From Octopus vulgaris (lineage: Eukaryota), in assembly GCA_951406725.2 (NCBI GenBank), contig OX597815.1, positions 18,972,001-19,036,000 of the forward strand: DNA of 64,000 nucleotides, written 5' to 3'. Position numbers and translations under genes: made by a program. Below, one piece after another: positions 1 through 64,000 of the stretch; the first letter of the stretch is position 1; each line of letters starts with the position of its first letter. The notes beneath the pieces are model-generated. The model ran no database searches, had not been told where the DNA came from, and saw nothing but the letters and a program-made list of their open reading frames with translations.

Positions 1-1
1 A

Positions 2-1179
2 GCACCCCCCAAGTCTCCGCTCCACCAACTGGCACCACAACAACATAAACAACACCAATTATCCGATAACCGATCCCAACAGAAACGTCAACAACGCCGC
101 CAGGCTCCGCCACCGCCCACCTCACAACGGCAAATTAGCAATCAGACCTCACCGAAGTATCAACAACAACAACAAAACCAAGACCATAAACAACAACAAA
201 AACAAAAACCACAACCTCTGCAAGATTTGCATAACAATAAAAACAGCAAAATTATCGAAACTCAAAATCATCACACCCGACCCCACCCCAATCCCCATCA
301 CAACAGCCAGACCAATCACATCCCCACCACCACCACCACCGAGCCACAACATATCAACCATCAAAATCACAACCACCATAACATCCAGCAATCGGCATCC
401 CAAGTACAAAGACACCACACGCCAGCTAGTACCACTGACACCATTATTTCAGACACACCCACACGTAGTAGCGGCCTGGAAAGCTTTCAGCTCCTACAAC
501 CTTCCCCTACGGGCCAACAGCACCTCCTCACTTCCCCCACAACACCCATTACTGGGTCACCACATTTACTCTATCACCATCAACCTTCACCTTTACCATC
601 TGCCACTTCGTCAGCTGGAGACTTCCCACCCAACGGCACCGCCACCGGGGTCGCCAGTACCTCCCCGCCCAATCATAACAACAACAAGAATAGCAAAAAT
701 AAAAACAATAACAATAACAATAACAACAACAACAATAACAATAACAAAAAATTATCGGGATCAACTACCTCTGTTACTGCTACAACACCAACCGTAACAA
801 TAACAACAACAAACCAAAAACACCCCCAACCTATCTATCACCACCCTCAACGCCCTCCTCAACCCAACCATTCCCACTTAAATTTACAACAAACAAATAA
901 AGTAGGTCCCCCTGTTCAAAGTTTAACTTCCGGATCCATCAAGGACGCGAGAACTCAAAAGACATCTACGACAACAGGACACATATGTAGCGGTAGTTAT
1001 GATATGTGTTCAATGGGAAAGAGTAGGTCTCTGAACCGAAAACTACCCTCAAAACCATCTTTGGACGACGATATTACGGTTCTGGAAGAAATCCCGGTGG
1101 TAGCCCTACCGCGTAAGGACGAATCATCCAAGAGAGTCACCATTTCAACCCCAAAGGCGTTTGACACATCAAATAAAAG
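2..1179 (+). CDS. 3' part of a large coding exon of an unidentified host gene (Q/H/P/T/S/N-rich disordered region ending in a unique segment ...MGKSRSLNRKLPSKPSLDDDITVLEEIPVVALPRKDESSKRVTISTPKAFDTSNK); 5' end lies outside the window
   Basis: The frame of ORF 227..1408 is open back to position 2 (APPKSPLHQLAPQQ...). GC is higher than the flanks and the poly-N tract uses mixed AAC/AAT codons. A donor AAAAG|GTGGGC at 1179/1180 (phase 2) is followed by (TA/TG)n intronic sequence. Confidence 0.75.
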
Positions 1180-2198
1180 GTGGGCTTTAACATTGATGTA
1201 TCAGCATTCAGTATGCACAAACATATATATTTGTGCACATAGTATGCCTGTATATATATATGTGTATATATATGTATATATGTATATATATATGTGTGTA
1301 TATATGTATATATATATATATGTGTTTTCATATATATATACACACATATATATATATATATACATACATAACATATTATATATTATATACATTTATGTCA
1401 GTAGATAGAAATAGATGTTATATTCGTGTATGTGTGAGTATTATGAATGAGTAAACGTTAAAATGCATATGTTCCAACTTAGTTTAATGCACAACGAAGC
1501 ATATCTCATAAATGTTTGTGTAAAAGTAAGTTTTATCAGTGTATATAATGATGAAATACATTGGTCATTATCCTCATGTCATTATTTATATCCACACGTT
1601 AATATGTCACTCAAATACTATATAATTCATCCCGGTTGACAGTTCCTGAAGTAAGGCTTCCGGTTGGACAAAATACAAAACAAGATTTTCTTAAGTATTT
1701 CAATGTGTCCCTATCCCATCTATATTTTCATCAAAAATTCATTTTACAATAATGATATTTTAGTAACTGGCGTGAGTTATGAATGCAGAATTGTGTATAG
1801 AAATGCAAATGTGCAAACATATATATATGTCCTTATTCATGTGTGTTTGAGAGAAAGCACGTAGGCATTCGTGGTTACACATAGAACGAATTTCCCGCCA
1901 GACAACATTAGTTGAGTGTTGACACCAACAATAAAATCGTCTACTCCATGGTAGCAGGCTTGTTATCTGAAATGCAGATATCAATCAAATTTAGCGAAAA
2001 CACCAACATGTCATGATATACAAATGGTGTTTTTCATCGAAAATATACTTCAGAGTATGTGTGACCACGTGGTGTATATAGTTTGATACTGTAAGCTTAA
2101 TGGAGTACTTAAAACTCCAGTTACTAAATACTGCATATGCTTGCTTCAGTTGAAAAAGCCTTGATGAGATCTTAAGCTCATATATACATACATAATAC

Positions 2199-2259
<61 letters not shown>

Positions 2260-2518
2260 CATGCATGTATGTATATGAGAGATACTAGGATATATATATG
2301 TGTGTGAATTTATGCATGTATATATACATATATGTATGTGTGCGCTCGCAATTGTGTATAGAGGCAACTAATTTAGAGATGGCATGGACCAATACTGGCG
2401 GGAACGTATCTAACTTTATTTAAGCGTGTATATGTCCGTGTCTGTGCATCTGTGGTTTTGTGTCTGCGTATAATTAGATAGATAAATAGATAGAAAGCTA
2501 TGAATGTGCGTAAATACG

Positions 2519-2560
<42 letters not shown>

Positions 2561-2734
2561 TGTGTAAATATATATAGCTGTATGTATGTGTGCATGTATA
2601 TATATATATATGTATGTATATATATGTGTATATATGTGCGTGTGTGTGTGTAGTGTGTATACACGCAAACACATATATGCAAATAAATAAGCATGTCTGA
2701 ATGTATCTGTGGTAACCATATATAAATCAGCAAC

Positions 2735-2975
2735 GTCACCAGCACCACTACCACCACCACCAACGCCTCTACCCCAAACATCACCACCATCACCACCACC
2801 ACCACCACCACCTCCACCATCAGCACTAACCTCGCCACCGTCACTGCCACCACCATCACCGCGGCTACCATTTATCATCACCATCGCTATCATTGCTGTC
2901 ATATATCGCCATCGTCGCTGCCATCATCATAATCATGTCCCCAATCACCATCAACCATCAGCTATCACCAGCATG
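2735..2975. repeat. (CAC/CAT)n degenerate trinucleotide microsatellite
   Basis: Runs of ccaccaccacc and catcatcat; source of the spurious poly-P/G/V ORFs. Confidence 0.85.
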
Positions 2976-3627
2976 ATTCGTACAGGATTCACACACAGGA
3001 ACCGTGTTTGGCTTGGCTTTCAGTTATAATTTGGAATGATCCCTCACGACATTAATGACAAAACGAAAACTCGACCAGAAAGAACAGTTTCCTGATTGCT
3101 GAAGTATAATATATAGGAGAGTTGGAGTTAATTATTTTCATAACATTTATATACGGAAACAACCGAATGACATGTTGTTATGATTTTCATACGTCGACGT
3201 CCTTCAATAAATTGAAATCTGTCAACGACTGTTAATTTCCTGCGAGAAGAGATAAAGATTTGATTAGTGAAACAAGTCTGAGGGGTTTTGCATTTCATCA
3301 ATATCATTTTCGTTGTGTTATTTTTTTTCATATATATATATAAAATTTTTCATTTTCAAGCAATTTCAAACAGATTAAACATATGACCAAACAGACACCA
3401 GCTGTTTGATCATATGTCGATACACACCGTTCATCTGGAGATACACACATGCTCACACATACATTTTCATACCTACTGTTTGTTCGTGTGCATGGTGTAA
3501 CACGCCAAAGATTTTTGTGCATTTCATTCATGGAAACATACCAAAGCACAAATAGACAAATATCCATACAGGGACACGTAAACACACACACACCTACATG
3601 CAATATATATATATATATATATATATC

Positions 3628-4029
3628 TTTCTCTTTCTCTTTTACTTGTTTCAGTCATTTGACTGCGGTCATGCTGGAGCACCGCCTTTAGTCGAGCAAA
3701 TCGACCCCGGGACTTATTCTTTTTGTAAGCCTAGTACTTATTCTATCGGTCTCTTTTGCCGAACCGCTAAGTAACGGGGACATAAACACACCAGCATCGG
3801 TTGTCAAGCAATGCTAGGGGGACAAACACAGACACACAGACACACACACGCATATATATATACATATATACGACGGGCTTCTTTCAGTTTCCGTCTACCA
3901 AATCCACTCACAAGGCTTTGGTTGGCCCGAGGCTATAGTAGAAGACACTTGCCCAAGGTGCCACGCAGTGGGACTGAACCCGGAACCATGTGGTTGGTAA
4001 ACAAGCTACTTGCCACACAGCCACTCCTG
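3628..4029 (-). mobile_element. tRNA-derived SINE family A (CORE-like, ~400 bp), full length
   Basis: Reverse complement reads aggagtggctgtgtgg...ggttcagtccc (A/B boxes), then CORE-like ccttgggcaagtgtctt and tail gcagtcaaatgactgaaacaagtaaaaga; many copies in the window. Confidence 0.92.
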
Positions 4030-4139
4030 ATATATATACATTTTTATAAAGAAAGTATAAGATTGTTATTAAATATCGATGTAATCATGTGGCCAGGATG
4101 GGAATAAAAAAACCTTCAAAGGTAATAATTATTATTAAA

Positions 4140-4583
4140 ATTATAATTTATGGTATCTAAAAGATACCACCACGCTGGAAATAGCAGTCAAAATTTGACT
4201 CTATGGTTAGATGACCCCACCGCTGCGGCCACGCTCTCAGGTGGTACTGGCAGGGAAGCTCTACTCCTTAACAGATGGCGCTGTCCACCTCAATACACCG
4301 ACACCCCGGGGTCCCCTTCGTCTAAAATTTGGCCAGCACGGGTGTTGGGACCAGGTCTTGGGGAGGTGGCTGCCGTCACCGAAAGACGCCATGACAACGA
4401 CCTTACCTAAACGCCCGGTGTATTTGGGTGGGACGGTGCCATCGAGGTCGCCAGGTAGCTGTACTGTCCCTGGATCGATGTCGGTGCGGATCCGTGGCAA
4501 CGAACATTTAATGTGGTTTTATAGTCAAGTTTGGGCTGCTATTTCCAGCGTGGTGGTATATTTTAGATACTGTAAATTATAAT
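4140..4583. mobile_element. GC-rich foldback/MITE-like element with ~62-bp terminal inverted repeats
   Basis: attataatttatggtatctaaaagataccaccacgctggaaatagcagtcaaaatttgact (4140-4200) is inverted at 4522-4583. An internal inverted match also exists (atggcgctgtccacctcaatacaccg vs cggtgtatttgggtgggacggtgccat). Abuts (TA)n. Confidence 0.8.
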
Positions 4584-4626
<43 letters not shown>

Positions 4627-5940
4627 AATGTACATGAGGATCCAGCTATATACGAGTGATTAAGGGGTTTACTTCACACACACGAAGAAATTTATGAATG
4701 GAAGCTTATTGAAAGAGTTTCACTCAAAGTTTAGGCCTTGTCACACATGGTGCCTCGCTCATTTTGGTTTTCAGTTTGCTACACGTGTCTTGAATACTAA
4801 ACCAATTAGGCGTTTATTTAACAATTAGGTGGTCAGGTTGATCCGTTTGAATACCCGGCGACGAAACTGTTGGTGGGTTCTACACATTATACACACATGT
4901 ACCTATATACATATATATGCATGTATGTATATATACAGGATTACCAATTAAGCGCGTGTTTCGGGCACTTTGAGAAATCAGAACCATCTAGTTTTTTTGG
5001 GTTTTTTTCCACTTTCGGAATTTCTATGATGAAAATGATGATGCTGACTCAGAATCCAGCCAAAAGGCAAAAAAAAAAAAGGGTCCACATCAAATCAAGA
5101 AAAAAGTTCTAAATAATGATAACATTACTACTACTATTTTTACATAATAAAATATTATTAACAATAACAAAGAAATAAACATAAATGAATAATGCTCTTA
5201 ATATTATTACAGTATTTGACATTTGAATGGGTGATGATACAAATAGGGAAACTAATATGGGCTACACAGTGTAATTGAAATGGCTCCTCGTGCTACCTAT
5301 CAATGTCTAATGTGTGACAGTCACAACCAGTAGAAGTATGCATTAGTCTATAAATTGGGCAGGCTACTTTAAGGGTCCTAAACAACAGAGTACTGTAAAA
5401 TGCATTTGACATTTATACATCAAAAGTCACAAGTAGCTCTAAAACATATATTACATTGTCATCGTTCTTATATATATATGTATCTATGTATATATGTATG
5501 TATGCATGTATGTATGTATGTATGTATGTATGTATGTATGTATGTATGTATGTATCTATGTATGTATGCATGTATGTATTAATGTTTGGAGTATTACTCC
5601 AAACACTCGGTTGAGCACAAATTTCTTATTTTTCTTTAACAAAAAGAGTATTAACAGTAACTTCGAAGTTTCGGCCTGCTAAGCCATCATGTGTGTATAC
5701 ATCTGTGCGTCTGTAACTCTGCCTGTGTGTGTGTGTGTGTACGCAGGCACTCACACACGCACATACACACAGACAGAGTGCTGGGGTCGATGACCGTTGT
5801 CCGATGATGAAACAAGTAAATTATAAAAGATAACACATTCATATATACATATGTGTATGTATGTATGTATGTATGTATGTATGTATGTATGTATGTATGT
5901 ATGTATGTATGTATGTATGTATGTATGCACGTATGCATGT

Positions 5941-6097
5941 ATTTTCTCTCCCTGTTTATTTTTGTGTTCCTGTCTGTCGAAGAGCGTAGGCTCGAAACGT
6001 AAACCACTTTCTCACGTCCCGAGCATTAAACTAATACATTTGTCTGTTGTTTACACACCCGTCCCCGTCTATTGTTTTTTTCTGTAAATCCTAACTA
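5941..6097 (+). mobile_element. Penelope-like pLTR fragment with degenerate hammerhead motif
   Basis: ctgtcga-a-gagc-gtag-gctc-gaaacgta at 5974-6001 (A6 mutated), then a pyrimidine-rich tail similar to 50930-51020; embedded in (TATG)n. Confidence 0.55.
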
Positions 6098-6190
6098 TGT
6101 ATGTATGTATGTATGTACGTATGTATGTATGTATGTATGTATGTATGTATGTATGTATGTATGTATGTATGTATGTATGTATGTATGCAC

Positions 6191-6249
<59 letters not shown>

Positions 6250-6753
6250 AAGAGAGAAAGTGAGATTGACAATGACATATATATACAGATATACATATAT
6301 AATCATTAACTACAGCGATCTATGTAAACTAAAGATAATAATTATGTATAACCTAACTTTATACATACTTATTTGGATCTGGGGAAATATGTGAGAAAAA
6401 ATGGACTACATTGTTATTATAAACTATCGGGGTTTGTTATAAGTATATGTAAATATTCCTACACTATATGGTTCTTTACAGAACATACAAATATACATAC
6501 ATGCATATATATATATGTGTGTGTGTGTATGTGTGCTTGCATGTATACATACATATACACATACATATTTCCATCTGTCTATATACATACACACACACAG
6601 ACACATATATATACATATGCACATAAATGCATATATATACCCATATGCTTATATATATGCATACTACGTGCATGTAGACAGATATGCAGAAAAATAGACC
6701 GATAGCCAGCTAGCTACCTAGATAGATAGACAGACAGATAGATAGATAGATAC

Positions 6754-6840
<87 letters not shown>

Positions 6841-7099
6841 TTATATAGATATTAGATAGATAGATTGATAGACACAAATATGCTAGCGTCTATACAATGT
6901 ATGAAATGATGTACGCTTATTTTCATTTCATACAATAGTATATAGCTGTTATACACCATTATCCGTTTGCATCCGTAAGCAAAATAAAAACAAAGGTGCA
7001 GCAAAATATAAAGGATGAGAAAGCAAATGAATTAAAATGTGTCTGTGTGTGGAGGGGGTGATGACTGTGCATGAACTCGACTGTCCGTGTGCATTTGTC

Positions 7100-7130
<31 letters not shown>

Positions 7131-7241
7131 GCTTCTCTATACACACACACATAGGTTGTCTGTGCACATCAATATGCATACGAATACAAATGTGTGAAAA
7201 CATACATCCACACATACACATGTACACATATATACATACAC

Positions 7242-7276
<35 letters not shown>

Positions 7277-7400
7277 AAGCAATAAGAGAGGATCCACTAT
7301 GTGGACGCTCTAACGCTAGACTTTAATTTATATATATATATATATATATATATGTATTCATACACATATACATGCATGTGTATACATCACACGCACACAT

Positions 7401-7473
<73 letters not shown>

Positions 7474-8290
7474 TATTATATATATATATATTATATATAT
7501 GTAGCCAGATTTTGTTTCTACATATTTTGTATTTTACCCAAATTTAGGCATTTGCCCCAAAAGCATAAATATATATATATATATTTTTGATAAATGAAAA
7601 TTCGTTCGTGGTTCTGTCTCTTTTCAATGAAGATCACGACACTCGCTTCCTGGATATAGACACTTAACTTACTTCATATACAAATCTAATGTTAAATGCT
7701 AAACTGTACAGTATAACATCTCTTCCTACACCCACGCTAAAAAAATCTGAGTCTACACAACAATGGGAGAAATCTATATTACAAATTGTTCCAGTTGTTA
7801 CTATAGCCATCCATATATCTATTGATTGGTACTCTACTAATACATCTACATGTGTATAAATTTCTATAGTTTTCACAGTCAGGCGATCAATATAAACACA
7901 TAAACATACGCACGCGCAGGCACACATATACCTGTGAAAACGCGTCGATAGTTATATATGAGTTTGGTTATAATGTGTATATAAGTATGTGTCTGTGTGT
8001 TTTGTAAGAATACAATGTTGAACCTAACATTGATAATATGTAAGTGGACATACATAGCAGTAGCTAAATGCTCGCTTCTGTGTTTGTGTGTGTAAACGCA
8101 TGCATCTGTATGTATAAATATGATATGATATAATACATTACTATATATACCATGTGTGTACCAAACTATCTGTCTGGCTCTCTCTCTATCTCTATCTGTC
8201 TGTCTATTTAGCATTTCTCTCTCTTTGCCCCTCTCACTCTCTTCCCCTCACACCCTCTCCCTATTTATATAACTATGTATATATATATAT

Positions 8291-8345
<55 letters not shown>

Positions 8346-9396
8346 AATATTTGTATGTATGGATATGCATATTTATATATATGTATATATATATTTATTG
8401 ACATATATGCGTAAAAACATACATGCATATATATATATATATATATACACATACAAATATATATATATATACATACAAATATATATATATATATATACAC
8501 ACAAATATATATATATATACAAACACACACATACACACGCACAAAAGCGCGCGCGCGGGCACACACACAAGCACGTATCATCAAAATCTATTAAAATCAA
8601 TGTTGTCCATTTGTTAGTGTTTTGGAGGAATGTTAGAGATGTTATCAGTTGAAGGAATCTGAATAACCAAACCCAGCACGCGATACGTACTAAGCACGCG
8701 CTACATACAGCAAAACATTTGACCCAAAGACGGAACATCTATGTCCTTGGCTAGCAACAGAAATGCTAGAAGTCGTAGCCAAATTCCCTTAAACCAACAA
8801 TAATGTAATGCGAATTAAGCAAAGGGTACATTATCTAAGGACATCTTAGATATACTTAAAAAGACAGTTTGGGATACATTTGACTGCAGTTCTGCTCATT
8901 CCGGGTTGACCGGGTGCTAAACAAGAGCATATCTTAAGGAAAAGAATATATATTATCAGTTACTCTGCAATAAATCAATTATTTATTGTTTTCTTAGTGG
9001 TTCCTATCGGGTAAGAAATATATAAGTATGAGTCTTGCATACGTACACACACATGCTTGTATATGTGTTTATATATTTATATATATATATAAATATAAAT
9101 ATATATATGTACATATATATATGCATATATGCACATATGCACATAATATATATGTATAAACGTGCCTATGTTTATAAATGTGAAAATATATACATCTATA
9201 TGCTTATATAGATATAGATATATATATATGTATACATACATATATATAGATATATGTATATATATGTATATATATATATGCATGTATATATATATATGTA
9301 TACATATATACCTTTAGAGATGTGTGTGCATGTTTGTGTGTATATAAAACTTGCATATGTGTTTGTAAACACATATCTATATGTCAATATATACGT

Positions 9397-9434
<38 letters not shown>

Positions 9435-9689
9435 TGTGTATACATCTATGTGTATATATGTGCATCTATATTCATACATATCTGTGTCTACGTGTGTGTA
9501 GGAGTATGTTATCGTACATATATTCATGTATTTATTTTTCCATGCAAGCAAAATGTATTGCTTAGAAAATAACAACAAACTGAAAAATGAAACGTTATAT
9601 AAATATTAGAAAAGAAAACGGTTAGAACTGAAACATTGCTTAAGAAAAATAATCAGTCAGAATGGTAATGCCAGTAACATTAATAGGTA

Positions 9690-10050
9690 TAAGAACATAT
9701 GAAACGCAGAAAAAAGTTCTGCCAAAGTTTTCTTCTTTCTTGAATACCTTGTTCGTTTCGTTTCTTTGCTTCACTTTGTTCGTGCTGTTTCTTTGCTTCG
9801 CGAGTTAACCGCTTTCTTGCTTCTTCAACCATGTTTAGATGTAGTTTTGTATTCATACCAGCTGTTATTTCTATTGGCTTGAATTGTGAAGCACACCTCA
9901 CCAAGCAACTGATCTTTTGCCTTCTTAATAACTCTATTCAGTCACTTTCCTCTCTCCATCACTCTTTCTAAGAGTATCCTACATAGTTGTAGCAGAGTAG
10001 CATCGTTGTTGCCAAGGGAAACTTTCAGCAAATTATTCTGCTAGATTTTT
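9690..10050 (-). pseudogene. Possible degenerate DNA-transposon (hAT-like) transposase C-terminal remnant
   Basis: Minus-strand peptide PIEITAGM...MVEEARKRLTREAKKQHEQSEAKKR resembles the IT..M...V..AR coiled-coil tail seen in some hAT-like transposases; broken frame, no catalytic motif seen. Confidence 0.3.
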
Positions 10051-11160
10051 CTCTAAAAGTCTTGCACTAATTCCTACCTTCTACTTTCATATTCGTTTTC
10101 TTTTTGGCAGTCTTTACCTGTTTGTTTTGATTTGATTTGATGCATTCACTTCTCAGATATAATTTGGTTATAATATTTCTCTATCTTTTTACATTTAGTG
10201 TAGTCATGGAATCTCTTACATCATCTTTATGTCATCTATGTAATTATACTTTCTTCGCAAATCTACTTCTTTTGTACTCTGTTGTTATCACAATCAGTCA
10301 ATGTTTCCACAAATATTTTAGACCTTCTTACTTAAGCAACCTCAAATTCTTTAGATAAGAGTACATGCAAGCAAAGTATAGTGATGACTGTCATATTCTT
10401 ATATTCTTCAATCTAGTTTATTATCTTCGTATATCATTCAATCCTTTACACTGTTTCGATTGAATTGTGCAATGCATTAAATTATATTGCGTTTCTTCTC
10501 TTCAGCGACCTCACGATGCCGTCCATGGTATTAAATGACAATACACATCATTATATCAGTTATATATTATATGGCAATATAAGAAACCTGATGATAACAC
10601 ATCACTCTTAGTGACACCATGCATGACATCAATGTATAACTCATTTAACGGACATTGCAATAACACGTCATCACATTATGCCATCATGACACCATATTCC
10701 ATTATGTAAGGCATCATCTAATATACTTATAATTTCATAGTCAACGATAAATAGTAGGGATCATTTAGATGGCAATATTAGACCATATCTAAGGAGCTGC
10801 ATAAAAATATTGTTTGAACGGTACTACTATTTCAGACATCTTACAGTGCCTCAAAAAAATCATGTACAGAACATGATCTCATGTAAAGGATATATTGTAA
10901 CAACGATACTGGCTTCATTTCCGAAAGCCATATTCGCAAATATCTGTAGTTAGAAAGTGTGATTGGGTGATTGAAACTGCGATCTTTTGTTGCAATTGCA
11001 TTGCCTTTATTCTACAGAGAAATTTTGTATTTTTTATGCACATTTACTTCACAAATCTGTTAATGAGTTAATAAATTGTCTCCATGGTACAAGCATCATC
11101 TTAGATTATATAAAGGACATGAATAAAGTCTAAATAGAAAAGTTTTTATATAGAGTGCAT

Positions 11161-12890
11161 TGTAAAGTAAGTGGCTGGTCATGAAGTTACACTTTTAGAT
11201 TCGTGTTTGCACACTCATATATTTCAGATCCAGACAACTGTTAGACTTGTTATTGTAAAGTAAGAGGCTGGTCATCAAGTTAGACTTTTAGATTCGTGTT
11301 TGCACGGTCATATATTTCAGATCCAGACAACTGTTAGACTTGTTATTGTAAAGTAAGTGGCTGGTCATGAAGTTACACTTTTAGATTCGTGTTTGCACAC
11401 TCATATATTTCAGATCCAGACAACTGTTAGACTTGTTATTGTAAAGTAAGAGGCTGGTCATCAAGTTAGACTTTTAGATTCGTGTTTGCACACTCATATA
11501 TTTCAGATCCAGACAACTGTTGACTTGTTTTTGTTATTGTAAAGTAAGAGGCTGGTCATCAAGTTAGACTTTTAGATTCGTGTTTTCATACTCATATATT
11601 TCAGATCCAGACAACTGTTAGACTTGTTATTGTAAAGTAAGAGGCTGGTCATCAAGTTAGACTTTTAGATTCGTGTTTGCACACTCATATATTTCAGATC
11701 CAGACAACTGTTGACTTGTTTTTGTTATTGTAAAGTAAGAGGCTGGTCATCAAGTTAGACTTTTAGATTCGTGTTTTCATACTCATATATTTCAGATCCA
11801 GACAACTGTTAGACTTGTTATTGTAAAGTAAGAGGCTGGTCATCAAGTTAGACTTTTAGATTCGTGTTTGCACACTCATATATTTCAGATCCAGACAACT
11901 GTTGACTTGTTTTTGTTATTGTAAAGTAAGAGGCTGGTCATCAAGTTAGACTTTTAGATTCGTGTTTTCATACTCATATATTTCAGATCCAGACAACTGT
12001 TAGACTTGTTATTGTAAAGAAAGAGGCTGGTCATCAAGTTAGACTTTTAGATTCGTGTTTGCACACTCATATATTTCAGATCCAGACAACTGTTAGACTT
12101 GTTATTGTTATTGTAAAGTAAGTGGCTGGTCATCAAGTTAGACTTTTAGATTCGTGTTTGCACACTCATATATTTCAGATCCAGACAACTGTTAGACTTG
12201 TTATTGTTATTGTAAAGAAAGAGGCTGGTCATCAAGTTAGACTTTTAGATTCATGTTTGCACACTCACATATTTCAGATCCAGACAACTGTTAGACTTGT
12301 TTTTGTTATTGTAAAGTAAGAGGCTGGTCATCAAGTTAGGCTTTTAGATTCGTGTTTGCACACTCATATATTTCAGATCCAGACAACTGTTAGACTTGTT
12401 TTTGTTATTGTAAAGTAAGAGGCTGGTCATCAAGTTAGGCTTTTAGATTCGTGTTTGCACACTCACATATTTCAGATCCAGACAACTGTTAGACTTGTTA
12501 TTGTAAAGTAAGAGGCTGGTCATCAAGTTAGGCTTTTAGATTCGTGTTTGCACACTCACATATTTCAGATCCAGACAACTGTTAGACTTGTTTTTGTTAT
12601 TGTAAAGTAAGAGGCTGGTCATCAAGTTAGGCTTTTAGATTCGTGTTTGCACACTCATATATTTCAGATCCAGACAACTGTTAGACTTCTTATTGTAAAG
12701 TAAGAGGCTGGTCATCAAGTTAGGCTTTTAGATTCGTGTTTGCACACTCATATATTTCAAATCCAGACAACTGTTAGACTTGTTTTTGTTATTGTAAAGT
12801 AAGAGGCTGCTCATCCATCAAGTTAGACTTTAGATTCATGTTTGCACACTCACATATTTCAGATCTAGACAACTGTTAGAATTGTTTTTT
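11161..12890. repeat. Minisatellite, 18 units of 93/98/99 bp with dimeric higher-order structure
   Basis: Unit tgtaaagtaagaggctggtcatcaagttagacttttagattcgtgtttgcacactcatatatttcagatccagacaactgttagacttgttat; starts at 11161, 11254, 11347, 11440, 11538, 11631, 11729, 11822, 11920, 12013, 12112, 12211, 12310, 12409, 12502, 12601, 12694, 12793. Confidence 0.97.
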
Positions 12891-13777
12891 CTATTTGACA
12901 GAATACAGTAAAAGGATAATTTGGTTCCTATTATTTTAGAAGTAAAATGGGTGCTATTGATTCAGCAAATAGATGGGTGCGTCATTTCCAAATATTTTAG
13001 CTGCTATTAATATGGACACAACTAAAATGTGTTTCAGCACGTTCCATTAGGAATCTCTGTCAACAGTAGTAGAGATGGATGAAAGGTGTCCGTAACTATA
13101 TTCAATGGTCTTTTGCTCACTCCATGAGACATTCTAAGCCTTCATGAGAAGCTGATATACGCTCCAGCTTACAGTTCTTGATTCGAAGTCCTTGCTTTCT
13201 GAGACAGCACGGGTCTCCAATACGATATTAATGGGGTGTAGAGCATTATATGGTCTATATGGTATCCCTTAACTTATATGAAGACTCATTTATCTTTTAC
13301 ACCCATAATGTGTCTTTATTGGCAGTTGATTTCATAATCTGAATTATTAATTTTAATGTATACATAAGCGATAAAATTTATTTAAAAACATAGTACATAT
13401 TCAGAAACAACTATACCATGCATCTCTATTGAGGTATGAGTCATACCATTTCAGAGAATTGTGAGGCATTTCAAGGTGTCCTGTACGAATATTAAATTAA
13501 ACAGTAGTTTGGTACATTACATAGTTTATATATAATATAAAAGGATATAAGTCAGGAGCTGTAAATTACATGTATATGCTCATATGCTCATATAAATGCA
13601 AATATGTGTGTAACTATATTTGTGAGAATGTGTGTGAGTATGTGCCTGCGTTCTCGTTAAAAAGTACATCAGTCGTGTATATAACCTCTTAAGAAATACA
13701 AAGCAATTACTCCTACACTGCACAGTTTCATCTGGTTTTCAATTGGGAGACGTGGTAGACAACTGTCGTTACCTCTA

Positions 13778-14718
13778 CAAGTTGGGTTCAAAATGTATTC
13801 AACTTCATTTTTTCCGCCAAAACTAAGCCGTATGGGCAAACTCTTGAGTCGAAAGTGGCATCACCCTTCCTGCGTGCACATTAAAACTTTCCCGCCGGTA
13901 GGTTAGGGTCAGTTACTTGCTGTTACCCCTCGAGTATAGACGTGTGGTGCGGCTCGAGCGATTTTCAGTTTCACGCAAGATGAAAGAATGCATCGAGCAG
14001 AGACCATAGACCTTTGTCTTTTCACAAGTGATGGTGGTCTTCGTGAAGCCTGGGTCATAGTTTGCATAGTCCAGCATCTCCTGAGCGATTTCTATGAGGT
14101 ATTAGTTTTGCCGCTCCGCCAGCACCTTGGGGGCGCATTTCGCCGAAACTCTCCGCATGCACAAATACTCTGTTAAAATAGACCGCACCAATCCTGAGCT
14201 TATTTCCACTTTGTGAGCATTTTCATGGATTGTTACACACGGTCTCCCATGACTGTGTGTTGCACCATCTCAATCGGCTTCTTCGGTTCATTTTATTGAT
14301 GTCCTGCCTGAGCATGCCTTACTGTCCACCGAAATGCAGTCATGTCTAAAGCGCTTGTTGCACTCCTTGATCTGAGCTTTACCCATGGCGTCATTGCCAA
14401 AGGGCTGCTGAAACTTCTGGATGGCTTGAGCTTGAGTATCACTAAACTTTCAGTAAAGCTTGATGCAATGCCTCTGCAGAATGTGTTCATTGAAAACGAA
14501 AATCTCATGAGTACGCACTACAAGTCCGTACTCTAGGTGTAACTGAACTGAAGCGGCATACCGGCATACTAGGGAACTAAAGCCTCATACCGGCGCGGTA
14601 ATTTGCGAGCATGCGGAAGAAGGGTGATGTCACCCCCCAAACAAAAGGAATTGCCCGCACGGCATTAGTTTTTTGGCATGAAAGTATAAAGTCGGAAAAT
14701 TTTTGAAACATCAAATGT
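13778..14718 (-). mobile_element. Degenerate mariner element made of two inward-facing 5' ends; transposase N-terminal pseudogene on the minus strand (~14490 to 14003)
   Basis: Minus strand reads QRHCIKLY*KFSDTQAQAIQKFQQPFGNDAMGKAQIKE...SGR... and ILTEYLCMRRVSAKCAPKVL...TITCEKTKVYG (mariner HTH, VP(K/R)xL linker, TGDETW region). The plus strand 13778-14004 is a homologous 5' end ending MKECIEQR. TA at 13776-13777. Confidence 0.85.
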
Positions 14719-15730
14719 TTCACGTTGATGTTGATCATAAAAGAAAGAATGATAAAGTTTGAATATATTCAGCGACTGCATTTAAAAAAATTTTGCTTGC
14801 TCCTTAAAATCTTTAGGTGAAAAATTCACCTTCGACGTTCTAATTTACTCAATTAGTGATAAGTGTTCCCTCGGGTTAATAATTAACCTTTGATGTTCCC
14901 GTTATACAGGATAAGACATTGCATTTATTTGCAATGATTAGCAGAAAAGTCTGGTTTTCTTCTGAGGAACCACAATGTAACAACATATACCCCGAAGTGT
15001 TTGTCAGCCTGTAGGTTTTCTTCGTAGTTCCGTTAGAATCACAAGTTATATAACATACAAGCACTTTCCTCTCAATAAAATTGCATGATGTTCATTAGTA
15101 CAGCATACTTTGAAGCTGTAGGATTTCCATCATCCCCTACTTTCCCATATGGTTCTATTAGTTGCTTTCCAACGTTATCTCAAGTAAAATCAATGAAACT
15201 TCTGATCAATATATCCAAGTAATTGGACAGTAATTCAGTTTTCTATCTCCTCTAATTAATTTCATTGAATCCTAGTCGACAGCAAGTTATTACTAACTTT
15301 TGACATGCAGCTATTAATAAAATAAGATTTCACCTTAAATTGCTTTTTAAATCATTGTACATATCAGTGGATATGCTACATTTATAGATTAATTAATTTC
15401 CTTTTGAAAAAATAAATACCTCTGTTATAATCTACCACACTCATTGGGTGACGTCTTAATTTATCTTCTCCTTGAAAGAGTCACACCGTTCTTTCCATGA
15501 TAGAGAACCAAAAGTTTATTCTAGCAAACAGCACCTGACTGAAATAGCTTTCAAAATCTAGAAAGTCAATAGCTAAGTATTCTGTCTGTAAGTTGGTCTA
15601 TTTCAATCTTAAAATAACTCCTTTATATACGGTTAAGAAAAGATGCATCCTACCACAAAATATGTAATTTAAAGGAACATGTGGGACTTATTAAACATTT
15701 GGCACTGAAATATTACTCCGAAGTATTGAA

Positions 15731-15812
15731 GACTTGCTCACCGAAATATGACGAATTACTAGTAATTCGTAATATTTCGGTGAGCAAGTCTAACCCTAAC
15801 CCTAACCCTAAC
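15731..15812. repeat. 60-bp loopless palindrome followed by a telomere-type (TAACCC)3 run
   Basis: gacttgctcaccgaaatatgacgaattact|agtaattcgtaatatttcggtgagcaagtc (one mismatch), then taaccctaaccctaaccctaac. Confidence 0.95.
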
Positions 15813-16114
15813 TGGTTTATATATATACATATATACCTACAACAATAACAATAATAAAGATAACCAACTACCTCCCCTTCTTTTTTACTGCTTGTGAAGT
15901 CATTCACTCGTGAATATAATCACACACAACATGGGCAAAAATTTTTTAAAGAAAAATATACATATTCAAATAAGTAAAACATAATATCATGTATAGCGAT
16001 AGCGAAACCGGTCGATATATTAAAATTTGTATTAAACCTATGTAAGTGTGCGTATTTTCCCTTTTAATTTCTTATATATATGTATATATATATATATATA
16101 ATGCTTGGTAACCC

Positions 16115-16177
<63 letters not shown>

Positions 16178-16605
16178 CTTGGTAACCCTACAAAAGAAGG
16201 AAATGTATTATAATTTTAAATTTATATAATCCAATACTACGAATACCACAAGTGTAACAGAATAATGCAAACCAATTTGGGAGGTACTGCACGGCCTCTC
16301 GACCTGATAGAACCAGCTGTAAAAATCGCTTAAATCACATTCAACCGCCTTGAAACAATAAAGAGGCATTGACCAATGGTAGACATAGATATAAAGTAAA
16401 AAAAAGCCCAATCCGTTTATTGATTAAATGGATATTTCAAATATTCTGTGAATAATTACTTAGTATTTTGGATATCAATTTTTCTTAAAATTAAGTTTGC
16501 GTGTGTACATGCATACGGTGCAATAGGGTTGTTGTTGATCATGTCTGAAAAGCCTTCCTTAATCGGAGGCCTATCGAACCAGAATTGATCTCAACTTAAG
16601 TAATA

Positions 16606-16738
16606 GTTTCAAATTTCGGCACAGAGCCAGCAGTTTTTAAAGAGAATGGAAGAATCGATTACATCGACTCCGGATCTTGGATTAATACTTATTTTATTGT
16701 CCCCAATGGATGAAAGGTAAAATCAACCTCTGCGGAAT
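16606..16738 (-). mobile_element. SINE family B variant fragment (alternative 3' tail)
   Basis: Reverse complement has cctttcatcc...aataaaataagta...gtcgatgtaatcgat and the tail gtgccgaaatttgaaac, as at 58518-58705. Confidence 0.6.
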
Positions 16739-17454
16739 AATATGGACTTAAACAATAATAATAAGAAGAATATAATATGATAACTAACAATGGCAACGAT
16801 AACACTGCATATGTGATTTTTAGGTAGCATATATTCTATCTAAATTTATATTTGAAGCATTTTTTGTGATAAAATGACAGAAACTTATCGGGCTCATTAG
16901 GCAAAACTTCGATAATTTGCATTCCGTCGAGATAATTCTGATATGCATCACTCCCGTGTGTATACAAAACGTCAAAGTGATAATTTGAATGTACCACTCC
17001 TCAACAAATAAGATACCTTTTTGTGTATCAATGTCTGTGTGATGATATTTGGCCCTGAAACTTTGAACGCGCATGATATAATATGCTACATCTGAGAAAT
17101 AAAATATTTTAATATATTCTTATATAATAGAACGCGTAAGTGGTTGAGTATACTATGACCAAGCACGAACGTAGAATTAGCGTGATACTATGTCACAAGA
17201 TTTTACCTTGGAATTATAGATGCAATCCATTCACCATGCTTCCGCAGTTTCCGGTCATCTCTTTCACTGTCAAGGTTTCAGTCGACCCAACACAAACTCA
17301 GTGGGACTGAAACATGAATCTCGTGATTACAAAGCGAAATTTTAAATAACCAGCCATTCTGTATCACTTGATTAACTTGCAATTTTTTTCTTTGATAAAT
17401 TTTAGACGTAAACACAATGGTAAGAATTCGAATAAGTAATCCAGTTAATTATGT

Positions 17455-17632
17455 TTCTTTATTAGCCACACAGGGCTGCACACAGACGGGACAGATTACA
17501 AAGTAGAGCTTTTCTTGGATCGTAAAAGGGAAAGAAAAGAAATGATCAATAGGGATCGTGTATCACAGAAACATCATGATGTAAAGTGTAAAGGGGAAAG
17601 CAGATAGGGTTTATCCATGGAAAGAAAAGAAA
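17455..17632 (-). mobile_element. 3' end of a non-LTR element sharing its terminus with SINE family B
   Basis: Minus strand ends tgtcccgtctgtgtgcagccctgtgtggctaataaagaaa, versus the SINE B tail tgtcctctctgtgtttagccccttgtgggcaataaagaaa; upstream sequence is unrelated to the SINE. Confidence 0.55.
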
Positions 17633-18416
17633 AAAAACCCGGTTAATTATAAGGCTCATAGTAACTCATTACTTCAGTTACAGAGTATACTGTTCTTCAG
17701 GGTATTAAATTCTCTTAAACCTAAGATTGCGTGTTGTACAACTGTTTATATCCTATTGGGTATCCAAATATTATTGGAGTATGAATAGTTAGAGGCACAA
17801 TTAGAAAACTTGTAATGTTTATTGATGAATGTATGGAAGCGTTACTTTTATCTTTTACGCAGACGAGATGTTAGTATTACATCTATTGAATATGATACTA
17901 ACATGTAAGTCAATATAAGTCAATAAAGATATTTGGGTTAGGTTGTGTTTTTCCACGATAGCTTGGTCTACAGCAGAAGATTCAATACACATGCATCTGA
18001 AAAAATCGTAGTGAAGGTTCTATTTTGAGGCGTCAAGAATAGGGTTTAGAGAAAGTACCCCATGGAAGTAGTCAGCATTATTTATATACTCTTGTTAAAC
18101 GCACTCATATGCATTATAACGAAGCGAAAAGATTCGAGTAGCTGAGAGTCTCAATGGGAGTAAAGGAAAAAGTTCCCTAATGGAAGTTATACGATAAACA
18201 CATACACATACACACACACACACAATCAGAGAAAATAACTACAAAACGGAGGAGCTAACCGAAAGTTTGGGGAAGAGAAATTAATTCAATTGGTAGTGAA
18301 AATTTGCATTGAAGTCAAAAAGCCATTCTTTGAAAAGAGTACAAATGCTTGAAATTATTCTCCTCAGCGAAGATTTTTGGTCAGCTTCATAAAATTGATT
18401 GTGTACGTCTATCTAT

Positions 18417-18529
<113 letters not shown>

Positions 18530-18560
18530 ACTATATATACATACATACATAAATACATAC

Positions 18561-18594
<34 letters not shown>

Positions 18595-18704
18595 GCCTGC
18601 TCGCTTAGCCAGCGAGGTGGCGTCATTCGAAGGCTAAAAACAATGCGAATGCAGTGTGACCAGCGATGTGTAACAACATCTGATAGTCTGGTCGGTCACG
18701 TGAT

Positions 18705-18801
<97 letters not shown>

Positions 18802-19249
18802 CACACACACTTATAGTGACGCAGATTATGAGAAACAATATGGCTGAGTGAAAAGTACACTATGAAAACAATAAAGGTATGTACGTGATTCACTGAAGAG
18901 TTAAATGAGATTGAAACACGTTCGTTATTTTCAACCGTTTGCTTTCAAGGGTAGATTAACTCTCATCTGCATTTTCCAGAATTTTCTACTGGCCCATCTC
19001 CTTGCACTTAGTTCCGTTGTTTGTTGCTCTTGCATTCTCATCCACACCTAGAATGAGTTTTTTTTTCATCGTCTAACTGCTTGATAAATATTAGTTAATT
19101 AGTCGCCATGTATCATATTTTGAGGCACTTCCGTTATAACTTTATCTTAAGTTAATTTAACTCACCCTCATTGTTTTCATAGTGTATTTTTCACTCAGCC
19201 ATATTGTTTCTCATAATCTACGTCACTATATTTGTGGGTATGTATGTGG

Positions 19250-19286
<37 letters not shown>

Positions 19287-19332
19287 CATATATAGTGAAA
19301 GATACTATATTTAAAAGCAGCAGAAATTCAAC

Positions 19333-19382
19333 AAAGCCTGTTACTCGCGGAGTTTCACGTTCCCGTTCGTCGGACAGTTTTG
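19333..19382 (-). ncRNA. Antisense hammerhead copy (U4C core variant)
   Basis: Minus strand AAAACUGU-CCGACGA-ACG(GGAA)CGU-GAAA-CUC(CGC)GAG-UA/ACAG. Confidence 0.65.
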
Positions 19383-19431
19383 TTGGAGTTTCACGTTCCC
19401 GTTCGTCGGACAGTTTTGTTAAAATTTTAAC

Positions 19432-19478
19432 AAAACTGTCTGACGAACGGGAACGTGAAACTCCGAGTAACAGGTTTT
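19432..19478 (+). ncRNA. Minimal type I hammerhead ribozyme (intact core)
   Basis: AAAACUGU-CUGACGA-ACG(GGAA)CGU-GAAA-CUC(C)GAG-UA/ACAG-GUUUU: all conserved core nucleotides and stems I, II and III are present; predicted cleavage after 19469. Confidence 0.8.
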
Positions 19479-19593
19479 GTTGAATTTCTGCTGCTTTTAA
19501 ATAAAACATATTACTCTACCCCTGGTATTTGAGTACTCTATTTTTCCACAATGTTTCACATTTATGTGTTTACTCCGGTATAGTGAAAGATAG

Positions 19594-19819
<226 letters not shown>

Positions 19820-20377
19820 GTACACAATCACTTTTAAGAAGCTTTTAAGAAGCTGACCAAAAGTCTTCGCTGAGGAGGTATAACAGGATCGAAACAGAAT
19901 AATTTCAAACATGTGTACTCTTTTCAAGGAATGGCTTTTGACTTCAATGCAAATTTTCACTACCAATTGAATTACTTTCTCTGAACAGAGCATTTTCGAT
20001 GTTTATTGATCCAGAATTTGGTTTTAATGACAAGATCCATTCCAATCCGCATCAAGTTCATTTTGTAAAACTTTCTGTTTTGCATCTTATTAGATTTATT
20101 TGCTTGATGATTTTAGATTTTAAATACAACTAGAGGTTACTTTTAAGAATGCATTGCAGAATAATCTCTGTAGACGGTTTTCAGCTCACTATATTACATA
20201 TCTAAACCCCATCGTGTGCCATCTAAGAAGTGTTTTTGTCATTTGCCGCCATTACATCTTGCTGAAATTTTTTCATCTACCATGCCCAATAGTAGATGAA
20301 ATATCAAGGTGCTTTCTTGACATGGTACGTACAATGTCAAGTAAGCACCAGAATTCTATAGAAATAATCTCCTTTAC

Positions 20378-20446
<69 letters not shown>

Positions 20447-20453
<7 letters not shown>

Positions 20454-20968
20454 AAGTGGAGTTGTAGGGTACCGCACGAGTGGAATTATATACGAAAGAA
20501 GGTTTGAAAATGCAATTTTAAAAGATATTTATTTACTTTACCGGTTTCACTCTTTGGAAAAAGATTGTCAAAAGTAACATGTAGAAGTTTGGTTGCGTTA
20601 ATTATTGGTTGTTACAAAATGCTACATTACATATATACAGTCTTTGGTAGCAAAGACATGTTAAGGACATAAAAAAGTTTATTAATTATTAATTTTTAAT
20701 AATTCCTTCTGGAAACTATCTTTAACATATTCTTGAGAATGTATATTTATGTTGTAATCTTTTGAGCCCAATATTTTAAGGAACTTTTTATGTCCTGAAC
20801 ATGTCCTTGTTACCAAAGACTGTATATATGTAATGTAGCATTTTGTAACAACCAATAATTAACGCAACCAAACTTCTACATGTTACATTTGACAACTTTT
20901 TCCAAAGAGTGAAACCGGTAAAGTAAATAAACATCTTTTAAAATTGCATTTTCAAACCTTCTTTCATA
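20447..20968. mobile_element. Young foldback cassette (probable Penelope inverted pLTR); ~188-bp arms, ~100-bp spacer
   Basis: 20491-20679 is inverted at 20782-20968 with about 8 differences. Both arms carry ttgacaa...aaagagt-gaaaccggta-aagtaa (hammerhead-like). An unpaired tail at 20447-20490 abuts (TA)n. Confidence 0.8.
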
Positions 20969-21749
20969 ACAATAGAACATACCTAAATGAACACCGTTTT
21001 ACAAAAAGACAGGCAAAAAGTAAATATTTCGCAATCTCATATACAACTTTTGATAAGTGCAGGCCTCTTACACAAGTGCTGAAGAATCAGAAAGGTAAAA
21101 ATTCTAACAAGAACTTCCTAGCTAGAAAGCAGCTTTCTGCTGCGTCAAAGTTATTTTCATTTGCAAAACCACGTTACTATGTGATAAAATCTTGCTAAAA
21201 TGGAAAACTATATTTGGTTCTATACTCTGGTCACGAATGTTAAAATACCTGTATGGATATATTTCGTAACAATACCTTCGGATGTAGTTAACAACTATTA
21301 ACAGTTGATCAAATTTCATCCGATGCTATGAATGAAATACCGATGAAAATGACAATATTTCTTATGAGATCAGAATTTCTGTTGAGATCAGAATGACGGA
21401 ATTTTCTCTAAAAGGTTTTATATTAATAACATATCATATGTCCTTTATACTGAAGAGGTGGATTTATAACTAAAATGTGAAAAAAAGACGAACAAAAAAA
21501 CAACATAGTAGACCAACTGACGGAACCATTAATAAGCTAGAAATAATTCCTGCGTTGATAAATAACTTGATATTTTGGCAATTTTCTCACAAGTTGTAGG
21601 ATATTATATAGTTCTATAAGAGCTATGTGTGACAATATTAGGTATCATATAAGTAATTTTGCTTCAAGTTATGATTCTTACAAATACTTCAAAGGGTTGT
21701 GAAACAAATAGAAACGCACACACGAATACGAATTTGATATCCGTCATCA

Positions 21750-22015
21750 TTACCACCACCAACACCAACAACAACACCGTCATCGCTCACAACCAGCAAC
21801 ACCAATACCGTCATCATTATCGTCGTCGTAGTCATCATCATCATCATCGTCATCATCGTCATCATCACCATCATCGTCATCATCACCATCTTCATCATCA
21901 TCACCACCATCATCATCATCACCACCACCACCACCACCACCACCATCATCATCGTCGTCATCATCATCATCAGCAGCAGCATCATCATCATCATCATCAT
22001 CATTATCATCATCAT
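21750..22015. repeat. (CAT/CAC)n microsatellite
   Basis: Long catcatcat/caccaccac runs giving spurious poly-H/M/D ORFs. Confidence 0.9.
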
Positions 22016-22098
22016 GTTTCCCATAATCATCCAATAACTAACCTTGTCTTGAATTAGTGTCTACCAATGAATATATATATATATATGCATTTTATTAC

Positions 22099-22496
22099 GT
22101 AAGCTGTATGGTAAGAAGCTTGCTTCTCAACCTTATAGTTTCGGGTTCAGTCTCACTGTGTGACACCTTGGGCAAATGTCTCCCACTACAGCCTCAGGCC
22201 TACCTTTTGAGTGGATTTGGTAGCCGGAAACTGGAAGAAGCCCGTCGTATATATATATACATCTGTATGTAGGAATGTATTTGTGTGTTTGTGTTTGTAC
22301 CCCACTATCGTTTGTTAACTGATGTTGGTGTGTTTATGTCACCGTAACTTAGCGGTTCGGCAAAAGATTCCGATAGAATAAATACTAGGCTTACAAAGAA
22401 TAAGCGCTGGGATAGATTTGTTCGACTAAAGGTGGTGCTCCAGAATGGCCGCAGTCAAATGACTGAAACAAGTAAAAGAATAAACGAATAAAAGAA
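22099..22496 (+). mobile_element. SINE family A, diverged full-length copy
   Basis: ggtaagaagcttgc...gggttcagtctcactgtgtgacaccttgggcaaatgtc...gcagtcaaatgactgaaacaagtaaaaga. Confidence 0.9.
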
Positions 22497-22763
22497 TGTA
22501 TATCTATTAAGCTTCGGCTTTGCGAGACTAAGAACCTGGAATAGAACTCAGTACATGCATTCTTGGGAACGAAGGGTTAGACGAGTATAGAGCGGTAATA
22601 AGACAAAGAGATGAGAAAGGAATAAATGATCATCTTATGAACTTATCATGAATTTGTGATAATGCCTTTTCGCACATATACACAAATATAATTTTTTCCC
22701 AAACAAATTGCGCTTCATATTCGAGGCTCCGATGATGCTACAAGGTATTATTCAGCATTATGA

Positions 22764-22994
22764 AGGCGGCGAGCTGGCAGAAACGTTAGCACGCCGGGTG
22801 AAATGCTTAGCAGTATTTCGTCTGCCGCTACGTGCTGAGTTCAAATTCCGCCGAGGTCGCCTTTGCCTTTCATCCTTTCGGGGTCGATTAAATAAGTACC
22901 AGTTACGCACTGAGGTCGATGTAATCGACTTAATCCGTTTGTTTGTCCTTGTTTGTCCTCTCTGTGTTTAGCCCCTTGTGGGTAGTAAAGAAAT
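22764..22994 (+). mobile_element. SINE family B (Deu/Nin-like central domain), full length with 17-bp TSD
   Basis: ggcggcgagctggcagaaacgttagc...gagttcaaattcc...gcctttcatcctttcggggtcga...; TSD aggtattattcagcatt at 22743-22759 and 22995-23011. Confidence 0.92.
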
Positions 22995-24770
22995 AGGTAT
23001 TATTCAGCATTCAGCTCGAAGTATTAGCTTCTAGTTGCTTATTTGTGAACGTAAATCTAATATATGACTGTTGCTATAAAACTTAATGACCTTCTTTCGA
23101 AACTCGTAAGGACTTGCATATGTGTTCTCGTCCTCTTTTTGTGGTTAAGTTGTTCTCGTTGTGCTAGCTGAAGTTCTGCCTTGTTAGATTAGGGTTGTGA
23201 CAAACTAAGGGGTTGTGTCAGGAGTTTCCCTTCTCTGTTCAATCAAGATCGATCCAGGCTTACAATATTCGTTTTGTAAGCTGTGAGCTGAGAGTGATTT
23301 TGCTGTCATTTATCACAGTTCAAATGCACAGTATCCCCTTTACTGATTCATCATTTTGTAACTACTAACACTTTCAAGAAACTAATTCAAGCATTAGTAG
23401 AGTTTGTTAATTGAATTCCAGAAATAAAAACTGTAAGCAATGGAAACCGACATTCTCATGAGAATATTTGGGCTCAGCGATTATACACCAATCAAAGCAG
23501 TACACCCCATCTCCTCGTCCTGTCATTTACACGCTGGCAGCTCTAGATTACCATAAACCAATCGTTCTGCTTCGAGACTGTATCCAAGTACAGTTGTTAC
23601 GTCATGTTTCCCGTCCAGCTACTAAACTGTTTCTATGTAGAATTGACTCTAACTGCATTATTTTCCCTGTATACTTCGTATTATTTGTTGAGGTAAGGGC
23701 TGAATTAACTGTGGACACTGCTGCTGTTTCATTTTCGCTTTCATGTGAGACTAAAAGATTTTTAAAAAAAAGTTGCTTGTAAATTTGGTATTAATATTAA
23801 TTCTATCTTCGAGTAGACAGCTACAAGCAGTTAATACGAAGTTTCCTATTAAAACGTTAATGTGTTTCTAAAATATAATTTTTTTTTCTATTGCCTGAAA
23901 GCTGCACGCAAAGAAATGTTAAATTTAGATCGCATCTCCTAAATTATCTTATGGCTTGTTCTTAACATTCAGTTCATTGATTATAAAATCATTCATGTGA
24001 GGAATTATTTCTGCGTGCAGTTCAACGAACTAAATACAGATAAAGGAATAAAATGTAAATTAAATTGAAGTAGTAAATCTCATTTTTTTTAAAGTATTGT
24101 CTTTACTAATTGCAGCCAAGGGAACGAATGAAGTAACAGCTCTCTGAACAGGATTATACTTAACTTCGTAAAAATAATAAAAAAATCTCTGCTGAATGCG
24201 TCTGTAACACATTTCACACTGTTTTAGCTGTACGATCTCTTCTAACGCTCTACTAATTACGCTAGTGGAATGACGTCAGTTCGTCATACAGAGTTTCTAA
24301 ACGTAACTAAAACAGCGGGTGATCATTATTAAAGTTCAATAAACTACATACCAAATTGAATTGCCAGCTAGAAGGCATTCTTGTTCGTCAACTATCAAAT
24401 TCTTATAGAGTTGAACAAGACCTTTCAACCGGCTGGCGTTTTCCTGAGAGTAGCTTCGCCTTCCTGAAGCCCGTTGCATGAACGTTCTCACGAGAGACTA
24501 TCGTTTAACATTCTTGAATCAATGTTTGATGATGTAATGCGGTAATGTCAAATCAATGAATAAAACTGAATGGGAGAGTTAGATGACTAATAAATTCAAT
24601 GTTTTATATTTGACTCTATAAAAATAGTAACCGTGAACTGCTATTAGCTCTCAGTAGTCATACAACTACTAGTTTATACACATTTATTTAAATTTGATGA
24701 AAATACAATATTTTAAACTAAACACTGTAAGTGAAGTAAACAAGGTTTAAAAAGACATGGAAAATTTGTT

Positions 24771-25203
24771 GGATCTTTTCGGTCTGAACGGCAGTTTTTA
24801 ACATGATTTCTAGGTAACTAAAAAATTTTAAACTTCATATACTGGTAGAATGTGTTTATAAAACATCCTTTTTCCTTGGCTTTATTTAGAAAATTCTATA
24901 GTTTGTAAGATATTTGGTCTTTAATTTCTTGCATTTCGGCAATTTCAACCAATCAATGACCGTCTATTGAGGTGAAAACATTCTGTGCCGTATGAATATG
25001 TCCCTCACTTAAGAAGCAGATTGGGTTTATTTACATTTGTGAAGAAAAAAAGATACCCTTCCCTCCACCCCTAACCCTAACCCTAACTAACCCTAACCTA
25101 AAACAGATTGAAATGCAATAGATCGATACTAGGATCATAATTATGGGTGACAATTTCATGTCACACCGCTAGAAAAAAACCGCCGCTCAAACCGAAAAGA
25201 TCC
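24771..25203. mobile_element. 433-bp MITE with ~29-bp TIRs, GG...CC termini and 8-bp TSD (Merlin-like or hAT-type)
   Basis: ggatcttttcggtctgaacggcagttttt vs aaaaaccgccgctcaaaccgaaaagatcc; aatttgtt on both sides (24763-24770, 25204-25211); internal (TAACCC)n at about 25071-25100. Confidence 0.9.
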
Positions 25204-25840
25204 AATTTGTTTATAATTAGTAAGTCTAGAGAAAGGAATAATGACCATAGACTTCGTAGTTCCTCGCCGAATCTAGTGATTTTAATATCCTTAATAAATC
25301 GATATGTGGACAGTGAATAGCAAGAAACAAAATGATGAGAAACACCTTCATTCTTAATACTTTCTTATAGATCCAAACATGAATTTGCTAATCATTGTAT
25401 TTCGTTTCATAACACACTCTATTCATTGAGGTAGGAGATTTGGGACAGGCTGTGTCGACTTTGTTGTGTCTCTCCTCAGCTAACGCTATCTATGGTTATT
25501 AAATCTAACAAGAGATTTTGGATCTTGCTTATAGGATTCTGCTAAGAAACTATGTGATGGTGCGTGCTGATGCTACCAGCCGTACTGATGCGTGTTGATG
25601 TCTGCCAGCCGTGCTAGTGCATGCTGATGGTTGCTGTTTCTCCTCAACCAATTCCTCTCACGAACCAATGATTTGAACAATTATTAGTTGGCAGCTCCCA
25701 TTACGCAGTAGTTAGTGTGGACTGAGTGTTTGAGATAACAGAGTGTTAAGAGGAGACAAAATTAGGGAATCAAAAGTAACTGGGTGGAGGAAGTACAAAA
25801 GAATCGAGCTCCGAGTGACAGAGATCATTGTTTGTGCATA

Positions 25841-26245
25841 GGCGCAGGAGTGGCTGAGTGGTAAGTAGCTTGTTTACCAACCACATGGTTCCGGGTTCAG
25901 TCCCACTGCGTGGCACCTTGGGCAAGTGTCTTCTACTATAGCCTCGGGCCGACCAAAGCCTTGTGAGTGGATTTGGTAGACGGAAACTGAAAGAAGCCCG
26001 TCGTATATGTGTATATATATATGCATGTGTGTGTTTGTGTGTCTGTGTTTGTCCCCCTAGCATTGCTTAACAACCGATGCTGGTGTGTTTATGTCCCCGT
26101 TACTTAGCGGTTCGGCAAAAGAGTCCGATAGAATAAGTACTGGGCTTACAAAAGAATAAGTCCTGGGGTCGAGTTGCTCGATTAAAGGCGGTGCTCCAGC
26201 ATGGCCGCAGTCAAATGACTGAAACAAGTAAATGATAAAAGAAAG
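25841..26245 (+). mobile_element. SINE family A, full length
   Basis: ggcgcaggagtggctgagtggtaagtagc...ggttcagtccc...gactgaaacaagtaaa. Confidence 0.93.
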
Positions 26246-27791
26246 ATAGAGAAAGAATGATCTCTTTAGTTGCTTGAAAAATCTCAAAGATTTGACTTGT
26301 AAGGCTAAACGCTTTGAAAGTGAGCTGCAACGCTGCATTTAGTCTAATATGTTATAAAAGAAAATGTTTACAGTAAACCAAAATTGTTGCTGTTTCGTTG
26401 CAAGTCATGGTTAAGCAGCCATAGGTTAAAAGCGGTACTAGTGATGATTACTACCTTCTTTTATCTAGACGTAGTATTGTTAAGGGTGCATTGTCCAAGA
26501 TGAGAATTTGAGGGGCGTCTTGGTAATATTTCTTGCAAGCCGATCGACCACGTTGGGATATCCTAATTGGATGGGGGAGGATTGCTATTTAGTTGTTTAG
26601 CGTCATTTGAGATCTTATTGAGTAGAATCTTGATCATGCTATTATTTTAGAGGTCTTAATAATCATATTGCTAACGTGCTCTTGGTATATTTGAGATACT
26701 AGGCTGCGAGTTTAGGGATGTCAAAGTGCCAATAAAATGATCCCTCGATGATTCTCGAAGGGAAGTTAAGAAATATAGTAAACTAATTCAAACGATGATA
26801 CGAAGGTACAGTTGGCCACAATGCAATTGATGTTGATGTATCAACGGCAAAATATACAATAGCTCTGATAAACAATCTTGCTTTTAAGCAGTGATCCATT
26901 GAATCACCTTGAAACTGACTGCAACTCAGAAAACAACTTTAATTTGGACTTTGTTATCCAATCGCATGCATCTGATTGTTTGGAGGAATTTTTTATTAAG
27001 AATAAAACCTTATGTACATCCTAATGTATTATAAAACAACACTGATAAAAAGAAAACAGCAGAGGATAGGAAATTTAATTAAAGTGTGTATGTGTACACA
27101 AAACAAATGAATATGTCCTCAAGATATTTACTTGGATAATCATGTTGTACAATCGAGCTTCGCCTAAAATGTTGCCTTTCTGATGTTATTAAGATTGTTT
27201 ATATCATTAATTGAATTTTGATTCCTCTATAAGTTGTTATGTAACAAGTTAATGAAGTAAATGCGCTTTTTCATAACATAGCTTGAACGTCCAATATATA
27301 CATGTCTGTGTTTTTTTTTGTGTGTGTACCATGTCGATATATCATTCATTAATTGCAGTTCATTCCCGCTTTACAACAATTTGCTCTTATGTAAATGATA
27401 AATAATTTCCAAATTAGCAGATACATGGATATATCTACTTTATTCCAGATATTTACATATTTGCAAAAAGGAGTAACACTTTTGATTTCTGTTATCTCTA
27501 GATAGTATATGAAACGTGCGTATAGAATCTTTAGGAATTTCCAATATATTTTTTTCTGTATCGTTTCATGTCAGTCTATTTTTTTTGTACAAACTTAGAT
27601 ATTTTGGAAACAAATATAACTTATATTTGAGCAATTCCAATTCGAGGAGTTGAATTTGTTCCTTATTTCAATAACTTTGATAACCTACCACCATCTGCCC
27701 AAAATGAAGATTCCACTCGTATCGAAAATATCTAGCCTTCCTTCTGAATTGAAACGTATTTGAACAAGAAAAGAATGAAGACAGAAACAAA

Positions 27792-27823
<32 letters not shown>

Positions 27824-28560
27824 AGGTTATTCTTTGTTAGAATATGTTTGAGAACAATATAACATTTATCACGTCACATTGTATAAGAGCTATGGTAATC
27901 TATCACATTCCTGTTACAGTATTCAGAATGAAAAGGCTGGTTTACAGATAAATGAGCCACAGCACGCACGCGGCAACGTTATCTATGTCACTGATCCAAG
28001 CAATGAGATTTAAACCATGTAAATATTCCCTTGATAACTAGAGAGCATAAGATGTAAACCTGCTCACATAAATTGAACATATCTGTCAACTTTCACGTTT
28101 AATTAGAACCAAATCGAGAACCCAGTACATTTTTTTATGTATATCACATTTTAAAACAACACTGACGTTTAAACTATTTCTTTGTTTTTAATCTCTGCCT
28201 CTTTTGTATCCATCTTTCGCTTTCTTCATCTCAGTTTTTTTTATTATATCATAATATTCTATGAACCTCGCTTTGTTTTCTTTTCCTATTTATTTTCTCT
28301 CTCATTTCTTGTATCGTTTCTCTGTGAACACATTTCTGTATAGACATAACTTTATATTTAATAGTAGTAATTTCTACGAATATTTCCTACAGTCTTACTT
28401 CACTTCTGATCAATGTTTTAAACTAGTATCGAGTGAATTATAGATTTAGTTTTGCTGTTTATTTCTGAACATGAAATACTATTCCCCATTTACTTGTATA
28501 GCATCAAATTTCTATCGAGCAATTGTAGTTCCAATAATTCATGTTCTATGATTTAATCTG

Positions 28561-28618
<58 letters not shown>

Positions 28619-30309
28619 CTAAAACAATGTTATTTTTAAAATGGAATGTATTGCTTGAAAAAGTTGACATGTGTCTGTATAAAATCAAAAGTCATAATTT
28701 AAGTGTTAAACCAGCAGTAAATTGCCCATATCTCTCTTATATCCAATGTTATAAGCGTGGTGAATCATTTGTTTTGTATTGATGACATAGAAACCTAACT
28801 ATCAGAATGAGCAAAACAAATCTATATTTTTCATATAAATCATACATACTGTTTTGAAATTGTTACAACGTAAATAGCAATATAGATTAAAGTAGACCAA
28901 AAGTACGAACCATCCGTTTTACATAACATTGTTCATTGTTAGAAGCACAATATACTGCTTACTCAGAATTGATGAATCTTAGGCTCTACAGTTATTTGTG
29001 CGTTGATAATCAGTTTTGTAACATTGATTGAAATAAACATTGAAAGTAAAGCATTGATCATTGTAAATATTAACTTAGATTAACAATTTAAAAGTTTGAT
29101 CTCATAAAGGGTTGCATGTGGAACTGTGGAACTGGTAACAGCAAGAAGTTAAGATTCATCTCGAACTTCTGTAGTTTGGTTGTTGGAGAAAAAAAGGGAA
29201 GAATAGGAGCGAGGGGTGTTCTCTACGCCAGCAAAAGAAGGATTAAGAGTGAATTGTAATCGCGACTTTGGGAAATAGGACATTGTAGAAATTCAGAAAG
29301 ATGTTGAGCCTTTGAGTTTCAGTTTTGGATTATACAGGGCTTACATTTCCAGAAGGAAAGAAATTATTATCCTAATGGTAGAAAGAGAGAAAGAGGCTTT
29401 GTTCTGCCTGTATTATGAGCACACTTTGATCCCTTTTACAGTTTTCATACGTTGTCCTGGTTGTATGTTAATGGGAATTTCGCCAATATGTAATATTTAA
29501 AATTAAAAGAGAACTTTTTAAGATTTCAGTTCAAGGAAATACAATTATCACATTGCGTCAGCCAGTTATATCACAGAATTCTTTGTACCAAGAAAGAATT
29601 CGATTTATAAAGAATTCGATTTATATTACAAAATCGTTAATCTATCCTAAATATTTGCAATCTGTATTATATATTTGGTTATATTTACACTTTAGATGTT
29701 TTTATACTTGTATGTGTGTGGCTAAATATAGTGTGTGTATGTGACTACGTGTGTATATGACTGTGTGTGTATGTGTGTGCGTGGGTATGTATATAGAAAC
29801 TGTAAATTAATTTACGTTCTTACTTATATTAAGCATGGACTTATCTTCACTGCGTAATTCAGATCTGAAGTTCAGATTCAGCGCTCTCTCTCTCTCTGCA
29901 GATCGAAATAAAAGAACAACCTGATGCGTTTCGTCAAAATGGATACACAAATAGACAAACGAGGCGGGTAAAATAGGGGCCAACTACTCGTAGTATATTT
30001 TTACAAGTAGTTATAACTTTCTTCTATGTTACTAGGAAGGAGATATCCGTATCGCCGACAAATTGACATACTCAGAACAAACAGCTCTAATATATTGTTC
30101 TGGAGAGGGAGGCCAATGTAGAAGCCATATTATTTATGCAATGAGGTTAAGTATATTTTGAAGAAACGCAAATATATCTATTAATGCAAATGTATTTACT
30201 ACATACACACGCGCACGCGCACAGAAGCACATATATACGCACACACATACACACACACACACACATATATATACATACACACACATGCACACACACACAC
30301 ACACATATA

Positions 30310-30761
30310 TCAAGGGTTGAACAGAAAGAACACAACGAGGAGAAAAGATTAGAAGAAAGCAGAGTTAACGGGAAAGTAGACGAAAACGTAACGGGCGGGA
30401 AATTTAGACAAAGACACGATACACGGAATATTTGCAGCTGAGTTTTCCTCGTCAGTCAATGACCCGAAATATCATAGTGGTTTCGTGCCATTGCCATTGA
30501 GGCGACTCAATTTTGGAGGCTCCAATGGTATTATTAATCTACTGGGAAAAAGAGAGAGAAGAGAAAGGTACAAGGTAAGTAAGCTAGTGAGGAAAGAGAG
30601 GGTAAGAGTGTAGAAAGAGATAGAGTAAGATTTAAGGTAAAAGCGTTAGAGTAAGAGGTATATGGATGTATCAAGGGATCAACAGAAAGAACAAAAGAAG
30701 AAAAAGTTAGACGAAAGTAGAGCAAACGGGAAACTAGACAAATATTTAACGTGCGGTAAAT

Positions 30762-30765
<4 letters not shown>
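30310..30765. repeat. Diverged ~95-bp direct repeat pair
   Basis: caagggttgaacagaaagaacac...aacgggcgggaaattta (30311-30405) vs caagggatcaacagaaagaacaa...aacgtgcggtaaattta (30672-30764). Confidence 0.75.
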
Positions 30766-30842
<77 letters not shown>

Positions 30843-30844
<2 letters not shown>

Positions 30845-30960
30845 TGGTAAGAAGCTTGCTTCCCAACCATATGGTGCCGGGTTCAGTACCACTGGGTGGC
30901 ACCTTGGGAAAGTGTCTCCTACTCTTGCTTCAGGCCCACCAAAGCCTTGTGAGTGGATTT
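30843..30960 (+). mobile_element. SINE family A 5' fragment
   Basis: tggtaagaagcttgcttcccaaccat...gggttcagtaccactg...ccttgtgagtggattt. Confidence 0.85.
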
Positions 30961-31033
30961 AGAACCTACGCTCTGACTCTTCAACAGAAAGAAACACAAT
31001 GAAATAAACATATATATATATATATATATATAC

Positions 31034-31112
31034 ACTTTATTTAAAGCACGAGAAAATTCAACAAAATCTGTTACTCTATGTTTCTCGTTGCCGTTCATCA
31101 GACAGTTTTTGC
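31034..31112 (-). mobile_element. Penelope-like pLTR fragment with hammerhead (same family as 19.4 kb)
   Basis: Minus strand AAAACUGU-CUGAUGA-ACG(GCAA)CGA-GAAA-CAUAGAG-UA/ACAG-AUUUU; core intact, stems II and III mismatched; (TA)n on both sides. Confidence 0.7.
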
Positions 31113-31133
31113 TATATATATATATATAGAGAG

Positions 31134-31228
<95 letters not shown>

Positions 31229-31257
31229 AATATAGATAGATAGATATTAACTATTAC

Positions 31258-31562
31258 TTATTTCACTCGTTTGATTGCGGCTATTCTGAGTCACCATTTT
31301 GAAGGTTTTCTCGTCGAACAAATATACCCCAGCAGTTATTTTTTATTAGACCTAGCATGTATACTCTCCGTCTATTTTGTCACATTGCTAGGTTACAGGG
31401 ACGTAAACACTGCATCCCCAGTCGTCAAGCGGAGATGGCGGACAAATACACACCACACACACATACACACACACAGTAGAAGATACTTACCCAAGGTGCC
31501 ATGCAGATGGATTAGATCCAGAACTATGTGGCTGAGAATCAAACTTCTCACTATACTACCAC
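31258..31562 (-). mobile_element. SINE family A, old diverged copy
   Basis: tttcactcgtttgattgcggctattctgag...gacgtaaacac...ttacccaaggtgccatgcag. Confidence 0.75.
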
Positions 31563-31564
31563 CT

Positions 31565-31934
31565 GCCGAGTGGTTAGGGCAGCAGACTCGCGGTCATAGG
31601 ATCGCGGTTTCGATTCCCAGACCGGGCGTTGTGAGTGTTTATTGAGCGAAAACACCTAAAGCTCCACGAGGCTCCGGCAGGGGATGGTGGTGATCCCTGC
31701 TGTACTCTTTCACCACAACTTTCTCTCACTCTTACTTTCTGTTTCTGTTGTACCTGTATTTCAAGGGGCCGGCCTTGTCACTCTCTGTGTCACGCTGAAT
31801 ATCCCCGAGAACTACGTTAAGGGTACACGTGTCTGTGGAGTGCTCAGCCACTTACACGTTAATTTCAAGAGCAGGCTGTTCCGTTGATTCGGATCAACCG
31901 AAACCCTCGTCGTCGTAACCGACGGAGTGCTTCC
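31565..31934 (+). mobile_element. tRNA(Arg-like)-derived SINE family C
   Basis: A box gccgagtggttag, anticodon-arm-like gactcgcggtc, B box ggtttcgattccc; the 3' part gggtacacgtgtctgtgga...ctcgtcgt recurs at 38768-38880. Confidence 0.8.
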
Positions 31935-32447
31935 ATCCCATTCATAGGGATGCACGTATTTGAAAAACAGGACGCTACATTAAAAGAAAATTTGAGAAAG
32001 AAAAGCGTGGGGGAAGGTGTATAAGTGGAATGAGAAAATGTGAAACGAGAAAACAAAATGTGAGTACATCCAGAAAATGAAATGAAAGAAAGAAACCCAA
32101 TTCAGCCGCAGCCTGTCCGGATTGAACAGTTGGCTTTGGCCTAATCTCTGTTGAAGTATTCTGCGTCTGCTAGATTAATTATGAATTCGATGGAGAAACT
32201 GGACAAAAATGTTTGTTAACTTTTTCTTTCTTTCTCCATTCTTAGTTACTCGTGTTTTCTCATACTGCAGTGTCTTGCTTTTCAAATAACACTAGTCACG
32301 TGTATTCGAGCCTGAAAAATTGCTCGAAGATACAAGTCAGAGTATATAAATCTGCCAAATTAGTTTGATTCCGCAGCATTGTATTATTAGTATTTCATTT
32401 TAAATGCTGAAGGTCTGCTTTCTTGTAGATCCTATGTATAACAGAAC

Positions 32448-32495
<48 letters not shown>

Positions 32496-32589
32496 TATAT
32501 ATATATGTATCTATATAAATGTATGTATGTATAAATACATACAGACAGACAGACACACACACACATATATATATATAAAGATGTAAATA

Positions 32590-33107
32590 ATGGAGAAGCA
32601 TAATGAACTTTATTCAACAATAAGCATCAAAATATCATGGCAAATTTGTTTCAGTGATGCCAAAACATATAAATAGATCATATTATCTACTCACATGTCT
32701 CTATTAATTTGAAATACGAAAAGTTCACTGAAAATAATGCAGAATTTGAGCTACCTCACCAGGTGAAAATGGTTAATTGTTAAATACATCACGATTTTAA
32801 TATACTTTCTCGATTTGATGATATAGGAACGCTGTGTTATAATTTTTTTTAAATACGGAAGATGATATTGACAGAATTACGATAAATAAAATGATTTTCT
32901 GATAAATCAAAGGGGATTTGAGTAATATAATTTTAAAAATTCATAATTGTATAAACATTATTAGAAATTAAATAAGTACTAAATATGAATTAACATTATA
33001 ATAAAAATGATGTATTTAACAATATAGAGAAATACGTATGCAAACATACACGCACGCACACACACATATACATACGTAAGCACATATGTATACACACATA
33101 CATACAT

Positions 33108-33144
<37 letters not shown>

Positions 33145-33505
33145 ATACAAAAATGGGACAAGAACGCAAAACATCCAGACAGGGGATACAAAAGAGAGAC
33201 TACAAAGCATCCAGACAGATGACACAAAGAAAGGGTCATTCGGAGTTTTCTTTCCTCAGTCGAGTTCCAGATTGTCTTTGTAATTTCGGCTGGTTATACA
33301 CGAGATTGCTCTAATCTGGTCAGCCCCAAGGAAAAGCTAAGCTAAGAGCACTCGATTCCTTGGAAGAAAGCTGCGAATGTATACGAAAACAAGGACGGGG
33401 AAAAACGGAGAAATGTTACACAAATACAAATGCAAATATATATATATATATATACACACATATGTATATATATACATACATACACACACATATATACATA
33501 TACTC

Positions 33506-33548
<43 letters not shown>

Positions 33549-34393
33549 CATCCATATACATAGAACTACGTACACATATACATAAACGTTTATATACAAA
33601 CATATACAACGTACACACACATAGACAAATATATACACTTACATAGATATATATTCACACAGCTATATATATATAGAGAGAGAGATCAATACATGCGTAT
33701 ATAAACAGTAGGAGCACCCCAGGGAGACTTATATACTTAGAAATATATACATATGTAATAAAAATATTTACAATCATACTATTACTAATAAGAATAGAAA
33801 ATATAATTATTATGATAAAAAACTCACCCATTGAAGAATTCTAAAAATATAGATGATGATAATAATTATAATAACAGTTTATATGAAAATATAAATTGTA
33901 GTAATAATGACAAATTTCATAATCCGTATTGTAAAAAAGCCTAATTGATAGAAAAACTTTTTGTGGTTTAACCTACATTTTAGTTTAAATGTAGCATAGG
34001 ATAAATATTTCCCTAAACCCATATTCTAATCCATATCACAGTATCTTCAATAGACATACGGTTAAATTATTATACTCTAATATGCCCAAAGTTACTGATT
34101 ATGTATCTAGATTTTATTATTGAAAACTAAAATATCTAGTATCAAATAATCAAACAAATAATGATATACTAAATACTAACAGAAATCGTCCACTATAATA
34201 TCTAACCTAAATAATAATCATAATCATGCTCCTAGAGCCATTAATAACAACGTCACAATTAATAACTTAAATGTGTATATTATGAAGAATAATAATAACA
34301 ACAACAACGGAATTTGAATTGAGAACGTAGTGGCAGAGGAAATACCGATAAGTATCTTGCCCAGCGTGCTAATAATTCAGCCAGCTCACCGCC

Positions 34394-34446
<53 letters not shown>

Positions 34447-35082
34447 TAATCCATAATTTCAAATTCTCGACTTCAAGAGTATCCTCTCTGTCTGTCGTGA
34501 CCTGAAATCAGCAGTAGCCATTGAGTTTATCAAGTTGTGTTGTTGCTGAAGGACCACTGGCAGCAAGGACGGTCAGCAACAACACAGATTGATATATATG
34601 TAATATGTGTGTTTGCATACGTATCTCTCTATATTATTAAATGCACCATATTATAATTTTTTAGTTATATTTCTAAATTTTCTAAATACTAGTAATGTTT
34701 TTACAATTATTGATTTCTTAATTATATTATTCAAGTCCCCATTAATTTATAAGAAAATCCTTCTATTTATTTATAGTTGTTTAGTCATTATCGTCTTCCG
34801 TAGTTATTTTAAGATATAATACGGCGTTCGTATATCATAAAATTAAGAAGGTATATTAAAATCGTGATGTATTTAACAATTAACAATTTTCACAGTGATG
34901 AGTTATCCCAAATTCTGCATTATATTCAGAGAACGTTTCGTATTTCAATTTAATGTAGACATGTGAGTGGCTTATTATTAAATACAGTAATATGAACTAT
35001 TTACAGGTTTTGGGATCAGCGAAACAAATTTGTCATGATATTTTGATGCTTATTGTTGAATAAAGTTCATCATATATCTCCA
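32590..35082. repeat. 2.5-kb foldback with ~460-bp diverged inverted arms
   Basis: 32590-33048 (tggagaagcataatgaactttattcaacaataagcatc...aatatagagaaatacgtatgcaaacatac) is inverted at 34607-35082 (gtgtgtttgcatacgtatctctctatatt...gatgcttattgttgaataaagttcatcatatatctcca); many colinear blocks. Confidence 0.9.
34308..34395 (-). mobile_element. SINE family B 5' fragment next to (AAT)n
   Basis: ggaatttgaattgagaacgtag...gcgtgctaataattcagccagctcaccgcctt. Confidence 0.8.
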
Positions 35083-35419
35083 TATGTATATTTCCATATA
35101 ATCTAAATGTTTTATGATATGGCAAACTAAGGAGCATTTTTATGAATACTACCGGAATACTTGAATCCATATATCGTGACATATATAGGTATGTATGTAT
35201 GTATGTATGTATGTATGTATGTATGTATGTATGTATGTATGTATGTATGTATGTATGTATGCATGTATGTATGTATATATGTATATATGTATGTATATAT
35301 GTATGTATATACATATCTATCTATATACACATATACAAACATATATTTATATATATCTATGTATATATATACACACACGCACACATATATATATGTATTT
35401 ATGTATGTATGTATGTATG

Positions 35420-35486
<67 letters not shown>

Positions 35487-35969
35487 CTATCTATATACAC
35501 ATATACAAACATATATTTATATCAATACACACAAGCACATATATATGTATATTTATGTATTTATGTATGTATATGTATATATATGAGCTGAATCTAACTT
35601 TATCTCGCATTACTTTATGTTTCATGTTACCATTTCTACAAACAATTACAGTAGTGTATATGCGGAACAATATATAAGCAAAGTTGTTCAATTTATTCCA
35701 AAGCACATGAAAATACGATCAGCAACAAACATTTGGATGGTGACAATATATGTTGTCAGGAATTTGTAATACATACGCCAACTCAATTGTTGTAGGCATA
35801 TTTCATATATTTGTATGCTAAAATATTCATATACAAAATATATGAAATATTTATCTGTAGGGATAGGGGAATGCACCACGTGTTCAGCATACGAAATTTC
35901 TGTATGATGAATGTCCTACGTATCTTCTAAAGTTTTTTTTCTTTATCAACCCATCAAATTTCGCTGACT

Positions 35970-36327
35970 TTTTTAACTTGTTTCAGTTATTTGACTGCGG
36001 CCATGCTGGAGCGCCGCATTTAGTCAAGCAAATCGACCCCAGGACTTGTTCTTTGTAAGCCTAGTACGTATTCTATCGGTCTCTTTTGCCGAACAACTAA
36101 GTTACAGGGACGTAAACATACCAGCATCTGTTGTCAAGCGATGCTGGGGGGACAAACACAGAAACATAAACACACACATATACATATATACGACAGGCTT
36201 CTTTCAGTTTCTTTCAAGGCTTTGGTCGGCAAAAGGCTATAGTAGAAGACACTTGCCCAAGATGCCACGCAGTGGGACTGAACCCGGAACCATGTGGTTC
36301 GTAAGCAAGCTACTTACCACACAGCCT
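35970..36327 (-). mobile_element. SINE family A with a small internal deletion
   Basis: cttgtttcagttatttgactgcggccatgctggag...gggactgaacccggaaccatgtgg. Confidence 0.9.
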
Positions 36328-37229
36328 ATTCATATTTTATGTTCATATTTTATGTATATTTTATGAATTTATTGCCTCAGTGCTGAATAATTTGTGCTAT
36401 ATGAAAATTTGTGGTTTTAAACGCGATAAATATACATTTCGCATCTGAGCCAGAAAATTAATCATAGTTTAACTCACAGATTGGCATTTATATAACGCCC
36501 AAAGTTTCCTTCCTACTCAAACATTTCCCCACTTTACGTTCAGGAAATTTCTACAACCTCACCATGTACGGAAAACATAATCTAAGCTAAACAAGGTTGT
36601 ACCACTAAAGATTCAATTACAATGAGGGAGAGTGAAATGTCTTGGTCTGTCCAAAATTCGTGTTTCAGGAAAAGAGCATATTTTGAAAACCACATAGATT
36701 AAGTTTCTCATACTTTTGAAGAGAAAACGAAATATATAATGAACAGCTGTTCCAATGTATACCTAATTCGTGAGCTGACTTGAAGCTGCAGTCTATATGC
36801 ACTCCCCCACACACAACCCCCACGCATACTCATATACACACACATACATACATACTCACACACACACTGCAAACAAAACACACACATACATACACGCACA
36901 TACACATACATACACGCGCGTACACATACTTCAAATTATCAGTACATTCTACTGACCATTCCCTTACACACCTGTGTAGGTAGACACAAAACAAGCAGCC
37001 ACTCCTACCAAAATTCTTACTATAAATTCTTCCTATGCTCTTAAACGATACTAAACCTAACCACACACATAGATAAACAGCCACAATCACACACACGCAT
37101 ACACGCATATCATTATACACACAAGCACAGACCTGCGCGCACGCACATAACCACACATACACACACATATCTCCTTATCTTGCACTTTCCCGTCTTTGAA
37201 AGAAGTTTTACTTCCTCCATTCCCTTCCG

Positions 37230-37380
37230 GTCATTTCAATATGTGACCGCGTGTGTATCGTTGGCGATTTTCTTTCTCCGTCTTCCCTTCCTTGGACCCT
37301 TCCTCTTCTATGTTTCTGACGATGCTCTCCGCTTAAAACGTTAAATCCTCCTTCTTTATTTCCTTTCCTGATTTGCTAAT
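37230..37380 (+). mobile_element. Penelope-like pLTR fragment with decayed hammerhead
   Basis: tgtttctgacgatgctctccgcttaaaacgttaaa at about 37311-37345 (CUGACGA present, GAAA lost) in a pyrimidine-rich context like 5941-6097. Confidence 0.45.
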
Positions 37381-37911
37381 ATTTGTATATCGTTGTTCTT
37401 GAGAAATGGCTAGCTAAGGGCTGGCAAATTCTGTTAATTCCGAAAACATTCCAGGCACAGTGTTAGAGAATTTCTGATACAGCCTGGCTACTGTGTTCAA
37501 TGACTGAACCTTGCAATTTCAATAGAAAGAAATATGAAAATTGTTGACTGAAGACTAAGCTTGACATTACTAACAAAGAATTCCAGCTATATATCAAATC
37601 ACACGATGCTCTTATATAAACAGAAATTCAAACCTACGACTATATTTTCTTACAAATCATACGTTCTTGGGAATTAACTATTGGAGGTGAAAAAATAATC
37701 TATTTAATGAATGATTATATCATCATTTATGTGGGTCAAACTGGCGTTACTACTAGTTTGGTTGTGAAATATTATTTGTAATGGAAAGGAAAGGATGGAA
37801 AAGAAAATATTTTGTTCCAAGTGGGATCTCATGTCATTGCTATTTGAACGCAATTATGATAAATATAGGTGTAAGTGCGCTTGTGAGAGCATGAATATAT
37901 TAAATATTATT

Positions 37912-38319
37912 TATTTATTGCTCACAAGGGGCTAAGCACAGAGGGGACAAACAAGAACAGACAAATGGATTAAGTCGATTACATCGATCCCAGTGCATAA
38001 CTGGTACTTATTTAACCGAAAGGATGAAAAGCAAAGTCGATCTCGGCGGAATTTGAACTCAGAACGTAGCAGCTGACGAAATACCTATTTCCTTACTACC
38101 CACAAGGGGCTAAACACAGAGAAGACAAACAAGGACAGACAAACGGATTAAGTCGATTACATCGACGCCAGTGCGTAACTGGTACTTAATTTATCGACCC
38201 CGAAAGGATGACAGGCAAAGTCGACCTCGGCGGAATTTGAACACAGAACGTAACAACAGACGAAATACCGCTAAGCATTTCGTCCGGCGTGCTAACGTTT
38301 CTGCCAGCTCGCCGCCTTG
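37912..38319 (-). mobile_element. SINE family B head-to-tail dimer (full copy plus 5'-truncated copy)
   Basis: The full copy 38319-38088 runs directly into a second copy that starts at the internal ggtatttcgtc motif and ends near 37912. Confidence 0.88.
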
Positions 38320-38767
38320 AAGACATTTATTATGTGAGACTTTACTTTCCAGATTTGCTAGCCTGTCTAGGGAACAAAAACTACACAAAGAAGTTGAGCA
38401 TGTGTATATTGTTATTTGTCAAAATCTTGATATGTATTGCTAGTAGTGTTTCCAATTTTAAATGCAATTTTCTAAATATGCAATTATGTTGCTAGAGTCT
38501 GATGTTAAATTCGTTAGTGATTGTTTTTATATAATCAAAGCTATTTGGTTCAATTTAAATCTGGCACTGCTTGCATAATTACATAATTACTTTTTTTTTT
38601 TTGGTATTTACTGTTGACTTGCTACACGTTTTAAGGATAGTAGTTGCATACCTTGTGATCCATACCGTGTAAATGAAACTAAACAGAAGCCCAACTGTTT
38701 CACCTATTATTCAAATGGACAGCATTATAAAACAGTCTTAACGCTTATCCTGCCTGAACGTTATTTT

Positions 38768-38880
38768 GAGGGTACACGTGTCTGTGGAATGTTCAGCCAA
38801 TTTCATGCATGTTCAATGGGCAGGTGATTCAATTAATCGAACAACTGCATACTCGTCGTTGAAACCATGGGAGTCCATCC
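38768..38880 (+). mobile_element. SINE family C 3' fragment
   Basis: gagggtacacgtgtctgtggaatgttcagcca...actcgtcgttgaaaccatgggagt matches 31820-31930. Confidence 0.7.
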
Positions 38881-40563
38881 ATACACCTAAACAACTATCC
38901 ACTTGTGCGTATGTGTATGTGTGTGTATATGTGTGCATGCGTGCATGTGTATGAATGAATGAAATGGTGTTTACAAACAAATGAACTATACAATACATAA
39001 AGATTACACGTTTTATTAGAAGCCAAAATATTTTTGAATAATTACTGTTACATAGGATGAAAAAGATTTTTGTTGCAATAGACTTCAGTTATTTTCTTCC
39101 CAAAGCTTGGATGCTTTGATCGTAGATGAGTAGTTAGAATTCCTGCTAATATGTCGGCGAGCACCGTTGGTTTTTGTTTCATATTTTTTGTACCAGGCTT
39201 CTAAGATCTATGTTTAATATCAGACAAAGTTCAGGCGACACCATTTAGGTAAGCGGTAGATAATCAATTGAGTATGACTAAAAGTTGTTAATTTAAAAAT
39301 TAGACCTCTATTCAGAGTCAACTCATAAGTAAAAATAGATGTTTTAATAGATGGAGTAGACTGACGAAAGAAAACTGTGAAAAATTTGTCACGCTGCATA
39401 TGCACGTGATCTGGTAAACTCGACCATTTTAATTTTCTTTAAATTTGTAAACGCGTGGTCATGATCATGGATAATATTAAAACAGAAAAAGAGAGAAAGT
39501 GAAAAGAGTGAATATGTACTTCACAATCTATATGTAATGAACAGACTATAAAGAAATATTGGTTTGGGGCTATACTCGTGCTTGCGTAGGCGCGATTATG
39601 TGTATTTTGACATGACAAAAGAGAAAAATTAGAAATTCTGAAATCAAACGTGTTGCTATCTTCCTACGACAATGTATAGAAATGAATGATTTTACTTGCT
39701 AATGTATTCAACTAGGATACAGTCTTCTGTTATATGTCATATCAATAAGTCTATGCAAATGTCAGTATCTATCTCTCCCTCTATATGTCTATTCCCCCTT
39801 TCTCTTTGTAAGGATATGAAACTCTACACGGAAAAGCTGACAGTGACTTCAAAGTTTCGGTATACTAATAGTCACCATACAAATCTAATGACATCCTTTA
39901 AGCTACAACTTCAAAGTTATTGTCAACTATTTTTTTAAAAATTAATAAATATGATACTTTGCTAAAAAGTATTGATTGGTCGTCCAACTTAATATTCAAC
40001 TGTTTTTATACATAACTGCATAAAAGAAAATACACATATATACTATTCCTTATATAATAAAAATAAACCAAGTAAAATGCACAGAATTGTTATGCTCGAT
40101 TATATATATATATATATATGTGTGTGTGTATTTTATGAAATGAAATATTTACATACTCGACCGGTTTCGCTGAAGCAAAGAATGATTAATTTTTTAGCGA
40201 TAATTTATAATTTCATAATAAGTTTTCATTCCACGTTAGTAGGATGAAGGTTATTTTGTAAATAAATCCGGAAGCAAATAGATTTTAAGGGAGCTAATCA
40301 GTAATTGCTATTATTAGAATCAGAGGAGGTAATTAACCATTTGTTTGGCTGGTGAATTAATTACATAGAGATTAAAGTGATATATATTTATAAACTAAAA
40401 TATTTACATAGTCCAAAATTCGTGATATTTTCATTTTTTTGATATTCTAATAAAAGCAATTCAATAACTAAATTATAACTTACACGTATTATAAACCCAT
40501 AGAAACGAAGCAATACCCACCCGCTAAATTTAGCGAAAAGAAATTGCACAATAATCTATATAT

Positions 40564-40645
40564 ATATGTGACAATTATTCGGCAGACATGATAAAACTCC
40601 GAGTTTCGGGTGTTTTATCATGGCTACCGAATAGTTGTCACATAT
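40564..40645. repeat. 82-bp hairpin next to (TA)n
   Basis: atatgtgacaattattcggcagacatgataaaac pairs with gttttatcatggctaccgaatagttgtcacatat (3 differences). Confidence 0.9.
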
Positions 40646-41059
40646 TATATTTACAGTTAAATTCCTCTATTTACATAATATCGAGGTCTCTTTCATTCTT
40701 TTGTTGTCATACCCTTTCAGTTAATATATATTTATATATAACAAATGATGTGTTATACGCATGCATTTCTACAGTTTTGAACCGATTTTCACCAAACTTT
40801 ACATACACAATTCTCTTTACTCACAACATTCATGTTATTTGGTAAGGCTTCATCAATGATCTGACAGTGTTTATCTATCTTATTCAAAATGACAATATCT
40901 GGTCGACAGTGTTCGATTACACGATCCGTCTGAAAATCATAGTCCTAGAGCATCGTTACTTTTCCATCCTCATGCATAACTTTACTTCGTACATACTCAT
41001 ACCAGTTCTCTATTACTTCATTTTGGTATTTACTACATAAGAGCCAATGAAGATAAACA

Positions 41060-42645
41060 CATACTTTACCGTGGTGGTGCTTGTATTCTTTTTGTACAAA
41101 GCTCTCCCAATTCACTTACCAAATGGGTCACATTTTCCACTCTTTTCCACAGAGTCTGCATTTCTGGGTGTCAGCAGTTTTATAGATGTTATACTTCACT
41201 GAATTGATAGCGAGAGGCTGGTCTAGGGCAGCAATGATCAGACTTTCGGTGGTACGTTTCAAATCACCTCGCTCAAGCCATGCCTACGATGCTGTATTAT
41301 CCTTAATGTCCTGTGTATACCTTTCAAACTGTCCATGTATTCTCAGTTCAAGAACGTCTCCTTTTCTCTTCTCCTCAGCTCTTTGGTTAAACTCTTCCTT
41401 GCTCATCATTTCATCTGTATTTACACCTATATCTTTCGTGGCATATTGCAGCAGGTCTTCATCACTATATACCAAATACTCGGCAAGCGTACTCCTTTCA
41501 CTCCTTATAAAATGGCCTATACCAGTTAGTCCTCTGCCACCATTCTTTCTTTTCATATACAGACTGTTTACATTTGCTTTAGGGTGTAGCGCCCCATGCA
41601 GCGTCATCAACTTTCTCGTCCTTACACCCGGTGTTGATATTTCCTACTTAGTCCATTTGAAGATGGACGCAGTTTATCTGACCACCGCAACTGGCCAGAC
41701 ATTCGTTGCGGTAATCAAATTTTTGACATTCAGGTTGGATTTCAACACCATCTTCACCCATTTTTAATACGCCTCTCTGACCTTGACCTTCATTTCTCTG
41801 TATTGAATGTCATCCAGCTTCAAAATTCCTAAATATCTATATCTACTACTGTCAGGTTCACCCATGGTCTCTCCTGATGGTAATCGCAATCCTAAGCAGA
41901 CTGTTTTCTTCCCTATTTTCATATTAAGTACTGAGCATTTGGTAATCCCAAATTCTATACCGATGTCCCCACCACACTTCTGCACTGTTTTGGTTAAGGA
42001 ATCTATCTGTTTTTCAGATTTCCCAAACAATTTCAGGTCATCCATAAACAGAAGATGGTTCAATAATGGGCCTTTCTTCTCACAGCGGTAACCCATCTTG
42101 ACTTTCCTAGGTATTATTGTTATGGGTATTAGTGAAATTACAAATAGTAACGGAGAAAACGAGTCGCCTTGAAAGATGCCCCTCTTGATATTAACTTCTC
42201 CAAGGAATACATTACTTGAGTACAATTTGGTTTTCCAGTCTTTCGTGCAATGCATCAGACAATTTGCGATGTGTTCAACAACGCCAAACCACTGCAGGCA
42301 TTCACCGATCCCAAAATAAGGCATTATATCATATGCATTCTTAAAGTCAATCCAAGCCATAGACATGTTTGTATGATATTCTTACAATGCCTCAAAACTG
42401 ATTTATCTATGACAAGGTGATCCTTGGTATCCTAAGAACTCTTCCTATATCCTTTTGTTCCCTTGGTAGTATTTCTTCCTGTGCTAGGAAAGTGTGTATT
42501 TGCTACACATATTCCAGTCAGGTTCATCCAGATTATGTTTAGGCATGCTATGGTACGGTAGTTTCCCCACAATATTCCCCTTTCTTCTATCTTTCATTGT
42601 AAGTGTTGTCCTCCAAGTCATCATCCGCGCGGGCACTATACCTTT
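41060..42645 (-). mobile_element. Non-LTR retrotransposon pseudogene, R4/Dong-like (RLE-type) reverse transcriptase plus start of the zinc knuckle
   Basis: Motifs NYRTIACL, AWIDFKNAYD, RGIFQGDSFSPLLF, NHLLFMDDLKL, EFGITKC, YRYLGI, HPKANVNSLYMKRKNGGRGL, HGQF, DLKRTTESLIIAA, CRLCGK..E...H; frameshifts and stops. Confidence 0.92.
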
Positions 42646-43017
42646 CTATACACACTCGGATTCTACACGATTTGTCAAGTACATTGCCGACGATTGTCCA
42701 TTAATATAAGACAAAATAAACACTTAAAAGGCGAATCATAAACAGGCAACAAAAAGTACAGTATAATGTACACAAATACGGTGGCAGACAAAACCGGTTG
42801 CTGAGTGTATTGAACTAATATACTTCCAGCTTTGCTAGCATGAACTTTCCTATGAGTTATAGTTTTAGATAGCCATCGAAATTATGCTGGGGTATCTCCA
42901 CCGGATTATTTTTATTTATTTATTTTGCTGAATTTCTGAGGACGATATTGATTAGGCGAACCTGATTTTGATGATGATTGAATCGTCAACGACCTTACCA
43001 TGAACACATGCACAGAC

Positions 43018-43075
<58 letters not shown>

Positions 43076-43077
<2 letters not shown>

Positions 43078-43128
43078 TCTTTTACTTGTTTCAATCATTT
43101 GACTGCAGCCATACTGGAGCACCGTCTT
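43076..43128 (-). mobile_element. SINE family A 3' tail fragment
   Basis: ctcttttacttgtttcaatcatttgactgcagccatactggagcaccg. Confidence 0.8.
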
Positions 43129-43195
<67 letters not shown>

Positions 43196-43196
43196 T

Positions 43197-43232
<36 letters not shown>

Positions 43233-43526
43233 GGAAATCACGTGCGATTACAAAAGATGTAGACCTCAATATCTTTGGGAATATAGGACTGAATTTTCTA
43301 AATGATACAAGTTTGGAAGAATATCAGATTATGCACATTAGCATTATAATTGTGTTTTAATTACGTTGCTAATGTGCACCAAACTTGCAGAAACTCATGG
43401 CATGCATCGATCATTGAATATTTCACACAGAAACTGGAAGTCTTGAATGTGTCACTTATAAATAATACATATATACATACATAAACATGTGCGTGTGTAA
43501 GTGTGTGCAAGTGTGTGTGTGCAGGT

Positions 43527-43578
<52 letters not shown>

Positions 43579-43621
43579 TTATGAATTTGTGTTGCAAGTT
43601 TCCTGAAACTGTGCGTTGAAA

Positions 43622-44026
43622 CATATATCATTATATTTCAAGAATTTTATCCCTCCCCACCACTACCAAATAGACACACGCACTATATATTCGTTCTTCA
43701 AACGTTTATTATTGTTCTTATTTCATCTTATATCCATTGCCTGGAAATCTTTCCTCATACGTATGTGACCTCTTCAGCGACCCTTTCTATTCACGTGTAA
43801 CCCCCTGCTCCGCTTGGTCCATTCAGAATGGAAAGAGTCACTGAAGCGGCCACAGATGTATGGCGAAAGATTTCCTGGCAATAGACATAAGACACATAAA
43901 GATAAATAAATAAATAGATATAAGATAAATAAAATTAAAAAAAACGAATGAAGAATGAATATACAGTGCGTGTGTTTATTTGACAAGAAAGAATGACCAT
44001 CCAGAAATATAACAATGATTTATATG
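43622..44026. mobile_element. Old foldback cassette with hammerhead-like motif on both arms
   Basis: caaatagacacacgcactatatattcgttcttca and tcttatatccattgcctggaaatctttcctcatac...ctttctattc are inverted across a centre at about 43810; ctgaagcg-gcca...tggc-gaaa (+) and ctgaagag-gtca...tgag-gaaa (-). Confidence 0.7.
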
Positions 44027-44517
44027 AAAGAGTATGAGGATATGCTTATCGGTTGGTCTTTCTCTCACAAGTATACAATTGTTCGATTGTATGTAAGATT
44101 CTATTGTATGCGAATTTGTGCATATGTGAGATTGTAGTTATATATGTTAGAATATATGACCATATCAGCAGCAGAAAGTCTACACTTAGGTGTGTATACG
44201 TTTGTTTTTTCATGTGAGCACTGGTGTCTGATAAGGTATGCAAATATGAATGCATCTGTATAACTGTATGTGTGCGCTTATTCGCGGATAATATCATATC
44301 ATATCCGTTGTGTATTCACCATTTATAATTAACCGCTTAAATCAGTTATCTTTACTCATTGTCACATATCTGATCGTTCGTCCGTGGAAGGAGATATGCT
44401 TCACTGGCTGGCAACAAACAAGTTTGCTTTTTCAATATTCATTTAATCTGGATGCGAGGAAAGAAGGACCTCTCATATGTAGGTGTTTAGAGCTCTCAAC
44501 AGTTCCGCGTACGAGGT

Positions 44518-44589
<72 letters not shown>

Positions 44590-45792
44590 CATACATACAT
44601 ACATAAATGCATGCATGCATACATAAATACATATGTATATATATATACATATTTGAATTGTATTCATACATATATATTTATATACACACATATACATATA
44701 TAATTGCAAGTACGTATATATATATATATGTACGTGCATTAGTGTGTACGGTCCGTATGATTATATATAACTCTAAAATGCATGGATGTGCAGCGTTCCT
44801 TTCAGGCAGTGAAAGTTAAGAAGAGTTAAATATAGGGAAGCAATAAAAAAAATAGAGAAGAAATGAACCTAATCAACGAGATATGCGTGAATATGTGCGT
44901 CCGTACGAGTGCGTGCATGCGTGTGTATGTATGTGTGTGTGTGTGTGTATGTGTATGTGTGTGTATGTGTGTGTGTGTGTGTGCGCGTGTGTATGTGTGC
45001 GTGTTTTACATCTGAAAGGAAAGGATTCAGGCGACAGACAAGTCGGATTTATATCAATGAAAGGCAAATATGCTACCTTTCTAAGGAGGAAAAGATATTC
45101 TTTTCACATTCATCGATAAGGTTGGAATTGTAAAATATTGATTATATTGATTTTTCTTACACATCTTTATGTGTCCTAGATATCAGTTCGATATGGTAGC
45201 AAATAACGAAATGTTGATGGCTGGTTTTCCCGAAAACTAAATAGCATCCAGTGCAAAGACATCTCTGTCTCGTATTTGCAATCCAGTTAACCCATTAAAA
45301 ACAAAAGAAAACTATTGTCATATAGGGATAGGCTTATAGATTCCTACAGATACAAAGGAGTCTAAGGCTACGTTCGAATTTTACCATCAGCATGGAAATG
45401 TTAAACGAGCATGATCTAGTCTATTCTTCTTTGAAGAATTTTTCATATTTAATTTAGGAGCACCTTGGCGTTAGTTTAAGACGTCTTATTGATCGAAGTG
45501 ATATTTTTCGTTGTTTAGGATGCTCCACATTTATTGCAGACTACCTCGTATTATACATAGGTCCACGAGCATGCTTTGACGTCGTTGATGGTATACTTGG
45601 TGAATTTGCACCCCAGGATGCTTTATGTGGAATTCTTCCTCGACAGAACTTTCTTCAGGGATGGACCAGTGTGTACCAACTGTATGTTAAGTCCCTTATG
45701 AAGCTTACACATATCTTCACATACGGCTTTCCCAAGAAATTATTTCTATCTCAGACCTCACATTACTTCACCGAAACTACCACATTATATAA

Positions 45793-45845
<53 letters not shown>

Positions 45846-45869
45846 TCAAATAAATATAATTAAAATTAG

Positions 45870-46475
45870 GCACTTAAATTGTGGCACCTTGCCAATTCGA
45901 TATAGTCCGCACACCCCAACAATATCATTTGAATACTGAATATCAAGACTCCGTGTAGGGGTGTTTCTACTTAATATCCCTATCTAATGAGAAGACATAT
46001 ATGTATAAAACTTAGATATTTTTCCAGACCATGTGTAACTTAATAGCACCACCTGATAGGCTTATCTAAATCCTTTTTAAGTCAAGTTTTGTTTATGGTC
46101 CATTTAAGTGGGTTCTTGTTGAGTGAGTTGTATCCAGGTATTGGTGGCTTATCTGATATTCCTTGAAGACGTCTGTACAGACTCCGTTTAAAGGTGATGG
46201 GATCATTTTCCTCTTTAATCAGTTTTGGGACAATGTTAAGCAGGGCAGAGTCTGTTGAGGAAAATACATTATGTCGCAGTGCACCTATATGTTGTGATCC
46301 TGAATTGGGCAGTGGACGTATGGCCCGTGGTCCCAGCCTTGGTTGAAACTTGAGACTAATGTTCAGGTCGTTTGGGCAACGCTGGCAGTATTTTCTCCGC
46401 ATCGTACAAATGATGTACCACTCGCTGCGGCGCTGGAGAGAGTAGAGTTTCAAGGCTTTAAGGTGGTCCCAAATC
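45870..46475 (-). mobile_element. CR1-group LINE 3' end (ORF2 C-terminus plus 3' UTR)
   Basis: LKLYSLQRR...LLNIVP...FKRSL...ISDKPPIPGY matches the CR1-type tail LxSLxRRR...LFNxLP...FKxxLD...PDxP. Confidence 0.8.
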
Positions 46476-47859
46476 CAATAAATATATCCTTACCCAGCTT
46501 GTCTTTACTGTGACCAACGATGGATCCTCCTACACCGTAGATTATCTTGGGTAACAGGCGCCCAAACATCTTTCAATTATATGAAAAGACCCTGGAAAAA
46601 TGCAGAAGGTCACGTCTGATATGCCTTCGATCATAGGCCATGTCTGGATTGATTTAGTTACCGTGCATTAAACAAATCTGCATTTTATTTGAAGAATTTG
46701 ACCCTCTTTGTATTAGTAAAGATATTCAGTAGAAACACATGAAAGACTTGCTAAATGGAGGTTAGTATATAAACTAACTGATCATGTGTGGACCAATATA
46801 TGAACTCATATAATGTTTAAGACTTTTGAGATTGTAATAAAAATAAAATAGTCGTATCGTCCCAGCCGAAGGACTACGTGCACTTGTAAACACATTTTTT
46901 CTGAACATAATTGTTTTATATGACTGAATTTAGATTTTCCCAACACATACGCAAACATAAACACACATTCACACACAGATCCACAAGCATACACACGGAT
47001 ACTTACAGAAAGATATAACTTAAACACTTCTTTGATATCAGGTAAAATTCAAGGCAATAGCAATTTCCAGGTAGAAAATCAAATTTATTTTCTAAAATAA
47101 TTTTGGCTCGTTTACAACGATACGAGTATCTTGAAGTAATTTATTTGACTGTATTATTTTGAGGTAGCTACATACGTTCTAAATTTGTAACTTTCAAAAT
47201 AAATTAATAACTTCATTCAATGAAATTTGAAGAGACATAGCGGTTAATATTAACTCTAATTTGGTCAGTTATTGCTCTAAGAATATACATACAGACTAAG
47301 AAATTTGCATTCCAGTAAGATCAATGGTGTGGTGAAAATATTCGATAATTATTGATATATTTGCATTTACATAAAATTATATATCAAAACGGTCAATCAT
47401 TAAATTGGTGGATAAAAAGTATTTGTTATATTTTTGACAAGGAAAACGCTGAGAATTACTTCGAAGTTTCGTCTAGCTATGTGCCATGATGAAGTCTGTT
47501 GATGGCTATTAAACAGGAACTTTGGAGTAACTGTCATATTTTCCCTTTAAATATATACAAACTCTCATGGATGGATGGATGGATGGATGGATGGATGGAT
47601 GGATGAAAGGATGGAAGGATGGATGGAAGGATTGATGGATGAGCATCAATCATGTATAACACCTCATTACAGAATGTGCAATGTGAAATGAAGTGCTTTG
47701 CTCCTGGACGTAGCGTTCCACCAGGTTCATGAATTGAACCTATAACCTTATTATAATGAGCTGAACACTATTATCAACAACGCTACACACCTTCATACAT
47801 CGCATTTATTCTTTCTATGTATGTATGTATGTATGTATGTATGTATGTATGTATGTATG

Positions 47860-47940
<81 letters not shown>

Positions 47941-47945
47941 GACTT

Positions 47946-47989
<44 letters not shown>

Positions 47990-50900
47990 TCTCTCTCTCT
48001 CACATACACACACATACACGCACACACTGACACACATAGGAATATGTATTTTCTGTGTTGGCATTAATTACCATTCATTAATTAGATCTTTTCATCCGAC
48101 GCTTTTCCAACGTAATCATCTCATTATTTTTTCAGGCGGAATATATTTAGTGTTACACAATCCTACGTGTCATTGACATAAGATTTTATTTTAAGACAAA
48201 CAATGTTAGTTAAGGTATATTAGGCAGCCATTTTACAGTAGGTTCACTCTGTTGAGGCTACCTTCTTGACTACATGTACGACGCTGATCTCTTAGTCTAT
48301 ACATTCATTACCGTTTCAATAAGGCGTACTCTCTCGCCTACAATCACTTTCTTTTCTCTCTTTCTTTATGTTCCATGTCTACTTGCATCGGTGCGCATGG
48401 CCCTCCATGCGAGAATTTGAAGATGCTTGATTTTTCTTGGGAAACTTGAAGCACCAGTTTCTCAATCATTGTTTATTTGAAGCTTGCTATGCTACTTTCT
48501 TGATCTTCCGAACTTACTCTAATCCTTAAAGTAGGCCCTTCGTATCAAGAGTAAGTCAGGTGTATTTGGGTTTGTCCATACATCAAGAGATCCAGTGCGA
48601 CACATGGCTAGGTGGCCAACCGTCTACCTAGTCCTGTACACCATAGACCACAGAACCATCCGCGGCTGTTTATTCCATTAATGGTACCCTTGTCTCGTAC
48701 TACAGCTCTGAACAAAGGAACCTGGAAACAATAGTGACTAAAAATTAACCCAGCAGTTCTGAACAATATAAATTGGAGCCTCAATGTTTTGTGCAGGCTT
48801 TCACATGTAATGCAGATTTCAGCTGAGGGTCAATCCAGCTTTCAGATATAATCATGCAAAATTATATAATTCTACAGTCAGCAATGCGATTGCAAACATC
48901 TGTTCTTCTGTGATGCCATATTATTCATATCAATGACATTTTGCATTAGTAAGTAAATGCAAATTTGTAGAGGAGAGTCTCTAGTGCATATGCGGGAAGA
49001 TTTTTAAGCACTGAAATTAACTGCCATTTGACAAGGCAGGCAGTTAATTCAGAGAAACTATCAGAAAATGTTAAGAAACATGCTAAGTTTTAGAATAGAA
49101 GTCAGCCTTAACAGAATATTCTATTCCTTTTCATGTGTTTCGCCGTGTTTATATGAGATATGCGTTGAAATCTCATCAATAACCTATAAAATGTTAGGTC
49201 TGAAGAAGATATATTTAGTCACTTATCCTCAACAGTATTTGTATCCGAAGATAGATGGACAAAAGTAAGAACTATAGTAAATTTAATCCGAGCAGTCGTA
49301 ATTTCTGCATGTTACACCACTTCTATGTATAGAAGTCATAGATGTCATTTGCAAGAGACTATGGCCTGGTGGCATGCGTCATTCGATCACTAATTGTTTT
49401 AGATGTTTATGTAGTTGCGATCAGTCATAGACATCTTTTCGGCTCTTCTCATCCTTTTATCCTACGAAATATCGAGAATGTGACTGCTGTGGAGAGAGTG
49501 AGTAATAATTGTACTTGACTGGTCCTCATTTTCAGCCGAGTAGACTGAGGCAATGTGAAGTGAGATACATTATTGAAGGACATATTGCGTCTTCCATTCC
49601 AGAAACTGAAATTATGACATCGTGACCTTGAGACCAACATCTTAAGCTTTAGGTTGTATAGCTTTACACATATAAATAATGACATGTTCACTTCAATCGG
49701 AAATGTAATTTGGTGGTCATTTAACACTCTGCATCTGTCAGTGTTAAAACTGAAATACACAAGTGTGATCTGACACAGTTGAACAAAATACGCTAATGAA
49801 TTATATGTTCAATACTTTCACACAATTACGTTGAAGTTGCTGAGTGTCAAATGTCTTAGGCTGTTTACTTTTTCTCTTTTAGATCTAAGATTGGTTTTGA
49901 TATGTGGAAAAATAATTGTTGAATCAAAGCAAGTCCAAGTGTACTAAGACATCCAACGATTTTTGACAAGGAACATGAAGGAAGAGAATTAAATATATGC
50001 TAATTAATGGCTTGCAATAATATGACTTCACAGTATAATAGTACTACGCTGTTAGTTTAATCGTTCTTTCTCAATAAGTTCGACAAATGGAATATAGGAA
50101 TTTTTTAGATTACTGAAATGACTTAAGTATTTTAATAATTTCTGTATATGTTATGGTTACGAAACTAATTTAATTGCAAAAGCGTTTCAGAACAATCATT
50201 GACCAATATATAAATTGTGAATAAGGAAACAAATGTCTTTCAAAAGCAAGAAATAAACGATTCAGAAGCTGATCTTTATCTACAACCTAACGTAGAAGCT
50301 GCGTATTTTACCTTGAGGGAACCTCCTTTATGGGCTCGTGGCACAGAAATGCGCAGTTATTTATATCGCTGAGAGGGGAGAACTGTCTGCTACAGCCGCC
50401 GGAGCTATCAGTTCACGTGACTTCGCTTTGTTTTGAGCTCCTCAGAGGCAGATATCTGGTCATGTCATAACAGCCGATTCTCTAGTCAACGATATAATAG
50501 GATATCAGTTTCTGATCACGTACTGGTGGTGCAAATAGTTAATGGGATTATTAAATATATAATTAATAGTTTTTATACACCACGATCGCATATGAGACAT
50601 TCTCTCAATGTAAATGACACAGTATTCTGAGTTCTCACACAAATACCATATTAAGTTGAAGATCAAGATTACTTTCTGATTTTCATGGTTCTTCTGTTGC
50701 TATTAATAATTACTTCTTCTATTATATATATATAATATAATAAGAGTAAATAATAGCTTTAATGGTTTAAAAAAAAACAACAACAATTATTTACTGGTAG
50801 ATTTCGGTATGTAAATATAACCATTAAGGGTAGGAACCTCTATAAAAGTTCAACATATATTTTGTATATAAATAAAAGAGGCAGGCAACAGGTTGCTAAG

Positions 50901-51017
50901 AAACCTATATATATATATATATATGTTTTATTTATATTCCTGAGCGCCATACTAATACAATTGTTTGTTTATATTCCACCTGCCTTCGTCTTTTGTTTAT
51001 TTTCATAAAGCTTCCCG

Positions 51018-51050
<33 letters not shown>

Positions 51051-51052
<2 letters not shown>

Positions 51053-51569
51053 AGAGTAAGCGCATAAATGCGAAATAAGGTGGGAAAATAGTACTCGAAT
51101 GCCAGAGGTAGAGTAATATGCTTTATTAAAAAGCAGCAAAAATATCACAAAAACTTCTACTCAGAGTTTCACGTTCCCATCCGTCGGAGTTTTGTTTAGG
51201 ATGAGACAAAAATAAGGTTATAAGCAAACATATACAATTAGTTTAATGGAAACACATTTGAAAATTGTTTTGTTTCATTGGCCCTTTCTGCTAACGGTCT
51301 TTACAATGACCGGTTGCATGCGATTTTTTGATTTAAGGTATTCTTCAATTTTATAACAAGATGATTTTATACGGTATTTGTTCATTGCATGCAACCCGTC
51401 ATTGTAAAGACGGTTAGTTGAAAGGACCGATGAAGCAAAACCATTTTCAAATGTATATCCATTAAACTAATTGTATATGTTTGGATATCACCTTATTTTC
51501 GTTTCATTCTAAACAAAACTGTCCGACGAACAGGATATTTTGTGATATCTTTGCTGCTTTTTAATAAAG

Positions 51570-51570
<1 letters not shown>
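51051..51570. mobile_element. Penelope-like inverted pLTR cassette (same family as 19.4 kb), hammerheads decayed
   Basis: Arms 51121-51323 and 51384-51569; the unpaired tail 51051-51120 is the reverse complement of 19508-19578; gagtttcacgttccc and aaaactgtccgacgaac remnants; (TA)n on both sides. Confidence 0.82.
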
Positions 51571-51634
<64 letters not shown>

Positions 51635-51661
51635 ATATATATACATACATATACATATATA

Positions 51662-51895
51662 ATGCGTGTGTGTGTGTGTCTGTATTTGTCCCCCACCATC
51701 GCCTGACAACCGATGTTGATGTGTTCACGTCCCCGTATCTTAGCGGTTCGGCAAAAGACACCGATACAATAAATACTACGCTTACAAATAATAAGTCATG
51801 GGATCGATTTCTTCGACTAAAACACCCCTTTAAGGCGGTGCTCCAACATTATCGCAGTCATATGACTGAAACAAGTAAAAGAATAAAAGAATAAA
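51662..51895 (+). mobile_element. SINE family A 3' half
   Basis: tttgtcccccaccatcgcctgacaaccgatg...gactgaaacaagtaaaagaataaaa. Confidence 0.88.
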
Positions 51896-51925
51896 ATGAC
51901 ACGTACACGCACACACACACACACA

Positions 51926-52016
<91 letters not shown>

Positions 52017-52826
52017 GGTGCGAACATATGGTGGGAGTATACAGAAACAAACATATCTAAGAATGATCCTAAATTTATAGCATTCGAAAATTTAAACATT
52101 TCATAGATTTTAAAGAATTTATTGAGAGAACAGAAAGTGCTTTGTAGAAATCAATATTTTGCTATAGGTACAATCTTTGATAACGTCCTACTTTAAACAT
52201 GTTGGATCACAAATTGAATATCAATAACCATTGATGTTTTGATTGCTTTGATTGATTTCGTTCCTAACTATTTTAACGTCCCGTTTTATATTTTATTATT
52301 GTTCTACTAACTACTGTATTGACCACAGTTTTATAACTATAGATGTTAGAAAATTGTTTTTTGTTAACTTTTAACATATAGTGATATATCATCGCAGCTT
52401 TCCCTTTAGAAAAATGGAATTAACTCAATAATCGTTAAAGCAAAACAGCAAAGATGGAGGAGATATAATAAGAATTAAGAATACATTTTTAAGTTATTGT
52501 GTGGCAAGGTAATGTGCAAAAATATTTGATGGAGTAAGTAATGGTCTGTAGATATATCAACTATTAGCTGCATAATAGTTGAATGTATCCTTTATATAGA
52601 CATAACTAATTACATAAAAGATGTATGTGTGTGTGTGTGTGTGTGTTTCAGAATTCTCCTATCGAAAATGTTTTTTGTTATGTATCTATTCATATAACAT
52701 CTATTTTTTATTCTTGTTTATATTTAAGACTATCCAAGGTGACAATTACTTTATTCTCTATGCATTCATTTACTGATAACATGAAAGCAACTGCATAAAT
52801 TATCGTTATTGTTATCATTATTATTA

Positions 52827-52902
<76 letters not shown>

Positions 52903-52929
52903 CATTATTATTATCATTACTACTACTAT

Positions 52930-53062
52930 TTTTGCCTTTCATCCTTTCGAGGTCGATAAATAAAGTACCAGTTCTGCACTGGGGTCGATGTAATCGACTT
53001 AATCCCTTTATCTGTCTTTGTTTGCCCCCTCTGTATGTAGTCCCTTGTGAGCAGTAAAGAAA
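52930..53062 (+). mobile_element. SINE family B 3' half after (ATT)n
   Basis: tttgcctttcatcctttcgaggtcgataaataaagtacca...cccttgtgagcagtaaagaaa. Confidence 0.85.
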
Positions 53063-53274
53063 TATATTATTATTATGATACAGTATAAACCCTGTCTATT
53101 ACGCGAAAATATCTCCCCTATTCAGCGGACATGAGACTAGGCATCAGCGATAATATCCAGTTGAGAAACCTAGTAAGAATTACTTATAATTTCAGTTTGG
53201 ATATAAAAATGAGTGGGATTAACTACTATATGAAGAGGAAAATTAACTAAAAGTGATAGTATTAACTTACACTT

Positions 53275-53298
<24 letters not shown>

Positions 53299-53305
<7 letters not shown>

Positions 53306-53699
53306 TTGTTTCAGTCATTTGACTGCGGCCATGCTGGAGCACCGCCTTTAGTCGAACAAATCAATCCCGGGGACTTACTTTTTGTAAGCCCGGTACTTAT
53401 TCTATCGGTCTCTTTTGCCGAACCGCTAAGTGACGGGGACGTAAACACACTAGCATCGGTTGTCAAGCAATGCTAGGGAGACAAACACAGACAAACAAAC
53501 ACATACACACACATACATACACATATATATATACATATATATACGACAGGCTTCTTTCAGTTTCCGTCTGCCAAATCCACTCACAAGGCATCGGTCGGCC
53601 CGGGGCTATAGCAGAAGACACTTGCCCAAGATGCCACGCAGTGAGACTGAACCCGGAACCATGTGGTTGGTAAACAAGCTACTTACCACACAGCCACAC
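53299..53699 (-). mobile_element. SINE family A, full length
   Basis: ttacttgtttcagtcatttgactgcggcc...ctacttaccacacagccac. Confidence 0.92.
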
Positions 53700-53803
53700 A
53701 GCCACTTAAATAGATGTAGATTAAATCCATTCAAAAATATAATCAGTGCTAGATGAAACAATTAAAACACAATACACTTAAACGAAAGAGAAAATTAAGA
53801 ATA

Positions 53804-54219
53804 CTCTTTTACTCTTTTACTTGTTTCAGTCATTTGACTGTGGCCATTCTGGAACACCGCCTTTAGTCGAGCAAATCGACCCCAGGACTTATGCTTTGTA
53901 AGCCTAGTACATATTCTATCGGTCACTTTTGCCGAACCGCTAAATAACGGGGACGTAAACACACCAGCATCGGCTGTCAAGCGATGTTGGGGGGACAAAC
54001 ACAGACACACAAACATATACACACATACATACATATATATATGTATACATATATACGACAGGCTTCTTTCAGTTTCCGTCTACCAAATCCACTCACAAGG
54101 CTTTGGTCGGCCTGAGGTTAGAGTAGAAGACACTTGCCCAAGGTGCCACGCAGTGGGAGTGAATCCGGAACCATGTGGTTGGTAAGCAAGCTACTTACCA
54201 CACAGCCACTCCTACGCCT
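53804..54219 (-). mobile_element. SINE family A, full length
   Basis: cttttacttgtttcagtcatttgactg...cacagccactcctacgcct. Confidence 0.92.
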
Positions 54220-54396
54220 GAAAAAAAGTGTCGGACTAATATTAAAAACTGAAGAAAGTGCTAGAGATATTTTAATACGAGCAAATATACTCTCCAGCTT
54301 AGTTATAAACTACCACTTTAACAAAATGAACTGCTGTTTAGGTAAACTGAAGAGCTTAAAGAGAAAATTCTCACCTTAACACATACAAAGCAATTA

Positions 54397-54802
54397 AGGA
54401 GTGGCTGCGTGGTAAGTAGCTTGCTAACCAACCACATGGTTCCGGGTTCACTCCCACTGCGTGGCATCTTGGGCAAGTGTCTTCTACTATAGTCTCGGGC
54501 TGACCAAATCCTTGTGAGTGGATTTGGTAGACGGAAACTGAAAGAAGCCTGTCGTATATATGTTTATATATGTGTGTTTGTGTGTTTCTGTGTCTGTGTT
54601 TGTCCCCCTAGCATTGCATGGACAACCGATGCTGGTGTGTTTACGTCCCCGTAACTTAGCGGTTCGACAAAAGAGACCGATAGAATAAGTACTGGGCTTA
54701 GAAAGAATAAGTCCCGGGGTCGATTTGCTCGACTAAAGGCGGTGCTCCAGCATGGCCGCAGTCAAATGACTGAAACAAGTAAAAGAAAAAAGAATAAAAG
54801 AA
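54397..54802 (+). mobile_element. SINE family A, full length, inverted relative to the two preceding copies
   Basis: aggagtggctgcgtggtaagtagc...gactgaaacaagtaaaagaa. Confidence 0.92.
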
Positions 54803-55002
54803 AGTGTTGCAAAGCAGACACTTCAAGACTGATGCGGATAGAGTATACAAACCTCTCATACATGGTACATGCGGTTTTATACAGATAGAAGAATACTACG
54901 GAGTGATAACAATGAGACAAGCTATACACTTAGAGACGACAACCAATGAGTGGTTGATTAGTGTGATAAAGGAATATTAAGTAAACATATATAAGAGAAG
55001 AA

Positions 55003-55221
55003 GCGGCGAGCTGGCAGAAACGTTAGCACGCCGGGCGAAATGCTCAGCAGTATTTCTTTTGTCGCTACGTTCTGAGTTCAAATTCCGCCGAGGTCGACTT
55101 TGCCTTTCATCCTTTCGGGGTCGATAAATAAATTACCAGTTACACACTGGGGTCGATGTAGTTGACTTAATCCCTTTGTTTGTCTCCTCTATGTTTAGCC
55201 CTTTGTGGGCAATAAAGAAAT
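55003..55221 (+). mobile_element. SINE family B, full length with 17-bp TSD
   Basis: gcggcgagctggcagaaacgttagc...gtgggcaataaagaaa; TSD atatataagagaagaag at 54987-55003 and 55222-55238. Confidence 0.92.
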
Positions 55222-55899
55222 ATATATAAGAGAAGAAGGCGCAAATTAGAAAGTAACTACCCTGAAAGTAAAGATATAGAAACAAAAGAAATGTTAAAAC
55301 GAAATGTTAAAGATAAAATCGAGAGGATATTCCAAAATGTATCAGAGAAAACTCGACCACTCTGGATTGTTATCTTTTTTGTATCGATTCCAAAATCATG
55401 AACAGCAAACTTGACCTCAGCGTGATTTGAATTCAGAGTGCAAAAAGTCGGAGCAAATATCATGAGGCCTACATGCCAATGTTCCATCATCGCTGCCAAA
55501 ACTTTGCCTAAGAGTGATGCCGCTAGAATAGGAAATGAATATAAAACTTGGTATTGGTTAAGGCACACAAAGATGCATTCAATGTTTTAGTGAAAACAAT
55601 CGTTAAAAGTAGAACTACTTAAAATGGGGTTATAATAATTAATAGAAAATGGAGACCAAAACTTAAAAATAATGATTTTGTTCATACAGTACTAATGGAG
55701 ACATCCATCAAATTTCTAACGAGAAAAAGTTCCTTCAACCAAGCATTACATAGAGCAAATATACCAGAGTTAGCATCGAGGGGAATATGGCAGAGACAAT
55801 TAAAAGAATAGATGAAAAAGAAAGAACTCTAATATCAATGAACAAGGAACAATAGACACGTCCTACTTAAGGTCAAAACGAAATAATAATCTCAGGGCA

Positions 55900-56650
55900 T
55901 CCCTGAATAAAATTCAGCTATCCAATTCAGAATATTTGAAAATAAAGAGAATGAGTGATTTAATCTATTCAGGAGCAACGGTTATATCGTAGGCAATCAT
56001 GTTTGATACTAAATGACACAAACCTACCCAAATCAAATCAGAATATATTTCGTATAAGATTGAAAAGAACGAAATGAAACAGAAGATACGCTTAATATGA
56101 TAAAAGGGAACATCTAATAAAAACATATGATAACAATGAAGAAAACAAGGCACGCTTGTAGTATATTTACGTAAATGATAGCAGTAGTGACATATATAAT
56201 AAAACGCTTTGAAAACGCGAGAGCTTTCTCCAGAAGAGCAAATTACCTGAATCAAATCAGAGAAAATTCTAAAGACAAGAATTAGAAATTAATACATAAC
56301 ACTGAAGGGCTAACCACTACAAAGAGAAATTCGTGTAGGACGGTCGTGGAGAGCAATGTCCAAAGACATTTAGTACAATAAAATTGAAGAATGTGTCAGA
56401 CAAGAGAATTATTATTTTAAATAGTTAACATGGCTATAATACTTCACTAGTTCAACAAGAACAGAAGGTCCTTAAGATTGACAATGTCCCTACTTTCTGG
56501 TCGAATGCCAAATCAGTGTTTATGAATCAGTGATAAAAGTATTAAAAATACCTCAAAATAAATGTCTGAATGGCTACTGGAGGAGAAAATAGTATTAATA
56601 CCTGAAGAGAAGAACAACAGCGACATCCAAACTATGCACCAAATGTTAGT
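55900..56650 (+). pseudogene. Highly decayed non-LTR (R4/RLE-like) ORF fragment upstream of the RT core
   Basis: A-rich coding-like strand bias; peptides FWSN and EWLLEEKIVLIPE...YAP resemble FWxxxW and PxWLxxGxTxLIPK...NYRP. Confidence 0.4.
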
Positions 56651-56692
56651 TTATAAGCGGCATATAAAACCCGTATAGGCATACATATGAGT

Positions 56693-56730
<38 letters not shown>

Positions 56731-56784
56731 CTGTGAATGTGTATGAATGTAGACGTATATGTGGATGCAAAATCACATGTATAT

Positions 56785-56844
56785 CCAAGGTGCCACGCAG
56801 TGGGACTGAACCTGGAACCATGTGGTTGGTAAGCAAGCTACTTA
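56785..56844 (-). mobile_element. SINE family A 5' fragment
   Basis: ccaaggtgccacgcagtgggactgaacctggaaccatgtggttggtaagcaagctactt. Confidence 0.88.
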
Positions 56845-58517
56845 CCACACATCCACTCCTACGCTTCCCCTACTTAGGACAGCGAGGACTAAACTAATCT
56901 TCGCCTACGGAAAATATCCACTTGCCGTCTTCAATCAATCATAGCCTCCGAAAGCTAGGCTTCAGCTGCCGAGCCTATTTCTTTAGTGGTTTCCTTCATT
57001 CATATAGTATGTATATATGTTTGCAAAAGTGAAGAAGACTGACATTTCTGATTATTATTTTCTATCATCTTCATGATTGTAACTATACTCTACAGTACTA
57101 AAGACATTTCTATTTTCCTTTCTACTACGTATTTATGAGCACACATGTACGTTCATGCCATGAAGAACTGTGAAATGTATGCAGCTGGTGAAAGCAGAAT
57201 GAGAAAGGTGATAGACATACCACATAACTCTATTCTCAGAGGAGAAGTAACAGAATGGTTCCAAAAAACCTACAAAATAATATTCATCTAACTACCTACC
57301 GCTTCTAATAGGAGTGGTATACCGAACAATATTTTGTTTCCAACTGAAAAGACAAAGATTTCAGTAGAGTACTTCAATATTTTATAACATTTCATATTGA
57401 ATTTAGAAAAAATTAAATGGCAACCAATCGGTGGATTCATAATCCTCTTTCTGTTTATCTTTTCCTTTTCTCTGTTCTGTATTTCTATACAGCTTTATTT
57501 CTATTGTTTATATGGTTACATAATAACAGATATTGAATTCCATTATATTTCATTATTTTTTAGTTTATTATTTTTTTTAATCTCTAAACACACACATACA
57601 CACATAATAGAAACTGAATAGATAGGCACCTCACACTAAAGAGTAATTTCCTCTTACAACAGGAATAGTCAAACTAATGAAGAGTTGAGAAATAGATGTT
57701 GTGGGTTTCGATCCTTGGCTTGTGTATAACATGGACTACGTTAGAAGGCTTAGAGGGTTTGCTTGTTATGTATATGCGTATTTCTTTGTGCGTGTAGTTA
57801 TAAGTTGGGACAAGAGATTGGTGCTTTTCATAATATGGTATCTATTTAAGTTGGCTATTAACAGAAAAATTACGAGATACAAAATTTTGGCATAATATTT
57901 TTCATTTGAAGGTCAAAGGATTTGTGACTGAAAGTGATGTAGTTGCTAGTGTAAGAGATATATGTGACTAAAAGTATCTGTCGACCAATCAAGCATACAC
58001 TTGTACACCGGCATGAATACAGGCAGGAACAATCAAATAAAAAAAAACAAATGAAAATGAAGCTCCTGCTTTTAAAATATAAACCCACTATACATCAAAA
58101 TATTAAAATATAAACCCACTATACATCAAACACAATTGAAATCCAACGAAGGCGAACCAACAAACTACGTGTACCCAACGTTCATTAGGGTGAAGGCTTC
58201 CAGATTTGAAACCTCTAGTCACTGTGAAGTTTTGAACCGTCTCATTTTCACTATAAACTTTTGCTCTGCAATCAGACAAGCTTCTTTCTTTCTGAATGGT
58301 ATTAGAAACTGTTATTGCCTAATTATTCTGATATGTGTGCGATGCATGTAATTCGCGTGAATAAATTTATGTATGTGCATAAATCAATGGAGTGGTGACA
58401 TTTATTCAGCCGGGTTGCTATTCGCAACACCAATGATTGTTTATTCATTGTTTTCCTAAATAGGTAGGAAGATGGTGTAACTCAGTATCATATAAACAAT
58501 ATCTAGTTGGTTGTTTC

Positions 58518-58705
58518 AGGCGGCGAACAAGCAGAAACATTAGCACGCCGAGCAAAATGCTTAGCAGTATTCCACATGACTTTACCTCCTGAGTTCAAAT
58601 TCCATCGAAGTCGACTTTACCTTTCAGTTGAGCAGTGAAGTCGATGTAATCAATTTAACCCGTCCCCTAAAATTTCTGCCCTTGGGCCACAATTTGAAAT
58701 CAATA
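58518..58705 (+). mobile_element. SINE family B variant with alternative 3' tail
   Basis: aggcggcgaacaagcagaaacattagcacgccg...gagttcaaattcc...ccttgggccacaatttgaaatc. Confidence 0.8.
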
Positions 58706-58711
58706 TCTATT

Positions 58712-59436
58712 TTCATTATTTTACATTTGACGGATATTTGTCCTCATCTTGTTTGTTGTTAACACAACGTTACGGCTGATATACCCGCCAGTCGTCATCA
58801 GGTACCGTGGGGAAATTTCGAACCTGGGTTCTCATTTTCCGATGTTGCTGTTGTTGTTATTATTATTTTTATTGTTATTATTATTCAGGTCACAGCTTGA
58901 AATCGAACTCGGAATCTTGTGGTTAGTAACGCGCGCTCTTAACCTATATGCCCTTGGGCAATTAGGGAGTGAATTTTACGGCTTATAGATTTAATATTTT
59001 CTTATCCTTCCTTAATACAGATTCCCATATGCTACTCATATCTGCTCTCGGTCTGCTTAGGAGGTTGTTGTGTCCTAGCATACGTGCTGCTTCTTTTAGT
59101 TTTCGCATTTTCCAGTGGCCTTTTTTCTGCGTATTATTTTAACTTCATCCCACAAGGGGAGGTGGTCACTATTTTTCCATATGTGATCAGCTATACCCGA
59201 TTTATCAATATCTCCTCGTGCGATTTATCAATATCTCCTCTTGCGATGTTCGTCTACACTTATTTTGAGGGAGCAGCATGTTTTGCCTTAGTGTACGCTA
59301 CCACAGCTGCCTAGGAGGGAGTACACGCAGTCTTTGGTCATATTCACTTCCACTGTTGGTTTTACTCGGAGATATTTGCGAAGTGTTAATAACAACCAAG
59401 ATGATAAGAAATACCCGTCAAATGTAAACAATGTAC
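58712..59436 (-). mobile_element. 5'-truncated Penelope-like retroelement: GIY-YIG endonuclease remnant, 3' pLTR with tRNA-like segment and hammerhead, and inverted pLTR piece at the 5' end
   Basis: Minus-strand peptide KDCVYSLLGSCGSVH*GKTCCSLKISVDEHR...KSGIADHIWKNSDHLPLWDEVKII...RKLKEAA (GIY-YIG signature). gtgttaacaacaaacaagatgaggacaaatatccgtcaaatgtaaa (minus, 58765-58720) recurs on the plus strand at 59384-59430. Confidence 0.88.
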
Positions 59437-59941
59437 GCAATTCCTCATCTCTTAAATATAGAACAATATCTATTTTGTTTGTTTTTACGTACATTCTATG
59501 TAACATTCAAACATGAATTTCATAACAGAATACAATTACAATACTCAAACGAAAATACATATGGAGTTGTAAACACTAGTTATTTGTCACGCAATTTAAG
59601 GTTTAAATTGCACTGGACCAATATATCATTCATATTAATATTTATATGCATGGTAAGATCAACAAAAGACTTGTATTATCTCCTATAATCGACAAAAAAT
59701 TGCAGTGTTGAATGGAAATTCTTCATTGCGGGCAGATACCTTCTTCAAGGTAAAGATGACACGAGGGAAATCAATTTAGCTTTAACCCCGTCAACTTTTC
59801 CCCGAAGAAGGAACATGTCGGTAACGCTGCCATTCCTACTTCCCACCACCGGCAAGTTCACTGTACTCTGGTCGATTATACTGAGTAATACAAGTCTCGT
59901 CGGCGCTATCCAGCGCCGATGTCTTTGGATTCAATTTTATC

Positions 59942-60006
<65 letters not shown>

Positions 60007-60042
60007 CATATATGCCAATACATACAAACACACACACCTATA

Positions 60043-60085
<43 letters not shown>

Positions 60086-60149
60086 TATGCATATGTAATT
60101 ATGTATAATTTATATGAATATATTAATACATTTTTATATGATTATTGCT

Positions 60150-60181
<32 letters not shown>

Positions 60182-60675
60182 TATGCATGCTTATAAGTAT
60201 GATGTATGTCGCATAGCAAACAATCATAAACAGAAATTCAAAGGGAGAGGAATGTATTAATTAATAGTTGGTATTATAGCTTTCGTTTTTTAATAACCGA
60301 TATTTTTCATTGTTCGCATGTTCCATCTTTGTGATATGATTGTCGAAAATTCACCTCCATAAACTCAGAATCAAAAGAAATTTTACAATAACATCCTGAT
60401 GATTCGAGGCATGCGGGAAAAAATTACCTATAAAACATGCTATGAAGATGCATGGCATTAATATATGTATATTGTTATCTAATTTACGGTTATTTTTCGT
60501 CCTTATATTCATGTTGGTAGCAAATATTATACGAGGGATATTATAATATATGATATTACTGCCTAATATTCATTACATATAACATATGATATTATGGATA
60601 GATGCGTGCACATACATATACATGTATACACACTCACACAGACACAAATATACATATATATATATATAGAGAGAG

Positions 60676-60752
<77 letters not shown>

Positions 60753-61129
60753 TGCATATATATATTCAGATATTTATATATGTATATATATACATATATA
60801 TTATATTTATGTGTATATGTTTGTGTACATATATGTGTGTGTGTGTTTGTGTATACGTGCGTGTTTATGTGTGCATATTTCTATGTACATAATGCAATGT
60901 ATACAGCAGGCAATAAGAAACACAAATAAGTACAGTTTATGATACAAATCATGTGCAGTCGAAGCATAAGCTTTGTTTCATTTTTACATACAAAGCATAC
61001 GAATCACAACTATTTGTCTAATGGAAAAGTTTATCATGAATATATATATGTGTGTGACTGCGTGTGTTTGTGTGTATGTGTGTGTGTGTGTGTATCACTA
61101 TCATTGTCCAGCTTTGTTTTAAACACTTC

Positions 61130-62230
61130 CCTGATTGAGATAAACGCATTCGATCTTGTCCTCATTTTAATTGATATTGCTCGCTGCATATTATCTCTGC
61201 GCTAAGCAGATGTACTCCTTTACCTCCACGATTTCATCGCATGTCACTTCTATTCAGTCCTGAACTACATTTTCAGACCACACGAGTCAATTTTATTTGT
61301 GGGTAGTGCGGATCATGTTAAATCTTACTGCTGAGCCATGGGTGTCGAATTCTATCGAAATGGTTTTCAGCTGATCTGTGGCTTCGCCGATGATTACAAA
61401 TCCATATGTAAATCGGAGGAGTGTAAGTAGTTCGCTCTTGATTTTCACACCGCCTCCCATCCAAAGTCTCTAATGAACATTTCTAGGCATGCGGTGCAGG
61501 GCTTTGAAGAGATATCTCCCTGTTTGACACACTTCTCAATGGGAGGTCATATTGGTTTCCACAGTAAAGTTATATCAGTGGTGCATCTAGAGCTTGTATT
61601 CCTCAGCATTTCGGTGTGTTGCGTCTCCTTATCTTGCATTTCCAGAGATTTCTGCATTGCGTCTCCATGCTATCGAATGCTTTTTCGTAATTGACGAGAG
61701 CGGTGCACATAGGCAGCTGGTATCCTTTTCCTCTTTCCATAAGTTGTGTTAGAGTAAATATGTGATCCATCGTACAGTGGTTCTTATGGAAAAATGAGTT
61801 CTCCCTAGGCTCCTGGTTATAGTCTAGAGACTATGACCTTGTAAAAAGCTTATACATATAAGACAAGAGGTATATTGGTTGATACTTTCTTAAATTTTCT
61901 TTATCACTCTTCTTACGAAGTGAGATGGCATTCCACTCTTTCTGCAGTGAGGGTATTTTATCGTCCTTCAAAGAGCGATTGAAGCGAAGAATGAGGATTT
62001 TCTGCAACTTTTCATCTTTGCACTTCAATGCCTCTGCTGTTATGCCATTATTCCTGAAGCTTTGTCTGCTTTCATCAGATACGTGAATTTTCAATTTCAC
62101 AGATGAGCTGGTACTTATTCCAACGTTTATGACGGTGGATGATCAAGCTTTTCTGATGATGTACGGAGGTTGAGTCTTCACTCATGATTTAAAAAGGTTG
62201 GTGTAAAAGGTGTTGAATGTCTCTGCCATC
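61130..62230 (-). mobile_element. RTE-clade LINE reverse transcriptase pseudogene
   Basis: KSDKENLRKYQPIYLLSYMYKLFTR, TMDHIFTLTQLME, NYEKAFDS, VKQGDISS, LLTLLRF: decayed RTE RT domains 1-5. Confidence 0.85.
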
Positions 62231-62477
62231 TATTCTATGTCAGTAACCGAAAGTAAGTTATAAATATCCCTGTGTGACTATGCATATATGTATGAATATA
62301 CTGGTTATATGTGAATATACATGCTAAGACGGGAAAGGTAAGCAGTAATATATATTTCGAAGATCCTGGAGATCACGGTACCCTGCTTTGGTATCGAAAG
62401 TTTTAAAAGCCTGTAGTGCATCAAACCTTCCAAACATGCTGTCGAAAATAAAGACTTGGTGTCAAAAAGCGTGGAAA

Positions 62478-62682
62478 TCGAGAAAACACAGCTCCCATGA
62501 TTTTCGGAAACATTTTTTCACGCTCAGAGTTGCTGAGGCATGGAATAAACTGCCTGCGTCAGTTGTTGACTGCCATGACACTGCATCCTTTAAGGCCCTT
62601 ATGCTTTCCGAAATCCGCCGAAACTACACCTGATCATATATACACTTTAGATGAGTTGTAGTGCACCTGAGCACTGTACACA

Positions 62683-62762
<80 letters not shown>
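62478..62762 (+). mobile_element. CR1 LINE 3' fragment with (ATT)n tail
   Basis: RKHFFTLRVAEAWNKLPASVV...SFK, short 3' UTR, then (ATT)n. Confidence 0.88.
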
Positions 62763-62766
<4 letters not shown>

Positions 62767-63003
62767 AACTTTCCAAAACACATGAAAGATCACCTGGAGT
62801 GGGAACGGATATTTTAAGAAGCACCTTGGCCTTCTGTTCTCGAAGGTCTCGGATGAACCTTTTATCACAGCAAGAAATTCATATAGAATAGCAATATTAC
62901 ATACACCATTCATTCACCAAATCCAACCACACGAGACTGTCCACTAAAAAGGTGATAGTAATGGTGGCGCCTCAACATGCCCTAGAACATATAACGGAAA
63001 GAA

Positions 63004-63051
<48 letters not shown>

Positions 63052-63056
63052 TATAT

Positions 63057-63440
63057 AGGTGCAGGAATGGTTGTGTGGTATGTAGCTTGCTTACCATCTA
63101 CATGGTTCCAGATTCAGTCCACTGCATGGTACCTTGGGCAAGTAACAACTACAGCAAGGGTCGACCAAAGACTTGTGAGTGGATTTGGTATATGAAAACT
63201 GAAAGAAGCCCGTCGTATATATGTATCTTTGTGTGTCTGTGTTTGTCCCTCCCCACCATCACTTGACTACCGACGTTGATGTGTTTACGTCTCCGTAAAT
63301 TAGCGGTTCGGCAAGAAGAGACCGATAGAATAAGTACTAGGCTCACAAAAATTAAGTCATGGGGTCGATGAGTTCGACTAAAGGCGGTGCTCCAGCATGG
63401 CTGCAATCAAATGAATGAACCAAATAAAAGAATAAAAGAA
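63057..63440 (+). mobile_element. SINE family A, diverged full length
   Basis: aggtgcaggaatggttgtgtggt...ccttgggcaagt...aaggcggtgctccagcatggctgca. Confidence 0.88.
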
Positions 63441-63605
63441 TATATTAAACATATGGATGTATGCCCTTCTTGATACAAACATACCTATGGCTTGATAAAT
63501 TGATAGATAAATATGTGTAACTGAAAATATATTGAGAAAGTGCGAAATCGCTCGTTCTTTAGTTTAGTTTACAGATATTTCTGAACTATTCTTTTATTTT
63601 CTGAA

Positions 63606-63800
63606 TTGTTTCAGTCATTTGACTGCGACTGCGTTGGAGTAATGCCTTTAGTCGAGCAAATCGACCCCAGGACTTATTCTTTGTAAGCCTAGTACTTATT
63701 CTATCGGCTCTCTTCTTACCGAATCGCTAAGCTACTGGGACTTAAACACACCAATATCAGTGTCAAGCGACGGTGGTGGGACAAACACAGACACACAAAT
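63606..63800 (-). mobile_element. SINE family A 3' half, inverted to the preceding copy
   Basis: ttgtttcagtcatttgactgcg...gtcgagcaaatcgaccccaggacttattc...gggacaaacacagacac. Confidence 0.88.
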
Positions 63801-64000
63801 ACATATATACATCTATCTAGCTAGATACATAGAAAATTCTATATGAATTAACTCAGAAATCGGGGCCGATTCGATAATAACGAAATGTTTTGGAAATTTC
63901 TGTCGGCTTCCTTCGAGACGCGTGCTTATAGTGATGAATTATATGGTTATATGGCACTGGAATTTTTTCTTTTGCCCTCGTTTAGAAGTTACCGCGTGTG

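What the first reader, a model, noticed from the sequence alone, without database searches (positions are those of the whole stretch)
19291..19592. Bidirectional hammerhead-ribozyme palindrome with an extra half-ribozyme, inserted as a unit
Seen: an intact type I hammerhead on the plus strand (19432-19478; CUGACGA core, stem II ACG-GGAA-CGU, GAAA, stem III CUC-C-GAG, GUA cleavage triplet, stem I CUGU/ACAG). An inverted copy lies on the minus strand (U4C, stem III loop CGC), and an exact 36-bp duplication adds a second minus-strand 5' half (core plus stem II). The palindrome centre has no loop, and a 14-bp direct repeat flanks the whole 274-bp unit. Known: minimal hammerheads with unstable palindromic stem III mark Penelope pLTRs and generally need dimerisation to cleave. 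Inference: this is a non-autonomous, ORF-free Penelope-mobilised unit. In a plus-strand intronic transcript the ribozyme would be masked by its own antisense arm, so it could behave as a fold-dependent or editing-dependent self-cleaving switch.
Basis: partly seen in the sequence, partly recalled or inferred. Interest (0 to 1): 0.75.

Follow-up and report, generated by a model that had tools for sequence, protein, structure and literature searches.

The report
Back-to-back stub of Penelope retrotransposon
This 274-base mirror-image insertion is two short copies of the front end of a very common jumping gene joined head to head, likely made in one landing; its one textbook-looking self-cutting RNA most likely owes that look to a later point mutation and is predicted to be locked up by the opposite half, so it is ordinary transposon debris rather than a switch.

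Summary
The anatomy is real: plus-strand type I hammerhead (19429-19481), inverted U4C copy, exact 36-bp duplication, loop-less centre, 14-bp flanking repeat. It is a stub of a Hydra-clade Penelope-like element (PLE): the same leader sits directly upstream of 704-705-aa open RT/GIY-YIG frames elsewhere in the genome. It is not rare: 60 of 99 sampled related loci have an inverted partner, and 59 of 64 pairs join one short and one long (about 70-nt tail) arm, with 51 different junctions. The units are therefore likely rebuilt at each insertion, not copied as a unit. The 'intact' core is probably an accident: this subfamily reads CCGACGA (1135 exact copies) against CTGACGA 86, like other CpG-decay products (57 and 71), and this locus's own left arm keeps C twice. 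In the full palindrome the ribozyme stems have predicted probability near 0. The extra half-ribozyme is unique to this locus and resembles junction duplications in 4 other pairs. Useful residue: this is the only one of 77 units with a readable target duplication, and the lineage seems to have lost and regained the canonical core. New member of a known kind; interest low.

The parts
19291..19304 (+). Target-site duplication, left copy (14 bp), at a (TA)n/(GATA)n microsatellite boundary
19305..19424 (-). Short (tail-less) inverted arm of the PLE leader; outer end at the family's short end
19331..19384 (-). Type I hammerhead motif with the subfamily's U4C core and a 2-bp insertion in stem III found in 0 of 35 compared arms
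19349..19420 (-). Exact 36-bp tandem duplication (19349-84, 19385-420) giving the extra half-ribozyme; junction unique in the genome
19418..19431 (.). Loop-less palindrome centre (19424|19425); the same 14-base centre occurs in 6 other of 64 pairs; lies on an initiator-like site where most copies' 5' ends stop
19425..19578 (+). Long arm of the PLE leader (hammerhead plus tail)
19429..19481 (+). Type I hammerhead motif, core CUGACGA; T19441 likely CpG decay of the family C; predicted cut 19469|19470
19507..19578 (+). 'Tail' (72 bp here, about 70 in the family) between the short and long ends; in ORF-linked copies it is 5' UTR, continuing about 70 nt further to the ATG
19579..19592 (+). Target-site duplication, right copy, running into (GATA)n

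Best explanation
The unit is a head-to-head pair of leader fragments (pLTR with hammerhead, plus tail) of a Hydra-clade Penelope-like retrotransposon, likely built in one insertion when the element's enzyme nicked both strands of an AT-rich target 14 bases apart, copied the element's RNA twice from its two internal start sites until each copy ran off the RNA's likely 5' end, and the two copy ends were joined. The 36-bp duplication is likely a slip during that copying or joining. Afterwards each arm decayed independently, and a CpG C-to-T change likely turned the subfamily's U4C core into the canonical one on the plus arm. In any read-through transcript the ribozyme is predicted to be paired with the arm made before it and to be silent. 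Shown: family identity, short+long anatomy, junction variety, 5'-end pile-up, allele counts. Inferred: two priming events, RNA start site, origin of the duplication, lack of cleavage.
For: Leader directly upstream of the ORF in 7 of 30 ORF loci, e.g. L143, L144; 704-705 aa open with RWK, DKT, YRDD, CxCX5C, GIY-YIG without CCHH, CxxC, CxH, the Hydra-clade definition (PMC8557442 section 11). Inverted partner at 23 of 39 and 37 of 60 pattern-chosen loci. 59 of 64 pairs long+short, 51 distinct junctions; non-CpG subfamily mismatches 0.34 within pairs vs 2.05 between loci; centres switch from AATT to CTAG with the subfamily's own upstream sequence. 5' ends within 15 nt of stem I in 109 of 149 arms; partner arms, not selected for the core, start at -13..0 in 15 of 23 and none further upstream. 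In vitro a PLE protein cuts and extends both strands, starts internally at two sites that bound the tail, and is predicted to be a dimer (PMC11167929). CpG: 1135 CCGACGA, 86 CTGACGA, 57 CCAACGA, 71 CCGATGA (chi-square of the three p = 0.05); partners of T arms carry C in 19 of 22 scorable pairs; none of this locus's changes is shared by both arms. Junction-side tandem duplications in 5 of 64 pairs including this one. Hammerhead stem probabilities 0.000 once the left arm is present.
Against: No RNA 5'-end data: the start site is inferred from an initiator-like motif (recalled consensus YYANWYY) and the pile-up. The centre fits equally a blunt join at -7, a 2-nt overlap at -8 or a 4-nt AATT overlap at -9. 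Many copies run far past the pile-up (15 of 30 in the youngest subfamily), which needs tandem read-through or a template jump. CTGACGA (86) exceeds its opposite-strand control (57; p = 0.019) and 3 of 21 T-bearing pairs are T/T (p = 0.18 against independence), so a small inherited-T lineage is possible. The duplication copies are identical and lack microhomology, so it could be later than the insertion. The locus samples are not random (30 chosen by likeness to the query, 60 for a T arm). The empty site was not seen.
Confidence: 0.8

Rival explanations
1. Self-priming/fold-back: one copy primed on itself (or on an antisense template, as proposed in PMC3846280) produced the mirror arm.
For: Palindromes at inverted junctions were read this way in Adineta PLEs; arms nearly always belong to one subfamily; self-complementary AATT/CTAG at the centres.
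Against: Fold-back copies its own arm, so it does not by itself give two different precise outer ends in 59 of 64 pairs; both outer ends abut target TA (64 and 67 of 77); arms often have unequal inner lengths with extra junction bases.
Confidence: 0.12
2. Non-autonomous palindromic element transcribed and mobilised as a unit.
For: Unit lengths cluster near 225-240 bp; two centres recur (6 and 5 of 64 pairs); guessed-RNA assemblies contain family palindrome junctions.
Against: 51 distinct junctions in 64 pairs; recurrent centres are those expected from microhomology; long+short asymmetry matches RT start sites; this locus's duplication occurs once.
Confidence: 0.05
3. The locus is an exapted fold- or editing-dependent self-cleaving switch.
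For: Canonical core and dimer-compatible stem III on the plus arm; long duplexes are editing substrates (general knowledge).
Against: Core likely from CpG decay; about 8 scattered changes as in neutral decay; stems sequestered co-transcriptionally; even unmasked PLE minimal hammerheads cut poorly and only as dimers or with protein (PMC4209133; PMC11167929); transcription not shown.
Confidence: 0.03

Closest known systems
Hydra clade of C-terminal-endonuclease Penelope-like elements (Craig et al. 2021, PMC8557442), nearest ribozymes Hydra-2_Amil and Hydra-2_Ajap
   Same: All listed protein motifs, (TA)n targeting, hammerhead in the pLTR. File S2 gives Hydra-2_Amil stem I ctgt/acag, stem III actc-g-gagt, cleavage a, and Hydra-2_Ajap stem III actc-c-gagt, nearly the same as here.
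   Different: Not Hydra-1_Obim, whose listed hammerhead is different. About 1-kb 3' UTR makes the element about 3.3 kb rather than under 3 kb. Large subfamilies carry U4C; stem II is 3 bp with A10.1-U11.1.
Typical EN+ PLE insertion with inverted pLTR, tail and TSD (Pen2a_Av, PMC3846280; fig. 2 legend of PMC8557442)
   Same: Inverted 5'-truncated copy, tail on one end only, palindromic junction, 8-10 bp TSDs, initiator-like site in the pLTR.
   Different: Both halves are leader-only; tail about 70 nt rather than 30-40; TSD 14 bp.
Opposite-strand dual minimal hammerheads of Schistosoma PLEs (Cervera and de la Pena 2014, PMC4209133)
   Same: Paired motifs on opposite strands, ascribed to truncated PLEs.
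   Different: There 100-700 bp apart; here 14 bp apart, and a small stem III is present.
Animal non-LTR retrozymes (bioRxiv 10.64898/2026.07.22.740005)
   Same: ORF-less, type I hammerhead, PLE pLTR ancestry.
   Different: Retrozymes are head-to-tail tandem units with a ribozyme in each; this is head-to-head and does not propagate as a unit.

Membership tests
Hydra-clade PLE | Single ORF, RT then C-terminal GIY-YIG endonuclease | tested here: met
   L143/L144 704-705 aa open, YRDD at 343, GVVY...YTG at 579-599; Atlas neighbours carry GIY-YIG/RVT_1; Pfam itself gave no hit. The ORF is in linked copies, not in this stub.
Hydra-clade PLE | RWK motif present, DKG changed to DKT, N-terminal GxKF/Y not conserved | tested here: met
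   RWK at 36, DKT at 112; only GxKF match is at 515, not N-terminal
Hydra-clade PLE | CxCX5C linker; no CCHH between GIY and YIG; CxxC and CxH around E and N | tested here: met
   (L143); several other copies have lost the second Cys of the linker
Hydra-clade PLE | (TA)n insertion preference | tested here: met
   left flank ends ATA in 64 of 77, right flank starts TAT in 67 of 77
Hydra-clade PLE | Canonical hammerhead in pLTR | tested here: inconclusive
   Canonical in the youngest subfamily (3438); U4C in this one (1135) and in a second (898)
Hydra-clade PLE | Placement in the RT phylogeny | not tested
   No tree built; published Hydra proteins compared by eye only
PLE inverted-pLTR insertion | Inverted truncated copy, tail at one end, TSD | tested here: met
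Type I hammerhead ribozyme | Core CUGANGA, GAAA, UH triplet, three stems | tested here: met
   plus arm; no Rfam match
Type I hammerhead ribozyme | Active fold accessible in its transcript | tested here: not met
   predicted P(A15.1-U16.1) 0.007 alone, 0.000 with the left arm; prediction only
Type I hammerhead ribozyme | Self-cleavage | not testable with these tools
   needs in vitro assay
Non-LTR retrozyme | At least two head-to-tail units each with a complete hammerhead | tested here: not met
   head-to-head; the duplicate is a half motif
Non-autonomous element moving as a unit | Dispersed copies sharing the whole unit and its junction | tested here: not met

The most novel reading that the evidence does not exclude
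This lineage is a natural knock-out and rescue of the Penelope hammerhead: it transposed at least 2,000 times with a U4C core, then CpG decay in the master (CCGACGA to CCGATGA to CTGATGA) restored the canonical core, and restored cleavage (and re-ligation into a circle) is what lets reverse transcriptase pass the RNA's start, so that the youngest subfamily makes long copies (15 of 30 arms) where the old one made run-off stubs like this one (3 of 39). Age explains the same gradient, and the intermediate U4C subfamily (6 of 20) does not differ from the youngest (p = 0.24).
Probability: 0.12. Interest if true: 0.7.

Novelty: new member of a known kind. Interest (0 to 1): 0.25.

Why it matters
As a locus it matters little. 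As a data point it gives the only readable target duplication (14 bp, both primer ends ATA-3') among 77 sampled units of a family that otherwise hides in (TA)n, and it warns that canonical-looking ribozymes in repeat copies can arise by CpG decay. The family bears on two open PLE questions stated in the papers read: how tandem/inverted ends and tails form, and whether the hammerhead is needed at all (PMC8557442, PMC11167929). Subfamilies with and without U4 offer ready-made natural variants for that test.

Tried and rejected
Rfam: no hammerhead hit; the miRNA hits are generic hairpin matches below gathering score, rejected. Pfam gave nothing on the PLE frames. Sequencing runs: no RNA holder listed, no evidence either way. 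Contigs of 4 runs laid on 18850-19610 cover the unique left flank and the repeat but no listed piece bridges them, so presence of this insertion or its duplication in other samples is open. Four guessed-RNA runs hold contigs over the leader and ORF of L143; RNA is a guess and contigs cannot show a start, so not used for the start site. A first two-arm comparison over-extended alignments through the palindromes and found only 9 pairs; replaced. The idea that the left arm's C19336 marks a second template lineage: 2 of the first 100 of 750 listed matches carry it and 0 of 35 subfamily arms, so treated as sporadic. The idea that the duplication re-enters at the ribozyme cut site: it re-enters 5 nt short of it, not pursued. 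L099's non-TA 3' flank was not a continuation into an ORF. Literature: six searches listed no paper stating a twin run-off model for PLE palindromes or a U4C PLE lineage; the library lacks most subscription papers, Lunse et al. 2017 (PMC5785218) is not held, and the bioRxiv preprint's supplements were not seen, so this is not proof of absence.

Full report
OBSERVATION. The plus-strand motif has core CUGACGA (19440-46), a 3-bp stem II with a GGAA loop, GAAA, a near-palindromic stem III and GUA before 19470; stem I can extend to 11 pairs with one bulge. The minus arm has CCGACGA and two extra bases in stem III. The 36-bp duplication is exact, the centre 19424|19425 has no loop, and a 14-bp direct repeat flanks 274 bp. 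The unit folds at -146 kcal/mol, z = -20.7. Rfam's hammerhead models do not detect it. The last 72 bases have no mirror.

WHAT IT BELONGS TO. The right arm matches 2255 first-look candidates in the 2.8-Gb own genome; 40 were scored, all 94-100% identical. Walking upstream from these copies led through about 1 kb of non-coding 3' region into an RT/endonuclease frame. Of 30 loci around the frame's N-terminal part, 7 carry the same hammerhead-plus-tail leader directly before the start codon; the leader is 223 nt from -9 to the ATG in L143. L143 and L144 read open for 704 and 705 residues to the end of the fetched stretch and hold RWK, DKT, YRDD, CxCX5C, a GIY-YIG without CCHH, CxxC and CxH. These are the diagnostic features of the Hydra clade of Penelope-like elements (PMC8557442, section 11 read whole). 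The ribozyme is nearly that of Hydra-2_Amil and Hydra-2_Ajap in that paper's File S2 and differs from Hydra-1_Obim. No phylogeny was built. Earlier AI notes call this genome an octopus; I did not test that.

HOW THE PALINDROME FORMS. In loci picked only by a 30-base core pattern, 23 of 39 and 37 of 60 have an inverted partner. Across all fetched loci except 9 set aside (L031, L122-128, L159), 64 distinct close head-to-head pairs cover the ribozyme on both arms: 59 join one arm ending at the short end (+75 from stem I) to one ending at the long end (+145); the other 5 scored short+short. They have 51 different junctions. Both arms belong to the same subfamily (0.34 non-CpG diagnostic mismatches within pairs, 2.05 between loci), and the commonest centre changes from AATT-based to CTAG-based along with the subfamily's own upstream sequence. 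Inner ends pile up just upstream of the ribozyme: 109 of 149 arms stop within 15 nt, and partner arms, which were not selected for the core, start at -13..0 in 15 of 23 cases with none further upstream. The spot resembles an initiator (consensus recalled); PLE promoters lie inside the pLTR (PMC2377424 passages; PMC3846280 passages). A purified PLE protein nicks and extends both strands, starts internally at two sites that bound the tail, and is predicted to dimerise (PMC11167929, parts 1-2 of 4 read). The simplest reading (inferred): each nicked strand primes one copy, from +75 and from +145, both run off the RNA's 5' end, and the ends are joined. This gives short arm + long arm + TSD. This locus is the only one of 77 units whose TSD can be read outside (TA)n. 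The architecture is published; the twin run-off reading was not found in six paper searches but is repeated in many earlier AI notes of this scan, which I saw after forming it and which are not independent support.

THE EXTRA HALF-RIBOZYME. Its junction occurs once in the genome. Tandem duplications beside the centre occur in 5 of 64 pairs including this one. It ends 4 nt from the centre, so it is likely a slip in copying or end-joining; a later event cannot be excluded, since the copies are identical.

THE 'INTACT' CORE. Exact counts in this subfamily: CCGACGA 1135, CTGACGA 86, the opposite-strand deamination product CCAACGA 57, and the neighbouring CpG's product CCGATGA 71, with 19 double changes. 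In 60 of the 86 T loci fetched, the partner arm has C in 19 of 22 scorable cases. Here the left arm has C in both duplicates, and none of the arms' changes is shared. So T19441 is most likely post-insertion CpG decay. Against: 86 exceeds 57 (p = 0.019) and 3 of 21 T-bearing pairs are T/T (p = 0.18). U4C is reported to lower activity considerably in vitro while remaining viable in a viroid (PMC3088659 passages). In contrast the youngest subfamily (CTGATGA, 3438 copies, median pairwise distance 2% against 4% and 16% for the U4C groups) inherits T: its pairs are T/T 9, discordant 0. With canonical cores in coral and sea-cucumber relatives, the order loss-then-regain is inferred, not shown by a rooted tree.

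FUNCTION. On either strand the antisense arm is transcribed before the ribozyme. Predicted stem probabilities fall to 0.000 as soon as the left arm is included, and folding of growing transcripts pairs each new base. Even alone the active fold is rare (0.007). PLE minimal hammerheads cut weakly and as dimers (PMC4209133, parts 1-2 of 4; PMC6765202 passages) or need protein. No host exon was recognised among the 100 longest of 220 candidate frames. A regulatory switch is therefore unsupported.

VERDICT. A real, ordinary stub of a Hydra-clade PLE; new member of a known kind; interest 0.25. The boldest open reading is that the lineage is a natural loss and rescue of the ribozyme that changes the share of long copies (15 of 30 versus 3 of 39, p = 1e-4; but 6 of 20 in the intermediate U4C subfamily, p = 0.24 against the youngest); age is the likelier cause. 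Other papers seen: bioRxiv 10.64898/2026.07.22.740005 part 1 of 5 and passages (supplements not seen), PMC6962438 passages; PMC5785218 not held.

Noticed in passing
window 31036-31109 (- strand): Solo short-end copy of the same family, youngest subfamily with canonical CTGATGA core, between (TA)n tracts.
   Followed up: partly
window 51051-51570: Older, longer head-to-head pair of the same family (long arm on minus, short arm on plus with an internal deletion), both arms with C at core position 4.
   Followed up: partly
own genome: Subfamily succession CCGACGA, CCGATGA, CTGATGA looks like two CpG deaminations in the master lineage, the second restoring the canonical hammerhead core; stem II closing pair changes from A-U to A-G to A-A on the way.
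   Followed up: partly
L143:1187-3298, L144: Apparently intact 704-705-aa Hydra-clade ORFs that Pfam does not recognise at E 0.01; many opposite-strand core pairs about 3.3 kb apart in the youngest subfamily suggest full-length insertions with inverted ends.
   Followed up: partly
L206 (G000:C1 about 4678574-4679369): Two palindromes of different subfamilies within 800 bp, each internally concordant.
   Followed up: no
G000:C29:21180423-21185393: Three same-strand copies of the rare CCAACGA core variant 2.3-2.7 kb apart, probably a local tandem duplication.
   Followed up: no
window 41767-42381 (-) and 46085-46489 (-): LINE-type reverse transcriptase fragments (RVT_1 E 5e-12 for the first; the second recognised by eye only).
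   Followed up: no
window 18383-18593 and 19579-19843: (TATC)n and (GATA)n microsatellites in inverted orientation about 1 kb apart enclose the unit and could form a larger duplex in a read-through transcript.
   Followed up: no
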